The notes under the pieces were generated by a model, which did not search any database, was not told where the DNA came from, and saw nothing but the letters and a program-made list of their open reading frames with translations. 64,000 nt of DNA, taken from positions 14,587-78,586 of the forward strand of contig JAUXNQ010000066.1 of the NCBI GenBank assembly GCA_030682715.1, in the 5' to 3' direction. Each line of letters starts with the position of its first letter. Positions within the stretch are counted from its first letter, which is position 1. The position numbers were made by a program, and so were the translations under genes. Below are positions 1 through 64,000 of the stretch, piece by piece. Source of the DNA: Methylotenera sp. (GTDB lineage Bacteria; Pseudomonadota; Gammaproteobacteria; Burkholderiales; Methylophilaceae).

Positions 1-75
1 AGGTTATTGATGTAGCTTAATTATGAGGAATCTCACTTATTAGGAATATCAATTAGTGTGATATTCCCACATAGC

Positions 76-285
76 TTAACCAACCAAACCGTAACCAGCG
101 TTTTTCACAGCCGATTTAAGCTGCTCTGGGGAAGTTAAGTTCTCGTTGTATTGAACCTGAGTATCACCAGTTGATAAGTCCACCTGCACTGCATCAACAC
201 CATTAATAGATTTCAGCGCACGCGTTAAACTATTTACGCATCCACCACATGTCATGCCAGTTACTTTTATAAGTTCTGTTTTCAT
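76..285 (-). CDS. copZ: HMA-domain copper chaperone (CopZ-like)
   Basis: 69 aa with GMTCGGC (GMxCxxC) motif; last gene of the copper operon. Confidence 0.88.
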   Translation of the reverse strand: MKTELIKVTGMTCGGCVNSLTRALKSINGVDAVQVDLSTGDTQVQYNENLTSPEQLKSAVKNAGYGLVG

Positions 286-302
286 AATAACTCTCCTTAA
301 AT

Positions 303-884
303 TTAGTGTGTATGTGGATGCAGGGAATGCTCATGAACTTGATCCAATGGCACTGCATCCGAATGGGGATGTTCACCCATGCCTGTCGTATTGTCACGGT
401 AGTAACTAGGGCCAACACCATCTTGTGGTGCTGGCAGCGACATCACGCCCAATCCATGCCGGTAGACTAACTCTCCACCATGCCATGCTGTGATGACGAC
501 TATACTCCATGCACCAACCACCGCAATTACAACCCACCAAACAGTGGGTGAATCTATCTTGTTATGCCAGACATCCCAACCAGCCAAAATGATTAAAACT
601 ACCGATGTTCCTAGCGCCCAGTTACGGTGGATTAACATGGCAGCGTGACTTGCATCATCATGGGTTACGCTGTTATAAGCCTGCCATCCAAAAAAAACAG
701 CTGGCAATACTGATAATGCGCTTAGCCATAATAGAGTGCGAGCAAGAACGGCAAAGTTTGTAGACAAGAACTTCTCTCGCGTTACCGTAGCCGCAATATG
801 AAAAAGAGCTGACACCGTGATAAGTGCAATTGGAAAGTGTACTATCGATGGATGCAGATTAGGTATTATTTCAGGCATTTGCAA
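303..884 (-). CDS. DUF2231-family membrane protein with His-rich C-terminal tail
   Basis: N-terminal LHPSIVHFPIAL motif, about 4 hydrophobic helices, HGGELVY motif, tail HPHS...HEHSLHPHTH; overlaps cusA 3' end. Confidence 0.75.
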   Translation of the reverse strand: MQMPEIIPNLHPSIVHFPIALITVSALFHIAATVTREKFLSTNFAVLARTLLWLSALSVLPAVFFGWQAYNSVTHDDASHAAMLIHRNWALGTSVVLIILAGWDVWHNKIDSPTVWWVVIAVVGAWSIVVITAWHGGELVYRHGLGVMSLPAPQDGVGPSYYRDNTTGMGEHPHSDAVPLDQVHEHSLHPHTH

Positions 885-3800
885 CCTCTTTCCTTTGGAG
901 TGATCTTTGTTTCACAAGTGCGTAAATCGCTGGGATTACGATGAGCGTCAGCACAGTGGCGGATACCATACCTCCTACCATAGGGGCAGCGATACGCCGC
1001 ATTAGCTCTGAACCTGTTCCGCTACTCAACATAACTGGAAACAGGCCTACGATACTTCCAGCAACAGTCATCATTACTGGACGTATCCGGTACACTGAGC
1101 CCTGCACCACTGCGGCGTAAATATCCGCTTGGGTGAGTTGCTCGCTCGCTGCTTCACGCTTTGCTTTGATCTCTTCAAGAGCCTGATTTAGATATACCAA
1201 CATCACCATGCTGGTTTCGGCTCCAATACCGATTAAACCAATGAAACCTACTGCCGCCGCTATGCTCAGGTTGTAATCAAGCCAATACATCAGCCAGACG
1301 CCCCCGACCACGGAGAAAGGTACAGACAGCATTACCATCAGAGTCTCGCTAAAACGATTGAAATTCAAATATAGAAGTACGAATACAATCAGGATGGTGA
1401 TTGGTAATACGACCTTCAACTTTTCAATGGCGCGCTGCATGTACTCAAATTGGCCGCTCCAACTGATGTAATAGCCAGGAGGAAACTTAACCTGTTCACG
1501 AACTGCTTTTTGCGCGTCGGCAACATAACTACCAATATCTCGATCACGAATATCAACAAAAATATATGCTGACAGCAACGCGTTCTCAGTACGTATGCTT
1601 GGCGGACCTTTAACCAGCTTAACCTGTGCAAGTTGCCCAAGCGGTATCATCGCGGCTCCCATGGTTGGCACCAGCACCTGCGTGGCAATTGCCTGCGGAT
1701 CACTTCTCATGTCTCGAGGGTAGCGCACGTTAACGCCAAAGCGCTCGCGACCTTCCACCGTAGTAGTGACCATTTCACCACCTAGCGCCACCGAAACCAC
1801 ATCCAAAAGATCACCAACAGCCAATCCATAGCGAGATAGTGCCTCTCGGTCTGGAACTACATCCAAATAGTATCCGCCAGTAATACGTTCGGCATAGGCG
1901 CTTGTTGTTCCAGGTACTGTTTTAACAACGGCCTCAATCTGTTTAGCGAGAATTTCCATCTCGGTCAGATCCTTACCGAACACTTTGATACCAATCGGTG
2001 TTCGTATACCAGTGGATAGCATATCAGTTCTAGCCTTAATTGGCATAGTCCAGGCGTTACTTACCCCAGGCATTTGAACCGCTTTATCAAGCTCATCAAT
2101 TAACTTGTCGATAGTCATGCCGGGGCGCCACTGATCTTCAGGTTTGAGGTTGATAATAGTCTCAGCCATCTCCAAAGGTGCAGGGTCGGTAGCAGTATTT
2201 GCCCGCCCCGCCTTGCCGAAGACAGACTCCACCTCAGGAAAGCTTTTGATAATCTTATCCTGTGTCTGCAACAGTTCCGCTGCCTTAGTGACAGAAATGC
2301 TTGGCAATGTCGACGGCATGAAAAGCAGCGTGCCTTCATTCAAGGTCGGCATAAATTCCGTACCCAGTTTGAGCGCTGGATAAGCAGTCACCCCAAGCAA
2401 TGCAATTGCTGATAGGACGATAAAACCTTTCCATCGCATCACCCAGAACATTACTGGCCTATACAACCAAATCATCACGCGCACTAATGGATTGTTCTGT
2501 TCGGATGGAATTCGCCCACGAACCAGCAGCAATATCAACACTGGTACCAGCGTAATCGAAAGCAAAGCAGCGCCAGCCATAGCTAATGTTTTCGTATAGG
2601 CAAGAGGCAGAAACATCCGTCCTTCTTGAGCCTCCAGTGTAAACACTGGTAGAAACGATACTGTAATAATCAATAAACTGAAGAACAGTGACGGACCAAC
2701 CTCCTGGCATGCTTTAATAATTGCATCTATACGATTCTTGCCAGGTGATAAGCGTTCGAGATGCTTGTGCGAGGTTTCAATCATCACGATTGCTGCATCG
2801 GTCATCTCTGCAATAGCAATGGCAATGCCACCTAAACTCATGATGTTGGAATTTAAGCCCAAGAATCGCATCGCAATGAAGGCAACCAAAACGCCAATCG
2901 GTAGCATTATGATAGCCACAAGCGCACTGCGTACGTGCATAAGAAATACTACGCACACCAATGCAATAATGATGCCCTGTTGGATAAGAGTCTCACTTAG
3001 CGTGCTGATAGCACGATGAATCAACCCTGAACGGTCATACACGGCCTGAATTGAAACACCTTCTGGTAGGCCCGATGAAATCTCGTTGATTTTATTTTTT
3101 AGATTATGAATGACATCAAGTGCATTCTGCCCATGTCGTGCCACGGCGATGCCGCCAACCGCTTCGCCTTCTCCATTTAACTCTGCAATTCCTCTACGCT
3201 CGTCTGGAACCATTTCAACTCGGGCAACATCGCGCAAGAGCACTGGCGTACCCATGTCAGCCTTAACTACCAAAGTCTCAAGGTCGCTAATCCCGCGTAG
3301 ATAGCCCCTACCTCTAACGACATACTCAGTCTCTGCCATCTCAATTGCTCGACCGCCGACATCGCGGTTGCTCATGGCAATGACATTAGAAACTGTCTTG
3401 AGCGATATACCATAAGTCTGCAAACGTTGTGGGTTGACGGTAACCTGATAAGACTTTACAAAACCACCTATACTGGCTATCTCAGCGACTCCATGTGCCT
3501 TGGTCAATTGATAACGGACAAACCAATCTTGAATAGAGCGCAGTTCATCAAGGGTCTTATGCTTGGCTGTAACAACATATTGATAAACCCAACCTACGCC
3601 AGTAGCATCAGGACCTAACGAAGGCGTGATTCCCTTGGGTAATCTTCCCGCAGCAAAATTCAGGTACTCCAGCACACGCGAGCGTGCCCAGTAGATATCA
3701 GTCCCGTCTTCAAAGATGACATACACGAACGAAGCACCGAAGTTGGAAAATCCACGCACGACTTTGGATTTAGGTACCGACAGCATAGCTGTAGTGAGCG

Positions 3801-4002
3801 GGTATGTAACTTGGTCTTCCACTACCTGTGGTGCCTGCCCAGGATATTCCGTATACACGATGACCTGTACATCCGAGAGATCAGGAATCGCGTCGATTGG
3901 CGTGTTGATGACGCTATATATGCCCCAGGCTACGATAAAAAGTGTTCCGAGCAATACTAAAAAAACATGTCGAACTGACCATTCAATTATTTTATTGAGC
4001 AT
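871..4002 (-). CDS. cusA: CusA-type Cu(I)/Ag(I) RND efflux permease
   Basis: DAIPDLSDVQV and LGPDATGVGW motifs; Met-triad equivalents EFMP, PLEM, WTMP. Start reassigned to ATG at 4002 (MLNKIIEWS), 1 nt after the cusB stop; the ORF-track extension to 4131 overlaps cusB. Confidence 0.93.
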   Translation of the reverse strand: MLNKIIEWSVRHVFLVLLGTLFIVAWGIYSVINTPIDAIPDLSDVQVIVYTEYPGQAPQVVEDQVTYPLTTAMLSVPKSKVVRGFSNFGASFVYVIFEDGTDIYWARSRVLEYLNFAAGRLPKGITPSLGPDATGVGWVYQYVVTAKHKTLDELRSIQDWFVRYQLTKAHGVAEIASIGGFVKSYQVTVNPQRLQTYGISLKTVSNVIAMSNRDVGGRAIEMAETEYVVRGRGYLRGISDLETLVVKADMGTPVLLRDVARVEMVPDERRGIAELNGEGEAVGGIAVARHGQNALDVIHNLKNKINEISSGLPEGVSIQAVYDRSGLIHRAISTLSETLIQQGIIIALVCVVFLMHVRSALVAIIMLPIGVLVAFIAMRFLGLNSNIMSLGGIAIAIAEMTDAAIVMIETSHKHLERLSPGKNRIDAIIKACQEVGPSLFFSLLIITVSFLPVFTLEAQEGRMFLPLAYTKTLAMAGAALLSITLVPVLILLLVRGRIPSEQNNPLVRVMIWLYRPVMFWVMRWKGFIVLSAIALLGVTAYPALKLGTEFMPTLNEGTLLFMPSTLPSISVTKAAELLQTQDKIIKSFPEVESVFGKAGRANTATDPAPLEMAETIINLKPEDQWRPGMTIDKLIDELDKAVQMPGVSNAWTMPIKARTDMLSTGIRTPIGIKVFGKDLTEMEILAKQIEAVVKTVPGTTSAYAERITGGYYLDVVPDREALSRYGLAVGDLLDVVSVALGGEMVTTTVEGRERFGVNVRYPRDMRSDPQAIATQVLVPTMGAAMIPLGQLAQVKLVKGPPSIRTENALLSAYIFVDIRDRDIGSYVADAQKAVREQVKFPPGYYISWSGQFEYMQRAIEKLKVVLPITILIVFVLLYLNFNRFSETLMVMLSVPFSVVGGVWLMYWLDYNLSIAAAVGFIGLIGIGAETSMVMLVYLNQALEEIKAKREAASEQLTQADIYAAVVQGSVYRIRPVMMTVAGSIVGLFPVMLSSGTGSELMRRIAAPMVGGMVSATVLTLIVIPAIYALVKQRSLQRKEVANA

Positions 4003-4003
4003 A

Positions 4004-5344
4004 TCAATGCCCCTTGTGTTCAGAATTGACAGTAGGGGTTGCTGGTTTATCGGTCTCGGATTTGTCCTGTTTGCCATGAGCCGAATGCCCGAAGCCTCCA
4101 ATTGCTGCCTTAAGATTACTTTCTGCATCAATCAGGAAATTGGCACTGACAACAACATTCTCTCCTGCACTTAAGCCTTCAATAACTTCAACATATCCAT
4201 TGCCGCGCATGCCGAGCTTGACGTCGCGTGGTTCGAACAGGCCTTCAGCGCGCTGTATTAGCACGATTTGGCGCGTACCGCTATCGAGTACGGCAGAGTC
4301 TGGTACCATTAAAGCATCGGCTTTGCCGTGGCCTGAGACTAATTGTACGGTGGCATACATCTCGGGCTTGAGTATTCCGTTTGGATTGTCGAGTTCGACA
4401 CGTATTTTGGCGGTCCGTGTCTCGGGTGTGACTGTCGGATAGATATAGGAAACTTTGCCAGTTAAAACTTTATCTGGATAAGCATTAACGCTGATATTCA
4501 CCGACTGCCCAACATGCACTAGTGCCAGATCTTGCTCAAACACATCAGCGAGAAGCCAGATTGATGAAAGGTCAGCAATCTTGAATAACGGCTCACCTGG
4601 CATGAAACGTATACCCGCTACTGCCATTTTTTCCAACACAACGCCATTAGCAGGGGAATACAATGTCAGCGTACGAGTTGCCTTACCATCTTTTATCAAG
4701 CGCTGTAACTGGGCATCGGAAATGTCCCAGTTACGGAGACGTTTGAGAGCACTTTCTGCCAATCGGCTGACACCAACCAGCGACTCCTCTGTACCGCTAC
4801 TTAACGATTGGCGACCATTCCAGGCGATCAGGTATTCCTCTTGCGCTGAAACTAATTCTGGGCTGTACACTTCCATCAGCGGCTGTCCGCGTTTTACTGG
4901 CTGACCAGTAGCGTTGACATGAAGCTTTTCAATATAACCCTCAAACTTCGTCGTAACTGTGTGCAGACGTCTTTCATCCAACTGAAACTGGCCAACAGCA
5001 CGCACCGTCTGGACTAATTCACGTAGTGCAGCTGGCTCTGTCCTCACCCCCAACTTCTGCACCTTCTCAGGGCTGATCTTGATTTGACCAGACTGCACTT
5101 CATCACCTTCATAGACTGGAATATAATCCATGCCCATAGAATCTTGTTTAGGTTCAGGTGATGTATCTGACAAACCCATCGGATTGCGATAATAGAGAAT
5201 TTTCTTTGTGGCGGATATAGAAGTGCCCGTTGAGACTTCGGTCGATGACTTGTTTGATTGCTTTAATCCCAACCAGTAACCGCCCCATGTGGCAACAGCA
5301 ATGCCAATTAGCGCTAGTGCAACCCATATTACAGAGCGTTTCAT
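4004..5344 (-). CDS. cusB: CusB-type RND periplasmic adaptor with N-terminal heavy-metal-binding domain
   Basis: YYRNPMG...DSMGMDYIPVY metal domain, GQPLMEVYSPEL and RTAKIRVELDN adaptor motifs. Confidence 0.9.
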   Translation of the reverse strand: MKRSVIWVALALIGIAVATWGGYWLGLKQSNKSSTEVSTGTSISATKKILYYRNPMGLSDTSPEPKQDSMGMDYIPVYEGDEVQSGQIKISPEKVQKLGVRTEPAALRELVQTVRAVGQFQLDERRLHTVTTKFEGYIEKLHVNATGQPVKRGQPLMEVYSPELVSAQEEYLIAWNGRQSLSSGTEESLVGVSRLAESALKRLRNWDISDAQLQRLIKDGKATRTLTLYSPANGVVLEKMAVAGIRFMPGEPLFKIADLSSIWLLADVFEQDLALVHVGQSVNISVNAYPDKVLTGKVSYIYPTVTPETRTAKIRVELDNPNGILKPEMYATVQLVSGHGKADALMVPDSAVLDSGTRQIVLIQRAEGLFEPRDVKLGMRGNGYVEVIEGLSAGENVVVSANFLIDAESNLKAAIGGFGHSAHGKQDKSETDKPATPTVNSEHKGH

Positions 5345-6645
5345 AAATCTTCCCCAATCATTTTTTCAATCTCAGCAAAGCGCATTTCTTGCTCCACTCT
5401 GGCTCTTATTTGGCCTTGTCTCGCAAGTCTTATTGCTTTTTGTGCATCGAGCAGTGTAGCGAAGTCAACCTTGCCATTTTCGTATCCAGCCAATGCCGAG
5501 CGGAAGGTCAACTCTGCTTGTGGGAGTAATGTATAAGTGATCAGCCGCCCTTGTTTTTCTGCTGCCTCGAAAGCTACTAGGTTTTCTTGCAACTCGCCTA
5601 TTACCTGATTCTCCACTCCGTTACGGCGCTCTTTGGCTGCATCCAGCATAGCGGCAGCCTCACTCTCCTGAGATCTACGAGTATCGAACTGGATTGGAAT
5701 ATTGACCTCCACCATCGCCTCCCAGCTACTGATATTGCCACCACGCTGAGTAGGGGCAATGCCAAGCATTAGATCCGGGTAACGATTCTTTTCTATTAAT
5801 CGCTTGTTAGCGTCTGCGGTCAATATTTGTGCTGATTGTGTAGCAAGTAGTGGATTATTTCGTACCACCTTTTCCTGCAGGACCGCAGTATCCAGCTTTT
5901 CTAGCGGTAAACGACGCAACTCTGGTAACGTGGAAAGCGCTGCACTCTGCGTGCGCCCAAGTGTTGCATTAAGGCGTGACTTAGCCTGTTGCTGTTCAGT
6001 TTCCAGAACAATAATTTCGGACTGCAAGGTGGTTTTTTCAACCTGAGCGCGAATCGCATCTTGCTGGGGTACTAAACCACTGGCATAGCGAACGCGAGTG
6101 ACAGATTCAAGATCACTTAGCAAAGTTAAAATATCCTCGTTAAGCTTCTTCAGGCCAATAGCCTGAAAATACTGGGCATAAGCGTTTTTGATACGGGCGT
6201 GGGTTTCGGCAACGCTGATTAGCCTGCGTCCTTTAAACTGCTCAAGCTGTGCAGTAGCCACTTCCCTGCGTAAGTCACGCTTTCCCCAAAGGGGAATGTT
6301 CTGCATTAAAGTGTATTTAGTTCCACTTCCTTTGCCAAAAAAAGGATTAAATCCATCTGGCGCATCTCGTCCTGCAAAATCCATTAACTCGACGCGTAGC
6401 AACGGGTCAGGCAGCGCACCTGCTGGCGCGATTCGCTCGCTCGCTGCATCAGTTTCATATCTCATTGCCGCAAGCTCAGGGTTGTGCGTGTCTGCCCAGT
6501 TCAGTAATTCCTGCACATTGGCACCGATAGCGTTGCTGGAAGGAACGTCTTCCGCCGATGAAAGCCCTGGCAACATGAATGCTACTAAGGTCAGAACGAG
6601 CATTGTTTTTGAATTGTTTATATACATTATCTTACCTGTATTCAT
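5341..6645 (-). CDS. TolC-family outer-membrane efflux protein (CusC role)
   Basis: Signal peptide, HNPEL, ALPDP, YASGLV and YENGKVDFATLL repeats; directly upstream of cusB with ATGA overlap. Confidence 0.88.
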   Translation of the reverse strand: MNTGKIMYINNSKTMLVLTLVAFMLPGLSSAEDVPSSNAIGANVQELLNWADTHNPELAAMRYETDAASERIAPAGALPDPLLRVELMDFAGRDAPDGFNPFFGKGSGTKYTLMQNIPLWGKRDLRREVATAQLEQFKGRRLISVAETHARIKNAYAQYFQAIGLKKLNEDILTLLSDLESVTRVRYASGLVPQQDAIRAQVEKTTLQSEIIVLETEQQQAKSRLNATLGRTQSAALSTLPELRRLPLEKLDTAVLQEKVVRNNPLLATQSAQILTADANKRLIEKNRYPDLMLGIAPTQRGGNISSWEAMVEVNIPIQFDTRRSQESEAAAMLDAAKERRNGVENQVIGELQENLVAFEAAEKQGRLITYTLLPQAELTFRSALAGYENGKVDFATLLDAQKAIRLARQGQIRARVEQEMRFAEIEKMIGEDL

Positions 6646-6686
6646 CTCAATGGCTAGCTCGCTAAGTTGCGGCTAGCCCAGATGCC

Positions 6687-7016
6687 TTATTTAAGCGGTT
6701 TTATTTTTGTAATCAATGGACCGCCACCGTCAACTTTAACGAACTCAAATTCAACCTGATCTCCAACTTTTACCGTATCCAGCAGAGTCTTGTCAGCTAC
6801 GTTAAAAAACATGGTCATACCAGGCCATTGAAGCTCTGGAACAGCGTCATGCTTCAATTTAACCTTGCTTAATGCACCGTCCACGGCAACTACTTCACCT
6901 TTTGCAGAATAACTCTTTTGATTACCTACAGTCTGATGGTGGGCATCGTTGGCGTAGACTGGAGCAGCAACGATACTCAATATCGCTACGAACATGCAAA
7001 TTAATAACTTTTTCAT
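6687..7016 (-). CDS. cusF: CusF periplasmic copper-binding chaperone
   Basis: Signal peptide plus LKHDAVPELQWPGMTMFF (His/Trp/Met/Met site). Confidence 0.9.
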   Translation of the reverse strand: MKKLLICMFVAILSIVAAPVYANDAHHQTVGNQKSYSAKGEVVAVDGALSKVKLKHDAVPELQWPGMTMFFNVADKTLLDTVKVGDQVEFEFVKVDGGGPLITKIKPLK

Positions 7017-7040
7017 TTCTAATGGCCTTTTTATATTAAT

Positions 7041-7070
7041 AACGCTGGGTTGGCATTGCCACCCAGCGTT
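7041..7070. terminator. Intergenic stem-loop between the Met-rich gene and cusF (partial terminator or stabiliser)
   Basis: aacgctgggt / acccagcgtt 10-bp inverted repeat; weak U-tract on the coding strand. Confidence 0.5.
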
Positions 7071-7074
7071 TTAT

Positions 7075-7461
7075 TTAGTGCTTATGCTTATCAGCACTCA
7101 TACATCCCATTTCTTTTTGCATGTGATGTTCTTTCATCATCTGCCCCATCAAGTCATCCATAAGTTTCTGATGCTCATTGATCCAGTCCTCATGCTCCTG
7201 CATTGTCATACCTGACTTCGGTTTCATCTTCTGCATCTTTCCCATGGTGTCACCCATCATTTTCATGTGCTCTTCCATCAGTTTTACTTTCTCAGCCCCA
7301 GTTGCAGCTTCTGCCTCTTTAAGCTTCTGCTTGGCTTTCAAAACTTGTTGAGTCATCTGCCTTTGAAACTCGTCCTTAGCTGCGTTCGCGGATACGGATA
7401 AAAAACTGAGACTACATACAGCAAGTATTGCAATCATTCTATTAATGTTGTGTTTTTTCAT
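7075..7461 (-). CDS. Secreted Met/His-rich helical protein, putative periplasmic Cu(I) binder
   Basis: Start at 7461 (MKKHN) with AGGAG RBS; 27-aa signal peptide ending ANA; mature 101 aa has 17 Met and 7 His by manual count. Confidence 0.75.
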   Translation of the reverse strand: MKKHNINRMIAILAVCSLSFLSVSANAAKDEFQRQMTQQVLKAKQKLKEAEAATGAEKVKLMEEHMKMMGDTMGKMQKMKPKSGMTMQEHEDWINEHQKLMDDLMGQMMKEHHMQKEMGCMSADKHKH

Positions 7462-7774
7462 GATAAATACTCCTAGTTGATAAAAGGTCACTACAGTTTT
7501 GCTTCACGAAGGAACGTCAATGTTATGCACTTGGTTAGCTGTCTATAAAAGACGTGTAAACATTGATACCCTTCGCTCTGCAATTCTTTAGAAGTGGTTC
7601 AGTATGTCGTGAAGGTATCTGTATAGGCGTGAAAAGCCATACGCTAAACCTCGAACGGATATAAAACCACCGCCGGGAATACGTGCCGAAGAAATGAAAG
7701 TGTGTTAGGTACGATCAAATACTCAGATAAGCATCTGAGTTCAAGAGCCGTTTAAAACAAGACGACCTTCGGCA

Positions 7775-8146
7775 CTATGCGAAGGTTTGCCTGGGGGGAT
7801 GAAAAAGTGAGGGTGGAACTGTGTCTGGAACTTCAGATATATCAGTGGAGTACATAGGTAATGTGCCACTAAATTCCAGAGGGGTGTTAAATGGAATAAT
7901 TGCCTGAGCTACGCTTAAATGGCAAGGCAGACACTTGTCACATGTTACATTGTTAGCTGGTTTTGCACTGTCATGGTGATCGCAGTGAGTCATATCGTCC
8001 ATATTGTTCATGTCAGCACCAACCATCATTTGGTGAGGGTCGTGCATTTGACAATTAGGCATAGCCACAGCTGCAATGCCTTCTAAGGGGAGGCATATCA
8101 GCATAACGAAAAGCGTAATGAATTTAATTATTGAAGTATTCACCAA
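7775..8146 (-). CDS. DUF2946/CopL/CzcI-like leader protein (CruR-like upstream ORF)
   Basis: N-terminal hydrophobic segment, His/Met/Cys-rich middle, CDKCLPCH, Pro-rich C-terminus ending HPPRQTFA; heads a metal-efflux operon. Confidence 0.65.
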   Translation of the reverse strand: MVNTSIIKFITLFVMLICLPLEGIAAVAMPNCQMHDPHQMMVGADMNNMDDMTHCDHHDSAKPANNVTCDKCLPCHLSVAQAIIPFNTPLEFSGTLPMYSTDISEVPDTVPPSLFHPPRQTFA

Positions 8147-8262
8147 ACAACTTTACGCCTAAATAAAGTTCTTTGCAATTGCTTGTACGTTCATTACTAG
8201 ATAAAACATAGAAATTTTATATATGCGTCCGTTATTGGCTGATTCCAACAGGGCAGACAACG

Positions 8263-8815
8263 TTACTGACGCGGACTTAACGTAACCACCAAGCCACGGT
8301 CGGTCACTTTCATTTCTTTTGGATAATATTATGTTGTGCCAACCTTAAGCGAATCAGCCTTTACCGTATAAAGATTAAGGCCATTCAATAACTGGCTACC
8401 TAGCATCTTAGCTAGACCTGTCATTGCATCTGCATACTTTGGCTCTACGCCATCAATCACAAAATCATCGACTTCTGCATCGTTTAGAATCACTGAGTTG
8501 CTGACAGTATCTAACTGTAAGTTGCCCGATACTGCTAGCTTCCCTGCCATTTTTTTGCCAGTGAGTTGATTCATTAACTGCGTATCAAATTTTGTATATA
8601 TCCTACCTGTCGCATGGTCAAACTTAACATTTGCATTACTTAAACTAAGATCGAACACTTTGAGCAAAGATAACGGAATCACCAGCTTTTCATTCAGCTT
8701 GGTTTGAATTTGTTGCTCGGAGATATAGACTGTTTTATTTGAGAAACCAGCACAGCCCGATTAAGATGAAAATAATCGGAAATATGAGGCTTAAGAATTT
8801 AGCATTAATCCTCAT
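8263..8815 (-). pseudogene. DUF1439-like lipoprotein pseudogene (one frameshift plus one premature stop)
   Basis: ATG 8815 MRINAKFLSLIFPIIFILI, extra G at 8756-8758 breaks the LIGC lipobox; frame resumes GCAGFSNKTVYISEQQIQ; in-frame TAA at 8329-8331, then YYPKEMKVTDRGLVVTLSPRQ to the stop at 8263. Confidence 0.75.
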
Positions 8816-8846
8816 ATTTCCGCACCTGTAATCACTACAAAGTTAA

Positions 8847-10079
8847 TTACAGATTTTTTGTTGATAGCGTCAATGTGGCATTTGTGCCACCAAAACCGAA
8901 ACTGTTGGATAGTGCTGTTTCGATTTTAACGTTTTCTATTGCAGTTCTAACGATATTTAAGCCCTCTGCGGCTGGATCTAAAGTTTCGATATTGGCTGAG
9001 GCTGCAATAAAGTTATTTTCCATCATCAGCAAGGTGTAAATCGCTTCATTCACACCAGCTGCGCCTAAGGCATGGCCAGATAGTGACTTGGTTGAAGCAA
9101 TGGCAGGGTTTTGGTTTAATCCATTGACACCAAATACTTCACGAATTGCTTCAAGCTCTTTCACATCGCCCACTGGTGTACTTGTACCATGCGTATTGAT
9201 GTAATCAATTTTTGCATCTACGCCTTCAAGGGCTAAGCGCATACAGCGAATAGCGCCCTCTCCACTCGGGGCAACCATGTCATAGCCATCTGAAGTGGCG
9301 CCATAGCCTACGACTTCTGCATAGATTTTTGCGCCGCGTGCTTTAGCGTGTTCGTACTCTTCTAACACGACAATACCGCCACCGCCAGAAATCACAAAAC
9401 CGTCACGGTCAGCATCATAAGTGCGAGATGCTTTATCAGGCGTGTCATTATATTTGCTGCTTAATGCACCCATAGCATCGAACATAAACGACAATGTCCA
9501 ATGCTCTTCTTCCGCACCACCTGCAAAAATAATATCTTGTTTACCTAATTGAATTTGCTCTACGCCTGCGCCGATACAATGTGCACTGGTGGAACAAGCT
9601 GAGCTAATGCCGTAATTAATGCCCTTGATTTTTGCACCTGTAGCAAGACATGCTGATACTCCGCTCGCCATCGCTTTTGTCACCATGTATGGGCCTACGC
9701 GGCGCACGCCTTTTTCACGAAGCGTATCGACACCCTCTAAAATACTTTCATGCGATGCACCGCCTGCGCCTACAATTAAACCAGTGCGTACATTAGATAC
9801 CATTTCTTCAGGCATCTGTGAATCCGCAATCGCCTCTTGCATCGCCAGCCATGCGTAAGCATGGCCTTTAGCCATAAAGCGCATCAACTTACGATCTATC
9901 AGTTCTTCAACTTTCAGATTCTTGATAGATCCAGCTACGTGTGAGCGCAAGCCCATGGCAGCATACTCTGGTTGATAAGTAATACCTGACTGGCCAGACT
10001 TTAGGCTCGCCAATACCTCAGCTTTGTTGTTGCCTAAACTGGAAACAATTCCAAACCCCGTAATAACGACACGACGCAT
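8847..10079 (-). CDS. fabB: Beta-ketoacyl-ACP synthase I
   Basis: SSACSTSAH active-site Cys, [25 protein letters not shown]; follows fabA. Confidence 0.95.
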
Positions 10080-10135
10080 TTCGTGCTCCTTAAAAACTTT
10101 TTTATTCTACTTAAATACTAAAAATTATCTGAAAC

Positions 10136-10651
10136 CTAGAAATTATCAGTGCGCGTAAATAAACCTACGCGTAAATCTGTTGCTGCATAAATCTCGCGGC
10201 CATCAATCTGCATGGTTGCATCAGCAATACCCATCACTAGCTTACGCATAATGACGCGTTTTAAATCGATGGTGTAAGTTGCTTTTTTAGCAGTTGGCAA
10301 CACTTGGCCTGTAAACTTCACTTCACCCGCACCTAATGCACGGCCACGCCCTGAGCCACCCATCCAACCTAAATAAAATCCAACTAGCTGCCACATTGCA
10401 TCTAAACCTAAGCAACCAGGCATCACAGGGTCACCTGTAAAGTGACATTCAAAGAACCATAAATCAGGAGTGATATCCAACTCTGCAACGATCTGACCAT
10501 TGCCATATTTACCACCCTCTTCAGTAATTGAAACAATACGATCAAACATCAACATTGGTGGCAAAGGCAATTGCGCATTTCCTTCACCAAACATCTCACC
10601 GCGACCACACTTGAGTAACTCTTCTTTTGTGAAACTATTTTGTCTTTGCAT
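10136..10651 (-). CDS. fabA: 3-hydroxydecanoyl-ACP dehydratase/isomerase
   Basis: [37 protein letters not shown]. Confidence 0.96.
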
Positions 10652-10844
10652 AATTTTGACTTCTAATGAGCTTTTTTAAATGACGATTCTGAACCCAATC
10701 ATGGGAGCACTAATTTAACCACTTGATTTAACTTTTGCTATTTTCGCTGGAAAACCATTTTTACGAAAGAGATATTCACTTTTTATTGTTATTTTTATCA
10801 TTTTTTTCACTCATTACCCCTAATTTTTAGAATATATTTAGCAA

Positions 10845-10870
10845 AGGGGTATACAGATCTGTTTACCCCT
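10845..10870. promoter_or_regulatory. 26-bp near-perfect palindrome, putative operator in the fabA/mxaR divergent region
   Basis: aggggtatacagatctgtttacccct, one mismatched pair. Confidence 0.55.
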
Positions 10871-10937
10871 CATAAAAAAACGTTTACTATGTATTTAAGT
10901 TTTATTACAACCATTTCAAAAAATACAGGAATTTTCA

Positions 10938-11954
10938 ATGAGTGATGTTCAACTAGCTGATTGGCGCAATCATGCGCTTACCTTAGAGTCTGAAGTCAAT
11001 AAAGTTGTGGTTGGCCAACAAACGCCAATTAGACTAATTACCACTTCAATTTTTGCACGCGGACACGTATTGCTTGAAGGTGATGTGGGTGTAGGTAAAA
11101 CCACGCTGTTACGCGCTTTTACACGCGGCATTGGTGGCGGCTACCAACGTATTGAAGGCACGATTGATTTAATGCCTAATGATTTGGTGTATCACACCTA
11201 TCTTGGTGAAGATGGCAAACCACATGTTAGCCCAGGCCCATTGCTGATGTCTGGTGAAAATCTATCTGTATTTTTCTTCAATGAAATCAACCGCGCTCGT
11301 CCACAGGTTCATTCTTTATTACTTCGCGTCATGGCGGAGCGTAGCCTGTCAGCGTTTAATACAGAACACTACTTCCCACACATGATTGTGTTTGCTGACC
11401 GCAACCAAGTAGAAAAAGAAGAAACATTTGAAATTCCATCTGCGGCACGTGACCGTTTTATGATGGAAATCCCGATTGTGGTGCCAAACGACGACGCCAT
11501 TATGGAAGCATTGGTGTTCGACACTAAATTCCATAATGTGGATGCATTAGTTGATACGGTAAAACCTGATGTACTGCAATTTGATGAGCTTAACGCGTTT
11601 TCAAGCGTGATCCAAAACAGCATTGAAGCCAGCGACACACTCAAAAAATACGCATTGAACTTATGGAAAGCAACCAAAACACCCCTTGATTATGGTGTAA
11701 AAGTATCGGGGGTTGATATGAACCGCCTTGTGCTTTCTGGTGCTAGCCCTCGCGGTATGAGCATGATGTTGCGTGCGGCGCGTGTCAATGCATGGCTAAA
11801 TAATCGCAATGCTGTGTTACCTGACGATATCCATGCGGTATTTCATTCAACGATCGCGCATCGCTTGGTGTTTAGCCCAGTGTATGAAATGCGCCGTACT
11901 GAAATTGCGCGTGAAATGTTATCAGGCATTGTGAATGCAGTTTCTGCGCCTTAA
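10938..11954 (+). CDS. mxaR: MoxR-family AAA+ ATPase MxaR
   Basis: GHVLLEGDVGVGKT Walker A, FFNEINRA, ARDRFMM, SPRG; first of a six-gene cluster. Confidence 0.88.
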   Translation: MSDVQLADWRNHALTLESEVNKVVVGQQTPIRLITTSIFARGHVLLEGDVGVGKTTLLRAFTRGIGGGYQRIEGTIDLMPNDLVYHTYLGEDGKPHVSPGPLLMSGENLSVFFFNEINRARPQVHSLLLRVMAERSLSAFNTEHYFPHMIVFADRNQVEKEETFEIPSAARDRFMMEIPIVVPNDDAIMEALVFDTKFHNVDALVDTVKPDVLQFDELNAFSSVIQNSIEASDTLKKYALNLWKATKTPLDYGVKVSGVDMNRLVLSGASPRGMSMMLRAARVNAWLNNRNAVLPDDIHAVFHSTIAHRLVFSPVYEMRRTEIAREMLSGIVNAVSAP

Positions 11955-11986
11955 TTCAAGGGTTTAGATTTAAGGTGTGAAATTTT

Positions 11987-12847
11987 ATGATTGAAAATAT
12001 TAAATCTTTTGACTATCACATTAGCTGGCGCTCGCGCGGGCGCCATCCTGGGCGACACGCAAGTACGCAACGTGGCATGGGCATGGAGTTTCGTGGGCAC
12101 ACTACTTTGCTTTCTTACCCAGACCCACGCCGTATCGATATACGTCAAACCATACGTGATCCGCTTGAGCAAGTCTATGTGCGACTTTTTAACCAAAAAA
12201 GTGCTACCCCTGTTTATGTCATCTGTGACTTATCTGGCAGCATGAACTTTGGCGCTAAAAAAAGAAAAATCAAATTAGCCGCTGAAATATCAGAATCAAT
12301 CGCGCAATCCGCAAGTGAGCATCATGACCCATTTGGCTTTATCGGCTTTGATGAAAAAGTACGTGAAGATTGGATTAGTACAACCTCTTTCAAATCTCAT
12401 CATGCAATTTCGATGGCTGAGTCACTAAAGGACTTCCATCCTGCGCAAGTAAATTGCAATGGCATTACTGAAGTTTACCGTTATTTGCCGCGTGAACGCT
12501 CTTTAGTGTTTTTGATTTCAGACTTTCACATGCCAAATACCTTACTGGAAGAGGCATTATCCAACTTGTTACGCCACCATATCGTACCGATTGTGTTATG
12601 GGACTCGGCTGAATATAAAAACTTGCCAGAATTTGGCTTAGTGAATGTGGATGATGCGGAAACTGGAGAGAAACGTACCTTATTTTTACGAAAAGAATTA
12701 CGTGAAAAAATCGTGCAGTCTTTTGAAAACAGACGCAATGAAATCTATGAGCTTTTCATGCGTTTTGACATGCCGCCTTTTTATGTAGAAGGTGAGTTTG
12801 ATGCAGACTCACTAACAGAATACTTTCATCAATTTGTAGCCGCCTAA
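11987..12847 (+). CDS. mxaS: DUF58/vWA-like protein MxaS
   Basis: FDYHISWR..GRHPGRH, DPRRIDIR, CDLSGSM, FLISDFH; follows mxaR. Confidence 0.82.
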   Translation: MIENIKSFDYHISWRSRGRHPGRHASTQRGMGMEFRGHTTLLSYPDPRRIDIRQTIRDPLEQVYVRLFNQKSATPVYVICDLSGSMNFGAKKRKIKLAAEISESIAQSASEHHDPFGFIGFDEKVREDWISTTSFKSHHAISMAESLKDFHPAQVNCNGITEVYRYLPRERSLVFLISDFHMPNTLLEEALSNLLRHHIVPIVLWDSAEYKNLPEFGLVNVDDAETGEKRTLFLRKELREKIVQSFENRRNEIYELFMRFDMPPFYVEGEFDADSLTEYFHQFVAA

Positions 12848-12864
12848 ACCACTTAAAACTAATT

Positions 12865-13860
12865 ATGACAAAATATTTTAGAGTCCTACTACTTACAGCC
12901 ATTTTGAGCATTAGCTCACAGCAGGCACTGGCGATTGATAGCCAAACCCTTCCTGATGTTGATGAAGGCGTGGTAAGCATCAACACCATTGACCCCTACA
13001 AACGCGTTGGCTATACCATTGGTGACGTGATAGAAAGAGAAGTCACGCTTACTATTAAAGCGCCGTACAAACTAATTGAAACTTCCCTGCCGATTGTGGG
13101 ATACGAAAAACGCTACAGAGGCAAAGTGATTGGTATTGAGTTAAAAAATATCGAGCACAGCAAAAAAGAACACAAAGACTATACAACACATCACATTAAA
13201 CTTGCCTATCAAGTATTTACAAATAGTGTTGTCGCTAAAAATGTTGCATTGGGACCTGAGTATTTAAATTTAATTAACACCAATAACAAAAAGCAATTGG
13301 TCAAATACCGCATCCCTAGTTTGGATGTTGCAGTCTCGCCGCTTTCTATTTTTGGGCAAGTTAAAGTAGAAAACAACATGAGCCAGTTTCTTGAGCCTTT
13401 GTTAATCAAAGATGATCAAGAAAGAAAATGGCTCAATGTGGCAGTTGGCGTACTTGCATTAAGCTTGCTTGCATTGCTCTACATATTTGGTAAGCATGCA
13501 TGGCTTCCACGCATGGGGGGTAGTTTTGCGAGAGCCTACCGTACTATTAAAAAGCTGCCGAGTAAAAACGATACTGGGCTTAAACAAGCAATTTCAGCAG
13601 TGCATCTAGCGTTTAATCAAACGGCTAAGATGAGTGTTTTTAATGACAATTTAGATGAGTTCCTCAAAAACAATCCTAACTTTTCATATATCAAGTCTGA
13701 AATATCCCAGTTTTTCGGCCTATCACGCCAAGTTTACTTTGAGCCTAATGCGCAACATAGTGTAGGTAATAATCCAACACAATGGCTATTGAAGTTTACC
13801 AAGCAATGCCGCGATTGCGAACGTGGATTGATTCCAACAACCCACAAGGCTGGAGTCTAG
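12865..13860 (+). CDS. mxaA: MxaA-like protein
   Basis: Signal peptide, VGYTIGDVIER motif, single internal TM, C-terminal CRDCER; position in the RSACKL order. Confidence 0.72.
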   Translation: MTKYFRVLLLTAILSISSQQALAIDSQTLPDVDEGVVSINTIDPYKRVGYTIGDVIEREVTLTIKAPYKLIETSLPIVGYEKRYRGKVIGIELKNIEHSKKEHKDYTTHHIKLAYQVFTNSVVAKNVALGPEYLNLINTNNKKQLVKYRIPSLDVAVSPLSIFGQVKVENNMSQFLEPLLIKDDQERKWLNVAVGVLALSLLALLYIFGKHAWLPRMGGSFARAYRTIKKLPSKNDTGLKQAISAVHLAFNQTAKMSVFNDNLDEFLKNNPNFSYIKSEISQFFGLSRQVYFEPNAQHSVGNNPTQWLLKFTKQCRDCERGLIPTTHKAGV

Positions 13861-13863
13861 ACC

Positions 13864-14853
13864 ATGGTTTTTTCTCACCCATGGGTATTATGGTTACTAC
13901 CACTAGCATGCCTACCCTTGCTGTTGCAGCGCGCCCACGCCAAGCATTACTCTTGGGTGGATATGCTACCCATCGACCCATTATCGAATTTAATTAGTCT
14001 AATTCTAAAAATATTAGCTGTATTAACCCTGATTTTTATCATATTAGGCTTAGCCGCGCCGCACACCACTGAGCAAAAAGTAGAACGTATTGGCATTGGT
14101 GCGCAAATCGCGCTGGTATTAGATCGAAGCGCAAGTATGGATGATCCATTCTCGGGCACTACGGACAGCACTGGTAATGTGACCGTAGGTGAAACAAAAT
14201 CTGTGGCGGCGGCTAGGTTGATTACTGCTTTTGTAAAATCACGTCAACAAGATATGTTTGGCATGATTACATTTAGTAACTCTGCCATGTATGTATTACC
14301 GCTAAGCGAAAACAAAAAAGCCATTGTTGCTGCGGTGCAAGCAACTGCGGGTAACGCACTATTTCAAACTAACATCGGCAGTGGGTTAACCAGCAGCGCT
14401 GGACTATTCGACAAAATTCCAGACTCAGGCTCGCGTGCTGTCATCCTACTTTCTGATGGTGCTGGTCGAATAGATGCCAACACGCAACAAAAAATAAAAG
14501 ATTGGTTTGAGCGTTTAAATATCAGTTTATATTGGATTGTATTACGCCAACCTGGTGGGCTTAGTATCTTTGATACGAGCTACGTCCCTGTTGAAGATCA
14601 GCCATTACCTGCACAAATTGAGCTTCATGAGTTTTTTCAGAAATTCAAAACACCATTTAAAGCTTATGAGGCTGAAGACCCTAAATCGCTTCAACTCGCG
14701 ATGAACGATATTAATAATCGTGAAAAAAAACCGATTAAGTATTTTGAAAAGATTCCAGGACAAGACTACTCAAACGTTTGCTTCATGATTGCAGCATTCA
14801 TGATTGCACTCTTATTAGGTGTTAAAAGAATTGAGGTAACAACATGGCATTAA
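13864..14853 (+). CDS. mxaC: vWA-domain protein MxaC
   Basis: HPWVLWLLPLA N-terminus, MIDAS-like DRSASMD, LLSDGAG, C-terminal TM. Confidence 0.8.
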   Translation: MVFSHPWVLWLLPLACLPLLLQRAHAKHYSWVDMLPIDPLSNLISLILKILAVLTLIFIILGLAAPHTTEQKVERIGIGAQIALVLDRSASMDDPFSGTTDSTGNVTVGETKSVAAARLITAFVKSRQQDMFGMITFSNSAMYVLPLSENKKAIVAAVQATAGNALFQTNIGSGLTSSAGLFDKIPDSGSRAVILLSDGAGRIDANTQQKIKDWFERLNISLYWIVLRQPGGLSIFDTSYVPVEDQPLPAQIELHEFFQKFKTPFKAYEAEDPKSLQLAMNDINNREKKPIKYFEKIPGQDYSNVCFMIAAFMIALLLGVKRIEVTTWH

Positions 14854-15437
14854 CGATTAAAAATACAGCACTACATTTTATTTCTATAAAAAAATTAACC
14901 CACTTTTTTAATGTAAAAGTCCTGTCATGGCTATTCATTGCAACAGCTCTATCGGCCGCTTTTGCAAGTGTTTACTACTTTAATCGTTTACAGCAGATTG
15001 AAGCTTTTAACACAGCAGTCAGCACAGGCAAACAACCAAAAACTGATTTACAAAGTTTTGAGGCTAAGTTCTCAACAGCATACTGGTTAGCAAAAAATGA
15101 ACGCTATAAGGAAGCTACACTGCTATTTAACAAAGCACTGAATGGTGCAACAGTTGAGCAAAAAGCAGCGATTCAATATAACTTAGGCAATATCTTTTTT
15201 AGACGTGGCCTTGCCATTGCTGGTACGAACATGACCGTACGTGATGAAGCTGAATATTTACTGATGCAAGCCAAAACAGCTTATCAACTATCTTTAAGAC
15301 TAGACAGCACCAACTGGAGAGCTAGACATAACTTAGATCGCTTACTGACAATGCTGCCAGAAAACCCAACACCAGGCGTTGGCGATAGCGATTCTCCTGG
15401 TTTGATTATGGGTAACATCCCTGTTGGCTTACCTTAA
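14844..15437 (+). CDS. mxaK: TPR-like protein MxaK
   Basis: N-terminal TM, YNLGNIFFR, ARHNLD; lies between mxaC and mxaL. Confidence 0.78.
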   Translation: MALTIKNTALHFISIKKLTHFFNVKVLSWLFIATALSAAFASVYYFNRLQQIEAFNTAVSTGKQPKTDLQSFEAKFSTAYWLAKNERYKEATLLFNKALNGATVEQKAAIQYNLGNIFFRRGLAIAGTNMTVRDEAEYLLMQAKTAYQLSLRLDSTNWRARHNLDRLLTMLPENPTPGVGDSDSPGLIMGNIPVGLP

Positions 15438-15483
15438 CAGTAAGACTGAAACCAAGATTCAAACAAAGACTGATTGATTCATT

Positions 15484-16482
15484 ATGCATCCAATTTATAA
15501 TTATTTACGTCACCGCAAAGATGTAAGTCTATTGCTCGCTGCTTTTTTGCTGTTAATCATCGCATTATTTAATCCGACGATTCCAATCAAGCGTAATATC
15601 TACAGCTACATATTTGCTGTGGATATTTCACAAAGCATGAATGTGGTAGATAAATCACTTAATGGGAAACCAGTTTCACGCTTAGTGTATATACAAGATA
15701 CATTACACAAACTCGTAAGTGAATTGCCATGCGGTACTAACGTCAGTATTGGTTTATTCGCAGGGGTAAGCGTTGCTGCACTCTATACACCAATTGAGGT
15801 GTGCGAGAACTTTGATGCCATTAACGACACGATTGATCATTTTGACTGGCGTACTGGTTGGTCTGGTAATAGTAGAATCAGGTCAAGTCTACCTGTATTG
15901 GCTAAAACCATTCGTTCTTTCCCTGCACCAGCACAAGTGGTGTTTTTCACAGATGGTGAAGAAGCGCCTAAGCTACATGTTTTTAACCGAGAGGACTTAA
16001 GCGCTTTTCAGGGTGGCGACGACTGGCTACTGGTTGGTGTAGGTTCTGACAAAGGCACCCCTATCCCCAAATTTGATGAACATAACCAACTGATTGGCTA
16101 TTGGGGCAATGAAAGTTTTGCGATGCAGCCTGGTATTGCACAAATTTCAGAATCCAACATAGGGACTAGAAACGATAGCGTCGCCAGTGGCGAAAGTGAT
16201 AGATATTTATCTAAGTTAGACGAAACATACCTACAAGAACTTGCCAAAGAAATTAATGGTATGTATGTACGTGCTGACAGCGTGTCATCAATACTCGGCG
16301 CCATGAAAAAACAAAAACCTGCCCGCCGCGATAACGCTAATTTTGAGTTACGTTGGATATTAGCCTCGCTAGCGGGGGTATTGTTTATATTCGCTTACTT
16401 GCCAAAACATCCAGTCAATGAGTTAAAAATGCAGTTGCGCAATTTAACTAGGCGCAGACAGGCGATTACAAAAGAAACATAA
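15484..16482 (+). CDS. mxaL: vWA-domain protein MxaL
   Basis: VDISQSMN, PCGTNVSIGLF, PIEVCENF, FFTDGEEAP motifs. Confidence 0.8.
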   Translation: MHPIYNYLRHRKDVSLLLAAFLLLIIALFNPTIPIKRNIYSYIFAVDISQSMNVVDKSLNGKPVSRLVYIQDTLHKLVSELPCGTNVSIGLFAGVSVAALYTPIEVCENFDAINDTIDHFDWRTGWSGNSRIRSSLPVLAKTIRSFPAPAQVVFFTDGEEAPKLHVFNREDLSAFQGGDDWLLVGVGSDKGTPIPKFDEHNQLIGYWGNESFAMQPGIAQISESNIGTRNDSVASGESDRYLSKLDETYLQELAKEINGMYVRADSVSSILGAMKKQKPARRDNANFELRWILASLAGVLFIFAYLPKHPVNELKMQLRNLTRRRQAITKET

Positions 16483-16580
16483 AGACCTGTAAGAAGTTAC
16501 TTAATCTAAGCAATTACTCTAAGTAATCACCAAAAAAGTAAAGTTTCAAAACAAAGAGCAAGCAGCGTTAGATAAATTAT

Positions 16581-17036
16581 TTAACGCTGTTTGCTCTTCT
16601 GCCCCCAAAGCATCCAAACTCTAAGTTGCCTAAATTCTTCTGCCTCTACGCTATCAGGCAAAATGATAAGTCGCTGGCAAAATAATTGTTGAAGCCATGC
16701 CGTGTGTGTAAGTCGAAAATGAATAATCGTTAACAAAGGCGTGACTATACTGTCATCTTTTAATGATAATTCGTTCAATATTTGGCCATCTTTTCGTACC
16801 ACACGCAACTGGTTCTTCGCGTTAACATGAAGCTTCACTAATGACCACGGGAACAAAAGTAATCCATCTTTAATAATCGCATAAGTAGCCGCTAACCAAA
16901 TGAGCAACAGAGAAAAACACTGTAGAGATAAAGATAGATTCACCACATAAACAATCCAGCTACTCATGACACTCATCAAAAATATCGCGGTAGATAAAAT
17001 AAATGAGGGCTTGAAATTCAGGTCGATAGGCTTCAC
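16581..17036 (-). CDS. ygfX: YgfX-family membrane protein
   Basis: Likely GTG start at 17036 (MKPIDLNFKPS), two TMs, C-terminal IILPDSVEAEEFRQLRVWM; divergent from ygfZ. Confidence 0.7.
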   Translation of the reverse strand: MKPIDLNFKPSFILSTAIFLMSVMSSWIVYVVNLSLSLQCFSLLLIWLAATYAIIKDGLLLFPWSLVKLHVNAKNQLRVVRKDGQILNELSLKDDSIVTPLLTIIHFRLTHTAWLQQLFCQRLIILPDSVEAEEFRQLRVWMLWGQKSKQR

Positions 17037-17099
17037 GTTATAATCAGCGATATATTTTAAATGGTCTATTGATACTAAGTAATAATACAAAAGGTTAAC

Positions 17100-18098
17100 A
17101 TGAGCAATCAACAATGGCAGCAATTTATTCAAACATCAACCTCTCCAAAAAATACGGGAGACATTTCACCATTGTCAGATCATGAAACCGTTATGTGTGA
17201 CCTCTCGCATTTAGGTCTATTACAAATCGATGGCGCTGATGCATTTAGCTTTCTGCAAGGTCAGGTGACTAACGATGTAAAACTATTGAATGGTAGCACA
17301 GCGCATTACACAGGTTACTGCACACCAAAAGGCCGCATGCTCGCCATATTTCTAGTATTCTCTCATCATGACCTCATACATTTACAAATGCCTAGAGAGT
17401 TAATTGAAGCCGTTGCTAAACGGCTAAAAATGTACGTGATGCGTAGTAAAGTAGCAATACAAGATGTGAGTGACTCTATTATTAAGATTGGATTGAGCGG
17501 CCCTAAAGCTAGCGAATTGCTAAACAATCTGTTTTCAACAGTGCCACAAAATGACTACGAGTTAGTATCACTTGAAAACGGTGCATTACTAAAACTGCCT
17601 AACAAGCATGGGCGGTTTGAAATATTCACGGACATCAACCATGCACAAACTATTTGGAGCGCTTTATCATCACATACCACAGTAGCTGATGCCGCACATT
17701 GGGAATGGCTAGAGATACAAGCAGGTATTCCTGATGTAGTGCTTGCTACACAAGAGGAGTTTGTACCGCAAATGTTAAATCTGGATTTAATTGGCGGCAT
17801 TAATTTTAAAAAAGGCTGTTACACAGGTCAGGAAATTGTAGCTCGTACGCATTACCTAGGTAGCATCAAACGTCGCACCTACTTAGCACATGTAAGCCAC
17901 GTCGAAAAACCGAACCCTGGTGACAATGTTTTAAACGCTGCTAATGAAACGGTAGGCAAGATAGTACGAAGCGCAGCATCCCCTAACGGCGGTTACGACT
18001 TACTTGCTGAAATCAGATGTGAAAATGTTGATAACAATCAACAACTGTCAATTGGTGGAAATGCACTAGCAATTCAATCATTACCTTATCCGCTTTAG
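17100..18098 (+). CDS. ygfZ: Folate-binding Fe-S assembly/repair protein YgfZ
   Basis: FLQGQVTND, TPKGRM and KGCYTGQEIVAR signature. Confidence 0.93.
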   Translation: MSNQQWQQFIQTSTSPKNTGDISPLSDHETVMCDLSHLGLLQIDGADAFSFLQGQVTNDVKLLNGSTAHYTGYCTPKGRMLAIFLVFSHHDLIHLQMPRELIEAVAKRLKMYVMRSKVAIQDVSDSIIKIGLSGPKASELLNNLFSTVPQNDYELVSLENGALLKLPNKHGRFEIFTDINHAQTIWSALSSHTTVADAAHWEWLEIQAGIPDVVLATQEEFVPQMLNLDLIGGINFKKGCYTGQEIVARTHYLGSIKRRTYLAHVSHVEKPNPGDNVLNAANETVGKIVRSAASPNGGYDLLAEIRCENVDNNQQLSIGGNALAIQSLPYPL

Positions 18099-18117
18099 TA
18101 TAAGCTAAACAGCTATT

Positions 18118-18144
18118 CATCAATGACACCATCTGTCATTGATG
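18118..18144. terminator. Stem-loop after ygfZ
   Basis: catcaatgaca-ccatc-tgtcattgatg, 11-bp perfect stem; no clear U-tract. Confidence 0.5.
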
Positions 18145-18209
18145 GAAATGCTTGGAATTGTAATGCCTAGGATAAAAAGGTGTGGCGTTGAAAGTGACTG
18201 AAATTAAAG

Positions 18210-18361
18210 TATAGCTAATCCATCAAATAATCCGATGCTGTGTCACATCACACAAATCGTCATACCGACGAAAGTCGGAATCCAGAGTCTTTAAGTCACT
18301 GGATTCCGTGTCAAGCACGGAATGAGTAGGTGATATTGGATTATTTAATGGAATAGCTATA
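18210..18361. repeat. Nested palindromic element: REP/dRS3-like doublet inside 24-bp terminal inverted repeats
   Basis: Outer IR 18210-18233 / 18338-18361 (22/24 match); inner gtcataccgacgaaagtcggaatccag (18259-18285) and ctggattccgtgtcaagcacggaatga (18299-18325). Confidence 0.75.
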
Positions 18362-18466
18362 ACTGGAATTAAAATAACTACAGTCTGCTAAAGATTAACC
18401 CTAATCGTTTAGTCTAAAATATTTAATCTTAAATACTAACTCTAAGAAAAATTAGAATAAATACGA

Positions 18467-18808
18467 TTACGGAGTGTCTGGTGTGGACTGCCCAGCATGA
18501 GGTGTTGGTGTAGGAACTGGCAATGCTTGAGGCAACGGTTGGTCGATCACTTGATAAAACACTTCATCTTGCTTAATCATACCAAGCTCGCTACGCGCAC
18601 GCTCTTCAATTGCAGCTTGCCCACTCTTAAGATCTCGCACTTCGGCCTCTAGTGTGTCATTACGTGCTTTTAAAGTGGTATTTTTCTCTTGCTGTAGTGC
18701 TACTTGACGATTTAAGTCCCACACGCGTAACCAGCTACCTTTGCCAAGCCACAATGGATATTGTAACAAGGCAATCAGAATCACAAAAATTAGCGTGAGG
18801 GCTTTCAA
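18467..18808 (-). CDS. ftsB: Cell division protein FtsB
   Basis: [32 protein letters not shown]; downstream of eno. Confidence 0.93.
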
Positions 18809-18928
18809 TTTTAATTATTCAAACTCAAATGACTTACTATCGAAAAGAAACCTGACGCATAAGTGAACGCTACGTAAGAAACATAGCGTTCAAATGTAGC
18901 CAAGTATCGATTCGAAGGCATATCAGAA

Positions 18929-20224
<1,296 letters not shown>

Positions 20225-20344
20225 CTAAGTTCTAAATCGTTTGGCCACTGTTAAACAAAATTCACACTCAATTTAGCGCAATTAAACGCATCAATAACTA
20301 CTTGTGTGTGAAGTAGCCTAATTATTGTTTACCCTAATGATTAC

Positions 20345-21184
20345 TTATAACGTACTTTCAATAAAACCTGCTTTTTTAACTAACCTGTCTAAATCTACCA
20401 ACACTTCTAACAAATCTCTCATCTTGTGCAATGGCCATGCGTTTGGTCCATCAGATAAGGCTTTTGCTGGATCAGGGTGCGTTTCCATAAAGATACCTGC
20501 AATGCCGCTGGCTACTGCCGCGCGCGCTAACACTGGCACGTGTTCACGTTGACCACCGCTTTTATCGCCTTGACCACCTGGTTGTTGCACTGAGTGCGTT
20601 GCATCAAACACCACTGGGCAATGCGTTTCACGCATAATGGCAAGGCCACGCATATCTGAAACTAGTGTGTTGTACCCAAAGGATGCGCCACGCTCACACA
20701 CCATAATGTTATCTGCACCACCGTTAGCCTCTTTCGCTTTTTGCACGACATTTTTCATATCACCTGGCGCCATAAATTGGCCTTTTTTGATATTCACAGG
20801 CTTACCTGAGCGCGCACAGGCAGTGATAAAGTCTGTTTGACGGCACAAAAAGGCTGGTGTCTGCAAAACATCCACAACCGCAGCTACATGGGGCACCTGT
20901 TCTTCTGTATGCACATCAGTCAAAATCGGCACGCCTATTTGGCTACGTACATGATCTAAGATTTTCAAACCTTCATCCATGCCAAAACCACGGAACGTTT
21001 TGTTTGAACTGCGGTTAGCTTTATCGTAAGAAGACTTGTAAATAAATGGAATATTGAGCGCAGTCGCGATTTCTTTCAGCTGGCCAGCTGTATCAATCGC
21101 CATCTGTTGCGATTCAATCACACATGGGCCAGCAATTAAAAATAGCGGATGCTCTAGTCCCACATCAAAGTTACATAATTTCAT
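20345..21184 (-). CDS. kdsA: KDO8P synthase
   Basis: [32 protein letters not shown]. Confidence 0.97.
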
Positions 21185-21311
21185 ACGATTAATACCTTAA
21201 AAATTAGCGTCTATAAATTAACGTTTACCAAGTACAGATAACAACTGGCTAAACTAAAAGCTATGCATCTTGAGTTATCTATACTGGAACTGGACTTGAC
21301 TGGTTGCTAGA

Positions 21312-22973
<1,662 letters not shown>

Positions 22974-23110
22974 CTATTTTACTTTAAAGGCCCAACGCCT
23001 ACAAATAAAAACTCTTAATTCTGCGTTTATTTTACTGCGTTTACTTTTACAAAGCTTTGTAAAGAGAATATCGAACAATGTCATTCTTATCTGAAGCAAA
23101 TAGCGTAATT

Positions 23111-23124
23111 TTGATATAAATCAA
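23111..23124 (+). promoter_or_regulatory. Perfect FNR/Crp-Fnr box at class II spacing
   Basis: TTGAT-ataa-ATCAA; taaaat -10 at 23146-23151; predicted +1 near 23159. Confidence 0.72.
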
Positions 23125-23199
23125 TCAAATGAATTCTCATCAGAATAAAATTACCCTTGAAATAATCAAGGTGATTATATTTTATTGAGGAGATTAAAA

Positions 23200-23325
23200 A
23201 TGTACGCAAATTTGTTTGGCACGTTTACAGGGTTATTAAGTTTAGGTGTGATTGTATTTGTGTTGTTAATGGCTACATTTTTCATCCGCTTATTCATGTC
23301 AGCTAAGCCACAAGACCAAGAATAA
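23200..23325 (+). CDS. 41-aa single-TM protein, DUF3149-like (below the ORF-track cutoff)
   Basis: GAGGAG RBS; MYANLFGTFTGLLSLGVIVFVLLMATFFIRLFMSAKPQDQE. Confidence 0.75.
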   Translation: MYANLFGTFTGLLSLGVIVFVLLMATFFIRLFMSAKPQDQE

Positions 23326-23359
23326 AATTAAGTGCGATTTTTATAAAACAATGAGTACA

Positions 23360-24040
23360 TTAAGGGCTAGTGGCCCACGCGCCATATCCCTTAAACTGCT
23401 CATGCACCTCTGCCATTTCTTGCTGAGTCAGAATGTACGGCTCACCCACCTGTAGCGCCCTTAAGTACTGCTCACACAAGGTTTCTACTTCCACAGTAAC
23501 ACCAAGCGCTTTTTCAGCACTCTCTCCGATTGCAATCATGCCGTGGTTCGCTAACAAACAAGCTTTTCTTTGCTCTAATGCAAGCAAGGCATTGTCTGAT
23601 AGTTGCTGGCTGCCAAAGAGCGCATATGACGCACAACGGATGTTATCGCCACCCGCCATTGCAACCATGTAATGAAATGCAGGAATATCTCGCCTTAACG
23701 TACTTAATGTAGTGGCAAACACGCTATGCGTATGAATCACCGCATTTACCTCTGGTCTTTGCCGCATAATATCTACATGAAATCGCCACTCACTGGATGG
23801 CGCGCGATGCCCTTGCGCATTGCCAGAAAAATCCATCCACACCAAATCATCTAGCGTCATTTTATCGACCGCCATACCTGAAGGTGTAATGAGCAAGCCT
23901 AACTGCCCTTGCGCATCATTAACTCTAACACTTGCATTACCTGATGTTCCACGATTCAGCCCCAGCGCACAAAGCTGCTGACTGATTAACAGTAGCTGCT
24001 CACGTACATGTTGTAAATTCTCAGTCATCACAATATTCAT
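23360..24040 (-). CDS. FucA-type class II aldolase (Ald2-like, probable 5-methylthio/5-deoxy-ribulose-1-P aldolase)
   Basis: GTSGNAS, PSSEWRFH (catalytic Glu), HTHS, FHYMVA, LLANHG; 4 nt downstream of mtnA. Confidence 0.8.
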   Translation of the reverse strand: MNIVMTENLQHVREQLLLISQQLCALGLNRGTSGNASVRVNDAQGQLGLLITPSGMAVDKMTLDDLVWMDFSGNAQGHRAPSSEWRFHVDIMRQRPEVNAVIHTHSVFATTLSTLRRDIPAFHYMVAMAGGDNIRCASYALFGSQQLSDNALLALEQRKACLLANHGMIAIGESAEKALGVTVEVETLCEQYLRALQVGEPYILTQQEMAEVHEQFKGYGAWATSP

Positions 24041-24044
24041 CCAA

Positions 24045-25160
24045 TTATCGCTGCATAGTGTTTAATTGCTGTGGCGAAAAAACGCCCTGCTCAGTAATAA
24101 CACCTGTTACCAGTCTCGCTGGCGTCACATCAAAAGCAGGGTTTGCAACTTGAGTACCATGCGGCAATATGTTCACTGTGGCTATCGTGCCATCAGCAAG
24201 CTTGCCACTCATCCAAGACAACTCTTCAGCACCGCGTTCTTCTATTTCAATCGATTTCACGCCATCTTCAATCGTCCAATCGATAGTTGGTGATGGAACA
24301 GCGGCATAAAAAGGCACATGATGCCCCAAGGCAACGCTATCAAAGGCAGCCAGCGCCTTTAAATAAGTACCGATTTTATTACATACATCGCCTGTGGCTG
24401 TCACGCGATCTGCACCTACAATGACCATATCCACTCGCCCTTGCTGCATTAAATGCCCACCCGCATTATCACTAATGACAGTATGCGGCACACCATGCTG
24501 ACCAAGCTCCCAAGCCGTTAAACTGGCACCTTGGTTACGAGGACGAGTTTCCCCCACCCACACATGCACATCAATCCCAGCATTATGCGCTGCATAAATA
24601 GGTGCCAATGCTGTACCAAAATCAACTGTTGCCAACCACCCTGCATTGCAGTGCGTGAGAATATTAATGGCACGTGCTTTTTTATGATGCTGCTCACTGA
24701 TTAATGTGAGGCCATGCGCACCAATCGCCTGATTAAGCTGCACATCCTCATCACATATCTGCGCAGCTTCTGACCACGCCGCCGACCGTCTATCCGCTAT
24801 TGGCAACGCCAATAGCACACCCAACATACGCTGTACTGCCCACTTTAAATTCACCGCTGTTGGGCGACTGGCGATTAACTGTACAGCAGACTGCTGCAAA
24901 TGCTGATCAGAACAGCTCTCTAGTACTGAAAGTGCAAGTCCATAAGCAGCAGCAGCGCCAATTAAAGGTGCGCCACGCACTTGCATAGTTTTAATGGCAA
25001 CAATCATTTGCGCCAATGTTGCTACTTTAGCAATTTCAAAAACATGCGGCAGCTTGGTCTGATCTATGATTTCAACACAAGGCTGCTCATGATCAAAATT
25101 AGGCCAAATAGTACGGTATTGCTGATGGTTGACTAGCATAAAAATTCCAGCGTTTAACAC
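24045..25160 (-). CDS. mtnA: S-methyl-5-thioribose-1-phosphate isomerase
   Basis: [52 protein letters not shown]. Confidence 0.93.
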
Positions 25161-25239
25161 GCTTTTTTGTAAAAATTAATAAATTTAAAAGTTGACTTTT
25201 AAAAAGTTCCGTTAACCTTAAAATACTCTCCACAATATC

Positions 25240-25248
25240 TGTGGATAA
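25240..25248 (-). promoter_or_regulatory. Perfect DnaA box upstream of mtnA
   Basis: tgtggataa = reverse complement of TTATCCACA. Confidence 0.5.
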
Positions 25249-25393
25249 CTTTGTGAATTGTTGTGACTTAAAAATGTAACGTGCCATTTTATAAGGGTTT
25301 TTTCAAATCGCTTATTTTTTAATCTATTATTAAACCCATATAAATCAAACACTTAAAAAACAACCATTGATTGTTAACGGTTTTTTGGCATTC

Positions 25394-26206
25394 TTAATGT
25401 AGTGCATTAATTGGTGTGTATAAGTCAGCTAATTTTGGCATGATTTTTATGGCATTGGCACTAGTAATATCAAGCACTTGAGACACATTAAGCTGCCTTA
25501 AATCTGCTAAAACCTGTGCAATTTTTGGCAACTCTACAGGGCTATTTCTGCCAGCCGACCCTAGCCACTCTGGTGGAATATCTGGTGCATCAGTTTCAAG
25601 CACAATCGCCTCCAGAGGCAGTTGTGCAGCCATTGCACGAATCCGTAACGCACGTGTATATGTCATTGCGCCACCAAAACCAAGTTTAAAACCTAAAGCA
25701 ATGAACTGCTCAGCCTGTTGCAGGCTCCCATTAAACGCATGTGCAATTCCCCCTTTAACTTTATATTTGCGCAATTGTTTTAAAATATCATCTACTGCAT
25801 GCCGTACATGCAAAATAACTGGCAAATCAAATTGTTGTGCAATTTTAAGCTGCTCGACAAAAAAGTGAGTCTGTTGCTTAATATTTTCGGGATGTTCTTT
25901 TGGATTCGTTAAAAAATAATCTAAACCAATTTCACCAATGGCAATTGGATTGTGGTTCTGTACATATGCGCGCAACGTATCAATATCATCCAATGAAGAA
26001 CGCTCAACATACATAGGATGAACACCAAGCGCATATACGCAATTTTGATAGCGCTGACATAGCGCAATCACGTCATCAAAGTAACAACGCGCCACAGCAG
26101 GAATCACTATGCCTGTTACGCCATGATTAAGTGCAGAAGCTACGACTTCATCGCGATCAACATTAAATTCGGCAGCATCAAGATGGCAGTGGGTATCAAT
26201 CAGCAT
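25394..26206 (-). CDS. tatD: TatD-family hydrolase
   Basis: LIDTHCHLD, AIGEIGLDY, PVILHVR, LETDAP. Confidence 0.92.
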   Translation of the reverse strand: MLIDTHCHLDAAEFNVDRDEVVASALNHGVTGIVIPAVARCYFDDVIALCQRYQNCVYALGVHPMYVERSSLDDIDTLRAYVQNHNPIAIGEIGLDYFLTNPKEHPENIKQQTHFFVEQLKIAQQFDLPVILHVRHAVDDILKQLRKYKVKGGIAHAFNGSLQQAEQFIALGFKLGFGGAMTYTRALRIRAMAAQLPLEAIVLETDAPDIPPEWLGSAGRNSPVELPKIAQVLADLRQLNVSQVLDITSANAIKIMPKLADLYTPINALH

Positions 26207-26321
26207 GACAACTCCATTTCTTTTTAACCGTTAACATCATGCTAAGTTCACGATGATGATGACCATATATCAATAGTTGTTAGCTTATCTACACTACCGT
26301 AAATTGCACAAACTAAAAAAA

Positions 26322-27446
26322 CTATCGCTGAGTTTTATCCACAGCAGGCTTTGCACGCACACGAATATCAGTTCCCACTTGGCGCACATCTAACACTTGC
26401 AAATCTGGCGCTTGCTGCATTGCAGTAAACTCAGGCATCGCAAACATACCGTGCGCGGCGCTTCCCATCAGTTTAGGTGCGTAATAAAAAACAAACTCAT
26501 CAACCAAATTTGCATTTAACAACGCACCATTGAGACCTTGCCCAGCCTCAACCAGCACCTCATTCACACCGCGCTGTGCTAACGCAAGCAATAACTTTCG
26601 CAAATCTACTCGGCACTCATCATTAGGCAAGCAAATGAACTCTGCTCCTTGATTAACCAAAGTAGCAGAACGCTGCTGTGTATCTTCAGCATAAGCAATT
26701 AACACTGGGCTTGCTGCCAATAGAGATGGCTCAAGCATTTTACAATCGAACGGCATTTGTAAATGACTATCCACAACCACACGCAATGGCTGACGTGCAG
26801 TTGAGTCTAAACGTACGGTCATACTGGGATTATCAGCCAATATCGTGCCGATGCCAGTTAAAATCGCACAAGACTGTGCACGCCAGTGTTGAACATCCTG
26901 CCGCGCAGCCTCTCCTGTAATCCACTGACTTTTACCATTACTGAGTGCGGTGCGACCATCTAAACTGGCCGCAATTTTACTGCGGACATAAGGCATACCA
27001 TGCGTCATACGCGAAACAAACCCTGCATTAAGCGCAGACGCCTCTTGACCCAACAAACCCACAGCGACCTCAATACCTTGCGCACGCAAGGCATCAACCC
27101 CACGACCAGCTACCAGCGGGTTTGGATCCTGCATGGCAATAATCACACGTCTAGGCTTTGCCGCAATCACCGCTTGTACACAAGGGGGGGTTTTCCCAAA
27201 GTGGCTACATGGCTCTAGCGTCACATAAACATCTGCGCCATAAGCTAGTTCACCTGCTTGCTGTAATGCAAATACCTCTGCATGAGGCTCGCCTGCTTTC
27301 AAATGCGCGCCCTGCCCTACAATTTGATGATCCAGAACGATAACGCAACCTACTCTTGGGTTAGGTTGCGTAGTGTATAAACCTTGCGCAGCCAAACGCA
27401 GCGCAAGATTCATATAGGTATAGTCAGTAGTGGAGAAGTTGGACAA
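26322..27446 (-). CDS. ribD: Riboflavin biosynthesis deaminase/reductase
   Basis: PNPRVG, HAE, TLEPCSH..KTPPC, KIAASLDG. Confidence 0.96.
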   Translation of the reverse strand: MSNFSTTDYTYMNLALRLAAQGLYTTQPNPRVGCVIVLDHQIVGQGAHLKAGEPHAEVFALQQAGELAYGADVYVTLEPCSHFGKTPPCVQAVIAAKPRRVIIAMQDPNPLVAGRGVDALRAQGIEVAVGLLGQEASALNAGFVSRMTHGMPYVRSKIAASLDGRTALSNGKSQWITGEAARQDVQHWRAQSCAILTGIGTILADNPSMTVRLDSTARQPLRVVVDSHLQMPFDCKMLEPSLLAASPVLIAYAEDTQQRSATLVNQGAEFICLPNDECRVDLRKLLLALAQRGVNEVLVEAGQGLNGALLNANLVDEFVFYYAPKLMGSAAHGMFAMPEFTAMQQAPDLQVLDVRQVGTDIRVRAKPAVDKTQR

Positions 27447-27492
27447 AAGACTTTAGTAATATCTTAAGTTGTGATGGTTGGGGCCATATGAC

Positions 27493-27978
27493 TTAGCTAT
27501 CAGTAGAGCGCCGCTTAGCCAATACGGCTTGTTTATCCAGATCGCGGATGACATTATTAAAATCATCAACATCGGAGAAACTTCGATACACAGAAGCAAA
27601 CCGAATATAAGCGACTTTATCCATCATCTTAAGCTCGTGCATGACCATTTCACCCAAATCCCTAGCTGGCACCTCACGCTCGGCTCGTGCCAGTATTTTT
27701 TGTGTAATATGATCCAGTGCTTTATCAACGTACTCTGTCGGTACTGGACGCTTATGTAGCGCGCGCGTGAACGACAATCTTAATTTCTCACGTTTAAACT
27801 CTTCGCGTGTGCCATTTTGCTTCACGACTTGTGGTAAATGCAACTCCGCCGTTTCGTAGGTCGTAAAGCGCTTATCACATACGCCGCACTTACGGCGGCG
27901 TCTAATTGAATCACCCTCATCATTGACCCTAGAGTCAATCACTTGGGTATCATCTGCTCCACAAAAAGGGCACTTCAC
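27493..27978 (-). CDS. nrdR: Transcriptional repressor NrdR
   Basis: MKCPFC..DSR..IRRRRKC..C..RFTTYE, ATP cone, [12 protein letters not shown]. Confidence 0.96.
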
Positions 27979-27980
27979 AA

Positions 27981-29255
27981 TTAGCCTTGATACACAGGAA
28001 ATTGTGCAGTTAAAGCATGCACTTTCACTTTGGTTGCAGCAATCACAGCTTCATCTGTCGGATTATCTAAAACATCAGCAATTAAGTTAGCCACTAATCT
28101 AGCTTCTTCTTCTTTAAAACCACGTGTTGTGATTGCTGGCGCACCGATACGAATACCAGAAGTCACAAATGGGCTTTCTGGATCGTTTGGAATAGCGTTT
28201 TTGTTCACAGTAATATGCGCCAAACCAAGTGCAGCATCTGCCGCTTTACCAGTTAAGCCTTTTGGACGTAAATCCACCATAAACATGTGTGATTCAGTAC
28301 GGCCTGAAATGATACGCAATCCACGAGTAGTCAATGTTTCTGCCATGACTTGTGCATTTTTAATCACTTGTGCTTGGTAAGTTTTAAACTCTGGTTGCGC
28401 TGCTTCCAAAAATGCTGTCGCTTTTGCTGCAATCACGTGCATCAATGGGCCACCTTGTAGGCTTGGGAACACACTAGAATTCAATGACTTTTCGAACTCA
28501 GCTTTCGCCATAATGATACCGCCACGTGGGCCACGCAAAGTTTTGTGTGTGGTTGATGTCACAAAATCAGCATGTGGTACTGGGTTTGGATAAACGCCAG
28601 CCGCAATCAAACCTGAGTAGTGCGCCATGTCCACCATAAAGTACGCACCTACTTTTTTAGCAATTTCAGCCATACGTGCCCAGTCAAAACGCAAAGCATA
28701 AGCTGAAGCACCGCCAATCAATAGTTTTGGTTTGCATTCAACCGCAATGCGCTCCATCTCATCATAATCAATCTCTTCTTTTTCATTCAAGCCATAAGGC
28801 ACAATGTTAAATAACTTACCTGACAAGTTAGCTGGTGAACCATGTGTCAAATGACCGCCATGGCCCAAGTTCATACCCATTACAGTGTCACCTGGTTTCA
28901 AAATAGAAAAATAAACCGCTTGGTTAGCTTGTGAGCCAGAATGAGGCTGTACGTTTGCATATTCCGCACCGTACAAAGCTTTCAAACGGTCAATCGCAAG
29001 CTGCTCAACTTGGTCAACAAATTCACAACCACCGTAGAAACGCTTTCCTGGGTAGCCTTCTGCATACTTATTAGTTAACTGTGAGCCCTGCGCCTGCATC
29101 ACTGCTGGGCTAGTATAGTTTTCTGAGGCAATTAGCTCGATGTGTTCATGCTGACGCACAACTTCTTGCTCAATCATGCCCCACAATGCAGGGTCAGCTT
29201 GATTTAAAGTATTATCGTAGTTAAATGGTGCCTTGTTTGATGATGCAGATGACAT
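27981..29255 (-). CDS. glyA: Serine hydroxymethyltransferase
   Basis: [36 protein letters not shown]. Confidence 0.98.
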
Positions 29256-29391
29256 GGTGTTTAGTTTTCCAAATATTTGAATAAAAGGGATTAGTTATCA
29301 TTTTAACATGCCAACTCAGCATCGTTAAAGTGAAGTATTCAAGTTACAAAATTTAATCTAAATGTATTTTACAAAGCAATTATGGTTGATA

Positions 29392-29418
29392 TTAACCAAA
29401 TTGGTTCAATTTGGTGCA
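29392..29418. promoter_or_regulatory. Two overlapping NtrC-like enhancer sites
   Basis: ttaacca-aat-tggttca (29392-29408) and tggttca-att-tggtgca (29402-29418), each 11/14 to TGCACCA-N3-TGGTGCA. Confidence 0.55.
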
Positions 29419-29470
29419 CCACCATCCCACATAAAAATCATAACCTATTGAATAATATAAACTTTACAAC

Positions 29471-29486
29471 TGGCACCATATTTGCT
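29471..29486 (+). promoter_or_regulatory. Sigma54 (-24/-12) promoter
   Basis: TGGCAC-catat-TTGCT, exact consensus and spacing. Confidence 0.75.
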
Positions 29487-29496
29487 TATATAAAAT

Positions 29497-29560
29497 CAAG
29501 CGCATATCTCCAAAATCGCCCTTTGCCCGTAGAGCCTATTAGGTGCTACGGGATTTTTTT
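29497..29560 (+). ncRNA. Candidate sigma54-dependent small RNA (~63 nt)
   Basis: Bounded by the predicted +1 and an intrinsic terminator; no ORF; single-stranded CAUAUCUCC anti-SD-like segment. Confidence 0.55.
29526..29560 (+). terminator. Rho-independent terminator
   Basis: cccgtag / ctacggg stem with inner gcct/aggt pairing, followed by a and T7. Confidence 0.75.
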
Positions 29561-29633
29561 ATCTATAGAAATGCCGCCTATGATTTTTGTAGCTGACAAG
29601 GCTATAATCAAAAAATTATAGGAGACAGATAAT

Positions 29634-29828
29634 ATGAAATGGACTGACAGCCAAGCCATAGCAGAAGCGCTTTACGACAAACACCCAGACATCGACCCAA
29701 AAACGATTCGCTTTACAGACCTCATGGATTGGGTACTAAACCTCGACGGCTTTAACGATAGTGCAGATAAATGTGGCGAAAGAATTTTAGAAGCAATCCA
29801 GCTGGCATGGATTGACGAAGCAGACTAG
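29634..29828 (+). CDS. iscX: Fe-S assembly protein IscX
   Basis: MKWTDSQAIAEAL..HPD.DP..IRFTDL..W..L..F......E.ILEAIQ.AW; GGAGA RBS; tataat at 29603-29608. Confidence 0.92.
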   Translation: MKWTDSQAIAEALYDKHPDIDPKTIRFTDLMDWVLNLDGFNDSADKCGERILEAIQLAWIDEAD

Positions 29829-29845
29829 CATCGGAACTTGCACCA

Positions 29846-30226
29846 ATGCTAGAAGCACCTATATTTGAAGCACTTTTGTGCTTGTTTATCAAGCACTTCA
29901 TCTGCGACTTTCCATTACAAGCATTCCCTTGGATGTACAAAAACAAAGGGGCTTATGGTCACGTTGGTGGTTTAGTCCATGCGACTATACATGGTGCAGG
30001 CACGTTTATCGTATTAATCTACTGGCTTGGTCTATCCGCATGGATTTTTGCACTTGCTGATATGGTTGCTCACTACCATATCGATTGGGCCAAAATGAAT
30101 ATCAGCATGAAGTTTGACCTAAAGGCAAATAACAGTGAATGGTTCTGGATATTACTAGGCTTCGACCAACTACTGCATCACCTCACATATTTTGCAATCA
30201 TTGCCATTGCATTCAACCTTGCATAG
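29846..30226 (+). CDS. DUF3307-family membrane protein
   Basis: KHFICDFPLQ, HATIH, HYHIDWAK, GFDQLLH. Confidence 0.8.
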   Translation: MLEAPIFEALLCLFIKHFICDFPLQAFPWMYKNKGAYGHVGGLVHATIHGAGTFIVLIYWLGLSAWIFALADMVAHYHIDWAKMNISMKFDLKANNSEWFWILLGFDQLLHHLTYFAIIAIAFNLA

Positions 30227-30231
30227 CCCAC

Positions 30232-30705
30232 ATGTCAAGAAACACATTCATTTCTATTTTGGTTTGGTTAGCATTGGCAGGTGTGATTTACTACCTGGCG
30301 GATAGCATCCAGAATCCTAACAAAATTTACAAATTAGGTAACGCTAGCTCCGTTGTACTTAAACGTGGGCTAGATGGCCATTACCGCACAGAAGCGCTTA
30401 TCAATGGTACAAAAGTAAACGTATTGGTCGATACTGGCGCCACTGGCGTTGCAATATCACAATCAATCGCAGATAAGCTTAACCTTAAGAGCATTCATGC
30501 GGTAAGAACCAATACTGCAAATGGCGAAAGCATAGGCTACATGGTACGGTTGAATTCAGTGCAAATCGGTGGTGTGCATGCAAACAATGTAGCCGCAATG
30601 ATCGCACCTGGGCTGGATGGTGACATATTACTTGGCATGTCATTTCTGGGGCGAATGGATATCCGACTTTACAAGGGTGAAATGACCATCACACAAGTTG
30701 AATAA
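30232..30705 (+). CDS. Retropepsin-like clan AA aspartic protease (TIGR02281-like)
   Basis: Start reassigned to 30232 (MSRNTF); N-terminal TM, DGHY, LVDTGATGV, LLGMSFL. Confidence 0.85.
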   Translation: MSRNTFISILVWLALAGVIYYLADSIQNPNKIYKLGNASSVVLKRGLDGHYRTEALINGTKVNVLVDTGATGVAISQSIADKLNLKSIHAVRTNTANGESIGYMVRLNSVQIGGVHANNVAAMIAPGLDGDILLGMSFLGRMDIRLYKGEMTITQVE

Positions 30706-30745
30706 GCCGTTATTTGTGAGAAAAAACTCACTGAATAACGGCTTA
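30703..30745. terminator. Bidirectional terminator between convergent protease and pgm
   Basis: taagccgttatt / aataacggctta plus inner gtgag/ctcac. Confidence 0.7.
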
Positions 30746-30832
30746 ATTTTTCCGAAAAAACTGAATTTAAGTAACCTGAATTTTAAGTAGCTTAAATTTC
30801 AAACACCCCAATTTCAACTCCCATAGCAGAAG

Positions 30833-32506
<1,674 letters not shown>

Positions 32507-32709
32507 TCATATCACACAATATAAAGGATGTTGGTCAACTCAACAACAATTCTGAATATCAGACCAAATATTTTATAAATACATCACGTAGTACACTTTA
32601 GTCAGGTAAAATTTTATACTGTCTATTCAACACGAAGCGTAATAGCAATACTTGTGTTGTTTTTAGATAATTTAGCACACGACGATTAAGAACACTTTAA
32701 GGCTAGAAA

Positions 32710-33924
32710 ATGGAAGATCAAGTATTTATTGGACGTCAGCCAATTATGGATGTGAAGCAACACATCATCGGCTATGAGCTACTTTTTAGACACAGCGCCG
32801 ATGCTGATACCGCGATATTTGAAGACGAACTCAAAGCATGCTCAAGTGTATTAGTCAACACAATGGGTGATATGGATGTGCAATGGTTATTAGGCGATAA
32901 ACTAGCTTTCATCAACGTGAATGAAGCAATGCTCATGAGTGACTTCATTGAGCTCATGCCACCACAACGCACTGCCTTGGAAATTCTCCGCACGGTTATC
33001 GCAGGCGAAGCTATTATTGATCGCTGTAGAGCACTACACAAACTTGGATTCAAAATCGCACTAGATAATCCACATCTCAGCACACAATTAGAGCCACTGG
33101 TCGAGTTTGCTAACTTCATCAAAATAGACTCTCTAAGTGTTACCAAACAAGAGGCTAGTAAATTATTTCAAAAATACTCAGCACCCAACATACAAATGGT
33201 TGCGGAGAAAATTGAAACATTAGAGCAGTTTGATACCTACAAAGAAATTGGATTTAGACGCTTCCAAGGCTTCTATTTCGCTAGACCAGAAACATTTACT
33301 GCCAAAGTGATCAACCCATCATTTAATAGTGTATTAAATTTACTCAACCTAGTGACGCAAGATTCTGACAACATAGAAATTGAGAATGGATTTAAACGAG
33401 ATGCAGCTCTCTCATTTAAATTGCTACGCTACATTAACTCCGTAGGTTTTGGGCTTTCATGTGAAATCCAATCCATTAAACATGCACTTACTATTTTAGG
33501 TAGAAAACAACTTTACCGCTGGCTGACGTTACTGATGGTGACTGCTGGTGAAAATGCCACTCCTCCAGCCTTGATGAAAACGTCCATCACACGAGGACGT
33601 CTCACTGAACTATTAGGTGAAGGCTATTTTGATAAACATGATCGAGACAATTTATTCATCGTTGGCGTTTTTTCTTTATTAGATGCCATATTAAAAATGC
33701 CCATGGATCAGGTACTAGACAAAATTCAACTACCAGAAAATGTGTCCGAAGCGTTACTCAACCGCGGAGGTGTATACGGACCATTCTTGCAGCTAACAGA
33801 AGCTTGTGAAGGTGCTGATAGCGAACGCATATTAGAACTCGCAGAGCTTTTACAGTATGACGCCAACAAAGTAAATGAATGCCACATTGCTGCACTAGCA
33901 TGGGCAGAATCACTAAGTATTTAA
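32710..33924 (+). CDS. EAL + HDOD domain protein
   Basis: FIGRQPI, GYELLFR, FQGFYFARP, LSFKLLRYINS, GVFSLLDA. Confidence 0.85.
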   Translation: MEDQVFIGRQPIMDVKQHIIGYELLFRHSADADTAIFEDELKACSSVLVNTMGDMDVQWLLGDKLAFINVNEAMLMSDFIELMPPQRTALEILRTVIAGEAIIDRCRALHKLGFKIALDNPHLSTQLEPLVEFANFIKIDSLSVTKQEASKLFQKYSAPNIQMVAEKIETLEQFDTYKEIGFRRFQGFYFARPETFTAKVINPSFNSVLNLLNLVTQDSDNIEIENGFKRDAALSFKLLRYINSVGFGLSCEIQSIKHALTILGRKQLYRWLTLLMVTAGENATPPALMKTSITRGRLTELLGEGYFDKHDRDNLFIVGVFSLLDAILKMPMDQVLDKIQLPENVSEALLNRGGVYGPFLQLTEACEGADSERILELAELLQYDANKVNECHIAALAWAESLSI

Positions 33925-33961
33925 GCTAGGTTGAGCAAAGCATGCGCACATTAGGCAATTG

Positions 33962-34723
33962 TTAACCTCCACCATGTGCTAAGGCTATTGCCTGTCGCTC
34001 TAAAATATAGACATAACGGTTAATCAAACCTTCGTTACCCCTTGAAGGCTCAACGTACACAAAGCCAATACGGTGTTTAGGCACCACATCCTTTGTATGA
34101 ATCTCAGTAATATTTCTAACCATTAAAGTGAGGTTAGTTTCCCCCACATCTGGAAAACCGATCTTGCAACCACTTAGTGCTTGTCCAATCACTAAGGCTG
34201 GATTTAACGGCGCAGATACAAACGCACCAACGCCACCTAGGCTAACATCAACTAACGTCAGCTCAAGAACACTCTCAACCTCGGGGTCTAATACATCAAG
34301 GACTGGAATTCGACAGATAGCAGGGTTCGCAACAGGGGTAACGAACCGATAATAATCGCGGCGCTGGAGGCGGATTAAATCTTTAGGCAGTGCAATCTTA
34401 ATCGCCTTGCCATCTTTTAAATTAACTTCAGTAACTTGTGTACTGGTCCATTTAATTTTAACGCCATCTTCTTTTAAGAAAACTATGTGGCTACTTGCAA
34501 ACAATCGACGATTAAACTCCTCATCTACCCCAACATCCAAGTACACCGCACCTACTTTTTGGTCAATACTGACAATACTAGTCAGATATACGTCTGCGCC
34601 ATGGTTGAATGACACCTTGAGCATGGCTTTATGCTTGATCAAATCGTTCAAAATCTGCATAACCTCTTTAGGATTATGCACAATATACTGCTCTTCATTA
34701 TGATCAAATTTAGTATGTTCCAT
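33962..34723 (-). CDS. ycgR: Flagellar brake protein YcgR (PilZ domain)
   Basis: QRRDYYR (RxxxR) and DVSLGG (DxSxxG) PilZ motifs after a YcgR-N-like domain. Confidence 0.85.
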   Translation of the reverse strand: MEHTKFDHNEEQYIVHNPKEVMQILNDLIKHKAMLKVSFNHGADVYLTSIVSIDQKVGAVYLDVGVDEEFNRRLFASSHIVFLKEDGVKIKWTSTQVTEVNLKDGKAIKIALPKDLIRLQRRDYYRFVTPVANPAICRIPVLDVLDPEVESVLELTLVDVSLGGVGAFVSAPLNPALVIGQALSGCKIGFPDVGETNLTLMVRNITEIHTKDVVPKHRIGFVYVEPSRGNEGLINRYVYILERQAIALAHGGG

Positions 34724-34882
34724 GAATTTCCTATTAAGCTTTAATGCTCAGGTCTGACTACCTATCAACTAAAACTGATAACCAAACTTTACGATAGCGC
34801 ACAATATACAACACACCTTCGTTATTTAATTGCAAGAAATCACTGTAATATTCCCGCCTATTTAAACATTGAGTCCGCATAC

Positions 34883-34907
34883 AAAAAAGCCAGCGCATGG
34901 CTGACTT
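34883..34907 (-). terminator. Terminator after tRNA-Pro
   Basis: aagtcagc / gctggctt stem followed by a U run on the minus strand. Confidence 0.65.
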
Positions 34908-34927
34908 GATTGAAAAACTTCATTTTT

Positions 34928-35004
34928 TGGTCGGGACGGTGTGATTCGAACACACGACCCCTTGCACCCCATGCAAGTACGCTACCAGGCTGCGCTACGC
35001 CCCG
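34928..35004 (-). tRNA. tRNA-Pro(GGG)
   Basis: cggggcgtagcgcagcctggtagcg...cttgc atggggt gcaag...gttcgaatc...cccgacca; 77 nt cloverleaf with encoded CCA. Confidence 0.96.
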
Positions 35005-35087
35005 AACCTTTGTTACTCCTTACTTGTAACAAGGTTTGTATTATATCGCAAAAGCAATGCAGCTATAAAAATGAGCGTATAAAATAA

Positions 35088-35582
35088 TTAGCGTGCTGTA
35101 TGCGCTACGGTAAAGTCAGCACGTAATAAATTTAATATCTCACGTAACTCAGCTTTAACTTTAGCATAATCAAAAGCTTTAGCATCAGCATCTGTAGAAA
35201 CAGAACCTGACACAGTGCTTGGTGATGCTTCGTTAGCATCATGGGATTTTACTGTAGCCTGCTTATCCTGCTGACCAGACTTACCATTAAACTCTGCGAC
35301 ATCAAGGCGGTTACGAGCACCGCTAATGGTAAAGCCCTGCTCATATAACAACTCGCGAATACGGCGGATTAGCAATACTTCATGATGTTGATAATAGCGA
35401 CGATTACCGCGTCGCTTAACTGGTTTAAGTTGAGTAAACTCCTGCTCCCAGTATCTTAATACGTGGGGTTTTACACCACAAAGCTCGCTAACCTCACCAA
35501 TTGTAAAGTAGCGCTTTGCTGGAATTGGTGGCAATTGCACCTTGGCGACCTGCTCACTCATACTTTCGGCTTTCTCACTCAT
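35088..35582 (-). CDS. MerR-family regulator (ihfA-linked)
   Basis: PAKRYFTIGEVSELC..KPHVLRYWEQEF..LKPVKRRGNRRYY. Confidence 0.9.
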   Translation of the reverse strand: MSEKAESMSEQVAKVQLPPIPAKRYFTIGEVSELCGVKPHVLRYWEQEFTQLKPVKRRGNRRYYQHHEVLLIRRIRELLYEQGFTISGARNRLDVAEFNGKSGQQDKQATVKSHDANEASPSTVSGSVSTDADAKAFDYAKVKAELREILNLLRADFTVAHTAR

Positions 35583-35679
35583 ATTGCTATTACATTAAGA
35601 AAACTACTACCCAACACTACCAACCAACTTGAGACTGACCTTGATATAAAACAGTAGTCAGCTCAAGATGAAAAATCAT

Positions 35680-35979
35680 TTATGCAGCGAAGTTTGCATC
35701 AACCTTGCATTTTAATTTCTGACTAGCGTGGAAAGTAACCACGCGACGTGCAGTAATTGGTATTTCTTCACCAGTTTTTGGGTTGCGCCCTGGACGCTCT
35801 GATTTTTGACGCAACTCGAAGTTACCAAAGCCTGACAACTTCACACTATCGCCAGCCTCTAACGCAGTACGCACTTCTTCAAAAAATGCTTCTACCATAT
35901 CCTTGGCTTCACGCTTATTCAACCCAACTTGCTCATACAATAAATCAGCAAGCTCAGCTTTTGTTAAAGTCATAAACAC
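35680..35979 (-). CDS. ihfA: Integration host factor alpha
   Basis: [46 protein letters not shown]. Confidence 0.97.
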
Positions 35980-36072
35980 TCCCGTTTTTTTAATGCTTTG
36001 TATCGCTATTTAATATTATTGATTGATGCCTGATTCAAAAAATAAATCCTCTCATGCTGCTGTATGGAGAAT

Positions 36073-38442
36073 TTAGTTTCTTAATATTGCATCAAATTTT
36101 ATTTGCAACAATTGTAGCAGATTTGCGATTGCTGTATCAGCATCACCATCTGTTAATGTCTTTTGAGTATCGTGCATAAGTACTGATAATGCAAGGCTTT
36201 TTTTACTTTCTGGCACACCTTTTCCTTGATACAAATCGAACAATGCCACATCTGCAATCAACGGTATATTTTCTTTATTAATTGCATTCAGCACCGTTTG
36301 TACAGCAATATTCTCATCTAAAACAATTGCCAGATCACGACGTACAGGCAACAACTTTGAAACCTCTTGATAAACTGGTAATGCACGATTCACCAAGGCA
36401 TCAGCATCAAGCTCAAATAAGTAAGTGCTCTTAGCTAAATCATAATGCTGTTGCCATTTAGGATGTAGCTTACCCAACCAACCAACTGCTTTTCCATTTA
36501 GCAATATCCGTGCTGTCTGTCCTGGATGCAAGGCTGAGTGTTCAGACTTTTCATAAACAACTTGCTTCAGCAAACCATCGCCACCTAGCAGAGTATCTAC
36601 ATGCGCTTTTACATCAAAGAAATCGATATCTGCATTAGTTGCCGCCCATTGCTCAGGTTTGGCACTGCCGTAAGCAAGACCAGAAACACGCGTAGTTTCA
36701 TGATAAGTGCCAGCCTGCTGATGAAATACAGCACCAATTTCAAATAAATAAGCGCGCTCTTGCTTGCGATTTAGGTTATAAGTAAGGGTATCCAACAACC
36801 CACCCCACAAACTGGTGCGCATCACACTTAAATTGCTTGCAATCGGGTTTTTAAGTTTAATAGGTGAATGATTACCCAATAAGTCACGCTCCCAACTTTC
36901 ATCCACAAAACTGTAAGTCACCACCTCTTGGTAACCTGCTGACACTAATCCGTCACGCAGTTGATTCAGATGCAAATGTTGCTCTGGTGATGCAAGCATA
37001 TTTAAAGCAGCAACTGGTGGTGCTGCAGGGATATGGTCGTAACCGTGCAAACGGGCAATCTCTTCAATTAAATCTTCTTCGATTGTAATATCAAAGCGGT
37101 AGCTAGGAGGCGTAACCGAGAATATATCGTCAGCGCATTCAAATGCAAAACCGAGCTGAGTTAATAGTTGTGCAACATTTTGCTGTTCAAGGCTGATTCC
37201 CAGTACAGATACTAAGCGCGACATTCTCAATTTCACTGAGTCACGCGCAGGCAATGTTGTCAACACTTCGGTAACAGGGCCTACTTGTCCGCCGCACAAT
37301 GTTTTAATCAATGACGTTGCGTATTCAATGGCATTGCGCGTATTACCAAAATCAACACCGCGCTCAAAACGGTAGGATGAATCTGTACTAAAGCCCAATC
37401 TACGTGCTTTACCTGCAATAACGGCTGGCGTGAAGAAAGCACTTTCTAAGAAAATATCAGTAGTAGCATCGCTCACAGCGCTAGACTGACCACCCATCAC
37501 ACCAGCAAGTGCAAGTGGACCATTAGCATCAGCGATGAGCAAATCATCTGATTTCAATTGTATCGTCTGGTCATTAAGCAAACCAATAGACTCACCCCCA
37601 CTGGCAAAGCGCACAGTAATATCGCCGCGTAATTTAGCTGCATCAAACGCATGCATCGGCTGGCCTAACGCTAGCAACACGTAATTTGTGATATCGACCA
37701 CAACACTAATACTACGCAAACCGCTACGCTCTAAACGCTTTACCATCCAAGCTGGCGTAGCAGCCTGAGCGTTGATGCCACGAATCAAGCGTCCGCAATA
37801 GCACGGGCAAGCAACAGACTCATTCACGATAACTTGTTTTGTTTCTGCATGTTCGGCAGTAATAGGTGTAATAGCCGCAAAATTGGTAGTCGCGCCCGTA
37901 ATAGCGGCTACATCACGTGCGATACCAGTCAAACTTAAACAATCGCTGCGGTTAGGGGTCAGTTTTAATGTAAAAAGATGGTCATCTAAATCCAAATACT
38001 CACGAATATCCTGCCCCACTACAGCATCACTATCCAACTCAAGCAAACCCGTTGCTTCAGCGGTAATACCAAGCTCTTTAGATGAACACATCATGCCGAA
38101 CGATTCTATGCCGCGCACTTTCGCTTGTTTAATAGAAATACCTGGCAACTCGGCACCCACTAAAGCACATGGTGCAATTAACCCAGCACGCGCATTAGAT
38201 GCACCACATACGATCTGCAATGGTGCAGAAAGCCCCACATCCACCTGACACACCTGAAGGCGATCCGCATCTGGATGCTTCTCGGCAGAGATAATTTTAG
38301 CCACAACCACTTTGCTAAATGTAGCTGCAACAGGCTGCATTTCTTCAACCTCAAGCCCTGCCATTGTTAAGGCATGACTAAGAGCCTGACTATCCAAGTC
38401 AGTATTCACTAAACTACGTAACCAATTTTCTGAAAATTGCAT
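36073..38442 (-). CDS. pheT: Phenylalanine-tRNA ligase beta subunit
   Basis: MQFSENWLR, HPDADRL, LTPNRSDCLS, SYRFERGVD, RRDLA. Confidence 0.97.
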   Translation of the reverse strand: MQFSENWLRSLVNTDLDSQALSHALTMAGLEVEEMQPVAATFSKVVVAKIISAEKHPDADRLQVCQVDVGLSAPLQIVCGASNARAGLIAPCALVGAELPGISIKQAKVRGIESFGMMCSSKELGITAEATGLLELDSDAVVGQDIREYLDLDDHLFTLKLTPNRSDCLSLTGIARDVAAITGATTNFAAITPITAEHAETKQVIVNESVACPCYCGRLIRGINAQAATPAWMVKRLERSGLRSISVVVDITNYVLLALGQPMHAFDAAKLRGDITVRFASGGESIGLLNDQTIQLKSDDLLIADANGPLALAGVMGGQSSAVSDATTDIFLESAFFTPAVIAGKARRLGFSTDSSYRFERGVDFGNTRNAIEYATSLIKTLCGGQVGPVTEVLTTLPARDSVKLRMSRLVSVLGISLEQQNVAQLLTQLGFAFECADDIFSVTPPSYRFDITIEEDLIEEIARLHGYDHIPAAPPVAALNMLASPEQHLHLNQLRDGLVSAGYQEVVTYSFVDESWERDLLGNHSPIKLKNPIASNLSVMRTSLWGGLLDTLTYNLNRKQERAYLFEIGAVFHQQAGTYHETTRVSGLAYGSAKPEQWAATNADIDFFDVKAHVDTLLGGDGLLKQVVYEKSEHSALHPGQTARILLNGKAVGWLGKLHPKWQQHYDLAKSTYLFELDADALVNRALPVYQEVSKLLPVRRDLAIVLDENIAVQTVLNAINKENIPLIADVALFDLYQGKGVPESKKSLALSVLMHDTQKTLTDGDADTAIANLLQLLQIKFDAILRN

Positions 38443-38512
38443 AATGCTTTTACAACCTTAAATTAAGGATTAAATATGTAAGTACTCAGTGTGCGTTTTG
38501 CAAACTGTCGAG

Positions 38513-39556
<1,044 letters not shown>

Positions 39557-39641
39557 TCAAAGTGATGCTAACAATACATCACAATAGATTTTTGTAATAC
39601 GTTGATTTGCATGTAAAAAATGCAAGGTAGGATTTTACAAC

Positions 39642-39670
39642 AAAAAAAAGAGGCCGAAGCCTCTTTTTTT
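39642..39670. terminator. Terminator after rplT
   Basis: A8-gaggc-cgaa-gcctc-T7. Confidence 0.85.
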
Positions 39671-39711
39671 ACTCAAACTTAAATTAAGTTTGAAAAGTAC
39701 TAACCTATCGG

Positions 39712-40071
39712 TTAAGCCGCTAAACCTGCTTTTGCTAATTCAACGAATTTTGCAAATGCAGCTTTATCAAACACAGCCAAGTCAGCCAAAACTTTACGAT
39801 CCACTTCAATCGCAGCTTTTTTCAAGCCATTCATGAAACGGCTATATGTCAAACCGAATTCACGTGAACCTGCGTTAATACGTGCGATCCACAATGTACG
39901 GAATTGGCGTTTCTTTTGACGACGGTCACGATAAGCGTACTGACCCGCTTTCATTACCGCCTGTTTAGCTACGCGGTAAACGTTTTTACGACGACCACGG
40001 TAGCCTTTAGCTGCTTTTAATACTTTTTTGTGTCTAGCGCGAGCGATGACACCACGTTTTACTCTAGGCAT
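39712..40071 (-). CDS. rplT: 50S ribosomal protein L20
   Basis: MPRVKRGV...AKGYRGRRK...[11 protein letters not shown]. Confidence 0.98.
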
Positions 40072-40080
40072 ATTTTACTC

Positions 40081-40278
40081 CTATTGTGTTGGCATCATAG
40101 CGCGGACGCGCTTGACATCAGTTGAAGAAATGATCGCCGTGCCGCGTAATTTACGCTTTTGCTTGGTGGTCTTTTTCGTTAGGATATGGCGCAAGTGAGA
40201 GTGTGTACGTTTCACTTTACCATTACCCAAGAATTTAAAGCGCTTTTTAGCGCCACTCTTGGTTTTCATTTTTGGCAT
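40081..40278 (-). CDS. rpmI: 50S ribosomal protein L35
   Basis: [23 protein letters not shown]. Confidence 0.98.
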
Positions 40279-40391
40279 TTTGTTCTCCTTTAGAGTGGTT
40301 AAGAGTGCTTAGGCATGCCTTTTAGCCGTATCACTCAGGGTACTACTTACTACTTCTTTACTGCAATTACCTCAGTATCAAACTTAAGTAA

Positions 40392-40916
40392 TTACTTAAC
40401 TTTCTTAATCGGACCCAATACCATCACCATTTGGCGGCCTTCCATTTTCGGGTATTGTTCAACGATTGCGTATTCTTTTAAATCTGCTTCAACACGTTTC
40501 AATAAAGCCATACCAAACTCTTGGTGCGTAATTTCACGGCCTCTAAAGCGCAAAGTAATTTTTGCCTTATCACCTTCTTGAATGAATCGAATGATATTGC
40601 GCACTTTAATGTTGTAATCGCCATCATCAGTCCCTGGACGGAACTTGATCTCTTTTACAACCACTTGTTTTTGCTTAAGCTTAACTTCGTGCTGTCTTTT
40701 ACTTTCGGCATATTTAAACTTGCCGTAGTCCATCAATCTGCAAACAGGCGGCGCCGCATTTGGCGCTATCTCTACAAGATCAATGTCAGCTTCTTCCGCT
40801 TTTGCAAAAGCTTCCGCTAAACTCACAATACCTAAGGGCTCACCCTCAACACCCACCAAACGAACCTGCGACCCTGTAATGTCGCCATTAATTCGCGTTT
40901 CTTTATCTTGTGCTAT
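40392..40916 (-). CDS. infC: Translation initiation factor IF-3 (non-canonical ATA start)
   Basis: GGAG RBS then ATA-GCA-CAA-GAT-AAA-GAA-ACG-CGA-ATT-AAT, in frame with the track ORF; [20 protein letters not shown]. Confidence 0.92.
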
Positions 40917-40955
40917 ATCAAATTCTCCAAATAGTTAAGCCGTGCACCTGTTTGC

Positions 40956-42863
40956 TCAAACCTTAGCTTCAATCTCTGCTTTTAGGCGCTCAATTACTGC
41001 GTCAATCGGCATAGAACCTAGGTCTTCACCTTTTCTGGTACGCACGGCCAAATGTCCTGCTTGCATCTCGCGCTCACCTGCCACTAGCAGATAAGGCATT
41101 TTTTGCATGCTATGTTCGCGTATTTTATAGGTAATCTTCTCATTTCTCAAGTCAAATTCGCATCGAATGCCATTTTGTTTCAAAGTTTCAACTACTTGGC
41201 GTACGTAATCTGCCTGACTTTCTGAAATATTTAACACCATCACTTGCACTGGCGCAAGCCACAATGGCATTGCACCTGCGTAGTTCTCGATCAATATGCC
41301 TATAAAACGCTCCATAGAACCAACGATGGCACGATGCAACATCACTGGACGCTGACGTGAATTATCTTCCGCAACATACTCAGCACCTAGACGTTCTGGT
41401 AAGTTGAAGTCGAGTTGAATGGTACCGCATTGCCAGAGACGACCCAAGCTGTCTTTCAATGTAAACTCAATTTTAGGGCCGTAAAAAGCACCTTCACCTG
41501 GCTGCAAATCAAAAGCTTGGTTATTTTTATTTAAAGCATTCGCCAATGCTGCTTCTGCTTTATCCCATGTCTCATCAGCACCTACGCGCTTTTCTGGGCG
41601 TGTTGATAACTTAACCAGCACATCATTAAAGCCGAAATCACCATACGCCCTATAAAGCATCTGGATAAAGTCGGCCACTTCAGCTTCCACTTGATCTTCA
41701 CTACAAAAGATATGTGCATCATCTTGTGTAAAACCACGTACACGCATCAAACCATGCAAAGAGCCTGACGGCTCATTACGGTGACAAGAACCAAACTCAG
41801 CCAAACGTAATGGCAAATCTCGATAGCTATGCAACTGGTTATTAAAAATCTGCACATGGCCAGGACAGTTCATCGGCTTCACGGCGTATTCACGATTTTC
41901 AGACGAAGTCACAAACATATTGTCATGATAATTTTGCCAGTGACCAGACTGCTCCCACAGCGTCTTATCCATGACAGTAGGGGTACGTACTTCCTGATAA
42001 CCAAAGTCTTTAAACATTTGGCGCATATATTGCTCAACCTCTTGCCAAATGCTCCATCCACGTGGGTGCCAAAACACCATACCAGGTGCGTTGTCTTGCA
42101 TATGAAAATAATCCAATTGCTTACCAAGTTTACGATGGTCGCGCTTTTCTGCTTCTTCGAGCTGAAATAAATAAGCTTCCAACTCTTCCTTGTTGCGCCA
42201 AGCAGTGCCGTACACGCGTTGCAACATTTCATTATTACTATCGCCGCGCCAGTATGCACCAGCCAACTTCATTAGCTTGAATGATTTAAGTTTACCTGTG
42301 CTTGGCACATGTGGACCGCGACATAAGTCAGTAAAGCTGCCCTCTGTATATAGCGAAACATCTTCACCAGCTGGAATAGACCCAATAATTTCAGCCTTGT
42401 ACTGCTCACCAATACTTTTAAAATAAGCAATAGCTTCATCGCGCGGTAATACTTTTCTCATGACTGGCTCATCTTTTTTAGCGAGCTCAGCCATTTTCTT
42501 TTCAATCGCAATTAAATCTTCTGGTGTAAATGGGCGCTTATATGAAAAATCATAATAAAAACCATTGTCGATGACAGGACCTATTGTCACTTGCGCATCT
42601 GGAAATAACTCCTTCACAGCATATGCTAGCAAGTGAGCAGTTGAGTGACGAATAACTTCCAAGCCTTCTGGGTTTTTGTCAGTGATAATCGCTAAGTCGC
42701 TATCAACCTCAATTAAATAACTAGTATCTACTAACCTGTCATTCACTTTACCTGCTAGTGCTGCTTTGGCTAAGCCAGCACCGATATTCATGGCGACCTC
42801 AGCCACTGTGACTGGCTGATCAAAACTACGTTGCGACCCATCGGGCAAGCGAATGACTGGCAT
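40956..42863 (-). CDS. thrS: Threonine-tRNA ligase
   Basis: [42 protein letters not shown]. Confidence 0.98.
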
Positions 42864-42883
42864 ACAAACTCTCTCTAAAACAC

Positions 42884-42903
42884 AAAAGCCGCAAGCGGCT
42901 TTT
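42884..42903. terminator. Terminator-like hairpin just upstream of the thrS RBS
   Basis: aaaagccgc-aa-gcggctttt. Confidence 0.6.
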
Positions 42904-43028
42904 TAATGACATAAGGTACAAAGATTGGAATTATCTCACAGCAAGATAAAAGACTGCAATTTATCATGCACTGTATTTATAAGTTAAAACAAGTAAATAT
43001 GTATTGCTTAAATATCGCGTGCAAATAA

Positions 43029-43061
43029 AAACGAGCCCATCTTTGCAGATAAGGCTCGTTT
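43029..43061 (-). terminator. Terminator of the FecA-like receptor gene
   Basis: aaacgagcc / ggctcgttt stem, U-rich tail on the minus strand. Confidence 0.7.
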
Positions 43062-43110
43062 AAGTTTAATGCTTTATTACCCTACATCACTGCAAAGTAA
43101 TAAAGTTTTA

Positions 43111-45270
43111 TTAGAAGTCGTAACGAATCCCACCAAACACCTGACGACCACGGCCTAGGAACATACCATCAACACGATTAGATAGATATTCTTTATCAGC
43201 CAAATTATGACCACTCAAGAAATAACTAGCTTTCGAACCAACAGGTCTGAAATTTACAGATGCATTTAACAATGTATATGAAGGAATAATTCCATCTTGT
43301 CCATTAGCAGTCTCAACTCTTGAATTATCATTATCAGAATATTGCTGACTTACATAATCAATACCAAAACGCGCATCAATACCAATCGGATGTGAATAGC
43401 CAAAGTTTACTGACGCCAAATCACGTGGTGCATATGGCAAGCGATTACCACTTTCTATACCATCTGTTGCAGCATCTTTCTTGAATTTTGCCGTAAACAA
43501 ACTTGTATAGTTTGCTGTCAGATAAAAATTGTGTGGTGTATTGTAAATAGTGCCAAAATCCACACGTCCAGCCATCTCAATACCAGTATTCTGCGATTTA
43601 CCCGCATTTAAAAATTCACCATTAACAGGGCCAACCACCAAGTTGTCAAAATCAATATTAAATAATGTTGACTCAAAAGTTACGCCTTTAAAGTAACTTG
43701 TTCTAAAGCCCACTTCCGTATTTGTACTTTTTTCAGGTGCAGCGCCTAAAGCACGTGTTGGGTTTAAATCACGGTCTGGACGTGGCGGTGCAAAACCACG
43801 ATGAATACCTGCAAATACTGTTGTGTTAGCAATGCCATTCCATGCAACACCAAAACCAGGTAAGAGTGTAGTATCAGTGTCTGAATCTTTCAAACCAGAG
43901 CTTACAAAGTTAACCGTTTTCAATTTGTTCGTTTGCTTCAAACGCTCTACTCTTAACCCAGGGGTTAAAGAAAAATCACCTAAGAAGAAAGTGTTTTGAC
44001 CATAAAGCGCCATTGACTCAACTTGAATATCACTATCATCACGCAAAGCACTTCCTGGATCATTCTCGGTCGCTCTTGGCGTAGCACCATTGTAACGCTT
44101 ACGATTAATATCTTCTTCGTGGTAGCGGAAACCCACTACAGCATCACTGTTAAGACCAAATAGGTTGTGGCTAAAATCGAGGCGCGGCTCAACGCCCCAA
44201 TAAGCATATTCACGTGGACGCATTTTATTACCACAAAGATTTGCAAAGTTCTCATAATCACGCCTTGAAGCACCAGGGCAGGTTGCAATGTTATTTACAC
44301 CGTCAGGCGACCTTGTCATTTGGTCAAGCGACTCATCAGTTTGCCTATAAGAAGCGCGCTCTGAATTTACATAATAAGCTTGCGTAGTAAGTTTAGCCGT
44401 GTCATTAATAGCCCAATTATGCACTAATTGCAAACTCTTGCGCTCATGTTCAAATGTATCGTTTTTACCAAAAGGGTTTGCAGTAGGGTCAGCGTTGTAT
44501 CGAGCTGTATCCAATCCCGCCTCGGTATAGTGTGAATTCTCCTCATACCAACCAACTTTTGCCATCAAAGACTGTGTTTCTGTTAGATTCAACAAACCTT
44601 TTAGCGTCACATCATTCACTTCAAAATCGTGATCTTTACGAATGCCATCACCCTTTCTGTTCAAGGCGTCAACCATAACACCGCCACGCTCACCACCGTA
44701 ACCCAAGTTAAAATGAATACCTCTAAAATCATTATTACCAGCTGTCGCAGAAACGCTACCCGCAAAACCATCTTTAGGAATAGGCTTTGTCACAAAATTG
44801 ATCATGCCGCCTACTGTTTGTGGACCATAAAGTACTTGACCTGAGCCTTTAACAACCTCAATACGCTGTACACGCTCTAAAGGTGTAGCATAGTGCGCTG
44901 AAGGGTCACCATAAGGTGCTAAGAATAATGGCATACCATCTTCAAGCAAAAGCGTACGTGAAGTACGGCGTGGATTTAAACCACGAACACCAATATTTAA
45001 GTTTAGACTCTGCGCACCTTCACCAACAACGTTGATACCAGGCACATTATTCAATGCCTCTTGTATTGAAAATGGGCGACGGGCTTCTAATTCTTTCTCA
45101 TCAACGACGTTAAAAGAACCAGGCACTGATTCTAATTTCTCAGGCAAAATACCTGTGACTTCAACTTTGTCTAATTTGATTGATTCATCAGCATAAGAAA
45201 ATGTAGCTACCACTGAACATGCGAAAGCAACTGCAATCGCGCTTTTTTTTCGATTAAGATTTTTTATCAT
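43111..45270 (-). CDS. TonB-dependent receptor, FecA-like
   Basis: Start 45270 after GGAGAG; plug motifs NIGVRG..LLLEDGMP and RIEVVKGSGQVLYGPQTVGGMINF; C-terminal GIRYDF. Confidence 0.88.
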   Translation of the reverse strand: MIKNLNRKKSAIAVAFACSVVATFSYADESIKLDKVEVTGILPEKLESVPGSFNVVDEKELEARRPFSIQEALNNVPGINVVGEGAQSLNLNIGVRGLNPRRTSRTLLLEDGMPLFLAPYGDPSAHYATPLERVQRIEVVKGSGQVLYGPQTVGGMINFVTKPIPKDGFAGSVSATAGNNDFRGIHFNLGYGGERGGVMVDALNRKGDGIRKDHDFEVNDVTLKGLLNLTETQSLMAKVGWYEENSHYTEAGLDTARYNADPTANPFGKNDTFEHERKSLQLVHNWAINDTAKLTTQAYYVNSERASYRQTDESLDQMTRSPDGVNNIATCPGASRRDYENFANLCGNKMRPREYAYWGVEPRLDFSHNLFGLNSDAVVGFRYHEEDINRKRYNGATPRATENDPGSALRDDSDIQVESMALYGQNTFFLGDFSLTPGLRVERLKQTNKLKTVNFVSSGLKDSDTDTTLLPGFGVAWNGIANTTVFAGIHRGFAPPRPDRDLNPTRALGAAPEKSTNTEVGFRTSYFKGVTFESTLFNIDFDNLVVGPVNGEFLNAGKSQNTGIEMAGRVDFGTIYNTPHNFYLTANYTSLFTAKFKKDAATDGIESGNRLPYAPRDLASVNFGYSHPIGIDARFGIDYVSQQYSDNDNSRVETANGQDGIIPSYTLLNASVNFRPVGSKASYFLSGHNLADKEYLSNRVDGMFLGRGRQVFGGIRYDF

Positions 45271-45330
45271 TAAAATACTCTCCAATATCATAACAGGAAA
45301 AAGTTTAAAAAACTTTTAGCAAGCACTATA

Positions 45331-45346
45331 TGCAAAGCCTGTTCCA
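45331..45346 (-). promoter_or_regulatory. Sigma54 (-24/-12) promoter of the FecA-like receptor
   Basis: Minus strand TGGAAC-aggct-TTGCA (GG-N10-GC); predicted +1 near 45320, 50 nt before the ATG. Confidence 0.65.
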
Positions 45347-45739
45347 ACTTGGTGATGTCTTATAAAAAAGTATAAGAACATGATTTCAATCATAAAATTC
45401 CATAAATTTTAAACAATACAAGTTAGTTTTAAATGAACTACGGTTGATAACAACCACCACTTGAAGCATATCAACCAATCAGAATTATGCAGCCTAATCA
45501 ATAACGCGGGGTTAAAGCCGCATGATGTAATATCTGGCATTAATGAGGATACTTTTTTCTTGACACGGCCCACTTTTCTGTATTTCAATGCAATTGAAGC
45601 TTGTGCATCCTGCACTCTACTGTGATGACAAAAGCATGCGCTTTATGTGCTTTTACACCAATTTCAACGCTATTTAAAGCATCAAATGACAATCATAAGG
45701 TTCTGTCCGCTATCACAATGAAAATCAAGTATTAAACAT

Positions 45740-47833
45740 ATGAGACTACAGTTAATTATTTTTTATCTATCTTTCAATTGCATTATTGCGCATGCTGAAG
45801 AAAGGATTGAGTTGGATGCGATTACAGTCACTGGACAGCAAGATGATGTCTCAACGCGGCGCGATGCCGCTACTCAAAAAGTAATTATTGAACGCAAAGA
45901 GATTGAAAGTCTCGGCGTATCTACTATTGGTGAAGTGCTTAGCAGACTACCTGGGGTTGAAATAAAAGGTGATGTAAATCGTGCACGCGGTATGTCACGA
46001 GACTCGGTTCAAATTTTAATTGATGGGGAACGGCAAGTAGGTGGAGCAAGTGGTGTACTAAGTCGCTTACCTGCAGAGCAACTAGACCGTGTAGAAATTT
46101 TACGTGGGGCATCGGCTGAATTTGGTGGTGCATCTGCCTTAACAGTCAATTTAGTCACTAAAAAAGCTTCGCCTAAAAGGTCAACTGCTTTTAAATTTGG
46201 ACTTGGCAAGCGAGGAAATGAGCCTAATGCTGAGTTTTCATGGACAGAAAATGGAGGTACAGAAAACTTTGCATGGACTTTACCTTTTACATCTAATTTG
46301 CGTAACGCTCCAATCAATTCAAGCACAACTAGGCAATTCAGCTCTTCTGGTGTCAATTCATTTTGGCAAGAAGAGCAAGCTCGTGGGGTTTCAAAAGTAG
46401 GACATCACACATTCTCTCCTCGTTTCACTTGGAAAGATGGACTTGATAATTTAACAGTGTCACCAATGCTCTTTTATGGACCAACAAAAAGTAATAGCCA
46501 AACCAAAGTTACTCCAAATGTAGATCTAGTTGGTGGTGGTTTTGTAAATCTTGGCGAGCGAGATTTACGCGAATCGGGGACACAGCGCATGTGGCGTTTA
46601 CGAACAGAAGGCATGAAGTTTACAAAACATGGCAAACTATCTGGTCACATGGCATTTAATAACGGAAGAAATGATTTGGATACAACGCGTGATATTCGCG
46701 ACGCTACCAATGTGCTGACCAGATTTGAAGAAAGTACGCGTACAAACAGTAATGAGTTCAATACCGCCCTGCGTTTTGATCAGTCATTTCTTGATACGCA
46801 TTTACTTTCTTCAGGTGTGGAGTATGTAAAAGTAAAACGTGAAGACGCGCAATTTTTTAGTGGTGGTTTCGCCGCTACTGGTGATTTTCGTGCTTCTTCT
46901 AGAGATGGTATTTTATGGCTACAAGATGATTGGACACCCAAAGAAACACTCACACTTACCACGGGTTTGCGTTTAGAAAACATGCTCATCGCCGCAGATG
47001 ATGTATCGCAAAAGCGAACTGGCCTATTGCCATCTATTGCTGTACGTTGGCAACCAAATGAACAATGGGGGCTTCGCACCTCACTGGGTGCTGGTATGAA
47101 AATGCCAAAATTAGATGAAGTTAGCAATGCCACGATTCGAAGCCTAGGACCTAATACGCCAGTAGAGGCAGATAGACGCGGCAATCCTAATTTAACTCCT
47201 GAGCGTAATATCAATTTTGAAGCAGTCGTTGAGCATTATCTGCCACAAAATGCTGGCGTAATTGGTGCCAATATCTATGTACGCTCCACTAGTGATTTTA
47301 TAGAGCGTCGTGTACAACAAGAAGGCATTCGCTGGGTAGATAGACCTTTCAATGAGGGGGACGCTACACATTATGGCATTGAGCTCGATGCTAAAGTGCG
47401 TATGGATAGTTTTGGCTGGAAAGGCGCGACGTTAAAATCGCACCTGACGCTTCCCTATGGACGTGTGGATGATGAACGCTTAGGTACGAGGCGCATGGCT
47501 CGTGACATGCCACAATATATCCTTAACATGGGGTTAGAACAAAGTTTACCAAAATTGAAGTCTAGCTACGGCATTACGGCACAAATATCAGGACGAAGCG
47601 AAACTAACATCCCTAATGAACAAACTGGACTTAGTGAATCAATTACCATGGTGGACGCATACTGGCGGTATAAACTCTCACCCACCTATAATTTACGCTT
47701 TACTGCTCGCAACTTATTAAAGGCAGATACGCGTAAACAAAATAGATTTATACAGGGTATTAATGATTGGCAACTGGCCACTGATGACAACGTGATGCGA
47801 AGGTTCATGGTGTCATTAGAAGGTCAATGGTAA
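45740..47833 (+). CDS. TonB-dependent receptor (CirA/FepA-like plug family)
   Basis: Signal peptide, VLSRLPGV, ILIDGE, RVEILRGASAEFG, GNPNLTPE, C-terminal LEGQW. Confidence 0.85.
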   Translation: MRLQLIIFYLSFNCIIAHAEERIELDAITVTGQQDDVSTRRDAATQKVIIERKEIESLGVSTIGEVLSRLPGVEIKGDVNRARGMSRDSVQILIDGERQVGGASGVLSRLPAEQLDRVEILRGASAEFGGASALTVNLVTKKASPKRSTAFKFGLGKRGNEPNAEFSWTENGGTENFAWTLPFTSNLRNAPINSSTTRQFSSSGVNSFWQEEQARGVSKVGHHTFSPRFTWKDGLDNLTVSPMLFYGPTKSNSQTKVTPNVDLVGGGFVNLGERDLRESGTQRMWRLRTEGMKFTKHGKLSGHMAFNNGRNDLDTTRDIRDATNVLTRFEESTRTNSNEFNTALRFDQSFLDTHLLSSGVEYVKVKREDAQFFSGGFAATGDFRASSRDGILWLQDDWTPKETLTLTTGLRLENMLIAADDVSQKRTGLLPSIAVRWQPNEQWGLRTSLGAGMKMPKLDEVSNATIRSLGPNTPVEADRRGNPNLTPERNINFEAVVEHYLPQNAGVIGANIYVRSTSDFIERRVQQEGIRWVDRPFNEGDATHYGIELDAKVRMDSFGWKGATLKSHLTLPYGRVDDERLGTRRMARDMPQYILNMGLEQSLPKLKSSYGITAQISGRSETNIPNEQTGLSESITMVDAYWRYKLSPTYNLRFTARNLLKADTRKQNRFIQGINDWQLATDDNVMRRFMVSLEGQW

Positions 47834-47948
47834 CAAGGGTGACCAACAACCTACTCAAACACCTATCGTTAACTGGTGTTTATCAAGATTTTAAAAATAA
47901 CAATCGAGTCACATCACTCTTTAAATACCATGATGTTATTGATAAATT

Positions 47949-48025
47949 TGGTAGGCAGTAGCAGATTCGAACTGCTGACCTCTTGGATGTCGACCAAGCG
48001 CTCTAACCAACTGAGCTAACCGCCT
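47949..48025 (-). tRNA. tRNA-Val(GAC) with C33
   Basis: aggcggttagctcagttggttagagcg cttgg tcgacat ccaag aggtc agcag ttcgaat ctgct actgcct a cca; 77 nt. Confidence 0.93.
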
Positions 48026-48097
48026 ATATTGATATGTCCGAAGGCTTAAAAATAACACGAACGGTTTGTGTTTTTCAGCAATTTCAAACAGGGCATG

Positions 48098-48126
48098 ATT
48101 TTAGCCGATTGTGGCATCAGGCGCAA
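48098..48126 (-). promoter_or_regulatory. Sigma70 promoter of tRNA-Val
   Basis: TTGCGC-N17-TAAAAT followed by a GC-rich discriminator. Confidence 0.6.
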
Positions 48127-48184
48127 ACATAAATAGCAACAACTTCAAAACATGTTAAATAAACATTAAGAATGTACAAGCGTC

Positions 48185-49540
48185 TCAGTGCAATAATAAT
48201 TTTTGATACAGATTAGGACTTGCATAGCCATCTGCTGGTAATTGCTGCTGTAATTGATAAGCGCGCACGGCGGCCTGTGTTTGCAATCCGGGCAAGCCAT
48301 CTGCCTTACCCGCATCAAAACCTTGTTGATTTAGCCTGTTCTGTAAATCTTGCATTTGTTGATAGCTAAGCGCGCCACCTTCTGCAAAATCGCCACCCAA
48401 TATACTGGGTTCTTGATTTATTTGTTTCGCCAACTGTGCAACAGAAAGTGCATAATTAACTGACCGATTCCAGTCCATAATGATGTCAAAATTATCAAAC
48501 ACCATAAATGCGGGGCCCTGCCAACCTTGTGGGAGTATGATAGAAGCCTGCCTTTCGACATTGATGTTACTATGCAGTTTGGCTTTAGAAATGACTTGTG
48601 ACTGCGCTAGAGAAACCTCGCTTTGTGTAGTCTTTTGACTGCTTTCTGCTCGCGCGCTTTCAACGTCTGCGAACTTAGTAACATCAATACTTTTAGGCTC
48701 AACTAAATAAAACTCTACACCCAAATCAATCCAATCTTTAGGTGCTTTCCTGATGGCTAATTGTGCACTTTGCCAATCAAAGTCATTGGGTAACTTAACT
48801 TCTATCATCACAGGCTCATGCTTGCGCCATCCAATTTTAGCAAGATAGTGGGCAGCAGAAGCAAACGCATCAGGCAATGAGTTAACAACATCAATAGTGC
48901 CATCAGCGTCACCATCTACCGCGTAAAACATAAATGTCGATGGCATAAACTGCATATTTCCAAATGCACCAGCCCATGACCCTTTAAAGCGTTCAATATC
49001 AACATAGCCAAGATCAACCATCAACATCGCATCTAGCAACTGCGCTCTGAAAAAGTCAGAGCGGCGCCCCTCATATGCTAATGTGGCTAATGCAGACAAG
49101 ATATCGACGTTTCCTTTAACTTGACCATACTGAGTTTCCATTCCCCAGAACGCAATCAGTATTTGCTCAGGCACACCGTACTGCGCTTCTATCTGAGCCA
49201 ATAAATGTTGATGTTTGGCAAGTAAGGCTCGCCCTTTTTGAATTTTCTTATCATCTACCCGTTTTGTAAAATAATCTAAAAATGGGCTAATAAACTCTGG
49301 TTGCGCCCTGTCTTGCTTAATTACGTTCGGTAAAAACACAGTGCGATTGACAAAATTAATGGTGGTGTTATCCGAGATACCTAACGATTTAGCTTCGTAT
49401 CTTAGATTCTCAAGCCACACAGAAAAATCTTCTTTAGCCGCAAGATTGCTTGCGAAAAACATAGTAAAGATAACAAAGGCTAAATGTAGGGGTTGAAACT
49501 TATTCAATGTTGATTTCCTGCAATAAGGCATGATAGCCAA
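48185..49540 (-). CDS. Lytic murein transglycosylase (MltB/SltB type) with C-terminal PG-binding domain
   Basis: DRAQPEF, AFWGMETQYG, GSWAGAFGNMQFMPSTF, WNRSVNYA, ADGLPGLQTQAAVRAYQ. Confidence 0.88.
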   Translation of the reverse strand: MAIMPYCRKSTLNKFQPLHLAFVIFTMFFASNLAAKEDFSVWLENLRYEAKSLGISDNTTINFVNRTVFLPNVIKQDRAQPEFISPFLDYFTKRVDDKKIQKGRALLAKHQHLLAQIEAQYGVPEQILIAFWGMETQYGQVKGNVDILSALATLAYEGRRSDFFRAQLLDAMLMVDLGYVDIERFKGSWAGAFGNMQFMPSTFMFYAVDGDADGTIDVVNSLPDAFASAAHYLAKIGWRKHEPVMIEVKLPNDFDWQSAQLAIRKAPKDWIDLGVEFYLVEPKSIDVTKFADVESARAESSQKTTQSEVSLAQSQVISKAKLHSNINVERQASIILPQGWQGPAFMVFDNFDIIMDWNRSVNYALSVAQLAKQINQEPSILGGDFAEGGALSYQQMQDLQNRLNQQGFDAGKADGLPGLQTQAAVRAYQLQQQLPADGYASPNLYQKLLLH

Positions 49541-50345
49541 CCTGATAATCAGGATATTTCAGCACAAACCCTGTTGCCAGCATCGCTTGGTTGGTTAAGC
49601 GTTTACCGCCGCTTACTGGCATTGGCTCAGGTTGTTTTAATGCCAGTTGTGATGCAATCCAAGCAAGCACTTCATACTGACTCACAGGTTTAGCATCCGT
49701 TACGATATAACAAGGACTGATGGATTTTCCTGCTAATAATTTCTGGATTAGAAACACCACAAACGAAGCGGCATCGTCACGATGTATACGATTGCTCCAG
49801 CTATTGCTCTGAGGCCAACGCTCTGGTGCTTTTGCAAGGTTAATCATACGCAAGCGACCTGGACCATAAATGCCAGATAGTCGGAGCACAGTGTTACCAC
49901 ATGACAAATGATGTAATAAGGATTCAGCTTCTATCAGCCGCTCACCACCAAAATCAGTGGCTATTGGTGTCACAGACTCATCTAAGATATCGTTTGTTTC
50001 TTGCCCATAGACGCGTGTGCTTGACACAAAAAATACATGTTTTAATTGAGGATTATTAACCTGCGTCATTAATACATTACGCAAACCATCTACATAGGCT
50101 TGCTTATATTGAGCATCAGTTTGCCCGCTAGCTGAAACGCAATAAACAATCATATCAGGATGAATATCGCGTAATCGATCAAGTGATGCTGGCTCAGTGA
50201 TATCTGCCTGAATCATCTCAACGCTACTAGCTGCTTTTTGGCTTCTAGCAACACCATAAACATGCATATCTAAACGTTTCAATTGACCCGCTATAGCGCT
50301 ACCAAGATCACCATACCCTACAATTAACACTTTTAATTTAGGCAT
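49500..50345 (-). CDS. NAD-dependent epimerase/SDR (YeeZ-like)
   Basis: Start reassigned to 50345 (MPKLKVLIVGYGDLG); SSTRVYG, LRLSGIYGPGR, NRIHRDD. Confidence 0.82.
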   Translation of the reverse strand: MPKLKVLIVGYGDLGSAIAGQLKRLDMHVYGVARSQKAASSVEMIQADITEPASLDRLRDIHPDMIVYCVSASGQTDAQYKQAYVDGLRNVLMTQVNNPQLKHVFFVSSTRVYGQETNDILDESVTPIATDFGGERLIEAESLLHHLSCGNTVLRLSGIYGPGRLRMINLAKAPERWPQSNSWSNRIHRDDAASFVVFLIQKLLAGKSISPCYIVTDAKPVSQYEVLAWIASQLALKQPEPMPVSGGKRLTNQAMLATGFVLKYPDYQVGYHALLQEINIE

Positions 50346-50346
50346 G

Positions 50347-50889
50347 CTATCCATGTTGTTGTATATATTTTTCAGTGAGAAATAATGCCACGATAGTCTT
50401 GCTATCAGTAATTTCACCTTGCTGAACTAGCTTAATGGCATCTGATAGCGCGAGATCAAACACTTCCAAAGATTCATCGTCATCACGCTGACAAAGCCCT
50501 GCCGTCAAATCCCTTGCCAAATAAATATGAATTACTTCATTTGAGTACCCAATACATGGATGCTGTTCGCCCAGCCTCACCCAATCTTTAGCTTGATAGC
50601 CAGTTTCTTCTTGCAACTCTCTTTGACCAGTTTGAAGAGTACTTTCATTAGCATCTATCTTTCCAGCAGGTAGCTCAATAAAGACTTTATGCAAAGGATA
50701 TCTAAACTGACGTTCTAATACAACATTGCCATTGCTCAATAATGGAACCACCACCACTGCACCTGGATGCGTGACATATTCGCGTTGGCTCACATTGCCA
50801 TTAGGTAGACGAACTTGATCTCGCTTCACACAAAGAAAATCGCCCTTAGCTAAATCCTCGGTGCTAATAAGATGCTCAGTCAAATCCAT
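50347..50889 (-). CDS. nudF: Nudix hydrolase (ADP-ribose pyrophosphatase-like)
   Basis: HPGAV, RQFRYP, Nudix box GKIDANESTLQTGQRELQEETGY. Confidence 0.82.
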   Translation of the reverse strand: MDLTEHLISTEDLAKGDFLCVKRDQVRLPNGNVSQREYVTHPGAVVVVPLLSNGNVVLERQFRYPLHKVFIELPAGKIDANESTLQTGQRELQEETGYQAKDWVRLGEQHPCIGYSNEVIHIYLARDLTAGLCQRDDDESLEVFDLALSDAIKLVQQGEITDSKTIVALFLTEKYIQQHG

Positions 50890-50944
50890 CAGAAATCCTT
50901 TTTATTACGGGCACTAGAAAGTAGAGATGATGATCAAACTATAC

Positions 50945-50972
50945 AAGGTTTAATCACAAAGGTTTAATCACA
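50945..50972. repeat. Perfect 14-bp tandem duplication
   Basis: aaggtttaatcaca x2. Confidence 0.85.
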
Positions 50973-51070
50973 TTTGATAGAAAATAATAACAGAAGACAT
51001 ACCGCACGTAAGGGCTAACAATCAATATAAACAGACCAGACTAGCTGTAGCCTAGCCACTGTATTGAATA

Positions 51071-51373
51071 CTAGATTGTTTTCTTCCAGAGTACTTTATA
51101 GATAAAGCCAGGAAAAGCAAACACTAAGAATAAGAAACTTGTGACAGCGTAAAACTCCCAACCCTGTGGCGCAACCTGCCCAAAAGTTGCACGCTCTGCA
51201 TATACTGCTAAAGCCCCTACTAGGAAATACAGGATGACCAACTCAAGCAAGCACCAAGCTAAATTCTTGGTGCTATTGGCAGGCTTTAACGGAACAATAT
51301 AAAACAGCTTATCTGAAAACCAAGGCAGGTTTGCAGCTAAGAACATAATGCCGAGCAATACCCAATTTGTCAT
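51071..51373 (-). CDS. DUF2818-family membrane protein
   Basis: AANLPW, QGWEFYAV..LFLVFAFPGF; usual position after nuoN. Confidence 0.85.
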   Translation of the reverse strand: MTNWVLLGIMFLAANLPWFSDKLFYIVPLKPANSTKNLAWCLLELVILYFLVGALAVYAERATFGQVAPQGWEFYAVTSFLFLVFAFPGFIYKVLWKKTI

Positions 51374-52821
51374 TAACTTAAGCTTCTGCTAATGGCATAA
51401 AAGCATATGCTCATCAGACCTTGTGGCATCAAGCCAATTGCTAACAAAGCCAAAGCGTTAATGCTCAAAATTACACGCATATCAAATGGCGCAACAATCG
51501 GACTATTATCTTGTGGTTCATCAAAATACATCAACTTGATTACGCGTAGATAATAAAACGCGCCAATCACTGCCATCAATACGGCAAATACAACCACCCA
51601 CAAGAAGCCTGCTTGCAATGCAGCTTGCAACACTGCGAACTTAGCGTAGAAACCTAAGGTTGGTGGAACGCCAGCCATACTAAACATCACGATTAGCATT
51701 AAAAAGGCAATCCACGGGCTACGTTGGTTCAGGCCTTTTAAATCACTTAAGTTCTCTGCTTCAAAGCCCTTGCGTGATAACAAAATAATAATGCCGAAGC
51801 CTGCAAGCGTCATCACCACATAGCTAGCAATATAAAACAACGCTGAAACATAGCCGTTACCACTAGCACTCATCAAACCTAGCAACACAAAGCCAACATG
51901 AGAGATAGTTGAGTATGCCAACATCCGTTTAAGATTTGTTTGTGCAATTGCCGTCACGTTACCAAGCACAATCGACAGCACCGCCATAATTAACAACATT
52001 TGCTGCCAATCAACTGCCAATGTTGGTAAGGCTTGAGCCAGAAGACGAATCACAAAAGCAAACGCGGCTAGTTTAGGCACAGAGCTAATCAGCATCGTCA
52101 TGGCAGTTGGCGAGCCTTCATAGACATCAGGCACCCACATTTGGAATGGTACAGCACCTAATTTAAATGCTAGACCAGCTACGATAAACACCAAACCCAA
52201 TACCAAGACTGAATGTATTCTGGCACCACTCATTAACGCATGATTAATGTCAGAGATATTTAAGCTACCTGTCATACCGTAGATCATGCTCATACCGTAT
52301 AGCAACATGCCCGATGCTAAAGCACCTAACACAAAATATTTCATCGCTGCTTCTGTCGCACGATGATTATCGCGATCTAATGCAACTAAAGCGTAGAGGC
52401 TGAGAGACAGCAACTCCAAACCAATATACAGCGTCAACATACTTTGGCCTGACACCATAATCATCATGCCGACTACTGAGAACAAGACTAGTGCATAAAA
52501 CTCACCACGGAACATATTGCGTAGTTGAATATATTGCCTAGTGTAGACAAAGATTAATGACGTCCCTACATAAATCATCAGCTTTAAAACATCAGCCAAC
52601 GTGTCATCAACAAATGTACCCGTAAAAGCATAGCCTACACTTGGCACGTGTGTTGTCACCGTAAAATAGGCGGCTAAAAGCAAACCTAGTTGTGACAAAC
52701 CGTATATTGCAATCCGATTAGACTGTTTTAAAAACAGATCAGCAATTAATACAATCATTGCCATTCCTAAAAGGATAATTTCAGGTAAGGCGGTAATGAG
52801 GTCGTAACGTATATTTTCCAT
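51373..52821 (-). CDS. nuoN: NADH-quinone oxidoreductase subunit N
   Basis: EAAMKYFVLGA, FKLGAVPFQMWVPDVYEG, KRMLAYSTISH. Confidence 0.96.
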   Translation of the reverse strand: MENIRYDLITALPEIILLGMAMIVLIADLFLKQSNRIAIYGLSQLGLLLAAYFTVTTHVPSVGYAFTGTFVDDTLADVLKLMIYVGTSLIFVYTRQYIQLRNMFRGEFYALVLFSVVGMMIMVSGQSMLTLYIGLELLSLSLYALVALDRDNHRATEAAMKYFVLGALASGMLLYGMSMIYGMTGSLNISDINHALMSGARIHSVLVLGLVFIVAGLAFKLGAVPFQMWVPDVYEGSPTAMTMLISSVPKLAAFAFVIRLLAQALPTLAVDWQQMLLIMAVLSIVLGNVTAIAQTNLKRMLAYSTISHVGFVLLGLMSASGNGYVSALFYIASYVVMTLAGFGIIILLSRKGFEAENLSDLKGLNQRSPWIAFLMLIVMFSMAGVPPTLGFYAKFAVLQAALQAGFLWVVVFAVLMAVIGAFYYLRVIKLMYFDEPQDNSPIVAPFDMRVILSINALALLAIGLMPQGLMSICFYAISRSLS

Positions 52822-52824
52822 GAC

Positions 52825-54324
52825 TTATAAGCCTACTGGCAGCTTGCTATTTGCTAGATGTGAAAGAAGTTGAGTAACCGTTGCATTGGTCATATCAGTA
52901 AGCGGTTGCGGGTAAACACCCAACGCTAATACTAATATTGCCAATATCGACAATATTAAAAACTCACGTTTATTTAAGTCTTTTAGTGCAGCAACATTAG
53001 CATTAGCTACCTCACCGTAAAATACGCGTTTTACCATCCATAAGGTATAAGCAGCGCCAAATATTAATGTGAATGATGCTAAGAACGCATACCAGAAGTT
53101 AACTTGAATAGCGCCTAGAATCACCATGAACTCACCCACAAAACCAGAAGTGCCAGGTAAACCACTGTTTGCCATTGCAAACAATACTGCGAAAGCTGCA
53201 AAAACAGGCATAGTGTTTGCCACGCCACCATAAGCTTCTATTTGACGGCTGTGTACACGGTCATATAACACACCTACACACAAGAACATAGCTGCCGAAA
53301 TAAATCCGTGTGAAATCATCTGTACAACAGCGCCTTCAAGGCCTAGGTTATTAAAGATAAAGAAGCCTAATGTCACAAAACCCATGTGGGAAATTGAAGA
53401 GTAAGCAATTAGCTTTTTCATGTCTTTTTGCACCAATGCGACTAATGCAATATATACAATGGCAATCAGTGATAGTGCAATCATGAAACCTGATAGATGA
53501 TGCGCAGCATCAGGTGCGATAGGCATCGCAAAACGCAAGAAGCTATAACCACCTAACTTCAGTGCAATCGCCGCTAACACCACAGAACCGCCTGTTGGCG
53601 CTTCAACGTGCGCATCTGGCAACCATGTATGCACAGGCCACATTGGGATTTTTACTGCAAATGCTGCAAAGAATGCCAAGAAAATAAGCACTTGTACATT
53701 TAAAGGCATTGGCAATTGGTAGTAATCAGTAATCGCAAAGCTACCTGTTTGATGGAACATGTAGATAAACGCTACTAGCATCAGTAGTGAACCAAGTAGC
53801 GTGTATAGAAAGAATTTCACAGTCGCATATACGCGGTTAGGACCACCCCAAATGCCAATCACCAAGAACATTGGGATGAGCATCGCCTCCCAAAACACAT
53901 AATAGAGAATTGCATCTAATGCACTGAATACGCCAATCATCAGGCCGCTCATAATTAAGAACGAGGCCATGTATTGTGCAACGCGCTTTTCAATCACTTC
54001 CCATGCTGAAATCACAACAATGACAGTGGTGAAGCTAGTCAGTAGGATTAATGGAATCGCAATACCATCAGCACCTAAATGATAATGAATATTAAAAGAC
54101 ATAATCCAAAGGAAGCGCTCTTGGAACTGAAACCCGCCGTCAGCAAAGTTAAAGTGCGTATAGAGTGGAATCGTCACTAAAAAGCTAAGCACACTTCCAA
54201 ATAAAGCTAACCAACGGGTTAAGTTGGGCTTACTGTCATTCGCCGTGAACAATACCAAACCGCCAGCCAATACTGGCAGCCAGATGGAAAAGCTAAGAAT
54301 ATGTTGCAAAAAGTAATCAAGCAT
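52825..54324 (-). CDS. nuoM: NADH-quinone oxidoreductase subunit M
   Basis: YVFWEAMLIP, HTWLPDAHVEAPT, KKLIAYSSISHMG. Confidence 0.96.
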   Translation of the reverse strand: MLDYFLQHILSFSIWLPVLAGGLVLFTANDSKPNLTRWLALFGSVLSFLVTIPLYTHFNFADGGFQFQERFLWIMSFNIHYHLGADGIAIPLILLTSFTTVIVVISAWEVIEKRVAQYMASFLIMSGLMIGVFSALDAILYYVFWEAMLIPMFLVIGIWGGPNRVYATVKFFLYTLLGSLLMLVAFIYMFHQTGSFAITDYYQLPMPLNVQVLIFLAFFAAFAVKIPMWPVHTWLPDAHVEAPTGGSVVLAAIALKLGGYSFLRFAMPIAPDAAHHLSGFMIALSLIAIVYIALVALVQKDMKKLIAYSSISHMGFVTLGFFIFNNLGLEGAVVQMISHGFISAAMFLCVGVLYDRVHSRQIEAYGGVANTMPVFAAFAVLFAMANSGLPGTSGFVGEFMVILGAIQVNFWYAFLASFTLIFGAAYTLWMVKRVFYGEVANANVAALKDLNKREFLILSILAILVLALGVYPQPLTDMTNATVTQLLSHLANSKLPVGL

Positions 54325-54345
54325 TTTTTATACTTTAGAAAAGAA

Positions 54346-56385
54346 TTAAATCTTTAAAAGACCAAGAGATAGCATTAAAAACACGCCAATAATCATCGCA
54401 AACGCATAGTGGTAAATCAAACCAGTTTGTAGTCTGCGAACAACACCAGACAACTTACCAATTAGATTAGCTGTGCCATTTACCATAGCACCGTCAATAA
54501 TTTTAACGTCGCCTATTTGCCATAGTTTATTACCTAAAAAGCGTGAACCAGCAGCAAAGAATCGATCATTAAAGCTATCAAAACCATATTTGTTTTCTAA
54601 CACCTTATTGATTAAGCTAAATCTAGCTTGAATTGCAGCAGGAATATCCGGACGCTTCATGTAGAAGAACCATGCTAAAGCAACACCTGATGCAGCTAAT
54701 GCAAATGGTAATGTCATTAAACCGTGTATTGCCATGCCTAATGATGAATGGAATATCGTATGCCAATGATGTGTGAGCTCGTGCATCGCAGGGTGAGCAT
54801 GAGCATCCACAAAGATAATACCTTTAAAGAAATCACCAAATAGCATTGGTTCGATTGCAAAATAGCCAATCGCCAATGATGGAATTGCTAAAAGAATCAA
54901 TGGCAACTTCACAACCCATCCTGGCTCGTGCGGATCATCCGTTGGGCTCAAACCATGATGATGATCTTCATCGTGGTGGTCTTCGTCATGATGCGCATCA
55001 TGTTTCACTTCACGCCATTTCTCTTTGCCGTGGAACACTAAGAAATACATACGGAAGCTATAAAACGCAGTGACAAACACACCTGTTAAAACAGCAAAGT
55101 ATGCAAAACCACTACCTGTTACAGTAGAGAATTTAGCCGCTTCAATAATACTGTCTTTAGAATAGAAACCAGATAGCAGCGGCGTACCAATCAACGCAAG
55201 TGAGCCAATTAATGAAGTAATCCATGTCACTGGCATGTACTTTTTAAGGTTGCCCATGTTGCGAATATCTTGATCATGATGCATTCCCATAATCACTGCA
55301 CCAGCACCCAAAAATAACAGCGCTTTAAAGAACGCATGTGTCATTAAATGGAATATCGCAACGGAGTAGGCAGAAGCACCTAATGCCACTGTCATATACC
55401 CTAATTGCGACAATGTAGAATAAGCCACTACACGCTTAATGTCATTCTGGATAATCCCCAAGAAGCCCATAAACAGCGCTGTGATACTACCAATAATAAT
55501 CACAAACGATAATGCTGTTGATGATAGCTCAAACAATGGTGACATACGTGCCACCATGAATATACCAGCTGTCACCATGGTTGCCGCATGAATTAAAGCA
55601 GAGATAGGCGTTGGGCCTTCCATTGAGTCTGGCAACCATACATGCAATGGCACTTGTGCAGATTTACCCATCGCACCAATAAATAACAAAATACATGTCA
55701 CAGTCATTAGTGACCAAGAAGCATTGCCAATTAGGTTAATTTTGGTATCTGCCATTCCAGGTGCAACTGAAAACACTGCTGCGTAATCAAGGCTACCAAA
55801 ATGATACAAGACCAAACCAATACCTAATAGGAAACCAAAGTCACCCACACGGTTCACCAAGAATGCTTTTAAATTTGCATAAATAGCGGTTGGGCGTGTG
55901 TACCAGAAACCAATCAGCAGATAAGAAACTAAACCTACTGCTTCCCAGCCAAAAAATAGCTGCATGAAGTTATTGCTCATCACTAACATCAACATGGCGA
56001 AAGTGAACAGCGAAATATAACTAAAGAAACGTGCGTAGCCTTTATCTTCATGCATATAGCCGATGGTATAAATATGCACCATCAATGAAACAAAGGTAAC
56101 CACGACCATCATCATGGCACTAAGTCGGTCGATTAAAAAGCCAATTTCAAATGAGAAATTTCCACTTTTTAACCAAGAGTACACAGTCTCATTATAAGGT
56201 TGGCTAACCATGGCATCTTTTAGCACATACACTGACAAGGCAAAAGAAATTGCCACACCAGCGATGGTCACCACATGCGCTGCAGCTCTAGGCAGATGCT
56301 TACCAAACAGACCGATAACAATAGCGGCCAATAAAGGAAGCAAAGGGATTGCAAGATAAATTTGTTGCATAGTCATGCTAAACAC
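54346..56385 (-). CDS. nuoL: NADH-quinone oxidoreductase subunit L
   Basis: KSAQVPLHVWLPDSMEGPTPISALIHAATMV; true start may be ATG 56376. Confidence 0.96.
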   Translation of the reverse strand: MFSMTMQQIYLAIPLLPLLAAIVIGLFGKHLPRAAAHVVTIAGVAISFALSVYVLKDAMVSQPYNETVYSWLKSGNFSFEIGFLIDRLSAMMMVVVTFVSLMVHIYTIGYMHEDKGYARFFSYISLFTFAMLMLVMSNNFMQLFFGWEAVGLVSYLLIGFWYTRPTAIYANLKAFLVNRVGDFGFLLGIGLVLYHFGSLDYAAVFSVAPGMADTKINLIGNASWSLMTVTCILLFIGAMGKSAQVPLHVWLPDSMEGPTPISALIHAATMVTAGIFMVARMSPLFELSSTALSFVIIIGSITALFMGFLGIIQNDIKRVVAYSTLSQLGYMTVALGASAYSVAIFHLMTHAFFKALLFLGAGAVIMGMHHDQDIRNMGNLKKYMPVTWITSLIGSLALIGTPLLSGFYSKDSIIEAAKFSTVTGSGFAYFAVLTGVFVTAFYSFRMYFLVFHGKEKWREVKHDAHHDEDHHDEDHHHGLSPTDDPHEPGWVVKLPLILLAIPSLAIGYFAIEPMLFGDFFKGIIFVDAHAHPAMHELTHHWHTIFHSSLGMAIHGLMTLPFALAASGVALAWFFYMKRPDIPAAIQARFSLINKVLENKYGFDSFNDRFFAAGSRFLGNKLWQIGDVKIIDGAMVNGTANLIGKLSGVVRRLQTGLIYHYAFAMIIGVFLMLSLGLLKI

Positions 56386-56691
56386 TTAGCCTTTCAAACT
56401 GTCTAAATCGTCAACATTGATGGTGCGTAAATTTCTAAACAACACGACCAATATCGCTAAGCCGATAGCTGACTCTGCAGCTGCCACCGTTAAAATAAAA
56501 AACACGAAAACCTGCCCTGCAATATCGTTAAGATAATGAGAGAAGGCAATAAAGTTAAGGTTAACTGCCAATAACATCAACTCAATTGCCATCAATAAAA
56601 TAATGACGTTTTTTCTGTTTAGGAAAATACCAATGACACTGATGGCAAACAGTAATGCACCTAAAATTAGATAATGAGATAAACCGACCAT
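56386..56691 (-). CDS. nuoK: NADH-quinone oxidoreductase subunit K
   Basis: [26 protein letters not shown]. Confidence 0.96.
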
Positions 56692-57359
56692 TATTTAGCC
56701 CCTTTATCATCAGCTTGCGCTGATGCATCGACCACTTCAATTTTTTCCACGACAGCATCCATTTTTACAATTCTTAGACGGTCTGCTTTTTTAACCAGCA
56801 CTTGTTTAGCAGGATCCATCGATTTACTGTCTTTACGGTCACGCAATGTTAGCGCAATTGCCGCTACGATAGCGACTAGCAACACCACAGAGGCTAGCTC
56901 AAATGGTAACAAGTAATCCGTATATAGCACGCGGCCCAATTCAGCAGTATTACTGTAATCAGCTGGCCGTGCAGGAGGTGCCGCAACAACGTCGGTACCA
57001 AAGTTACGTGTGCCTACAATCATGACCATTTCTACTGCCATTAAACCACCCACTGGCAAAGCCACTGGTAGTGCTTTCCAAAAGCCTTCACGTAACTTAT
57101 CCAAGTTGATATCAAGCATCATCACCACAAACAAGAACAGCACCATTACCGCGCCTACGTAAACTAAGACCAAAGTAATTGCTAAAAACTCTGCCTCAAG
57201 TAACAACCATATCCCTGCTGCTGTAAAAAATGCCAGCACAAGATAAAGTGCCGCATATACAGGGTTGCGCGTGGTGATGACACGTAATCCTGCAATCAGC
57301 AAAATAATTGCGAGTGTATAAAAAACGATGTCTTGAAAATGCAAGCCAAAAAATGTCAT
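56691..57359 (-). CDS. nuoJ: NADH-quinone oxidoreductase subunit J
   Basis: [32 protein letters not shown]. Confidence 0.95.
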
Positions 57360-57416
57360 ATTGTTAAATGGTTATCTATTAAAAGTGCTTAAACGATGTA
57401 TGAAGGGCTTCACTAT

Positions 57417-57454
57417 AAATCTATTACTATATTTGAAGTCTAATACTATATTTG
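57417..57454. repeat. Imperfect 19-bp tandem repeat in the nuoI-nuoJ spacer
   Basis: aaatctattactatatttg / aagtctaatactatatttg. Confidence 0.7.
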
Positions 57455-57458
57455 CTAT

Positions 57459-57950
57459 CTATCTAAAAGCTTTATCTTGCGCTCTGTCTGCTGCAATTTG
57501 TTTTTCATGTTTATCGCCTACTGCTAACAGCATTTCTTTTGTGTACAACAAATCTCCGCGCTGCTCGCCGTGATAATCAAATACACGAGTTTCTACAATT
57601 GAATCGACAGGGCAAGATTCTTCGCACATGCCACAGAATATACATTTAGTCAGGTCAATGTCGTAACGCGTGGTACGGCGTGTATTATCTTCACGCTGCT
57701 CAGACTCAATCGTAATCGCCATCGCAGGGCATACAGCCTCACAGAGTTTACATGCAATACAACGCTCTTCACCATTTGGATAACGGCGTAGCGCATGTAA
57801 ACCGCGAAATCGGTTAGATTGAGGCGTGCTTTCTTCTGGGTATTGAACCGTGATTTTAGGTGCAAAAAAGTAACGGCCAGTCAATGCCATCCCTTTAAGC
57901 AACTCCCATAACATTAAGCTACCTAATGTTTGTTTAATCGATTTAATCAT
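57459..57950 (-). CDS. nuoI: NADH-quinone oxidoreductase subunit I
   Basis: Two CxxCxxCxxxCP ferredoxin motifs. Confidence 0.97.
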
Positions 57951-57982
57951 AATTTAATTTATTCAAAGCCTAATCACTAAGT

Positions 57983-59011
57983 CTAGTGAAACAAATGAGC
58001 CCAAGGAGTTTGCATCATGCCGCCGACAAACACAATCCACACAATAGTAATTGGAATAAACACTTTCCAGCCTAAACGCATGATCTGGTCATAACGATAG
58101 CGCGGGAAGGTTGCCCTAAACCATAAAAATAAGAATAAAAGGAAGCCGACTTTAGCTAGTAACCATAGGAAGCTATCTGGAATGAACGGCACAGGAGATA
58201 ACCAACCGCCTAAGAACATGAGTGCAGCCAACATCGAAACTAAAATCATATTAGCGTATTCAGCTAAGAAGAATACCGCAAATGCCATGCCTGAATACTC
58301 AACGTGGAAACCTGCAACAATTTCAGACTCCCCCTCTGCCACGTCAAATGGTGCACGATTTGTTTCAGCAACTGCACTAATAAAGTAAACAATAAACAAA
58401 GGGAATAATGGAATAAAGTACCAATGCCAGAAGCCACCTTCTTGTCCTAGCACAATCTTGCCTAGATTCAGGCTGTTTGCACACATCAACACACCAACGA
58501 GTGCGAAGCCCATGGCGATTTCATATGAAACAATTTGTGCAGCTGAACGCAAACTACCTAAAAATGCATATTTAGAGTTAGAAGCCCAACCCGCGATAAT
58601 CACACCATACACAGCCACTGAAGTCATGGCAAGAATATAAAGTAAGCCAGCATCCACGTCAGCAAGCACCATATTCAAATCAAATGGTACAACAGCCCAA
58701 GCTGCAAACGCTGGCGCAATTGCCAAAACAGGTCCTAGTAAAAATAAAGTTTTATTAGAAGCCGTAGGTAAAATCACCTCTTTGAATAATAGTTTAATAC
58801 CATCGGCTAACGGCTGTAACAAACCAAAATAACCAACTCGGTTAGGCCCGATACGTACTTGCATGTAACCGATTACTTTTCGCTCAGCTAAAGTAAGGTA
58901 GGCCACAGCACCCATCAACGGCACCACTATTGCAACAATTTTAATCATAGTCCAGCCAGTGATTTCAACTGCTGGCCAGTAACTACCAAATAGATTTGAT
59001 AACCATTCCAT
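57983..59011 (-). CDS. nuoH: NADH-quinone oxidoreductase subunit H
   Basis: [40 protein letters not shown]. Confidence 0.97.
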
Positions 59012-61446
59012 TAGGCACGCGCTTCCGTAATGTTTTTATTAATATCTTGTAACTGCTGTGGAGATAGCTTTTCAACCGTGATATCTCCCATTAAATCACC
59101 CAAGCCAGTTGTTGCTTCGTGAGCTGCTGTCACACGCACACAGCCCATTGCCACATGCTCATCCAAGCGCACCGTTAATACGGCACTGCCTTTATCCTGT
59201 TTCACTAGCACTTGGTCACCTTCAACCAAGTCTAACGCTGCTAATTGACGACCACACATACGTGCCATAGGCTTGGTGTTGTATTTGGTTTTTTGTAATG
59301 GCGGCGAGCGTCTAACAATCGGGTCAGATTCGTATTGCGGCACTTCACCGATACGTTGCAAGCCATCATGTTTAATATTCACCTGAATCTCAACAAGTTC
59401 TCTCAAGTTGTTATTCAAACTGCGCCAAACCACAGCAGATGGTTTTTCACCTGAAAAAATCGCATCTTTAACTTGCTCACTCGATTCAAAATCAAAGCCA
59501 TGCAAACCGAGTGTATTAGCTAGTACGCGCAGTACTTTCCACGCTGGACGAGACTCCCCTAAAGGTCTTACCGCTGCCGCAAAGCTCTGTACTCGGCCTT
59601 CCATACTCATGAAAGTACCTGATGTTTCGGTGAAAGGCGTGATAGGCAATAAGATATCAGCATGGTCTAATGCTTGTGACTTATAAGCAGTCAGCGCAAC
59701 CACACATTCAGCTTTTTCCATCGCAGCTTTTGCTAAAGCAGCATGTTGGCAATCAAGCTCTGGCTCAATATTCAATAATAAGTAAGCTTTGCGTGGCACT
59801 TCAAGCATTGCACGTGCGTGCATACCTGTACTTGATGGCATCACACCCATCATATGCATACCCGTACTGTTTGCAGCTGCTGGCAAAATACCGCCCTTCG
59901 CACCTGTAATACCACCAATCGCCTCAGCCAAGCTGTACATTTCAGTAAAACGTGGATCGCTTAATGCCATATTACCTAAAAATATACCGACTTTAGGCGC
60001 GATTAAATCATAGTCTTTACCATGCCCTGCCAAGCTCTCTGCAATTGCTTGGGTATTTGGTCGCACTTTAATGTCGTCCAAGAGCGCAGTTAACGTTGGA
60101 GGCAAGCATAATGATAGACGTTGTAAACCTGACATTGCTTTAAGTATTTGACCTAAAACATTCACCATATCATTTGGACGCACAATCACTTTATGCGCGA
60201 TAGGCATCAGTGGATCATTATCTAAAGGACTCACTACAGACAACTCAGCACCATTAGCCACGGCTCTGCGGAAACGCTGTGCTAACAACGGGTGCTCATT
60301 ACGAAGATTAGACCCAATCACAATAATGCGATCTAGCTCTTCAATCTCATGAATATTGCAGCCCATCCATGGCGTGCCTAAACGTTTACCGTCCAATCTA
60401 AAGTCAGTTTGGCGCAAACGATAATCAACATTGCCACAAGCTAAACCATTCGCCAGCTTTTTAGCCAGATATCCTTCTTCCATCGTGCTATTAGGGGAAA
60501 CTAAAACACCTAAAGCCTCACTACCATATTCGTTTGTAATGTCTTTTAATTGACCAGCGGCAAACTCAAGCGCGGTCTTCCAGTCTGTTTCTACCCAAGC
60601 ACCGTTATGTTTAATCATTGGTACTTTTAGACGATCTGCGCTATTAAGACCTTCATATGAGAAACGATCACGGTCTGACAACCAGCACTCGTTGATGCTT
60701 TCTTTCTCACGCGGCAACACACGCATGACTTTATTATCTTTTACGTGTACTTCAATATGCGAGCCTAAGCTATCGTGCGCAGCAATACTTGGCCTGCGTG
60801 TTAATTCCCAGCTACGTGCAGAATATCTAAACGGCTTACTTGTTAATGCGCCAACTGGACACAAATCAATAATATTGCCAGATAACTCTGAGTTAACGCT
60901 CTTATCTACATAAGCTGTAATTTCAGCATGCTCACCGCGGCCAATCATGCCCAACTCTTGCATGCCGCCCACTTCTTTCAAGAAGCGTACGCAACGTGTG
61001 CACTGAATACAGCGCGTCATATCGGTGCTCACTAATGGACCGATATTTTTATTAAAAACAACACGTTTTTCTTCAGTATAACGAGAGCCGCTTACTCCGT
61101 AAGCAACAGCAACATCCTGCAAATCACACTCGCCACCTTGATCGCAAATTGGGCAATCTAATGGGTGATTAATCAGTAAAAACTCCACCACACTTTGCTG
61201 CGCTTCAATCGCAGATTTTGATCGAGTAAAAATCTTCATACCATCGGCAACTGGTGTTGCACACGCTGGCAATGGTTTGTTAAATTTCTCCACCTGCACC
61301 AAACACATACGGCAGTTTGCTGCCACAGATAGTTTAGGGTGGTAGCAAAAACGTGGAATCGCAATACCGACTTTATCAGCCGCATCAATAATGGTGCTGC
61401 CGTGTTCGACTTCTATCGATTTACCATCTATTTCAATATTCAACAT
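59011..61446 (-). CDS. nuoG: NADH-quinone oxidoreductase subunit G
   Basis: [47 protein letters not shown]. Confidence 0.97.
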
Positions 61447-61471
61447 TATGTATTTTTACCGTCTTTACAGT

Positions 61472-62788
61472 TTATTTACCGTCAACCATGCTCTTGCCGT
61501 GCTGAATATAATATTCAAACTCTGGCCTGAAATGCTTAATGAAACTTAATACTGGTGTTGCCGCAGCTTCACCCAATGCACAAATTGTGCGACCTGCAAT
61601 ATTATTGCTAATATCAGTCAGCAGGTCCAAATCTTCCATCTTCCCCTGCCCTTTAACAATACGGTCAATCACACGATAAACCCAACCAGTACCTTCGCGG
61701 CAAGGCGTACATTGACCACAGCTTTCTTCATAGAAGAAATATGACAATCGGTGCAATGTCTTTACCATACAGGTTGTGTCATCCATCACAATCATGGACC
61801 CTGCACCAAGGCTAGATCTTGCTTTGCTCAACCCATCATAATCCATCGTTGCGCCAAGAATCGCTGATGCTGGCATTACCGCAGTAGATGGTCCGCCAGG
61901 AATTACCGCTTTCAATTGGCGGCCTTTCCAAACACCACCAGCCAAAGCCAATAACTCAGTGAATGGCATCCCCATTTTCACTTCATAGTTACCAGGTTTT
62001 TCAACATGACCTGACACCGAGAACAACTTTGTACCACCAGAATTTGCAACGCCTAGATCAGCAAAAGCCTGACCGCCATTTTGCATAATCCATGGAATAC
62101 TTGTGTAACTCTCTGTGTTATTTACATTGGTAGGTTTGCCAAACACACCATAACTAGCTGGGAAAGGTGGTTTAAAGCGTGGCTGACCTTTTTTACCTTC
62201 AATTGACTCGATTAATGCAGTTTCTTCACCACAAATATAAGCACCATAACCATGTACTGCATACAAGTCGAAGCTGAAATTCGTACCGAACAGATTCTCA
62301 CCTAGGTAACTGGCAGCTTTTGCTTCATGTAATGCTGCTTCAAAGATTTCGTAATCTTGCCAGATCTCACCATGAATATAGTTATAACCTACACGTGCAC
62401 CTAAGGTATAAGCAGCAATTGCCATACCTTCAATCAACTGGTGAGGGTTGTAACGAATGATATCCCTATCTTTAAAGGTTCCAGGCTCACCTTCGTCGGT
62501 ATTACACACGAGGTACTTCACACCATCAAAATAACGAGGCATGAAGCTCCACTTAAGCCCAGTTGGAAAACCAGCGCCCCCACGACCACGTAAGCCAGAA
62601 TTTTTGATCTCGGTAATAATGTCAGTAGGTTTAACTTTTTCAGTCACAATGCGCTTTAATGCCGCATAACCACCTAACTTCAAATAGGTCTCTAGTGACG
62701 CAGGATTTTCTTCTGTCAACGTACGTAACGTGACTAGCGTTTGTCCTGCCAAATCGGTCTTGACTACTGGTTTGCTAGAAGCGACCAT
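61472..62788 (-). CDS. nuoF: NADH-quinone oxidoreductase subunit F
   Basis: [40 protein letters not shown]. Confidence 0.97.
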
Positions 62789-63261
62789 TATTTTAGCCCC
62801 TCTATAATTGCATCAACTTTATCTGTGGTTAAGAACTCATGCATTTCTGTGTTATTCACATGCATCAAAGGCGCACCACCACAACAACCCATGCACTCAC
62901 CTTCTTTTAAACAAAACTTACCGTCTGGTGTCACTTCATTAAAACCAACACCTAATTTAGTTTGCAAATGATTAACGATTTCATCAGAGCCTCTTAACAT
63001 GCATGAAATATTGGTGCAAATAGTCACCTTATATTTCCCAACGGGAGACAAATCATACATATTGTAGAAAGTTGCAACTTCCATTGCCGCAATTTCTGGC
63101 ATGCCCAAATATTGTGCCACTTCTGTGATACTTTCTTTAGATAGCCAGCCACGTTCCGTTTGCACAATACGTAATGCACTCATCACCGCTGCTTGCCGTT
63201 GATCAGCTGGATACTTTGTTAACTCGTAATCTATTTTAGTAATTGCTTCTGGGCTTAACAT
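62788..63261 (-). CDS. nuoE: NADH-quinone oxidoreductase subunit E
   Basis: [20 protein letters not shown]. Confidence 0.96.
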
Positions 63262-63262
63262 G

Positions 63263-63366
63263 CTAATTAGTTCCTACTCCGAGCAGCGCAATGACGTACA
63301 TGGCAATGACGAAAATGCAAACAACAATGAATACAACAGTGAATAAATGTTAAATACTACGTTCAT
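63263..63366 (-). other. Small hydrophobic ORF (30 aa) or frameshifted 34-aa TM peptide between nuoD and nuoE
   Basis: ATG overlaps the nuoD TGA; frame A gives [30 protein letters not shown] (stop 63274); frame B gives LFTVVFIVVCIFVIAMYVIALLGVGTN ending 1 nt before the nuoE ATG. Confidence 0.4.
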
Positions 63367-64000
63367 CGGTCAATTTCCCCGAAAACGATGTCTTGAGTAC
63401 CAATGATTGCGACCAAGTCAGCAATCATATGCCCTCTAGTCATTTCATCTAAGGCTGCCAAATGTGGAAACCCTGGTGCGCGAATTTTTAAACGGTAAGG
63501 CTTATTGGCGCCATCTGACACCATATAGATACCAAACTCACCTTTAGGATGCTCAACGGCAGCATATGCCTCACCAGCTGGCACATGAAAACCTTCAGTG
63601 AAAAGTTTGAAATGATGAATCAGGTCTTCCATGTTGGTTTTCATACCTTCACGGTTTGGAGGCGCTACTTTATTATCAGAAGTAATCACTGGACCTGGAT
63701 TTTTTCGTAACCAATCCACACACTGCTTGATGATGCGATTAGATTGTCTAAACTCTTCCATGCGCACTAAGTAACGATCGTAACAATCGCCGTTAACGCC
63801 CACTGGAATATCAAAGTCTAAATCTGCATACACTTCATAAGGTTGCTTCTTACGTAAATCCCATTCAATACCTGAGCCACGCAACATTGGGCCAGTCATA
63901 CCTAGCGCCAAAGCACGCTCTGGACTCACCACACCAATACCAACGGTACGTTGCTTCCAGATACGATTATCCGTCAACAATGTTTCGTACTCATCGATAT
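63363..64000 (-). CDS. nuoD: NADH-quinone oxidoreductase subunit D (5' part outside the window)
   Basis: Frame open to the window edge; [29 protein letters not shown]. Confidence 0.96.

What the first reader, a model, noticed from the sequence alone, without database searches (positions are those of the whole stretch)
7683..8146. CruR-like copper-sensing arrest peptide wired to a mutually exclusive RNA switch ahead of an efflux operon
Seen: the 123-aa leader ORF has an export-type N-terminus, a His/Met/Cys tract, CxxCxxC and a Pro-rich tail ending HPPR four residues before the stop. Its stop codon (7775-7777) lies in the loop of a 7-bp hairpin (7765-7771 / 7780-7786). The 3' arm of that hairpin can instead form a perfect 9-bp helix (7767-7775 with 7683-7691). 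A ribosome paused at PPR (7790-7798) would cover the 5' arm and favour the second fold. Established: the DUF2946 protein CruR of Bordetella uses CxxC plus a C-terminal RAPP stalling motif to control a copper importer post-transcriptionally. Inference: here the same logic may control an exporter, needing opposite polarity, and may replace a transcription factor.
Basis: partly seen in the sequence, partly recalled or inferred. Interest (0 to 1): 0.75.

Follow-up and report, generated by a model that had tools for sequence, protein, structure and literature searches.

The report
Copper-sensing leader peptide before cus pump
A small exported, cysteine-rich peptide gene ending in ...FHPPRQTFA sits in front of a copper efflux operon, with its stop codon inside an RNA hairpin that competes with a second helix; it is a likely new member of the known CutF/CruR/CusD class of copper-sensing, ribosome-stalling leader peptides rather than a new kind of system.

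Summary
On the minus strand, a 122/123-aa ORF (8146/8143..7775) heads a Met-rich gene and cusF-cusC-cusB-cusA. It has a signal peptide, a Met/His/Cys tract, CDKCLPC and ...FHPPRQTFA. Its stop codon lies in the loop of the 7-bp hairpin, which extends to 11 bp plus UGUUUU. The hairpin's 3' arm can instead form a 9-10-bp helix with 7692-7683.

Across 28 distinct homologous sequences (49 loci, Methylotenera and one Methylophilus MAG) both folds are kept, with a few compensatory changes. Two divergent lineages rebuild the same three-segment competition with different letters.

The protein is not a Pfam DUF2946 member; it belongs to a large sister clade that fits the published "CutF-like" rule set. 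Copper-induced stalling that switches on a detoxification gene is already shown for CutF. CutF-like genes before cus/OEP genes are already catalogued (CusD, SilD).

A C>G bubble centred on the Pro-Pro codons mirrors the CruR rut layout. The most likely mechanism is stalling-controlled read-through (attenuation).

This scan has already found comparable leaders on other DNA. Verdict: new member of a known kind, with a lineage-specific leader RNA.

The parts
8150..8178 (-). Conserved sigma-70-like promoter of the leader: TTGCAA (8178-8173), a 17-nt spacer, then TAAAGT (8155-8150). The start codon follows only 6 nt later with no Shine-Dalgarno, so the transcript may be leaderless.
   Evidence: The alignment of 24 upstream regions from different genomic contexts keeps AATTGCAAAG...GCGTAAAGT, while the 6 nt before the start codon vary freely. 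The transcription start site was not mapped.
7775..8146 (-). Leader ORF of 123 aa from TTG 8146 (more likely 122 aa from GTG 8143), with stop TAG at 7777-7775.
   Evidence: There are 22 close protein homologues and 2355 representative clusters at E <= 1e-3 with a family profile. AlphaFold2 models only the N-terminal helix with confidence; residues 29-123 have pLDDT < 50.
8063..8146 (-). Sec-type signal peptide (residues 1-28, ...LPLEGIAAVA|M).
   Evidence: This rests on sequence inspection. LPL(E/Q)G.AA is conserved in alignments A1 and A3, and AlphaFold2 gives a helix at residues 4-18. No SignalP-type tool was available.
7922..7942 (-). Cys motif C69-x-x-C72-x-x-C75. C72 and C75 are invariant, even in 22-36%-identical paralogues.
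   Evidence: Alignment A1 has invariant columns C32, C72, C75, P117 and P118.
7790..7801 (-). H116-P117-P118-R119 codons (CAU CCC CCC AGG), the candidate arrest site. The two Pro codons are CCC CCC in 24 of 25 close homologues.
7744..7886 (-). C>G bubble, a rut-like C-rich and G-poor stretch. The peak 78-nt window is 7860-7783, with 28 C and 8 G.
   Evidence: C/G is 3.5, against a 99th percentile of 2.0 for the window's minus strand. A bubble at the same place relative to the Pro-Pro codons is present in all 14 homologues and distant paralogues tested. CruR has the same layout (PMC9426467).
7754..7792 (-). Stop-codon hairpin H1. The 5' arm is 7792-7789 plus 7786-7780, and the 8-nt loop holds the TAG. 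The 3' arm is 7771-7765 plus 7763-7760, and the U-rich tail UGUUUU is 7759-7754.
   Evidence: Energy -12.3 kcal/mol, z = -2.1; the terminator scan flags it. Pair counts over 28 sequences and the compensatory G-C to A-U change in L087 are. The hairpin is rebuilt with other letters in L003 and L093.
7683..7775 (-). Domain 1, closed by long-range helix P1 (7775-7766 with 7692-7683), which shares 7771-7766 with the 3' arm of H1. Inside it lie the P2 hairpin (7740-7733 with 7728-7721) and a G-free C-rich tract (about 7715-7693).
   Evidence: MFE -31.5 kcal/mol, z = -3.6, 0 of 200 shuffles. RNAalifold selects P1 and P2. Compensatory changes: P1 C-G to U-A in L003 and L093; P2 C-G to G-C in L083 and two changes in L011.
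7574..7671 (-). Domain 2, the most conserved non-coding block. P3 pairs GGUGGUUUUA (7671-7662) with UGAACCACU (7601-7593), enclosing inner helices, and is followed by CUCUA..AAUUGCAG.
   Evidence: As DNA it occurs once per genome, only next to the leader, in 5 of 151 family genomes searched. There is no Rfam match. Its function is unknown.
7462..7573 (-). Variable spacer up to the Shine-Dalgarno AGGAG (7474-7470) of the next gene. Here it holds an approximately 85-nt insertion relative to the Methylotenera mobilis-type loci.
   Evidence: gaps of 225, about 305-313, or 337-391 nt.
7075..7461 (-). First downstream gene: an exported Met/His-rich 128-aa protein. It is lost or truncated in some relatives.
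871..7016 (-). cusF (7016-6687), cusC/OEP (6645-5341), cusB (5344-4004) and cusA (4131-871, longest ORF).
   Evidence: Pfam matches: CusF_Ec 7.9e-27, OEP 3.3e-35, HlyD_D23 6e-82 and ACR_tran 1.7e-231. The same gene order follows the leader in the unrelated contexts L010-L016.

Best explanation
The ORF is a cis-acting, co-translationally exported copper-sensing leader peptide of the CutF/CusD type. It gates expression of the downstream Met-rich gene and cusFCBA.

Proposed mechanism, and what each step rests on:
- The leader is transcribed from its own constitutive-looking promoter. Its nascent chain is threaded through SecYEG (inferred).
- When the ribosome reaches P117-P118, the invariant C72xxC75, 41 residues back, would lie at the periplasmic mouth of the translocon. 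This follows from geometry, by analogy with CutF.
- Copper bound there prolongs the Pro-Pro pause (inferred, by analogy with CutF).
- A ribosome with P118 in its P site covers roughly 7810-7780. That span holds the whole 5' arm of the stop-codon hairpin and the 3' end of the C-rich rut-like tract (sequence plus the known ribosome footprint).
- The 3' arm is then free to form the long-range helix P1 with 7692-7683 (shown by constraint folds). The terminator-like hairpin and Rho loading are prevented, and RNA polymerase reads on into the cus genes (inferred).
- Without copper the ribosome runs to the stop codon and leaves. The local hairpin H1, with its U-rich tail, forms and the C-rich tract is naked. 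Transcription then ends prematurely, either by Rho as in CruR or at the hairpin itself, and only the leader is expressed (inferred).
For: Protein anatomy:
- Signal peptide, Met/His/Cys tract, invariant CxxC and invariant PP six residues before the stop.
- The mature part is predicted to be disordered.
- It belongs to a large family with the same layout, ending in RPPR or HPPK plus 4-6 residues. Some members score just below the DUF2946 threshold.

Synteny:
- The leader travels with cusF/cusCBA into at least five different upstream contexts.

RNA:
- H1 and P1 are mutually exclusive and both fold better than shuffled sequence. They are conserved in 28 distinct sequences with compensatory changes.
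- In L003 and L093 the same three-segment competition is rebuilt with different letters: UCAGCAC, GUGCUGA, UCAGCAC.
- Constraint folds give H1 before segment 3 exists and P1 when the PP region is occupied. The two states lie within 1-4 kcal/mol of each other.

Termination signals:
- The C>G bubble centred on the PP codons (C/G 3.5, above the 99th percentile) is conserved even in paralogues of about 30% identity. This is the layout of the mapped CruR rut site (PMC9426467).

Output level:
- The spacer between domain 2 and the next Shine-Dalgarno varies by about 85-170 nt, and the first downstream gene can be lost. This argues for control at the transcript level rather than masking of one particular ribosome-binding site.

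Absence of other regulators:
- No CueR or CusRS/CopRS was detected in this assembly.

Literature:
- CutF shows copper-induced stalling that raises CutO (PMC9973294; bioRxiv 10.1101/2025.02.05.636593).
- In Cupriavidus metallidurans cusDCBAF, only cusD is expressed without metal, and no two-component system lies nearby (PMC10304878; table in PMC11647585).
Against:
- HPPR is not among the strongest known Pro-Pro stall contexts (my own knowledge).
- The sequences are closely related, so covariation rests on few events. Several lineages carry mismatches in H1 (L016, L059, L083) or in P1 (L011, L068, L073/76).
- The U-rich tail after H1 is absent in L003 and L093 and is displaced in L011. An intrinsic terminator is therefore not general.
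- A ribosome sitting at the stop codon would also block H1, so the kinetics are unclear.
- P1's 3' strand lies downstream of the U tract, so P1 cannot act as a classical antiterminator of H1.
- The C>G bubble may partly reflect the Pro/Ser/Thr-rich amino-acid composition.
- The function of the strongly conserved domain 2 is unexplained.
Confidence: 0.5

Rival explanations
1. The 123-aa product is simply a periplasmic copper-binding accessory protein or chaperone of the Cus system, as the Nies laboratory reads CusD. On this view the conserved intergenic block is DNA, namely an internal promoter and operator for an unidentified regulator, and the RNA helices are incidental.
For: - The mature part is rich in Met, His and Cys, which are typical Cu(I) ligands.
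- CusD is interpreted as a copper-sequestering periplasmic protein in PMC10304878.
- Domain 2 ends in palindrome-like AATTGCA and, in some relatives, TACAGAAATTGTAAT. That resembles CopR/CusR boxes as I recall them.
- A palindrome ATAGAATTTCTAT lies upstream of the leader promoter in several relatives.
Against: - The mature chain is predicted to be disordered.
- The last 20 residues, and the PP itself, are the most conserved part of the protein. That fits an arrest peptide and is odd for a chaperone.
- No acceptable -10/-35 pair was found in 7774-7470 (and inspection).
- No CopR/CusR or CueR was found in the genome.
- Compensatory changes and re-registered hairpins preserve pairing rather than sequence.
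- The window's own copy lacks the TACA..TGTAAT form.
Confidence: 0.2
2. This is a pure CruR-type Rho attenuator. The stalled ribosome blocks Rho on the C-rich 3' end of the ORF, and the H1/P1 alternative has no switching role, serving at most as a polymerase pause or an RNA-stability element.
For: - The C>G bubble is conserved across the whole wider family. The particular helices are lineage-specific, and distant paralogues have other hairpins that a ribosome stalled at PP cannot reach.
- The CruR precedent has a 162-nt intergenic region (PMC9426467).
Against: - The three-segment competition is kept in three lineages with different sequences.
- The two states are nearly isoenergetic.
- Synonymous sites in the last eight codons vary less (about 0.05) than the ORF average (about 0.15).
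Confidence: 0.15
3. Control is translational, as in CutF. The stall-dependent refolding ultimately unmasks the Shine-Dalgarno of the Met-rich gene. Candidate masking partners are GUAUUCC (7682-7676) or the anti-SD-like ACUUCUA (7596-7590) pairing with UAGGAGU.
For: - In the MFE folds of several loci the SD pairs with UUCC just 3' of P1.
- The window, L014 and L093 carry ACUUCUA, which is complementary to UAGGAGU.
- There is the CutF precedent (PMC9973294).
Against: - The pairing partners are 110-210 nt away.
- In L068 and L089 both partners changed without compensating each other.
- Predicted SD accessibility does not shift consistently between the free and stalled states.
- The spacer length and the identity of the first downstream gene both vary.
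Confidence: 0.1
4. The dyad ACCTTCG-N8-CGAAGGT is a DNA operator for a CueR/MerR-type activator rather than an RNA hairpin.
For: Its half-sites resemble the CueR box ACCTTCC-N7-GGAAGGT (my recollection). A true CueR-type promoter in relatives reads TTGACCTTACCACTGTGGAAAGCTT.
Against: - The spacing is one base too long, and there is no -10 at the right distance.
- The only MerR-family gene in this genome is the housekeeping one after ihfA.
- In L003 and L093 the hairpin is kept with an unrelated sequence.
- The compensatory change in L087 preserves pairing.
- The other four genome copies of the loose pattern are unremarkable.
Confidence: 0.03

Closest known systems
CutF of Rhodobacter capsulatus (cutFOG; PMC8456105, PMC9973294, bioRxiv 10.1101/2025.02.05.636593)
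   Same: - A small protein with a Sec signal peptide, a Cys metal motif about 41-45 residues before a C-terminal Pro-rich motif followed by Arg, and a disordered, short-lived-looking mature part.
- It is the first gene of a copper-detoxification operon.
- An RNA stem-loop directly after the ORF can be remodelled by a stalled ribosome.
- The required polarity is the same: copper gives a stall, which switches expression on.
   Different: - The motif here is CxxC(xxC) rather than CxxxC, and HPPR plus four residues rather than PPPRL.
- The next gene is 313 nt away rather than adjacent, and the hairpin does not contain its Shine-Dalgarno.
- There is a second, competing long-range helix and a further conserved domain of about 100 nt.
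- The operon encodes an RND pump rather than a multicopper oxidase.
- No detectable pairwise sequence similarity was tested or claimed.
CruR (Bp2923) of Bordetella pertussis, DUF2946/PF11162 (PMC9426467)
   Same: - An upstream ORF with an export signal, CxxC, and PP near the C-terminus.
- A long intergenic region.
- A C>G bubble that starts in the 3' part of the ORF, as at the mapped rut site.
- A stalled ribosome would protect against premature termination.
   Different: - The Pfam model does not match this protein.
- There is no RAPP motif.
- The Cys-to-Pro spacing is 41 residues rather than 47.
- CruR controls an importer, and copper relieves its stall.
- CruR regulation did not need the signal peptide.
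CusD / SilD of Cupriavidus metallidurans CH34 (cusDCBAF, silDCBA; PMC10304878, PMC11647585; labelled as CutF-like in PMC9973294 Fig. 6)
   Same: - A small Cys/Met/His-rich exported protein that is the first gene of a cus-type RND operon.
- No copper two-component system lies nearby.
- In published data the leader gene is expressed without metal while cusCBA is not. That is the pattern expected for attenuation after the leader.
   Different: - CusD is described as a Tat-exported lipoprotein and interpreted as a chaperone.
- Sequence relatedness to the window's protein was not tested here.
- No RNA switch has been described for it.
TnaC / SecM class of arrest-peptide attenuators
   Same: In this class a nascent-chain-dependent stall near the stop codon controls Rho access (TnaC) or downstream RNA structure (SecM). 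This comparison rests on established knowledge as summarised in PMC9973294 and PMC9426467.
   Different: The ligand, the peptide sequence and the operon all differ. No homology is implied.

Membership tests
Pfam DUF2946 (PF11162; CruR family) | Match to the family HMM at or above the gathering score (23.7 bits). | tested here: not met
   - The window protein has no hit at E <= 1 or E <= 10.
- Four of 21 family and paralogue sequences hit weakly, best E 0.004.
- Distant profile hits reach 22.5 bits.
- hhalign against 23 true DUF2946 proteins aligns only 25 columns around CxxC (probability 16%, E 1.6e-3).
Pfam DUF2946 (PF11162; CruR family) | Conserved CXXC motif. | tested here: met
   C72-L-P-C75 is invariant in alignment A1.
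Pfam DUF2946 (PF11162; CruR family) | C-terminal RAPP motif about 3 residues before the end, and about 45 residues between CXXC and RAPP (PMC9426467). | tested here: not met
   - The tail is FHPP-RQTFA, so PP is followed by 5 residues, and Arg-Ala is replaced by Phe-His.
- There are 39 residues between C75 and F115 (41 to P117). Bona fide members sampled here have 47 between the second Cys and the first Pro.
Pfam DUF2946 (PF11162; CruR family) | N-terminal export signal. | tested here: met
   The N-terminus has a K-rich n-region, a hydrophobic core and AVA|M. AlphaFold2 gives a helix at residues 4-18. This is by inspection only, with no dedicated predictor.
CutF-like proteins (rule set of Ozturk et al. 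2023, PMC9973294: list B/D filters) | [quoted passage not shown] | tested here: met
   The protein is 122/123 aa, and P117-P118 are 6-7 residues from the end. The signal peptide is as described above.
CutF-like proteins (rule set of Ozturk et al. 2023, PMC9973294: list B/D filters) | [quoted passage not shown] | tested here: met
   There is a 313-nt gap to the Met-rich gene, followed by CusF_Ec, OEP, HlyD_D23 and ACR_tran. The same holds in L010-L016.
CutF-like proteins (rule set of Ozturk et al. 2023, PMC9973294: list B/D filters) | Retrieved by iterative sequence search seeded from CutF, or membership of one of the 29 SSN clusters. | not tested
   No CutF sequence was at hand. The paper's supplementary text files hold no Methylotenera entry.
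Arrest-peptide attenuator (functional class) | Copper-dependent ribosome stalling at the PP motif, and cis-only action on downstream expression. | not testable with these tools
   This needs toeprinting, ribosome profiling or reporters.
Rho-dependent attenuator | A C-rich, G-poor unstructured tract (C>G bubble) upstream of the termination zone. | tested here: met
   The window 7860-7783 has C/G 3.5, above the 99th percentile of the background. The bubble is conserved in 14 of 14 homologues and paralogues. Rho dependence itself is not testable here.
Intrinsic terminator | A stable G+C-rich stem directly followed by a U tract. | tested here: inconclusive
   - The stem is 11 bp with one bulge and one internal loop, at -12.3 kcal/mol, with the tail UGUUUUAAAC.
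- The tail is conserved in the main group but absent in L003 and L093 and displaced in L011.

The most novel reading that the evidence does not exclude
In this Methylotenera module the arrest peptide would be the only copper sensor of the cus operon, with no CueR or CusRS. It would work through a three-segment RNA relay.
- The stalled ribosome hides segment 1, the 5' arm of a terminator-like hairpin that contains the stop codon.
- Segment 2 then pairs with segment 3, about 85 nt downstream.
- This closes a structured leader of about 200 nt and licenses transcription into the pump genes.

That would be a copper-ON, transcription-level variant combining CutF polarity with CruR-style attenuation. 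It may be expressed from a leaderless GUG mRNA.
Probability: 0.3. Interest if true: 0.6.

Novelty: new member of a known kind. Interest (0 to 1): 0.4.

Why it matters
Copper efflux pumps are usually described as controlled by CusRS or CueR. If a nascent exported peptide alone can set cus transcription, that gives a transcription-factor-free way of sensing periplasmic copper. Ozturk et al. and Roy et al. predicted this for CusD/SilD-type genes, but it has never been tested for an RND pump.

This locus is a good test case for three reasons:
- It has a compact and conserved RNA anatomy: a stop-codon hairpin, a competing helix and a C>G bubble.
- Natural variants already carry compensatory changes.
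- The host genome appears to lack the usual copper regulators.

It also shows that a large family, with more than 2000 clusters at 50% identity, lies just outside Pfam DUF2946 and is left unannotated.

Tried and rejected
- **Rfam.** A scan of 7000-8300 at E <= 10 gave only noise.
- **CueR-operator reading of the dyad.** Rejected: the spacing is wrong, there is no -10, there is no cueR in the genome, and the hairpin is kept with other letters.
- **Internal sigma-70 promoter in the intergenic region.** None was found by the scan or by eye.
- **CopR/CusR-box-like TACAGAAATTGTAAT.** It is present in some relatives but not in the window, and no CopR/CusR is present.
- **Shine-Dalgarno masking by GUAUUCC.** It appears in MFE folds but has no covariation, and both partners changed without compensation in L068 and L089.
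- **A 7-codon mini-ORF overlapping the stop (UAGUG...UAA).** The start is lost in L073/76, L086 and L011, and a premature stop occurs in L016.
- **Other small ORFs in 7470-7780.** None is convincing.
- **Synonymous-site test.** The last eight codons vary less than average, but the sequences are too similar for a firm statistic.
- **Plasmid collection.** tblastn found no match.
- **The search for related loci with the broad alignment A1.** This failed because the alignment is too divergent. It worked with A3.
- **Supplementary files of PMC9973294.** The text files held contain no Methylotenera or CusD entries.
Full report
**1. What is there**

The feature lies on the minus strand. An ORF runs from 8146 (TTG) or, more likely, 8143 (GTG) to the TAG at 7777-7775. 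The GTG is favoured because homologues begin M/V-K-x-K-I-I-K at that position.

- The product starts with a typical Sec signal peptide (KFITLFVMLICLPLEGIAAVA|M).
- A Met/His/Cys-rich stretch follows (MPNCQMHDPHQMM...HCDHHD).
- It then carries C69DKC72LPC75 and ends ...VPPSLFHPPRQTFA.

Downstream on the same strand lie:

- an exported Met-rich protein (7461-7075);
- CusF (PF11604, 7.9e-27);
- an OEP/CusC;
- a CusB-type fusion protein (HlyD_D23, 6e-82);
- a CusA-type RND pump (ACR_tran, 1.7e-231).

**2. The protein family**

Neither Pfam nor NCBIfam recognises the protein.

- 22 close homologues exist, nearly all unannotated, and one is labelled Methylotenera.
- Across these and more distant paralogues (22-36% identity), the invariant positions are C32, C72, C75, P117 and P118.
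- A profile of the family finds 2355 representative clusters (50% identity level) at E <= 1e-3. These are full-length matches of 110-150 aa with the same plan: LPLQG.AA signal peptide, His-rich stretch, CxxC, and a tail such as ERPPRxxLx or HPPKxxxx.
- A few of these score just under the DUF2946 gathering threshold over the whole length (22.5 against 23.7 bits).
- The window protein itself does not score. A profile-profile comparison with 23 true DUF2946 proteins from the same order aligns only the CxxC box (probability 16%).
- AlphaFold2 models only the signal-peptide helix with confidence; residues 29-123 are below pLDDT 50.

The protein is therefore a member of a large sister clade of DUF2946. 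It meets every item of the published rule set for "CutF-like" proteins in PMC9973294: fewer than 150 aa, PP in the last 15 residues, a signal peptide, and a same-strand neighbour within 1 kb. It is not a Pfam DUF2946 member and it lacks RAPP.

**3. Synteny**

The leader is always followed by (Met-rich gene)-cusF-cusC-cusB-cusA, while the upstream genes differ between loci.

- The gap to the next gene is 225, about 305-313, or 337-391 nt.
- In some relatives the Met-rich gene is truncated or lost.
- The module is patchy. The leader was found in 6 of 61 relatives searched with the protein, and domain 2 in 5 of 151 family genomes, all in one genus and once per genome.

**4. The RNA**

I aligned 28 distinct sequences from 49 loci, running from the PP codons to about 230 nt past the stop. 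The non-coding part is as conserved as the ORF. No Rfam family matches.

- Its energy is -12.3 kcal/mol, z = -2.1, and the terminator scan flags it.

It closes a domain that contains a perfect 8-bp hairpin, P2.
- The domain folds at -31.5 kcal/mol, z = -3.6, with none of 200 shuffles as good.
- RNAalifold selects P1, P2 and a second domain closed by GGUGGUUUUA/UGAACCACY.

*Informative substitutions* are few but point the right way:
- P1: C-G to U-A in L003 and L093.
- H1 extension: G-C to A-U in L087, where an Arg-to-Lys codon change is matched downstream.
- P2: C-G to G-C in L083, and two compensations in L011.
- The bulged C at 7764 varies freely.

*Different letters in other lineages.* The two most divergent lineages (about 50% protein identity) keep the same logic with different letters. 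UCAGCAC at the end of the ORF and UCAGCAC about 85 nt downstream both complement GUGCUGA just after the stop. L011 has yet another closing helix, GGAUACCAUG/CAUGUAUCC.

*Constraint folds*:
- Before segment 3 is transcribed, H1 is the best fold.
- With the PP region occupied, P1 is the best fold.
- The two full-length states differ by only 1-4 kcal/mol.

*Blemishes.* L016, L059 and L083 weaken H1. L068, L073/76 and L011 weaken P1.

**5. Geometry**

With P118 in the P site (7795-7793), a ribosome protects roughly to 7780. That covers the whole 5' arm of H1 but stops short of P1, which begins at 7775.

A ribosome at the stop codon would instead cover the 5' strand of P1. This follows from the sequence and the known ribosome footprint.

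C75 lies 41 residues before P117. That is close to the 45 residues discussed for CutF, which place the metal motif at the periplasmic vestibule of SecY while the tail is in the exit tunnel (PMC9973294, Discussion).

**6. Termination signals**

A 78-nt sliding window shows a C>G bubble peaking at 7860-7783 (28 C, 8 G; ratio 3.5, against a 99th percentile of 2.0 for the window). This is the last 80 nt of the ORF, centred on the PP codons.

The bubble sits at the same place in all 14 homologues and paralogues examined, including those with only about 30% identity and a different intergenic RNA.

CruR has this layout. Its rut site was mapped to a C>G bubble in the 3' part of the ORF, and the stalled ribosome is proposed to keep Rho away (PMC9426467, sections 7 and 11). 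Part of the bias may come from the Pro/Ser/Thr-rich composition.

The U tract after H1 is conserved in the main group but not in L003 or L093, so an intrinsic terminator cannot be the general solution.

**7. Regulators**

- In this 95%-complete assembly, no CueR was found.
- No response regulator or kinase reaches the CopR/CusR or CopS/CusS cut-offs: best scores 168 against 279 bits, and 138 against 293 bits.
- The only MerR-family gene is the housekeeping one after pheT-ihfA.
- Relatives do have a true CueR, but it sits next to a paralogous leader of about 135-140 aa. That leader lies behind a MerR-type promoter (TTGACC-N19-CAAGAT), in a copA-cueR-leader-...-cusF cluster.
- The window's leader instead has a conserved TTGCAA-N17-TAAAGT promoter. 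Only six variable bases separate it from the start codon, with no Shine-Dalgarno.

**8. Mechanism**

The best-supported reading is a CutF-polarity, CruR-style attenuator.

- Copper bound to the nascent exported chain prolongs the PP pause.
- The paused ribosome hides H1's 5' arm and the end of the rut-like tract.
- P1 forms, and polymerase reads through.
- Otherwise the ribosome finishes and leaves, H1 forms, the C-rich RNA is exposed, and transcription stops before the pump genes.

Which steps are shown and which inferred:

- Shown computationally: the anatomy, the competition between the helices, its conservation, and the C>G bubble.
- Inferred: copper binding, stalling, polarity, and the nature of the terminator.

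Two further points support control at the transcript level:

- The spacer before the next Shine-Dalgarno, and the identity of the first downstream gene, both vary.
- In C. metallidurans cusDCBAF, published data show only cusD expressed without metal (PMC10304878; PMC11647585).

Domain 2 remains unexplained.

**9. Comparison and novelty**

- Copper-dependent arrest leaders are known: CruR (2022) and CutF (2021-2025).
- CutF-like genes upstream of OEP/CusA/CusB/CusF are reported as the commonest context, and CusD and SilD are named (PMC9973294).
- Earlier follow-ups in this scan reached the same class for other genomes.

What is specific here:

- a Methylotenera-restricted structured leader of about 230 nt with a three-segment competition around the stop codon;
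- a likely leaderless start;
- a host without the usual copper regulators.

I therefore file it as a new member of a known kind, of moderate interest. The RNA relay is the part that could make it a new variant if experiments confirm it.

**10. Limits**

- Most homologues are close relatives, so covariation statistics are weak.
- The signal peptide was judged by eye.
- CutF and CusD sequences were not compared directly.

Noticed in passing
window 8141-8178 (minus strand): The conserved -10 (TAAAGT, 8155-8150) lies only 6 variable nucleotides before the GTG/ATG start of the leader, and there is no Shine-Dalgarno. The leader mRNA may therefore be leaderless, which would be unusual for a GUG start.
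   Followed up: partly
window about 8205-8225; L016, L075, L080 upstream regions: A near-perfect palindrome ATAGAA-T-TTCTAT lies about 35 nt upstream of the leader's -35 in several relatives; the window's copy is degenerate (ATAAAATTTCTAT). It may be a binding site for an unknown regulator.
   Followed up: no
L006 1..3384 (G025); also L004, L007, L008: Relatives carry a second copper cluster: copA (3' part), cueR, a MerR-type promoter TTGACC-N19-CAAGAT, a paralogous leader of 133-140 aa ending LFHPPK(H/L)xxx, two small ORFs and cusF. Here a CueR promoter and an arrest-type leader are combined. This cluster and cueR were not found in the window's own genome.
   Followed up: partly
window 7574-7671: Domain 2 of the leader RNA is more conserved than the leader protein between the divergent lineages L003/L093 and the main group. 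It has no Rfam match and no ORF. Its 3' strand, AACCACYUCUA, resembles the anti-Shine-Dalgarno end of 16S rRNA. Its function is unknown.
   Followed up: partly
window 7490-7573: There is an insertion of about 85 nt relative to the M. mobilis-type loci. It folds into its own long hairpin (CGAAGG...CCUUCG, UCAAUG...CAUUGA), and its arms repeat the CGAAGG/CCTTCG words of the H1/P1 switch.
   Followed up: no
window 7754-7777: A 7-codon mini-ORF (GUG CCG AAG GUC GUC UUG UUU UAA) overlaps the leader stop as UAGUG. L087 changes it only synonymously and has an AUG start. However, three lineages lose the start and L016 gains a stop, so it is probably not a gene.
   Followed up: yes
L011-L013, L016, L014 (relatives): The Met-rich first downstream gene is deleted, leaving a remnant of its first 8 codons fused before the cusF Shine-Dalgarno, or is truncated in several relatives. 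It is therefore dispensable for the module.
   Followed up: partly
window 35088-35582 (minus strand): This is the only MerR-family gene of the genome. It lies directly after pheT and ihfA and is not CueR-like.
   Followed up: yes

What the first reader, a model, noticed from the sequence alone, without database searches (positions are those of the whole stretch)
7683..8146. CruR-like copper-sensing arrest peptide wired to a mutually exclusive RNA switch ahead of an efflux operon
Seen: the 123-aa leader ORF has an export-type N-terminus, a His/Met/Cys tract, CxxCxxC and a Pro-rich tail ending HPPR four residues before the stop. Its stop codon (7775-7777) lies in the loop of a 7-bp hairpin (7765-7771 / 7780-7786). 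The 3' arm of that hairpin can instead form a perfect 9-bp helix (7767-7775 with 7683-7691). A ribosome paused at PPR (7790-7798) would cover the 5' arm and favour the second fold. Established: the DUF2946 protein CruR of Bordetella uses CxxC plus a C-terminal RAPP stalling motif to control a copper importer post-transcriptionally. Inference: here the same logic may control an exporter, needing opposite polarity, and may replace a transcription factor.
Basis: partly seen in the sequence, partly recalled or inferred. Interest (0 to 1): 0.75.

Follow-up and report, generated by a model that had tools for sequence, protein, structure and literature searches.

The report
Copper-sensing leader peptide plus RNA switch
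A small exported Cys/His-rich peptide gene ending in a conserved Pro-Pro pause site sits ahead of a copper-efflux operon, and its stop codon lies inside one of two conserved, mutually exclusive RNA folds, so the cell probably senses copper through a pausing ribosome rather than a DNA-binding regulator.

Summary
The ORF, its motifs, the 7-bp hairpin with the stop codon in its loop (H1) and the alternative 9-10-bp long-range helix (LR) all sit at the stated coordinates.

Both folds are conserved in about 50 related leaders from Methylotenera and other Methylophilaceae. H1 keeps its place while its sequence changes. LR shows compensatory changes that no shuffle matched (0 of 500). The two states lie within 1.5-7 kcal/mol of each other.

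The peptide gets no direct hit from Pfam DUF2946, CopL or CzcI. Its profile does reach proteins that hit those families. It also meets every published sequence rule for "CutF-like" proteins. PP is invariant, is usually five codons from the stop, and is encoded by the rarest Pro codons (CCC-CCC, then AGG).

Three things remain open: whether copper causes the pause, the polarity, and the output. An anti-Shine-Dalgarno relay has partial support. Rho-dependent or intrinsic termination is not excluded.

The exporter link and the copper-induced polarity are already in the CutF literature. What looks new is the long, bistable leader RNA, so I rate this a new variant of a known kind.

The parts
8173..8178 (-). 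-35-like hexamer TTGCAA of the promoter of the small ORF; overlaps an 8-bp palindrome GCAATTGC
   Evidence: Conserved in position in 15 relatives whose upstream neighbour genes differ. Sequence read.
8150..8155 (-). -10-like hexamer TAAAGT (TAAAAT or TATAGT in relatives), 17-nt spacer from the -35, and only 6 nt before the start codon. This implies a leaderless or near-leaderless mRNA.
   Evidence: alignment. WIN scores 8 of 12, below the threshold of the scan. The transcription start site is inferred, not mapped.
7775..8143 (-). Leader ORF of 122 aa from GTG 8143 (ORF listing gives TTG 8146, 123 aa). A remote relative of DUF2946, CopL and CzcI, and 'CutF-like' by the published rules.
   Evidence: AlphaFold2 finds only helices 4-27 and 73-82, with pTM 0.28.
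8063..8143 (-). Export-type N-terminus: K-containing n-region, hydrophobic core with the conserved LPL(E/Q)G motif (Pro invariant), and an A-V-A / MPxC cleavage-like site
   Evidence: P20 invariant in 45 sequences. Helix 4-27. No signal-peptide predictor was available.
7922..8062 (-). Cys/His/Met-rich putative metal-sensing segment, including C32, H54-C55-x-H57-H58 and C69-x-x-C72-x-x-C75 (7922-7942)
   Evidence: C32, C55, C69, C72 and C75 are invariant in 23 relatives. C75 is invariant, and C32 and C72 are at least 90% conserved, in 45 distant relatives.
7790..7804 (-). F-H-P-P-R putative arrest or pause motif. PP (7793-7798) is encoded CCC-CCC and followed by AGG, all rare codons.
   Evidence: H116, P117 and P118 are invariant, and PP is invariant in 45 distant relatives. 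PP is followed by exactly 5 residues in 33 of 45. CCC makes up 5% of Pro codons and AGG 5% of Arg codons in the window.
7760..7792 (-). Hairpin H1. Core 7786-7780 with 7771-7765, extension 7792-7789 with 7763-7760, and stop codon 7775-7777 in the loop. It is followed by UUGUUUU (7754-7760).
   Evidence: (flagged as terminator-like).
7766..7775 (-). Segment 2, the shared strand: GUGCCGAAGG. It pairs either with segment 1 (H1) or with segment 3 (LR). It is the most sequence-conserved part of the leader.
7683..7692 (-). Segment 3: UCUUCGGCAC, the partner of segment 2 in the long-range helix LR. In each lineage it mimics the sequence of segment 1.
7701..7759 (-). Interior of the rod closed by LR: P1b (7759-7753 with 7707-7701), P2 (7751-7745 with 7716-7711) and H2 (7740-7733 with 7728-7721, GCUU loop)
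   Evidence: H2 is 86% paired with 6 pairs changed on both sides. P2 is 85% paired.
7676..7682 (-). GUAUUCC, a candidate anti-Shine-Dalgarno sequence directly 3' of segment 3. It is complementary to GGAGUAU at 7467-7473.
   Evidence: p 0.005-0.08 in the WIN-type clade only. An analogous 8-bp anti-SD occurs in L076. Weak, and not general.
7590..7674 (-). Leader domain 2: outer helix 7674-7664 with 7600-7590 (GGUGGUU / AACCAC), inner hairpin 7642-7636 with 7628-7621. Function unknown.
   Evidence: 91% and 92% paired, with 3 and 2 pairs changed on both sides. No Rfam match.
7075..7461 (-). First downstream gene: a 128-aa Met/His-rich protein with a signal-like N-terminus and no family assignment. 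Its SD GGAGUAU is at 7467-7473.
871..7016 (-). CusF (6687-7016), outer-membrane factor (5341-6645), CusB-like adaptor (4004-5344) and a CusA/CzcA-family RND pump (871-4131)

Best explanation
The region is a cis-acting sensor made of two coupled parts.

(1) The peptide gene. A promoter with almost no 5' UTR drives a 122-aa ORF. Its product has an export signal, a Cys/His/Met-rich segment that would reach the periplasm during translation, and an invariant F/Y-H/R-P-P-R/K motif five codons from the stop. The motif is encoded by rare codons.

(2) The leader RNA. It is about 310 nt long, and its first 120 nt can fold in two exclusive ways. In H1, the last codons of the ORF (segment 1) pair with the stretch that starts at the stop codon (segment 2). 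In LR, segment 2 pairs with segment 3, 85 nt downstream, and closes a 93-nt rod.

Inferred mechanism. H1 forms first during transcription. A ribosome that pauses with PP in its P/A sites covers segment 1 but leaves segment 2 exposed. When segment 3 is then made, LR forms and persists. By analogy with CutF, copper bound by the exported part of the nascent chain would prolong the pause, so LR would be the ON state for the cus operon.

How LR is read out is the weakest step. My first guess is that it weakens an anti-SD:SD pairing next to segment 3. My second is that it masks a C-rich tract from Rho.

Shown here: the ORF, motif and codon conservation; both RNA folds and their covariation; the geometry; the linkage to cus genes; and no recognisable CueR, CusRS or CsoR found in this genome. 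Inferred: stalling, copper as the signal, the polarity and the output.
For: - Protein family: 22 close and 84 distant representative relatives. Cys residues and PP are invariant. Of 45 relatives, 20 hit DUF2946, 31 hit CzcI and 22 hit CopL.
- Ruler: 44 residues from CxxC to PP in 25 of 45, and 5 residues after PP in 33 of 45.
- Codons: CCC-CCC-AGG are rare.
- H1 is kept with at least 12 different arm sequences, while the encoded last four residues vary.
- LR covariation: 0 of 500 shuffles reach the observed score, and RNAalifold picks LR on its own.
- The two states lie within 1.5-7 kcal/mol in six leaders of five sequence types.
- All 12 RNA-model matches in 121 family genomes abut the 3' end of the ORF.
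- The ORF is always followed by cus-type genes, while its upstream neighbours differ.
- The C-terminal codons and the rod are inherited together as one mosaic module.
- In L076, blocking segment 2 lets an 8-bp anti-SD close the SD, and accessibility falls from 0.45-0.6 to 0.24. WIN-type leaders carry GUAUUCC next to segment 3.
- No CueR, CsoR or CusRS over the curated cut-offs.
- Experimental precedents exist: CruR and CutF.
Against: - There is no experimental datum on pausing or copper response for this family.
- Pfam DUF2946, CopL and CzcI do not hit the window protein itself.
- RAPP is absent, and HPPR is not a documented strong arrest motif.
- In the window LR is 3 kcal/mol more stable than H1, so it might form regardless of the ribosome.
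- The predicted change in start-site accessibility is small (0.50 against 0.43) and reverses in L001, L058 and L019.
- Complementarity between segment 3 and the start region is not significant.
- The anti-SD is seen only in the WIN-type clade and in L076.
- No conserved terminator follows segment 3.
- An internal promoter in the 310-nt leader, and a trans-acting periplasmic role of the peptide as proposed for CzcI, are not excluded.
Confidence: 0.5

Rival explanations
1. The same peptide and RNA switch, but the output is transcription attenuation. In the H1 state the C-rich tract around segment 3 (about 7676-7712) is single-stranded and loads Rho, as in CruR. Alternatively, the extended H1 plus UUGUUUU acts as an intrinsic terminator that a PP-paused ribosome prevents from forming. 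LR, or the paused ribosome, then allows read-through into the cus genes.
For: - The simple scan flags H1 plus its tail as terminator-like.
- C exceeds G about two-fold from +41 to +100 in most lineages.
- CruR acts through Rho.
- The 313-nt spacer is far longer than the under-100-nt spacers where direct melting of a stem-loop over the SD is expected.
Against: - The U-tract after H1 is not conserved in the L017, L019 and L058 lineages. In the LR state it is part of helix P1b.
- LR is transcribed too late to affect termination at H1.
- Only about 30 nt change from paired to free between the two states, which is short for a Rho loading site.
- RNA-library contigs run across H1 into the leader. 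This is weak, because they are contigs of relatives.
Confidence: 0.25
2. There is no switch. The small gene encodes a trans-acting periplasmic or membrane copper-binding protein of the CzcI/CopL type. H1 is its terminator or a 3'-end stabiliser. The conserved leader is a structured 5' UTR of a separate cus transcript with its own promoter.
For: - The whole peptide, not just its tail, is under purifying selection.
- The long leader contains promoter-like words, for example TTTAGC-17-TATACA and AATTGCA.
- LR is thermodynamically favoured in the window.
Against: - It does not explain why segment 3 mimics segment 1 in every lineage, although segment 1 is coding and differs between lineages.
- It does not explain the fixed five codons between PP and the stop, or the rare CCC-CCC-AGG codons.
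- No consensus promoter was detected in the leader.
- The C-terminal codons and the rod are inherited together as one module.
- AlphaFold2 finds no globular fold.
Confidence: 0.12
3. H1 acts mainly as a mechanical roadblock. Its base lies about 6 nt beyond the A-site codon when Pro-Pro bond formation is pending, the spacing used by frameshift-stimulating structures. It therefore lengthens the pause, and LR merely removes it.
For: Geometry read from the sequence. In all lineages the 5' arm of H1 starts 0-6 nt after the PP codons.
Against: This is pure inference. It does not account for the conserved rod and domain 2. It can coexist with the main model.
Confidence: 0.08
4. The dyad ACCTTCG-N8-CGAAGGT is a DNA operator for a MerR/CueR-type regulator. 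From memory, it resembles the E. coli copA CueR box ACCTTCC-N7-GGAAGGT.
For: Resemblance recalled from memory only. Dyad symmetry is seen.
Against: - The arms differ completely between lineages (UCAGCACU, UUAGCACUA, CGAUCU, CUUCAG and others), which a conserved DNA-binding protein would not tolerate.
- A third complementary segment has no place in an operator model.
- No CueR was found in the genome, and the only MerR_1 protein lacks a Cys sensor motif.
- No -35/-10 pair flanks the dyad on the coding strand.
Confidence: 0.03

Closest known systems
CutF of Rhodobacter capsulatus (cutFOG; PMC9973294; bioRxiv 10.1101/2025.02.05.636593)
   Same: [quoted passage not shown] Copper prolongs ribosome stalling, and the stalled ribosome changes the mRNA structure so that the downstream gene is expressed. 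The paper's survey lists RND outer-membrane, CusA, CusB and CusF genes as the commonest neighbours of CutF-like ORFs.
   Different: In CutF the stalled ribosome directly melts one stem-loop that covers the SD of the adjacent gene, across a short spacer. Here the spacer is 313 nt. The hairpin carries the stop codon, not an SD, and it competes with a conserved long-range helix. The motif is CxxCxxC plus FHPPR rather than CxxxC plus PPP. No experiment exists for this family.
CruR (Bp2923) of Bordetella pertussis, DUF2946 (PMC9426467)
   Same: An upstream ORF that heads a copper operon. It has a predicted export signal, a CXXC motif, a PP-containing arrest motif a few residues from the stop, a conserved ruler between the two motifs, and a poorly structured product.
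   Different: CruR controls an importer. Copper relieves its stalling, and the read-out is Rho acting on an unstructured C-rich region. Its motif is RAPP, three residues from the end, with a 45-residue spacing, against FHPPR, five residues from the end, with 42-44 here. Pfam DUF2946 does not hit the window protein.
CopL (Xanthomonas/Stenotrophomonas, NF033807) and CzcI (Cupriavidus, NF045614)
   Same: Small Cys/His-rich proteins with a signal-like N-terminus, encoded directly upstream of copper or heavy-metal resistance operons. Profile relatives of the window protein hit these models over nearly their full length.
   Different: All those hits are below the curated cut-offs, and the window protein itself gets none. 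No bistable leader RNA is described for them in the papers I searched.
Classical ribosome-mediated attenuators and proline-rich leader ORFs (trp leader; mgtL and mgtP of Salmonella). Named from my own knowledge.
   Same: The position of a ribosome on a short leader ORF selects between 1:2 and 2:3 RNA pairings, and proline codons serve as the pause site.
   Different: Those leaders sense charged tRNA or EF-P activity in the cytoplasm with a tiny peptide. Here the ORF is 122 aa and exported, and presumably reports a periplasmic metal. No 3:4 terminator was found.

Membership tests
Pfam DUF2946 (PF11162) | Match to the family HMM at or above the gathering score | tested here: not met
   No Pfam family at E <= 1 for the window protein. 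20 of 45 proteins reached by its profile do match DUF2946, best E 1.1e-7, so the link is transitive only.
Pfam DUF2946 (PF11162) | Conserved CXXC motif (PMC9426467) | tested here: met
   C69-D-K-C72, extended to C75. The residues are invariant in 23 relatives.
Pfam DUF2946 (PF11162) | C-terminal RAPP motif (PMC9426467) | tested here: not met
   The motif is F-H-P-P-R. Only PP is shared. Distant relatives have [FYL][HR]PP[RKIL].
Pfam DUF2946 (PF11162) | Spacing of about 45 residues between CXXC and RAPP, conserved to within 1-2 residues | tested here: inconclusive
   42 residues between C72 and F115, or 44 between C72 and P117 (47 in CruR on the same count). 44 is the mode in 25 of 45 relatives. 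A ruler exists, but it is about 3 residues shorter.
CutF-like proteins (rule set of PMC9973294) | [quoted passage not shown] | tested here: met
   122-123 aa. PP lies 6-7 residues from the end. The N-terminus is hydrophobic with an AxA site (helix 4-27; no SignalP available). The spacer to the next gene is 313 nt.
CutF-like proteins (rule set of PMC9973294) | Copper-dependent ribosome stalling that controls the downstream gene in cis | not testable with these tools
   Needs toeprinting, pulse-labelling or reporters.
CopL family (NF033807) / CzcI family (NF045614) | Match to the NCBIfam model over its curated cut-off | tested here: not met
   No hit for the window protein at E <= 1. Relatives score 18-29 bits, against cut-offs of 40 and 100.
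Ribosome-mediated attenuator (trp-type) | Leader ORF with alternative 1:2 and 2:3 pairings that share one strand | tested here: met
   H1 and LR share segment 2. Both are conserved.
Ribosome-mediated attenuator (trp-type) | A 3:4 intrinsic terminator that forms when 2:3 does not | tested here: not met
   No conserved partner for segment 3 and no hairpin-plus-U-tract after it.
Any Rfam family | Covariance-model match | tested here: not met
   Only two sub-threshold snoRNA matches, judged to be chance, in 7000-8600.

The most novel reading that the evidence does not exclude
The cus operon of these methylotrophs has no copper-sensing transcription factor. A leaderless mRNA begins with an exported arrest peptide that turns periplasmic copper into a ribosome pause. 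The pause kinetically redirects a bistable leader RNA from the stop-codon hairpin to the long-range rod. This would be an 'arrest-peptide-driven RNA switch': a third read-out mode for the DUF2946 / CutF-like superfamily, beside direct SD melting (CutF) and Rho shielding (CruR).
Probability: 0.35. Interest if true: 0.8.

Novelty: new variant of a known kind. Interest (0 to 1): 0.6.

Why it matters
Metal sensing by a nascent exported peptide is known from only two studied cases, CruR and CutF. Surveys suggest that thousands of such ORFs precede metal-efflux operons, with unknown modes of action.

This locus offers a concrete, testable RNA mechanism for the commonest genomic context, an RND exporter. 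It shows how a pause five codons from a stop can be relayed over 300 nt. The lineage appears to lack the usual copper regulators, which would make the phenotype of mutants clean.

It also defines a conserved structured RNA that is absent from Rfam.

Tried and rejected
- Direct family assignment failed. Pfam and NCBIfam give no hit for the window protein, and Rfam gives nothing.
- Occlusion of the start site by segment 3: duplex energies between the segment 3 region and the start region are no better than shuffles (p 0.07-0.75). Predicted accessibility of the start region differs little between the stalled and H1 states and reverses in three lineages.
- An anti-SD next to segment 3 is found only in the WIN-type clade and in L076, not in L019, L061, L070, L072, L073, L079 or L081.
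- H1 as a conserved intrinsic terminator: the U-tract is not conserved across lineages.
- Sigma-54 and MerR-type promoter readings of the segment 3 region and the H1 dyad, checked by eye, do not fit, and the arms are not conserved.
- A column-wise covariation test for H1 is unsuitable, because the register of the hairpin shifts between lineages. I used per-sequence energies against a background instead.
- My first automated LR test used strands of variable length and was noisy (Fisher p 0.002).
- Metatranscriptome contigs are of roughly 90%-identical relatives. Pieces bridge the ORF, H1 and the leader (7709-8072, 7649-7853), and one bridges the leader and the next gene (7402-7873). No contig covers 8139-8300 in any of the four runs. 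Contigs cannot show starts, ends or levels, and DNA carry-over is possible. I therefore take neither co-transcription nor a 5' end near 8143 as shown.
- AlphaFold2 gave a low-confidence, non-globular model, so no fold search was run.
- No complex prediction was attempted, because no protein-protein claim is made.

Full report
**What is there.**
On the minus strand, a 123-aa ORF (7775-8146) is followed at 313 nt by five genes. These are a 128-aa Met/His-rich protein with a signal-like N-terminus, CusF (PF11604, E 7.9e-27), an outer-membrane factor, a CusB-like adaptor, and a CusA/CzcA-family RND pump at 1222 bits.

The ORF product has a hydrophobic N-terminus and a Cys/His/Met-rich middle with C69xxC72xxC75. 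Its tail is F-H-P-P-R-Q-T-F-A-stop.

**The protein family.**
Pfam and NCBIfam give no hit for the window protein, even at E <= 1.

The protein does have 22 close relatives, mostly Methylotenera or other Methylophilaceae and one Methylococcales bin. In these, C32, C55, C69, C72, C75, H116, P117 and P118 are invariant.

A profile of those relatives finds 84 cluster representatives at E <= 1e-3 among 1.8 billion proteins. In an alignment of 45 of them, only P20, C75, P117 and P118 are invariant. Of those 45:
- 20 match DUF2946 (best E 1.1e-7);
- 31 match the CzcI model (best E 2.4e-12);
- 22 match the CopL model (best E 2.2e-10).

All of these scores are below the curated cut-offs. The window protein is therefore a remote, transitively linked member of this superfamily.

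It meets every sequence rule used in PMC9973294 to define "CutF-like" proteins: under 150 aa, a signal peptide, PP in the last 15 residues, and a same-strand gene within 1 kb.

A ruler exists. There are 44 residues between the CxxC and PP in 25 of 45 relatives, and exactly five residues after PP in 33 of 45. CruR has 47 and three on the same counts.

AlphaFold2 predicts only the N-terminal helix and a short helix at 73-82, with pTM 0.28. CruR is likewise described as poorly structured.

The PP codons are CCC-CCC followed by AGG. CCC makes up 5% of Pro codons and AGG 5% of Arg codons in the long ORFs of the window. These bases are invariant in close relatives.

**The RNA.**
H1 (7786-7780 with 7771-7765, plus a 4-bp extension) folds at -12.3 kcal/mol with z -2.9. 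The rod closed by LR (7775-7766 with 7692-7683) folds at -30.5 kcal/mol with z -4.3. In a single sequence the 9-bp LR match is only marginal, p about 0.05.

I collected about 50 related leaders. Three findings follow.

- H1 is conserved in place but not in sequence. A hairpin that includes the stop codon is present in 47 of 50 leaders. It reaches -9 kcal/mol or better in 72%, against 16% of 45 other ORF ends in the window. Its arms differ between lineages: ACCUUCG, GAUCUUCG, UCAGCACU, UUAGCACUA, CGAUCU, CUUCAG, UCAUUC, UCACUC and others. The last four encoded residues also vary (QTFA, SALS, LALS, SILA and so on), so the pairing is selected, not the peptide.
- LR is conserved at the homologous place, and segment 3 mimics that lineage's segment 1. 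Examples are GUGCUGAAG/CUUCAGCAC, GUGCUGA/UCAGCAC, CUGCUGAAG/CUUCAGCAG and UGCUGAGUGA/UCAUUCAGCA. RNAalifold selects LR unaided.
- LR covaries. On a model-based alignment of 43 distinct leaders, 95.7% of cells pair and 4 of 7 pairs change on both sides. None of 500 shuffles reaches the covariation score, and slid controls pair at 36-59%.

The shared segment 2 is the most conserved stretch, as expected for a strand with two partners.

The two states differ by only 1.5-7 kcal/mol in six leaders of five sequence types, in either direction.

Further helices also covary: H2, P2 and a second domain at 7590-7674. Nothing matches Rfam. In 121 family genomes, all 12 matches of the RNA model abut the ORF's stop codon.

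**Geometry.**
With P118 in the P site, a ribosome shields roughly 15 nt downstream. That covers all of segment 1 (7792-7780) and ends at about the stop codon, which leaves segment 2 free. A ribosome at the stop codon covers segment 2 as well.

The near-constant five codons between PP and the stop fit this design. H1 is made first, and LR can form only once segment 3 is transcribed, 85 nt later. The arrangement therefore works naturally as a kinetic switch set by how long the lead ribosome stays on PP. This is inference from the sequence and from known ribosome footprints.

**Output.**
This is the weak point.
- Complementarity between segment 3 and the start region of the next gene is not significant.
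- Predicted accessibility of that start region changes only from 0.43 to 0.50 in the window, and the change reverses in three lineages.
- In the WIN-type clade, GUAUUCC lies directly after segment 3 and is complementary to the SD GGAGUAU (p 0.005-0.08, on related sequences).
- In L076 an 8-bp anti-SD abuts segment 3, and blocking segment 2 lowers SD accessibility to 0.24.
- Other lineages show nothing comparable.
- H1 plus UUGUUUU is flagged as terminator-like, but the U-tract is not conserved.
- A tract with C exceeding G lies at +41 to +100, so a Rho read-out as in CruR remains possible.

**Context.**
A -35/-10 pair (TTGCAA, 17 nt, TAAAGT) is conserved in position in 15 relatives whose upstream genes differ. 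It ends 6 nt before the aligned GTG or ATG start codon, which suggests a leaderless or near-leaderless mRNA and a 122-aa product.

The 95%-complete genome shows no CueR and no CsoR. No response regulator or kinase passes the CusR/CusS cut-offs. The single MerR_1 protein has no Cys sensor motif. This is consistent with factor-free control but does not prove it.

**Comparison and verdict.**
The closest studied systems are CutF and CruR.
- CutF: copper prolongs a proline stall, which melts a stem-loop over the SD.
- CruR: copper relieves a RAPP stall, which lets Rho terminate transcription.

The link between such ORFs and RND exporters, and the copper-induced polarity, are already published. A literature search found no study of a long bistable leader of this kind.

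I classify it as a new variant of a known kind.

Noticed in passing
window 8141-8178 (-): A conserved -35 (TTGCAA) and -10 (TAAAGT) lie only 6 nt from the aligned GTG/ATG start codon, so the leader ORF is probably translated from a leaderless or near-leaderless mRNA. An 8-bp palindrome GCAATTGC overlaps the -35, and a similar AATTGCA word recurs in the distal leader at about 7576-7586.
   Followed up: partly
window 7775-8146 compared with L018, L019 and L058: Mosaic evolution. L018 shares 93-100% nucleotide identity with the window over the last 60 nt of the ORF and the first 120 nt of the leader, but only 45-63% over the rest of the ORF. L019 shows the reverse pattern: a divergent ORF and rod, but over 87% identity in the downstream genes. 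The arrest motif, H1 and the rod travel together as one module.
   Followed up: partly
L025 1480-1925 (own genome, contig C17:23201-23646): A second CutF-like ORF (125 aa, ending QKPPIL) lies 39 nt upstream of another RND outer-membrane gene. A hairpin in that spacer pairs AUGAGCAU with the gene's own start region AUGCUCAU (-22 kcal/mol, z -2.3). This is the short-spacer, CutF-style layout. It shares the 9-mer UAGCGUAUG with domain 2 of the window's leader.
   Followed up: partly
window 7590-7674 (-): A second conserved structured domain in the leader: GGUGGUU pairs with AACCAC and encloses a hairpin at 7621-7642. Primary sequence is strongly conserved even in divergent lineages. In many relatives a UGACC-N-GGUGGUUU motif could form a competing small hairpin. 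Function unknown, and no Rfam match.
   Followed up: partly
window 7075-7461 (-): A 128-aa Met/His-rich protein with a signal-like N-terminus and no Pfam or NCBIfam family is the first gene after the leader. It is present in most relatives but absent in some, where CusF or CusC comes first.
   Followed up: no
L071 and L076 (relatives): In two lineages the usual UAG is lost (UGG, or CAG GGC) and the ORF ends two codons later, at a UGA inside segment 2. Both H1 or LR pairings are kept. L076 has the shortest spacer, 119 nt, and the clearest anti-SD relay.
   Followed up: partly
whole genome G000; window 35304-35507 (-): No CueR, CsoR, or CusR/CusS above the curated cut-offs in a 95%-complete genome. 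The only MerR_1-domain protein lies in the window and has no Cys metal-sensor motif.
   Followed up: yes
family-level survey: The leader ORF is patchily distributed: 17 of 121 sampled family genomes and 12 of 41 genera. Together with the mosaic structure, this fits an accessory, horizontally exchanged module.
   Followed up: partly
window 303-884 (-): A DUF2231 membrane protein gene directly follows cusA on the same strand and may belong to the operon.
   Followed up: no

What the first reader, a model, noticed from the sequence alone, without database searches (positions are those of the whole stretch)
7683..8146. CruR-like copper-sensing arrest peptide wired to a mutually exclusive RNA switch ahead of an efflux operon
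Seen: the 123-aa leader ORF has an export-type N-terminus, a His/Met/Cys tract, CxxCxxC and a Pro-rich tail ending HPPR four residues before the stop. Its stop codon (7775-7777) lies in the loop of a 7-bp hairpin (7765-7771 / 7780-7786). The 3' arm of that hairpin can instead form a perfect 9-bp helix (7767-7775 with 7683-7691). A ribosome paused at PPR (7790-7798) would cover the 5' arm and favour the second fold. Established: the DUF2946 protein CruR of Bordetella uses CxxC plus a C-terminal RAPP stalling motif to control a copper importer post-transcriptionally. Inference: here the same logic may control an exporter, needing opposite polarity, and may replace a transcription factor.
Basis: partly seen in the sequence, partly recalled or inferred. 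Interest (0 to 1): 0.75.

Follow-up and report, generated by a model that had tools for sequence, protein, structure and literature searches.

The report
Copper-sensing leader peptide before efflux operon
A small exported, cysteine-rich peptide gene with a conserved proline stall site and a conserved two-state RNA fold sits in front of a copper-efflux gene island that has no regulator gene. It is most likely a new variant of the known CutF/CruR type of copper-sensing leader peptide, not a new kind of system.

Summary
The leader ORF (8143/8146..7775) is translated: pN/pS is 0.16-0.43, and five Cys plus H116-P117-P118 are invariant. The hairpin with the TAG stop in its loop is real, and so is the competing helix (7775-7766 with 7692-7683).

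About 30 distinct related loci keep both folds. Divergent relatives rebuild the stop hairpin from different sequence. They keep the competing helix through a compensatory C-G to U-A change.

The first ~170 nt of the 313-nt spacer diverges 3-7 times less than synonymous sites in most comparisons.

The peptide gives no Pfam DUF2946 match. It carries HPP[R/K] instead of RAPP and has shorter motif spacing. Its distant relatives do reach DUF2946, and it meets every published sequence and context criterion for a "CutF-like" protein.

Control of a copper-detoxifying gene with this polarity is already shown for CutF. CutF-like genes upstream of RND efflux genes are already catalogued (Ozturk 2023).

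Downstream lie CusF, CusCBA, a CopZ-like protein and a P-type ATPase, with no regulator gene. No CueR or CusS was found in the 95%-complete genome.

A C>G bubble over the stall site suggests a Rho-type output. Stalling, copper response and the output step are all untested.

The parts
8150..8178 (-). Promoter-like element: TTGCAA (8178-8173), a 17-nt spacer, then TAAAGT (8155-8150). It ends only 6 nt before the conserved start codon, so the mRNA may be leaderless.
   Evidence: This is the only upstream block conserved in all clades, although the flanking genes differ. The geometry is the same in L021, L023, L057 and L059. It matches 8 of 12 consensus positions, below the 9-of-12 threshold of the scan. 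It is an inference.
7775..8146 (-). Leader ORF. It is 123 aa from TTG 8146, but more likely 122 aa from the conserved GTG at 8143. The stop is TAG at 7777-7775.
   Evidence: 21 homologues, with C32 C55 C69 C72 C75 H116 P117 P118 invariant. pN/pS is 0.16-0.43.
8063..8143 (-). Predicted Sec-type signal peptide, residues 2-28, with a likely cut after AVA.
   Evidence: The N-terminal pattern is conserved in A1 and A2. AlphaFold2 gives a confident helix at residues 4-27. No dedicated signal-peptide predictor was available.
7922..8062 (-). Candidate metal-binding tract rich in His, Met and Cys. It includes C69xxC72xxC75 at 7942-7922.
   Evidence: hhalign pairs C72xxC75 with the CxxC of true DUF2946 proteins.
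7780..7860 (-). C>G bubble (C 31-36%, G 10-17% in 78-nt windows) over the 3' end of the ORF. It is a candidate Rho-utilisation site.
   Evidence: A bubble in the same relative position, starting inside the leader ORF and ending in the intergenic region, is reported for cruR (PMC9426467).
7790..7801 (-). HPPR codons, the candidate arrest site. The Pro codons are 7798-7793.
   Evidence: H, P and P are invariant in A1, and PP is invariant in A2. Position -1 is always H or R in A1; H or R predominate in A2 (T also occurs). His and Arg at -1 promote stalling at PPP motifs (PMC4176338). Five residues follow PP in 20 of 21 (A1) and 34 of 49 (A2) sequences.
7760..7792 (-). Stop-codon hairpin (segments 1:2). 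Core arms are 7786-7780 and 7771-7765; the outer helix is 7792-7789 with 7763-7760.
   Evidence: z = -2.44. L057, L059 and L023 have equivalent hairpins built from other sequence, with z of -2.1 to -3.3. L021 has one with z = -0.3.
7754..7764 (-). U-rich tail after the hairpin. It gave the only terminator-like hit in the scan.
   Evidence: 1 hit found against 1.6 expected. The tail is missing in L057 and L023 and weak in L021, so it is not a conserved intrinsic terminator.
7721..7740 (-). Middle hairpin: 8 bp with a GCUU loop.
   Evidence: 91% of cells are paired, and compensatory changes occur at several pairs.
7688..7713 (-). C-rich, G-poor stretch leading into the downstream partner of the long-range helix.
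   Evidence: Read directly from the sequence. It is left single-stranded when the stop hairpin is forced. Its role is inferred.
7683..7692 (-). Downstream partner (segment 3) of the long-range helix. It pairs with 7775-7766 (segment 2).
   Evidence: 95.7% of cells paired, against 34-57% when the partner is slid. C-G changes to U-A in L021, L057 and L059; L023 and L024 carry the same pair.
7560..7774 (-). Conserved proximal spacer of about 215 nt. Its first ~170 nt are under the strongest constraint.
   Evidence: In five of eight comparisons (L002, L018, L036, L048, L049), divergence is 0.03-0.13 over the first ~120 nt and 0.03-0.20 over the next ~70 nt. Synonymous divergence in the ORF is 0.20-0.41 in those pairs. 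The distal spacer is near neutral in most comparisons. L017, L050 and L051 are less constrained. No Rfam family matches.
7078..7474 (-). AGGAG ribosome-binding site (7474-7470) and a 128-aa exported Met/His-rich ORF (7461-7078). This is the first gene after the spacer.
   Evidence: Searches found no family. A homologue follows a paralogous leader in L009.
76..7016 (-). CusF (7016-6687), CusC/OEP (6645-5341), CusB (5344-4004), CusA (4131-871), DUF2231 (884-303) and an HMA/CopZ-like gene (285-76). A P-type ATPase follows just outside the window.
   Evidence: Pfam hits. The ATPase is at L073 6276-8573, minus strand.

Best explanation
The leader is a cis-acting copper-sensing arrest peptide of the CutF/CruR class, and it heads a self-contained copper-export island.

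Proposed mechanism:
1. The peptide is exported while it is being made.
2. When the ribosome reaches HPP[R/K], the Cys/His/Met tract lies about 40-50 residues back, near the outer side of the membrane.
3. Copper binding there prolongs the pause. This is the CutF polarity.
4. The paused ribosome sits on the C-rich 3' end of the ORF and opens the 5' arm of the stop-codon hairpin.
5. The freed 3' arm pairs with its second partner 85 nt downstream.
6. Together these events keep Rho, or another factor acting on naked leader RNA, off the transcript.
7. RNA polymerase then crosses the 313-nt spacer and the Cus/CopZ/ATPase genes are expressed.
8. Without copper, the ribosome finishes and leaves, the stop hairpin re-forms and the C-rich RNA is exposed. 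Transcription or mRNA survival then ends in the spacer.

Shown here:
- the ORF is under purifying selection as a protein;
- the motifs and their spacing are conserved;
- both helices are conserved, with compensatory change;
- the proximal spacer is constrained;
- a C>G bubble covers the stall site;
- the island has no regulator gene.

Inferred: export, copper binding, stalling, the polarity, and a Rho-type output.
For: Coding and motifs:
- Five Cys and HPP are invariant in 21 homologues, and PP is invariant in 49 distant relatives.
- pN/pS is 0.16-0.43.
- The distance from CxxC to PP is identical in all 21 sequences. Five residues after PP is the rule.
- His or Arg before the prolines promotes stalling at PPP motifs (PMC4176338).

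Family link:
- 13 of 49 distant relatives hit PF11162 at E below 0.01, the best at 1.1e-7, and at least two exceed the Pfam cut-off.
- The A2 profile against true DUF2946 proteins gives hhalign E = 3.3e-4.
- All published sequence and context criteria for CutF-like proteins are met, and RND efflux genes are their commonest neighbours (PMC9973294).

Mature protein: AlphaFold2 predicts mostly coil, with pTM 0.26. CruR is described the same way.

RNA:
- A stop hairpin is present in five lineages with different arm sequences.
- The long-range helix is chosen by RNAalifold and shows a compensatory C-G to U-A change.
- The two states are within 3 kcal/mol, and the hairpin forms first.
- The proximal spacer is conserved 3-7 times more than synonymous sites in most comparisons.
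- The C>G bubble is centred on 7850-7784, as in cruR.

Context:
- The island has no regulator gene.
- The 95%-complete genome has no CueR match and no CusS-type kinase above cut-off.
- In other genomes the cassette is flanked by IS or Tn7-like genes instead.
Against: - There are no experimental data for this clade.
- The window's own protein gives no Pfam match. A1 against true DUF2946 proteins is weak (E = 0.024).
- A two-proline motif is a weaker staller than PPP or RAPP.
- The comparative RNA evidence rests on few independent lineages. One column pair carries most of the covariation.
- Several sequences break a pair: L040 and L045, plus L035, L038 and L048 at the helix end.
- The 7-nt repeat in the L023 group is not significant on its own. 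A perfect complement of 7 nt or more occurs in about 15% of shuffles of the window's own spacer.
- No output element is evident. The next gene's ribosome-binding site is unpaired in both states. A 3:4 pairing is weak and has no U-tract.
- A weak internal promoter in the spacer cannot be excluded. The promoter scan would also have missed the promoter proposed here upstream of the leader.
- In the wider family the hairpin usually lies after the stop codon, not across it.
Confidence: 0.5

Rival explanations
1. Same class of sensing leader, but the output is ribosome occupancy alone, as in CruR and TnaC. The stalled ribosome masks a Rho-utilisation site at the ORF end. The stop hairpin and long-range helix only shape or insulate the spacer and do not act as a switch.
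For: The C>G bubble lies exactly over the stall site, as in cruR, where Rho dependence was shown. The downstream partner is transcribed too late to stop a hairpin-dependent event at the U-rich tail; this follows from the order of transcription. No output element tied to the second fold was found.
Against: The mutually exclusive design is kept even though the hairpin register and sequence change between clades. The long-range helix has a compensatory change.
Confidence: 0.2
2. The ORF encodes a working periplasmic metal-binding or regulatory protein acting in trans, as proposed for CzcI. The cus genes have their own promoter in the conserved spacer, controlled by an unlinked factor. The stop hairpin is just the terminator or 3' stabiliser of the small gene.
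For: The protein is exported and rich in metal ligands. The hairpin plus U-rich tail is terminator-like. The conserved spacer could hold a promoter or operator. The 313-nt spacer is longer than most reported for CutF-like genes (under 100 nt).
Against: The mature part is predicted to be largely unstructured. PP and its distance to the stop are invariant. The U-tract is not conserved. G-U pairs in L021 fit a sense-strand RNA, not a DNA operator. No CueR or CusS-type sensor was found. No sigma-70-like hit falls in the spacer, though that scan is insensitive.
Confidence: 0.2
3. Translational control at long range. The U-rich codons just before the prolines (7806-7799) pair with the start region of the next gene (7461-7454) and hide its start codon. 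A stalled ribosome releases it.
For: The minimum-energy fold of 7830..7440 closes with this 8-bp A/U helix.
Against: The helix is weak and made only of A-U-rich pairs. It is missing from the fold that starts at 7798. A common synonymous T-to-C variant breaks it. The distal spacer varies in length by about 90 nt.
Confidence: 0.05
4. The two helices are chance complementarity inside a sequence that is conserved for other reasons.
For: The single-sequence tests are only moderate: about 1% for the 9-bp helix, and 4 of 200 shuffles match the hairpin. Most orthologues are too similar to be informative.
Against: Divergent clades rebuild both features with different bases.
Confidence: 0.05

Closest known systems
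CutF of Rhodobacter capsulatus (PMC9973294; bioRxiv 10.1101/2025.02.05.636593)
   Same: A small Sec-exported peptide with a Cys motif about 45 residues before a C-terminal proline motif. It is the first gene of a copper-detoxification operon. Copper prolongs stalling and switches the downstream gene on. CutF-like genes are reported most often upstream of OEP/CusA/CusB/CusF genes.
   Different: CutF has CxxxC and PPP, with a short spacer whose stem-loop hides the next gene's ribosome-binding site. Here the motifs are CxxCxxC and HPP[R/K]. The hairpin straddles the stop codon and there is a second partner 85 nt downstream. The spacer is 313 nt, and the next ribosome-binding site is predicted to be free.
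CruR (Bp2923) of Bordetella pertussis, DUF2946 (PMC9426467)
   Same: A leader ORF with CxxC and a C-terminal PP arrest motif, a C>G bubble around the ORF end, a long structured spacer, and an operon of copper genes. A Rho-dependent output is plausible here too.
   Different: CruR controls an importer, and copper relieves its stalling. Its motif is RAPP three residues from the end, 45 residues after CxxC. Its signal peptide is dispensable. The window's protein fails the Pfam model, the RAPP motif and the spacing.
TnaC / tna operon of E. coli (as summarised in PMC9973294)
   Same: A ligand-dependent stalled ribosome at the end of a leader ORF blocks Rho access, so transcription continues across a long spacer.
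   Different: TnaC senses a cytoplasmic ligand inside the ribosome tunnel and stalls at the stop codon. It is not exported and no RNA switch is involved.
trp-type ribosome-mediated attenuators (own knowledge)
   Same: The position of the ribosome on segment 1 decides whether segment 2 pairs with segment 1 or segment 3.
   Different: No convincing 3:4 intrinsic terminator follows. The signal would be peptide arrest, not starvation for a charged tRNA.
CopL of Xanthomonas/Stenotrophomonas and CzcI of Cupriavidus (as cited in PMC9973294)
   Same: Small Cys/His-rich ORFs upstream of copper or metal resistance operons, and members of the wider CutF-like network. CopL acts only in cis.
   Different: CopL precedes a multicopper oxidase gene. 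CzcI lacks the C-terminal proline motif and is proposed to act as a protein regulator.

Membership tests
DUF2946 / CruR family (PF11162) | Match to the Pfam model above its gathering score (23.7 bits) | tested here: not met
   The window's protein has no hit at E up to 1. Only 2 of 21 close homologues hit, the best at E = 0.0042. Among distant relatives found with the A1 profile, 13 of 49 hit at E below 0.01, and P0095 (30.1 bits) and P0098 (25.6 bits) pass the cut-off. hhalign gives E = 0.024 for A1 against true members and 3.3e-4 for A2.
DUF2946 / CruR family (PF11162) | Conserved CXXC motif | tested here: met
   C69, C72 and C75 are invariant. C72xxC75 aligns with the family's CxxC.
DUF2946 / CruR family (PF11162) | C-terminal RAPP arrest motif three residues before the end | tested here: not met
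   The motif here is F-H-P-P-[R/K] followed by four more residues. Most true members fetched here end in R-A-P-P or R-G-P-P plus 2-4 residues.
DUF2946 / CruR family (PF11162) | 45 residues (within one or two) between CXXC and the arrest motif | tested here: not met
   39 residues lie between C75 and F115, or 42 counted from C72. The distance is identical in all 21 A1 sequences. The family figure comes from PMC9426467.
DUF2946 / CruR family (PF11162) | N-terminal export signal | tested here: met
   There is one Lys, a 13-residue hydrophobic core and an AVA site, conserved in A1 and A2. AlphaFold2 gives a confident helix at residues 4-27. This rests on inspection; no signal-peptide predictor was available.
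DUF2946 / CruR family (PF11162) | First gene of an operon of copper-homeostasis genes, followed by a long spacer | tested here: met
   The spacer is 313 nt.
DUF2946 / CruR family (PF11162) | Copper-dependent change in ribosome arrest, and Rho-dependent termination | not testable with these tools
   Only a C>G bubble at the expected place could be shown.
CutF-like proteins (criteria of Ozturk et al. 2023) | [quoted passage not shown] | tested here: met
   The protein is 122-123 aa. PP lies 7 and 6 residues from the end. The signal peptide was judged by inspection. The next gene is 313 nt downstream on the same strand.
CutF-like proteins (criteria of Ozturk et al. 2023) | A stem-loop that hides the ribosome-binding site of the next gene (CutF mechanism) | tested here: not met
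   AGGAG at 7474-7470 and the ATG at 7461 are unpaired in the free, hairpin-forced and helix-forced folds. They lie about 300 nt from the stall site.
CutF-like proteins (criteria of Ozturk et al. 2023) | Copper prolongs stalling during export | not testable with these tools
   This needs toeprinting, pulse-labelling or reporters.
Ribosome-mediated transcription attenuator (trp type) | Mutually exclusive pairings 1:2 and 2:3, with segment 1 inside the leader ORF | tested here: met
Ribosome-mediated transcription attenuator (trp type) | A 3:4 hairpin followed by a U-tract that acts as the terminator | tested here: not met
   Only a weak 7-bp pairing with a 29-nt loop and no U-tract is predicted. 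The terminator scan finds nothing there.

The most novel reading that the evidence does not exclude
A mobile copper-resistance cassette with no transcription factor. Its only sensor would be a secreted nascent peptide translated from a possibly leaderless mRNA. Copper outside the cytoplasm would hold the ribosome at HPP[R/K], and the paused ribosome would flip a conserved 1:2 / 2:3 RNA switch. Together with masking of a C-rich site, this would stop Rho from ending transcription in the 313-nt spacer. That would join CutF-type sensing to a trp/TnaC-type transcriptional output, a combination not described for either CutF or CruR.
Probability: 0.3. Interest if true: 0.65.

Novelty: new variant of a known kind. 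Interest (0 to 1): 0.5.

Why it matters
Copper export in Gram-negative bacteria is usually explained by CueR or CusRS. CutF and CruR showed that a nascent peptide can do the sensing instead, but no case has been worked out for an RND or P-type ATPase export island. Such islands are nevertheless the commonest genomic partners of CutF-like genes.

This clade is a compact test case:
- the motifs are invariant;
- the spacer is constrained;
- the two competing helices make clear mutational predictions;
- no regulator gene confounds the result;
- natural variants are already available, including HPPI and duplications that move the stop codon out of the hairpin.

It also shows that gene callers start this ORF 14 codons too late and lose part of the signal peptide. 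That error hides family members from rule-based surveys.

Tried and rejected
- CueR/MerR operator. The dyad ACCTTCG-N8-CGAAGGT resembles a CueR box, and on the plus strand it even has copA-like spacing. I rejected this. No CueR-like gene was found in the genome, and no gene lies downstream on that strand. Divergent clades replace the dyad with unrelated hairpins. L021 keeps pairing only through G-U pairs on the sense RNA.
- Conserved intrinsic terminator. The hairpin plus U-rich tail was the only terminator-like hit, but 1.6 hits are expected by chance. The tail is lost in divergent clades. A closely following ribosome would block the hairpin whether or not it stalls.
- Long-range pairing of 7806-7799 with the next start codon. 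Weak and not conserved.
- Known RNA families. None match at E up to 1.
- Sigma-70 promoter in the spacer. None was found on the minus strand, but the scan's threshold would also miss the weak promoter proposed upstream of the leader.
- Direct profile link to DUF2946. A1 against A4 is weak.
- Stop-straddling hairpin as a trait of the whole family. It is absent in more distant paralogues, which have hairpins after the stop instead.
- My first dinucleotide shuffler may not have randomised well. I repeated the test with a proper Altschul-Erickson shuffle.
- I did not use the count of structure pairs, because it needs a 371-character structure string. The same counts and slid-partner controls were computed in a script.
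Full report
**1. What is in the sequence**

All features lie on the minus strand. An ORF runs from 8146 (TTG) to the TAG stop at 7777-7775 and gives 123 aa. Every relative aligns to the next codon, GTG at 8143, which is ATG in divergent clades. The real product is therefore probably 122 aa.

The protein begins with one Lys, a 13-residue hydrophobic core and an AVA site. A His/Met/Cys-rich tract follows, ending in C69xxC72xxC75. The tail is F-H-P-P-R-Q-T-F-A.

The stop codon lies in the loop of a perfect 7-bp hairpin, 7786-7780 with 7771-7765. The predicted fold adds a 4-bp outer helix that starts at the Arg codon directly after the prolines.

**2. Is it more than chance?**

In the single sequence the evidence is moderate.
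- The hairpin region folds better than all but 4 of 200 shuffles (z = -2.44).
- A perfect 9-bp complement in the next 160 nt appears in about 1% of 20,000 shuffles.
- The whole leader-spacer RNA has z = -3.1.
- The two folds differ by 3 kcal/mol (-88.6 against -85.6). The hairpin forms first as the RNA grows.

**3. Comparative evidence**

The protein has homologues at 47-93% identity, mostly from Methylotenera and other methylotroph assemblies. The window lies in a 95%-complete assembly. The gene was found in only 5 of 36 other species sampled in its genus.

C32, C55, C69, C72, C75, H116, P117 and P118 are invariant. pN/pS against eight orthologues is 0.16-0.43, so the ORF is translated and under selection as a protein.

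Across about 30 distinct loci, the first ~170 nt after the stop diverge by 0.03-0.13 in most comparisons. Synonymous sites of the ORF diverge by 0.20-0.41. The distal spacer drifts at a near-neutral rate in most comparisons and varies in length by about 90 nt. L017 is an exception, and L050 and L051 are less constrained.

RNAalifold on 30 sequences picks the long-range helix and a middle hairpin (7740-7721). The helix pair equivalent to C7771-G7687 is U-A in L021, L057 and L059. My own count gives 95.7% paired cells for this helix, against 34-57% when the partner is slid. The stop hairpin has 91% paired cells.

More telling is what relatives at 35-50% identity do. L057, L059, L023 and L024 carry a different hairpin across the stop codon, with z of -2.1 to -3.3. 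Their own 3' arm again has a complement at the homologous place about 65-75 nt downstream of the stop. The arrangement [quoted passage not shown] therefore persists while the bases and the hairpin register change.

Caveats:
- The independent lineages are few.
- Some sequences break a pair.
- The 7-nt repeat of the L023 group would not be significant alone.
- More distant paralogues place their hairpin after the stop, not across it.

**4. Surroundings**

Downstream on the same strand lie, in order:
- a 313-nt spacer;
- a 128-aa exported Met/His-rich ORF with no known family;
- CusF, an OEP (CusC), CusB and CusA;
- a DUF2231 membrane protein;
- an HMA/CopZ-like protein;
- just outside the window, a P-type ATPase with YHS and HMBD domains.

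No regulator gene is in the island. The genome gives no match to the CueR model, and no CusS/CopS-type kinase scores above cut-off.

In other genomes the same cassette is preceded by an IS30-like transposase or by TniB/TniQ-like genes. Upstream conservation begins only about 10 nt before a TTGCAA-17-TAAAGT element. The cassette therefore appears to carry its own promoter and its own control.

**5. Family relationship**

The window's protein gives no Pfam hit. A profile of the close homologues, searched against 1.8 billion representatives, found 84 proteins.

Of 49 full-length proteins aligned (the window's protein plus 48 of these hits), 13 hit PF11162 (DUF2946) at E below 0.01, the best at 1.1e-7. 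At least two exceed the Pfam cut-off over nearly the full model.

Fourteen true DUF2946 proteins were taken from genomes of the same order. The broad profile aligns to them with hhalign E = 3.3e-4 (probability 38%). That alignment places C72xxC75 on the family's CxxC. The narrow profile gives only E = 0.024.

Three defining features of DUF2946 as described for CruR fail:
- the Pfam match;
- RAPP three residues from the end;
- 45 +/- 2 intervening residues. Here there are 39, the same in all 21 sequences.

I therefore do not file it as a DUF2946 member. It does meet every published criterion for "CutF-like" proteins: under 150 aa, a signal peptide, PP in the last 15 residues, and a same-strand neighbour within 1000 nt.

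AlphaFold2 models only the signal peptide with confidence and leaves the mature part mostly as coil (pTM 0.26). CruR is described in the same way.

**6. What is already known**

CruR senses copper through CxxC and stalls at RAPP. Copper relieves the stall, which exposes a Rho-utilisation site in a C>G bubble at the ORF end, so an importer is switched off.

CutF is exported through Sec. Copper bound to its periplasmic Cys motif prolongs stalling at PPP. [quoted passage not shown]

The same authors report that CutF-like genes with Cys motifs lie most often upstream of OEP, CusA, CusB and CusF genes, and that their modes of action probably differ. I found no paper that tests it for an RND system.

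**7. How it most likely works**

A 78-nt sliding window shows C at 31-36% and G at 10-17%, centred on 7850-7784. This is the ORF end including the proline codons, and it matches the position of the CruR bubble.

His (or Arg in relatives) always precedes the prolines in the close homologues. Both residues promote stalling at PPP motifs.

With Pro118 in the P-site, the 5' arm of the hairpin lies at +9..+15, inside the ribosome. The stop codon and the 3' arm lie just outside.

My best reading has four steps.
1. Copper prolongs the pause (CutF polarity).
2. The paused ribosome covers the C-rich RNA and segment 1.
3. Segment 2 then pairs with segment 3, which also buries a second C-rich stretch (7713-7688).
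4. Rho, or a nuclease, is kept off, so polymerase crosses the spacer.

Without copper the ribosome leaves, the hairpin re-forms and the C-rich RNA is bare.

The structure and conservation are shown. Export, copper binding, stalling, polarity and Rho involvement are inferred.

The hairpin is unlikely to be an intrinsic terminator for two reasons. Its U-rich tail is not conserved. A closely following ribosome would block it whether or not it stalls. The CutF output is also unlikely here, because the next ribosome-binding site is far away and unpaired in both folds.

**8. Verdict**

The clade is best described as a new variant of the CutF/CruR kind of copper-sensing leader. What sets it apart:
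- the HPP[R/K] tail;
- a hairpin across the stop codon with a conserved competing helix;
- a long constrained spacer;
- a regulator-free export island.

I set interest at 0.5.

Noticed in passing
window 8141-8178 (minus strand); same place in L021, L023, L057, L059: The only upstream block conserved in all clades is TTGCAA, 17 nt, then TAAAGT. It ends 6-7 nt before the start codon (GTG here, ATG in divergent clades). No Shine-Dalgarno sequence is present. The leader may be translated from a leaderless mRNA.
   Followed up: partly
window 8104-8146; proteins P0005, P0008-P0017: Most database homologues are annotated as 109 aa starting at Met15. That removes the charged start and part of the hydrophobic core of the signal peptide. 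Conservation of the 14 upstream codons shows the start is mis-called, so rule-based surveys that require a signal peptide would miss these genes.
   Followed up: partly
window 7078-7461 (minus strand); L009 2023-2403; L023 3676-4062: A 126-128 aa exported Met/His-rich protein with no Pfam or NCBIfam family follows the leader. A homologue follows a paralogous leader in another genome, so it may be a regular partner, perhaps a periplasmic copper binder.
   Followed up: no
L009 (G020:C11:34474-37821): A paralogous locus holds two CutF-like leaders in tandem, with tails LLHPPKQSFS and LERPPRFTLT. They lie next to a CsoR/RcnR-like gene and a divergently oriented CDF (CzcD-like) gene; these two names come from reading the sequences, not from a family search. 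Here a leader coexists with a classical metal regulator.
   Followed up: no
L040 and L043 (leader tail): Two natural variants have HPPI instead of HPPR/K. L040 also has a C-A mismatch in the long-range helix. These are ready-made tests of the residue after the prolines.
   Followed up: no
L017 3369-3400; L041 3369-3385: Two loci carry an 11-15 nt duplication at the ORF end. It moves the stop codon upstream of the hairpin, yet a new 5' arm is created and the hairpin is kept.
   Followed up: partly
L016 1246-2406; L023 7-2739; genus survey: The cassette sits next to an IS30-like transposase or TniB/TniQ-like genes in other genomes. It was found in only 5 of 36 other species sampled in the genus, so it looks horizontally mobile.
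   Followed up: partly
window 7649-7656 with 7685-7691 (minus strand): When segment 2 is left out of the alignment, RNAalifold pairs the downstream partner CUUCGGC with GUUCGAGG. That would be a possible fourth segment, as in classical attenuators. It is weak (two G-U pairs, a 29-nt loop) and has no U-tract.
   Followed up: partly
window 8329-8682 (minus strand): The ORF upstream of the cassette matches only part of DUF1439 and scores below the Pfam cut-off (23.2 against 25.9 bits). It may be a remnant at the insertion boundary.
   Followed up: no

What the first reader, a model, noticed from the sequence alone, without database searches (positions are those of the whole stretch)
29392..29560. 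Candidate novel nitrogen-responsive sigma54 small RNA between glyA and iscX
Seen, in order on the + strand: two overlapping NtrC-like sites (each 11/14) at about -105 to -79; an exact TGGCAC-N5-TTGCT promoter (29471-29486); a predicted +1 near 29497; about 30 nt of unstructured sequence containing CAUAUCUCC; then a 7+4-bp stem with a T7 tail ending at 29560. iscX has its own tataat downstream, so the short transcript looks independent. CAUAUCUCC is complementary to GGAGAUAUG, an SD plus start codon. Established: NtrC/sigma54 sRNAs exist in other classes (MmgR, NrsZ). I do not recognise this sequence. Inference: a trans-acting repressor linking nitrogen status to translation in a methylotroph, with enhancer sites possibly shared with divergent glyA.
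Basis: partly seen in the sequence, partly recalled or inferred. Interest (0 to 1): 0.8.

Follow-up and report, generated by a model that had tools for sequence, protein, structure and literature searches.

The report
Conserved sigma-54 small RNA of Methylophilaceae
This short gene between glyA and iscX is very likely a real, previously undescribed regulatory small RNA shared by most methanol-eating Methylophilaceae. In this genome it seems to be switched on by a different activator than the nitrogen regulator first proposed, and it may restrain the lanthanide-dependent methanol dehydrogenase.

Summary
An exact TGGCAC-N5-TTGCT promoter (29471-29486), an unstructured CU-rich 5' region and a strong terminator ending at 29560 define a ~64-nt transcript.

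A covariance model finds it in 90 of 151 Methylophilaceae genomes (31 of 41 genera) and in 0 of 147 genomes of other families. There are usually two paralogs: one between glyA and iscX, one just after glgA. All nine terminator pairs covary. iscX keeps its own conserved gcTATAAT promoter, so this is an independent sRNA. No Rfam family or paper describes it.

The nitrogen/NtrC reading is only partly supported. Near-consensus NtrC sites sit upstream in 22 of 50 copies from other lineages. This genome instead carries a TGGTT-N6-AACCA palindrome at -88 (24 of 50 copies). That palindrome also precedes sigma-54 promoters of TonB receptors and lies in the upstream regions of two lanpepsy-like PepSY genes and an activator gene, but it is absent from glnA, amtB and nasT.

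The best conserved predicted target is the ribosome-binding site of xoxF (8-12 contiguous pairs in 25 of 27 genomes, with modest covariation).

The parts
29383..29398 (.). Perfect palindrome TGGTTGATATTAACCA, the candidate enhancer (UAS) for a sigma-54 activator other than NtrC
   Evidence: Starts 88 nt upstream of TGGCAC. The same motif lies within -87 to -89 in 18 of the 24 type-1 copies (of 50) that carry it. In the genome there are 31 copies against 9.2 +/- 3.0 in shuffles, and 16 of them lie in the ~12% non-coding DNA. It lies 78-155 nt upstream of other sigma-54-like promoters.
29392..29418 (.). Two overlapping degenerate NtrC-like sites (TTAACCAAATTGGTTCA and TGGTTCAATTTGGTGCA)
   Evidence: Each matches TGCACC-N5-GGTGCA at 9 of 12 positions. 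Other lineages have 10-12 of 12 at the equivalent place.
29441..29453 (+). IHF-like site TAACCTATTGAAT (YAANNNNTTGAWW) between the enhancer and the promoter
   Evidence: 23 of 50 type-1 copies match, all at -29 to -32 from TGGCAC. The background is 11 of 114 windows.
29471..29486 (+). Sigma-54 promoter TGGCAC-N5-TTGCT (the -24 GG and -12 GC elements)
   Evidence: Only exact match in the window. The GG and GC are invariant in 39 aligned copies. The genome has rpoN and 7 activator genes.
29497..29560 (+). Predicted ~64-nt sRNA (type-1 paralog)
   Evidence: The covariance model scores it 101.7 bits. It is found in 90 of 151 family genomes and 0 of 147 outside the family. No Rfam match.
29500..29516 (+). 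Single-stranded seed GCGCAUAUCUCCAAAAU (anti-Shine-Dalgarno core UCUCC)
   Evidence: Near-invariant G[CU]AUAUCUCCAAA across genera. Unpaired in the centroid fold. Complementary to the xoxF ribosome-binding site UUUGGAGAU.
29526..29560 (+). Intrinsic terminator: 7+4-bp hairpin plus U7
   Evidence: Fold. In the 39-copy alignment 93% of cells are paired, 9 of 9 pairs show compensatory changes, and the covariation score is 0.761 against 0.16 in shuffles and 0.04-0.13 in slid controls.
29604..29609 (+). TATAAT -10 box of iscX's own sigma-70 promoter
   Evidence: A gcTATAAT box lies 30-40 nt before the iscX start in 35 of 38 loci, downstream of the sRNA terminator.
29634..29828 (+). iscX (Fe-S_assembly, PF04384), the downstream neighbour and not part of the sRNA unit
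   Evidence: Pfam E = 6.5e-33. It is the downstream neighbour in 38 of 50 type-1 loci.
27981..29255 (-). glyA (SHMT), the divergent upstream neighbour, with a sigma-70-like promoter at 29300-29328 on the minus strand
   Evidence: Pfam E = 7.9e-166. Promoter scan. glyA is divergent upstream in 47 of 50 type-1 loci.
45331..45457 (-). Elsewhere in the window: a sigma-54 promoter (45331-45346) of a TonB-dependent receptor, with the same enhancer motif TGGTTGTTATCAACCg at 45442-45457
   Evidence: Sequence read. Its ortholog in genome G141 carries the palindrome too.

Best explanation
The locus encodes a ~64-nt trans-acting small RNA made from a sigma-54 promoter and ended by an intrinsic terminator.

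Shown:
- It belongs to a Methylophilaceae-wide family that usually has two paralogs per genome. One lies between glyA and iscX. The other lies immediately after glgA.
- Its 5' half is an unstructured, highly conserved CU-rich seed (GCGCAUAUCUCCAAAAU).

Inferred:
- With Hfq, the seed pairs with ribosome-binding sites and blocks translation.
- In this genome (a Methylotenera-type lineage) transcription is activated from the palindrome TGGTTGATATTAACCA, 88 nt upstream. The activator is a sigma-54 enhancer-binding protein other than NtrC. The best candidate is the orphan response-regulator activator at contig C57:27054-28469, which has three such palindromes in its own upstream region.
- That enhancer type is shared with sigma-54-like promoters of TonB-dependent receptors, and the same palindrome lies upstream of two acidic two-PepSY (lanpepsy-like) genes. 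This set matches the lanthanum-induced proteins of Methylobacillus flagellatus. In other lineages the same sRNA promoter carries consensus NtrC sites instead.
- The best conserved predicted target is the Shine-Dalgarno region of xoxF, the lanthanide-dependent methanol dehydrogenase. The RNA would then limit XoxF synthesis.
For: sRNA gene:
- Exact promoter and terminator.
- Conserved promoter, seed and terminator in 8 same-genus relatives found by BLASTN.
- The covariance model hits 90 of 151 family genomes, 31 of 41 genera, mostly two copies each, and 0 of 147 genomes outside the family.
- 34 of 34 exact pattern hits are Methylotenera, Methylophilus or other Methylophilaceae records, apart from one MAG labelled Acidovorax and two labelled only as Betaproteobacteria and Pseudomonadota.
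- The terminator covaries in 9 of 9 pairs.
- Indels between copies are not multiples of three.
- iscX has its own conserved -10 box.
- rpoN, 7 activator genes and hfq are present.

Enhancer:
- The palindrome sits within -87 to -89 in 18 of the 24 (of 50) copies that carry it, and it is almost mutually exclusive with NtrC sites scoring at least 10 of 12 (22 of 50 copies; only 2 have both).
- It is enriched in the genome and strongly intergenic.
- It lies 78-155 nt upstream of sigma-54-like promoters at C64:5724, C64:2750, C64:1195, C48:1303, C57:28902 and C57:28548, and at window 45346.
- It is absent from glnA, amtB and nasT, which have canonical NtrC sites.
- The same regulon (activator gene, PepSY protein, TonB receptors) carries the palindrome in genome G141 of another genus.
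- The PepSY proteins are 173-175 aa, secreted, with mature pI about 4.7.
- In M. flagellatus, La3+ induces XoxF, a TonB receptor, lanpepsy and two sigma-54 regulators (PMC9988556).

Target:
- xoxF is the only one of 1399 ortholog pairs with at least 9 contiguous pairs in both genomes.
- At least 8 contiguous pairs over the SD occur in 25 of 27 genomes. Compensatory changes occur in G017, in G018 (12 bp) and in genus g40 (11-12 bp).
- Own pairs beat swapped pairs (p = 0.035 for length, p = 0.017 for energy).
- The protein is XoxF-type, not MxaF.
Against: - There are no expression data. The tool that finds sequencing runs was unavailable, so the transcript, its ends and its inducers are unproven.
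- The palindrome also lies upstream of genes with no recognisable sigma-54 promoter, such as the beta-propeller gene at C11:12496. Its binding protein could therefore be an ordinary transcription factor rather than an enhancer-binding protein.
- Assigning the palindrome to the C57 activator rests only on the three sites in that gene's own upstream region.
- Orthology of that activator and of the PepSY proteins to the M. flagellatus La-induced proteins was not tested.
- The xoxF match is SD-centred. Its margin over the next candidates is small (9 against 8 nt). The covariation is modest and the genomes are phylogenetically non-independent.
- xoxF in this genome has neither the palindrome nor a sigma-54 promoter within 450 nt upstream.
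Confidence: 0.6

Rival explanations
1. The sRNA is activated by NtrC under nitrogen limitation through the two overlapping NtrC-like sites at 29392-29418.
For: A true NtrC is encoded (709 bits, above the cut-off). One half-site is a perfect TGGTGCA. In 22 of 50 copies from other lineages the same promoter has sites scoring 10-12 of 12 against the NtrC consensus at about -100. These resemble the glnA sites of the same genus. Weak clustered sites can still be used cooperatively (general knowledge).
Against: The window's sites score only 9 of 12 and overlap a perfect palindrome of another type. That palindrome is what is conserved in the genus. The genome's real NtrC targets have canonical GCAC-N7-GTGC sites and lack the palindrome. 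The two enhancer types are nearly mutually exclusive across copies.
Confidence: 0.22
2. It is a 5' leader or attenuator of iscX. Sigma-54 transcription reads into iscX unless it stops at the hairpin.
For: iscX is the downstream neighbour in 38 of 50 type-1 loci, 59-130 nt after the terminator in most.
Against: A conserved gcTATAAT -10 box lies between the terminator and iscX in 35 of 38 loci. The terminator is strong (11 bp plus U7-8). No alternative antiterminator pairing is conserved. The paralog after glgA has the same promoter-seed-terminator plan with no iscX.
Confidence: 0.06
3. It is a real sigma-54 sRNA, but xoxF is not its main target. It acts on other mRNAs with UUUGGAGA-type ribosome-binding sites, or it titrates a protein. 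Candidate mRNAs are the PQQ-associated beta-propeller gene, the secreted Polyketide_cyc2 (SRPBCC-fold) protein gene at C62:79862, pqqC, the PII gene and ribosomal protein genes.
For: Several ortholog pairs show 7-8 contiguous pairs. The beta-propeller gene keeps a median of 8 across genera. About 25 nt of the RNA are conserved, more than the 9 nt xoxF needs.
Against: xoxF has the longest and most consistent match, with some compensatory changes. The C62:79862 match is poorly conserved, with a median of 7.
Confidence: 0.35
4. The promoter-like and terminator-like sequences are juxtaposed by chance, or the region encodes a small protein (the 79-aa ORF at 29382-29621).
For: An ATG-initiated 79-aa frame spans the region.
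Against: There is family-wide conservation of exactly the promoter, seed and hairpin, with compensatory stem changes and frame-breaking indels. The ORF would start inside the enhancer.
Confidence: 0.02

Closest known systems
NrsZ (Pseudomonas aeruginosa) and NfiS (P. stutzeri): NtrC/RpoN-dependent sRNAs
   Same: A stand-alone sRNA gene with a -24/-12 promoter and an upstream enhancer. In about half of the Methylophilaceae copies the enhancer is a consensus NtrC site. It probably acts by base pairing.
   Different: No sequence or structure similarity: there is no Rfam hit at E <= 10 apart from chance terminator matches. It is much shorter (~64 nt) and has an anti-SD seed. In this genome the enhancer is not of the NtrC type.
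Qrr1-5 (Vibrio; LuxO/sigma-54) sibling sRNAs
   Same: Multiple sigma-54-dependent paralogs per genome. They are short, have a conserved single-stranded seed plus a terminator, and are driven by a response-regulator-type activator bound to an upstream palindrome.
   Different: A different sequence family and a different enhancer motif (TGGTT-N6-AACCA against my recalled TTGCA-N3-TGCAA). The two paralogs here have different seeds and apparently different activators. There is no link to quorum sensing.
MmgR / alpha-r8 family (Sinorhizobium; nitrogen-regulated, limits PHB storage)
   Same: A CU-rich UCCUCCC-type anti-SD motif. The glgA-linked paralog sits next to a carbon-storage gene. The best Rfam hit for that paralog includes the mmgR model (RF00519).
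   Different: That hit scores only 15.7 bits against a gathering score of 41, E = 0.94, so it is at chance level and this is not a member. The promoter type and the taxon differ.
GlmY/GlmZ (enterobacteria; GlrR/sigma-54)
   Same: Sigma-54-dependent sRNAs activated by a response-regulator activator, with an IHF site between enhancer and promoter. A GlrR-like activator exists in this genome (626 bits, below its 763-bit cut-off).
   Different: No Rfam match. No TGTC-N10-GACA sites were seen (motif recalled from memory). The RNA is far smaller, and its predicted mechanism is SD occlusion, not protein titration.
Lanthanide response of Methylobacillus flagellatus (Hemmann et al. 2023, PMC9988556)
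   Same: The same family of bacteria. La3+ induces XoxF, a TonB-dependent receptor, the two-PepSY protein lanpepsy and two sigma-54 regulators, one of them encoded next to the receptor. Here the palindrome enhancer links a sigma-54 activator gene, TonB receptors and lanpepsy-like proteins.
   Different: That study describes no sRNA and no enhancer motif. Orthology of the proteins was not tested here. The link between this sRNA and lanthanides is inference only.

Membership tests
Sigma-54 (RpoN) dependent promoter with upstream enhancer | GG at -24 and GC at -12 with exact spacing (TGGCAC-N5-TTGCW) | tested here: met
   Exact match at 29471-29486, the only one in the window. GG and GC are invariant in 39 copies.
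Sigma-54 (RpoN) dependent promoter with upstream enhancer | rpoN and enhancer-binding proteins encoded in the genome | tested here: met
   rpoN on C65. Seven PF00158 activators including NifA and NtrC.
Sigma-54 (RpoN) dependent promoter with upstream enhancer | Conserved activator site 80-150 nt upstream, with a DNA-bending (IHF) site between | tested here: met
   The palindrome lies at -88 at a fixed position. The IHF-like motif lies at a fixed -30 in 23 of 50 copies.
Sigma-54 (RpoN) dependent promoter with upstream enhancer | Transcription requires RpoN and an activator in vivo | not testable with these tools
Needs rpoN and activator mutants.
NtrC regulon (nitrogen-regulated sRNAs such as NrsZ) | Tandem TGCACC-N5-GGTGCA sites upstream of the promoter | tested here: inconclusive
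   The window has two sites at 9 of 12. Other lineages score 10-12 of 12. This genome's glnA, amtB and nasT have canonical sites.
NtrC regulon (nitrogen-regulated sRNAs such as NrsZ) | Induction under nitrogen limitation, lost in an ntrC mutant | not testable with these tools
   No expression data were available.
Known Rfam sRNA families (Qrr, GlmY, GlmZ, NrsZ, mmgR and others; 4227 models) | Covariance-model score at or above the family's gathering threshold | tested here: not met
   The window paralog scores at best 20.4 bits against 90 (rliE, E = 1.3). The glgA paralog scores at best 20.6 bits against 80, and mmgR scores 15.7 against 41.
Hfq-type base-pairing sRNA | Rho-independent terminator with a U tail, and a conserved single-stranded seed | tested here: met
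Hfq-type base-pairing sRNA | Hfq present and binding the RNA | tested here: inconclusive
   An hfq gene is present. Binding cannot be tested here.
Hfq-type base-pairing sRNA | Conserved, co-varying pairing with a target mRNA | tested here: inconclusive
   The xoxF ribosome-binding site pairs over 8-12 nt in 25 of 27 genomes. Own pairs against swapped pairs give p = 0.035 and 0.017. The support is modest.
Lanthanide-response regulon of Methylophilaceae (as defined by M. flagellatus proteomics) | A sigma-54 regulator encoded next to a TonB-dependent receptor, and a lanpepsy-like two-PepSY acidic periplasmic protein under common control | tested here: met
   The C57 activator gene is divergent from a TonB receptor gene, with three palindromes between them. 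Two PepSY proteins (173 and 175 aa, mature pI about 4.7) have the palindrome upstream. The association is conserved in G141.
Lanthanide-response regulon of Methylophilaceae (as defined by M. flagellatus proteomics) | Orthology to Mfla_1254, Mfla_0343 and Mfla_0908, and induction by La3+ | not tested
   The M. flagellatus sequences were not retrieved, and no expression data were available.

The most novel reading that the evidence does not exclude
In Methylotenera-type Methylophilaceae this sRNA is the post-transcriptional arm of a sigma-54-dependent lanthanide-response regulon. The proposal has three steps:
- An orphan response-regulator activator binds TGGTT-N6-AACCA enhancers.
- It co-activates TonB receptors, lanpepsy-like proteins and the sRNA.
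- The sRNA pairs with the xoxF ribosome-binding site to cap synthesis of the lanthanide methanol dehydrogenase.

During evolution the same sRNA promoter swapped enhancers between this activator and NtrC. As a result, different lineages gate methanol oxidation by metal supply or by nitrogen supply.
Probability: 0.28. Interest if true: 0.85.

Novelty: new member of a known kind. Interest (0 to 1): 0.7.

Why it matters
Methylophilaceae are key methanol consumers in lakes, soils and oceans, and no regulatory RNA has been described in them. I found none in Rfam and no Methylophilaceae sRNA paper in the held literature.

Three things make this family useful:
- It is widespread, it is present in cultivable strains (Methylotenera mobilis 13 and Methylophilus methylotrophus DSM 46235), and it has a clear promoter class. 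That gives a direct experimental handle.
- If the enhancer swap is real, it is a clean natural example of one sRNA gene being rewired between two sigma-54 activators.
- If the xoxF pairing is real, it adds an RNA layer to the still poorly understood lanthanide switch. The only prior hint of sigma-54 involvement there is the 2023 M. flagellatus proteome (PMC9988556).

Tried and rejected
- Rfam E-value scans of the window locus, the glgA paralog and the C48 RNA gave only sub-threshold hits, mostly on the terminators.
- Single-genome hybridisation-energy ranking put c-di-GMP proteins on top: an HD-GYP protein, an HDOD protein, and an ODP plus GGDEF-EAL pair. The ODP/GGDEF-EAL operon occurs in only 10 of 121 genomes. 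Its 'site' lies in coding sequence and is not conserved in orthologs. Rejected.
- An exact k-mer scan of the genome was mostly noise. The two 'SD+ATG' matches checked, at C62:9922 and C20:10624, are not gene starts.
- The top comparative energy hit (C36:3855, downstream of a Gly-rich C-terminus) reflects a G-rich coding stretch pairing with any CU-rich RNA. I treated it as an artefact.
- glyA's own 5' UTR, read by eye from the sequence, shows only 6-7 nt of complementarity. I did not pursue it.
- The secreted Polyketide_cyc2 protein gene (C62:79862) keeps its match poorly across genera, with a median of 7.
- The ~240-nt sigma-54-driven RNA at C48:1303 was not found in 100 other family genomes.
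- B. pertussis S17, a conserved betaproteobacterial sRNA, is sigma-A dependent and unrelated.
Full report
**1. The observation**

- TGGCAC-N5-TTGCT lies at 29471-29486. It is the only exact match to TGGCAC-N5-TTGCW in the 64-kb window.
- The predicted start is near 29497, and CATATCTCC lies at 29503-29511.
- A 7+4-bp hairpin (29526-29552) is followed by seven T ending at 29560.
- The 66-nt stretch folds at -17.5 kcal/mol (z = -2.1). The first 29 nt are unpaired in the centroid structure.
- The simple terminator scan missed the hairpin because of its internal mismatch.
- The neighbours are serine hydroxymethyltransferase (27981-29255, minus strand) and IscX (29634-29828).
- No Rfam family matches. 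The best hit is 20.4 bits against a gathering score of 90.

**2. It is a conserved gene family**

- BLASTN of 29380-29640 found the region in eight same-genus genomes. Their alignment shows three conserved islands: an upstream palindrome region, the -24/-12 promoter and AAGCGCATATCTCCAAAA. The hairpin changes sequence but keeps pairing.
- I built a covariance model from ten copies.
- In the window's own genome it finds two copies. One is the window locus at 101.7 bits. The other is at contig C22:21234-21336 at 49 bits.
- Across the family it hits 90 of 151 genomes in 31 of 41 genera, mostly two per genome.
- Outside the family, in about 60 other families of the same order, it hits 0 of 147 genomes at E <= 0.001.
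- An exact promoter-plus-seed pattern scanned over one genome per prokaryotic species returned 34 loci. All but three are Methylotenera, Methylophilus or other Methylophilales records. The exceptions are one MAG labelled Acidovorax and two labelled only as Betaproteobacteria and Pseudomonadota. The hits include M. mobilis 13 and M. methylotrophus DSM 46235.
- In the 39-copy alignment the GG and GC dinucleotides are invariant, and the seed G[CU]AUAUCUCCAAA plus a second CU-rich block (CGCUCCCC) are nearly so.
- In the terminator, 93% of cells are paired and 9 of 9 pairs have compensatory changes. The covariation score is 0.761, against 0.16 in shuffles and 0.04-0.13 in slid controls. That alignment was fitted to the model, which favours the structure somewhat.
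- Indels between copies are not multiples of three, so the overlapping 79-aa ORF is not coding.

**3. Two paralog types and independence from iscX**

- Type 1, the window copy, has glyA divergently upstream in 47 of 50 non-redundant copies and iscX downstream in 38 of 50.
- That synteny raised the possibility of an iscX leader. However, 35 of 38 loci carry a gcTATAAT box 30-40 nt before the iscX start, in the 59-130-nt gap after the terminator. iscX therefore has its own sigma-70 promoter.
- Type 2 starts about 30 nt after the glgA stop codon in 7 of 7 copies. It has an ATGCT -12 element and a different seed: AAGCU-UCUCCAAAGC...UCUCCUCCC in most genera, and CUAUUUCUCCUAAGCC in this genome.
- The same promoter-seed-terminator plan in an unrelated context shows that these are self-contained sRNA genes.
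- The genome encodes RpoN, seven sigma-54 activators and Hfq. The activators include NifA, NtrC, a GlrR-like protein and four unnamed response regulators.

**4. Which activator?**

- Scoring the upstream regions of 57 non-redundant copies against TGCACC-N5-GGTGCA gave at least 10 of 12 in 22 of 50 type-1 copies. All lie about 100 nt before TGGCAC. Examples are a perfect TGCACCAAATCGGTGCA (L067) and CGCACCAATTCGGTGCA in M. methylotrophus (L075).
- The chance of such a score in a 150-nt stretch is about 0.006 by my calculation.
- In this genome, sigma-54 promoters preceded by canonical GCAC-N7-GTGC sites stand before glnA, amtB and a nasT/nasS-like pair, which validates the motif locally. The same holds for glnA in genome G141.
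- The window copy scores only 9 of 12 at two overlapping sites. What is conserved in its genus is a palindrome, TGGTTGATATTAACCA (29383-29398).
- That motif (TGGYT-N6-ARCCA) occurs in 24 of 50 type-1 copies, within -87 to -89 from TGGCAC in 18 of them. It is almost mutually exclusive with strong NtrC sites: only 2 copies have both and 6 have neither.
- An IHF-like YAANNNNTTGAWW motif sits at a fixed -30 in 23 of 50 copies.

**5. The palindrome defines another regulon**

- The genome has 31 copies of the motif against 9.2 +/- 3.0 in composition-preserving shuffles. Sixteen of them lie in the ~12% of DNA that is non-coding.
- Palindromes lie 78-155 nt upstream of sigma-54-like promoters at these places:
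  - C64:5724, a perfect promoter for a protein with a pilin-like N-terminal methylation motif;
  - C64:2750, before a Wzy_C protein;
  - C64:1195;
  - C48:1303;
  - both divergent promoters between a TonB-dependent receptor gene and the activator gene C57:27054-28469, where three palindromes stand 21-22 bp apart;
  - the TonB receptor in this window (TGGTTGTTATCAACCg at 45442-45457, promoter at 45331-45346).
- Two paralogous secreted proteins, each with two PepSY domains, also have the palindrome upstream. They are 173 and 175 aa, have 32-37 acidic residues and a mature pI of about 4.7.
- None of the NtrC targets carries the palindrome.
- In genome G141, from another genus, the palindrome precedes the orthologs of the same activator gene (65% identity), the PepSY protein (69%) and the window's TonB receptor (60%). 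Its sRNA copy has NtrC-like sites instead. The two motifs therefore belong to two different regulators, and the sRNA promoter has exchanged enhancers between lineages.
- Caveat: the palindrome is also conserved upstream of a beta-propeller gene (C11:12496) that has no recognisable sigma-54 promoter. The binding protein is therefore not proven to be an enhancer-binding protein.

**6. A possible physiological meaning**

In Methylobacillus flagellatus, which belongs to the same family, lanthanum induces the following (PMC9988556):
- XoxF and XoxG;
- a TonB-dependent receptor;
- the two-PepSY lanthanide-binding protein lanpepsy (19 kDa, pI 4.6);
- two sigma-54 regulators, one encoded beside the receptor.

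The authors note that sigma-54 regulators had not been linked to lanthanides before.

The palindrome regulon found here has the same composition: an activator gene next to a TonB receptor, further TonB receptors and lanpepsy-like proteins. I did not test orthology, and no expression data were available. The lanthanide link is inference.

**7. Targets**

- Energy ranking in one genome was misleading (see the tried-and-rejected field).
- I therefore fetched 2.0 of 2.03 Mb of genome G141 and defined 1399 reciprocal-best ortholog pairs.
- I then asked which translation-initiation regions keep contiguous complementarity to each genome's own type-1 seed.
- The single best pair is a 623-aa PQQ dehydrogenase at C5:38779, with 9 nt (UUUGGAGAU) here and 11 nt (ACUUUGGAGAA) in G141. 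Next come four pairs with 8 nt and eight with 7 nt.
- The protein belongs to the methanol/ethanol PQQ dehydrogenase family (613 bits). It is closest to solved XoxF structures 6oc5 and 6dam rather than to Methylophilus MxaF.
- In 25 of 27 genomes the xoxF ribosome-binding site pairs with the resident sRNA over at least 8 contiguous nt covering the SD.
- Some changes are matched on both sides:
  - G017: seed UUCUCC with target GGAGAA;
  - G018: seed CCAAAUAA with target UUAUUUGG, 12 bp;
  - genus g40: seed CCAAAGUU with target AACUUUGG, 11-12 bp.
- Own pairs beat swapped pairs only modestly: 9.2 against 8.84 nt (permutation p = 0.035) and -16.7 against -16.1 kcal/mol (p = 0.017). The genomes are related, so these are not true probabilities.
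- Other conserved candidates include the following:
  - a beta-propeller protein whose best NCBIfam match is the PQQ-dependent-catabolism-associated family, below its cut-off;
  - a secreted Polyketide_cyc2 (SRPBCC-fold) protein;
  - pqqC;
  - a PII protein;
  - several ribosomal protein genes.
- I rate xoxF as a direct target at about 40%.

**8. Verdict**

It is a family-wide, previously undescribed sigma-54-dependent sRNA with sibling copies.
- The proposed nitrogen control fits other lineages better than this genome. Here a different, palindromic enhancer is the better candidate. That enhancer is shared with TonB-receptor promoters and also lies upstream of lanpepsy-like genes.
- As a kind of element (a sigma-54-driven base-pairing sRNA) it is known, so I class it as a new member of a known kind.
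- Its enhancer swap and possible control of the lanthanide methanol dehydrogenase are the parts that would matter most if confirmed.
- No paper in the held library describes sRNAs in Methylophilaceae.

Noticed in passing
G000 contig C22:21234-21336 (+), locus L013:1501-1603; outside the window: A second, sibling sRNA gene lies about 30 nt after the glgA stop codon. It has a sigma-54 promoter (TTGGCAT-N5-ATGCT), the seed CUAUUUCUCCUAAGCC...UUUCUCCCC and a terminator. This type is found after glgA in 7 of 7 copies across genera, and no NtrC-like or palindromic enhancer was seen. Its activator site may lie inside the glgA coding sequence.
   Followed up: partly
G000 contig C48:1203-1560 (+), locus L328:1203-1560: The same palindrome plus TTGGTTCA enhancer lies 100 nt upstream of a sigma-54 promoter (TGGCAT-N5-TTGCA at 1303). 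That promoter would drive a ~240-nt ORF-less transcript starting ACUAUCUCCAUCAGCGCC and ending at a strong terminator (GCCCGAGG...CCTCGGGC-T8). There is no Rfam match, and it was not found in 100 other family genomes. It sits beside toxin-antitoxin-like genes (a PemK-like toxin and a nucleotidyltransferase).
   Followed up: partly
window 45331-45457 (-): The TonB-dependent (FecA-like) receptor gene has a sigma-54-type promoter (TGGAAC-N5-TTGCA). About 110 nt upstream is TGGTTGTTATCAACCg, the same enhancer motif as the sRNA. Its ortholog in genome G141 also carries the palindrome.
   Followed up: partly
G000 contig C57:27054-31393 (locus L327): Three TGGTT-N6-AACCA palindromes spaced 21-22 bp apart lie between a response-regulator-type sigma-54 activator gene and a divergent TonB-dependent receptor gene. 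Each gene has a GGAAT-N5-TTGCT promoter-like site. No sensor kinase gene is adjacent; the next gene is ATP-grasp/purK-like. This is the likely autoregulated master of the palindrome regulon.
   Followed up: partly
G000 contigs C57:18578-19105 (-) and C64:422-943 (-): Two paralogous secreted proteins of 173 and 175 aa, each with two PepSY domains, 32-37 acidic residues and a mature pI of about 4.7. They resemble the lanthanide-binding protein lanpepsy of Methylobacillus flagellatus, and both have the palindrome about 115-130 nt upstream.
   Followed up: partly
G000 contig C11:12287-12330 (locus L010), upstream of C11:12496-13614: A 23-nt exact copy of window 29381-29403 and a second palindrome lie 160-205 nt upstream of a lipoprotein gene. 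The protein is a YNCE/YVTN beta-propeller whose best NCBIfam match is the PQQ-dependent-catabolism-associated family, below its cut-off. There is no sigma-54 promoter. The palindrome is conserved upstream of this gene in many genera, and its ribosome-binding site (UUUGGAGA) also matches the sRNA seed.
   Followed up: partly
loci L229-L256 (xoxF 5' regions in 27 genomes); G000 C5:38740-38781: The xoxF 5' UTR is conserved at the nucleotide level across genera well beyond the SD (aaCCCUUAGUAAUnaACUUUGGAGAU). This suggests further regulatory features. An inverted repeat, GCACA-N4-TGTGC, lies about 115 nt upstream of the xoxF start codon in this genome.
   Followed up: no
G000 contig C37 (NifA at 472-2121; perfect sigma-54 promoters at 2289, 16821, 29871 and 42947): The genome encodes NifA (716 bits, above the cut-off) and a cluster of perfect sigma-54 promoters on the same contig. 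The organism is therefore probably a nitrogen-fixing member of the Methylophilaceae.
   Followed up: no
G000 contig C64:4775-5966: A stretch of about 1.2 kb has no ORF of 70 aa or more. It lies between a Wzy_C gene and a sigma-54-driven gene for a protein with a pilin-like N-terminal methylation motif, and it contains the palindrome at 5620.
   Followed up: no
window 30833-32485 (-): A phosphoglucomutase gene lies 1.3 kb from the type-1 sRNA, while the type-2 sibling follows glgA. Both copies therefore sit near glycogen-metabolism genes. This may be coincidence.
   Followed up: no
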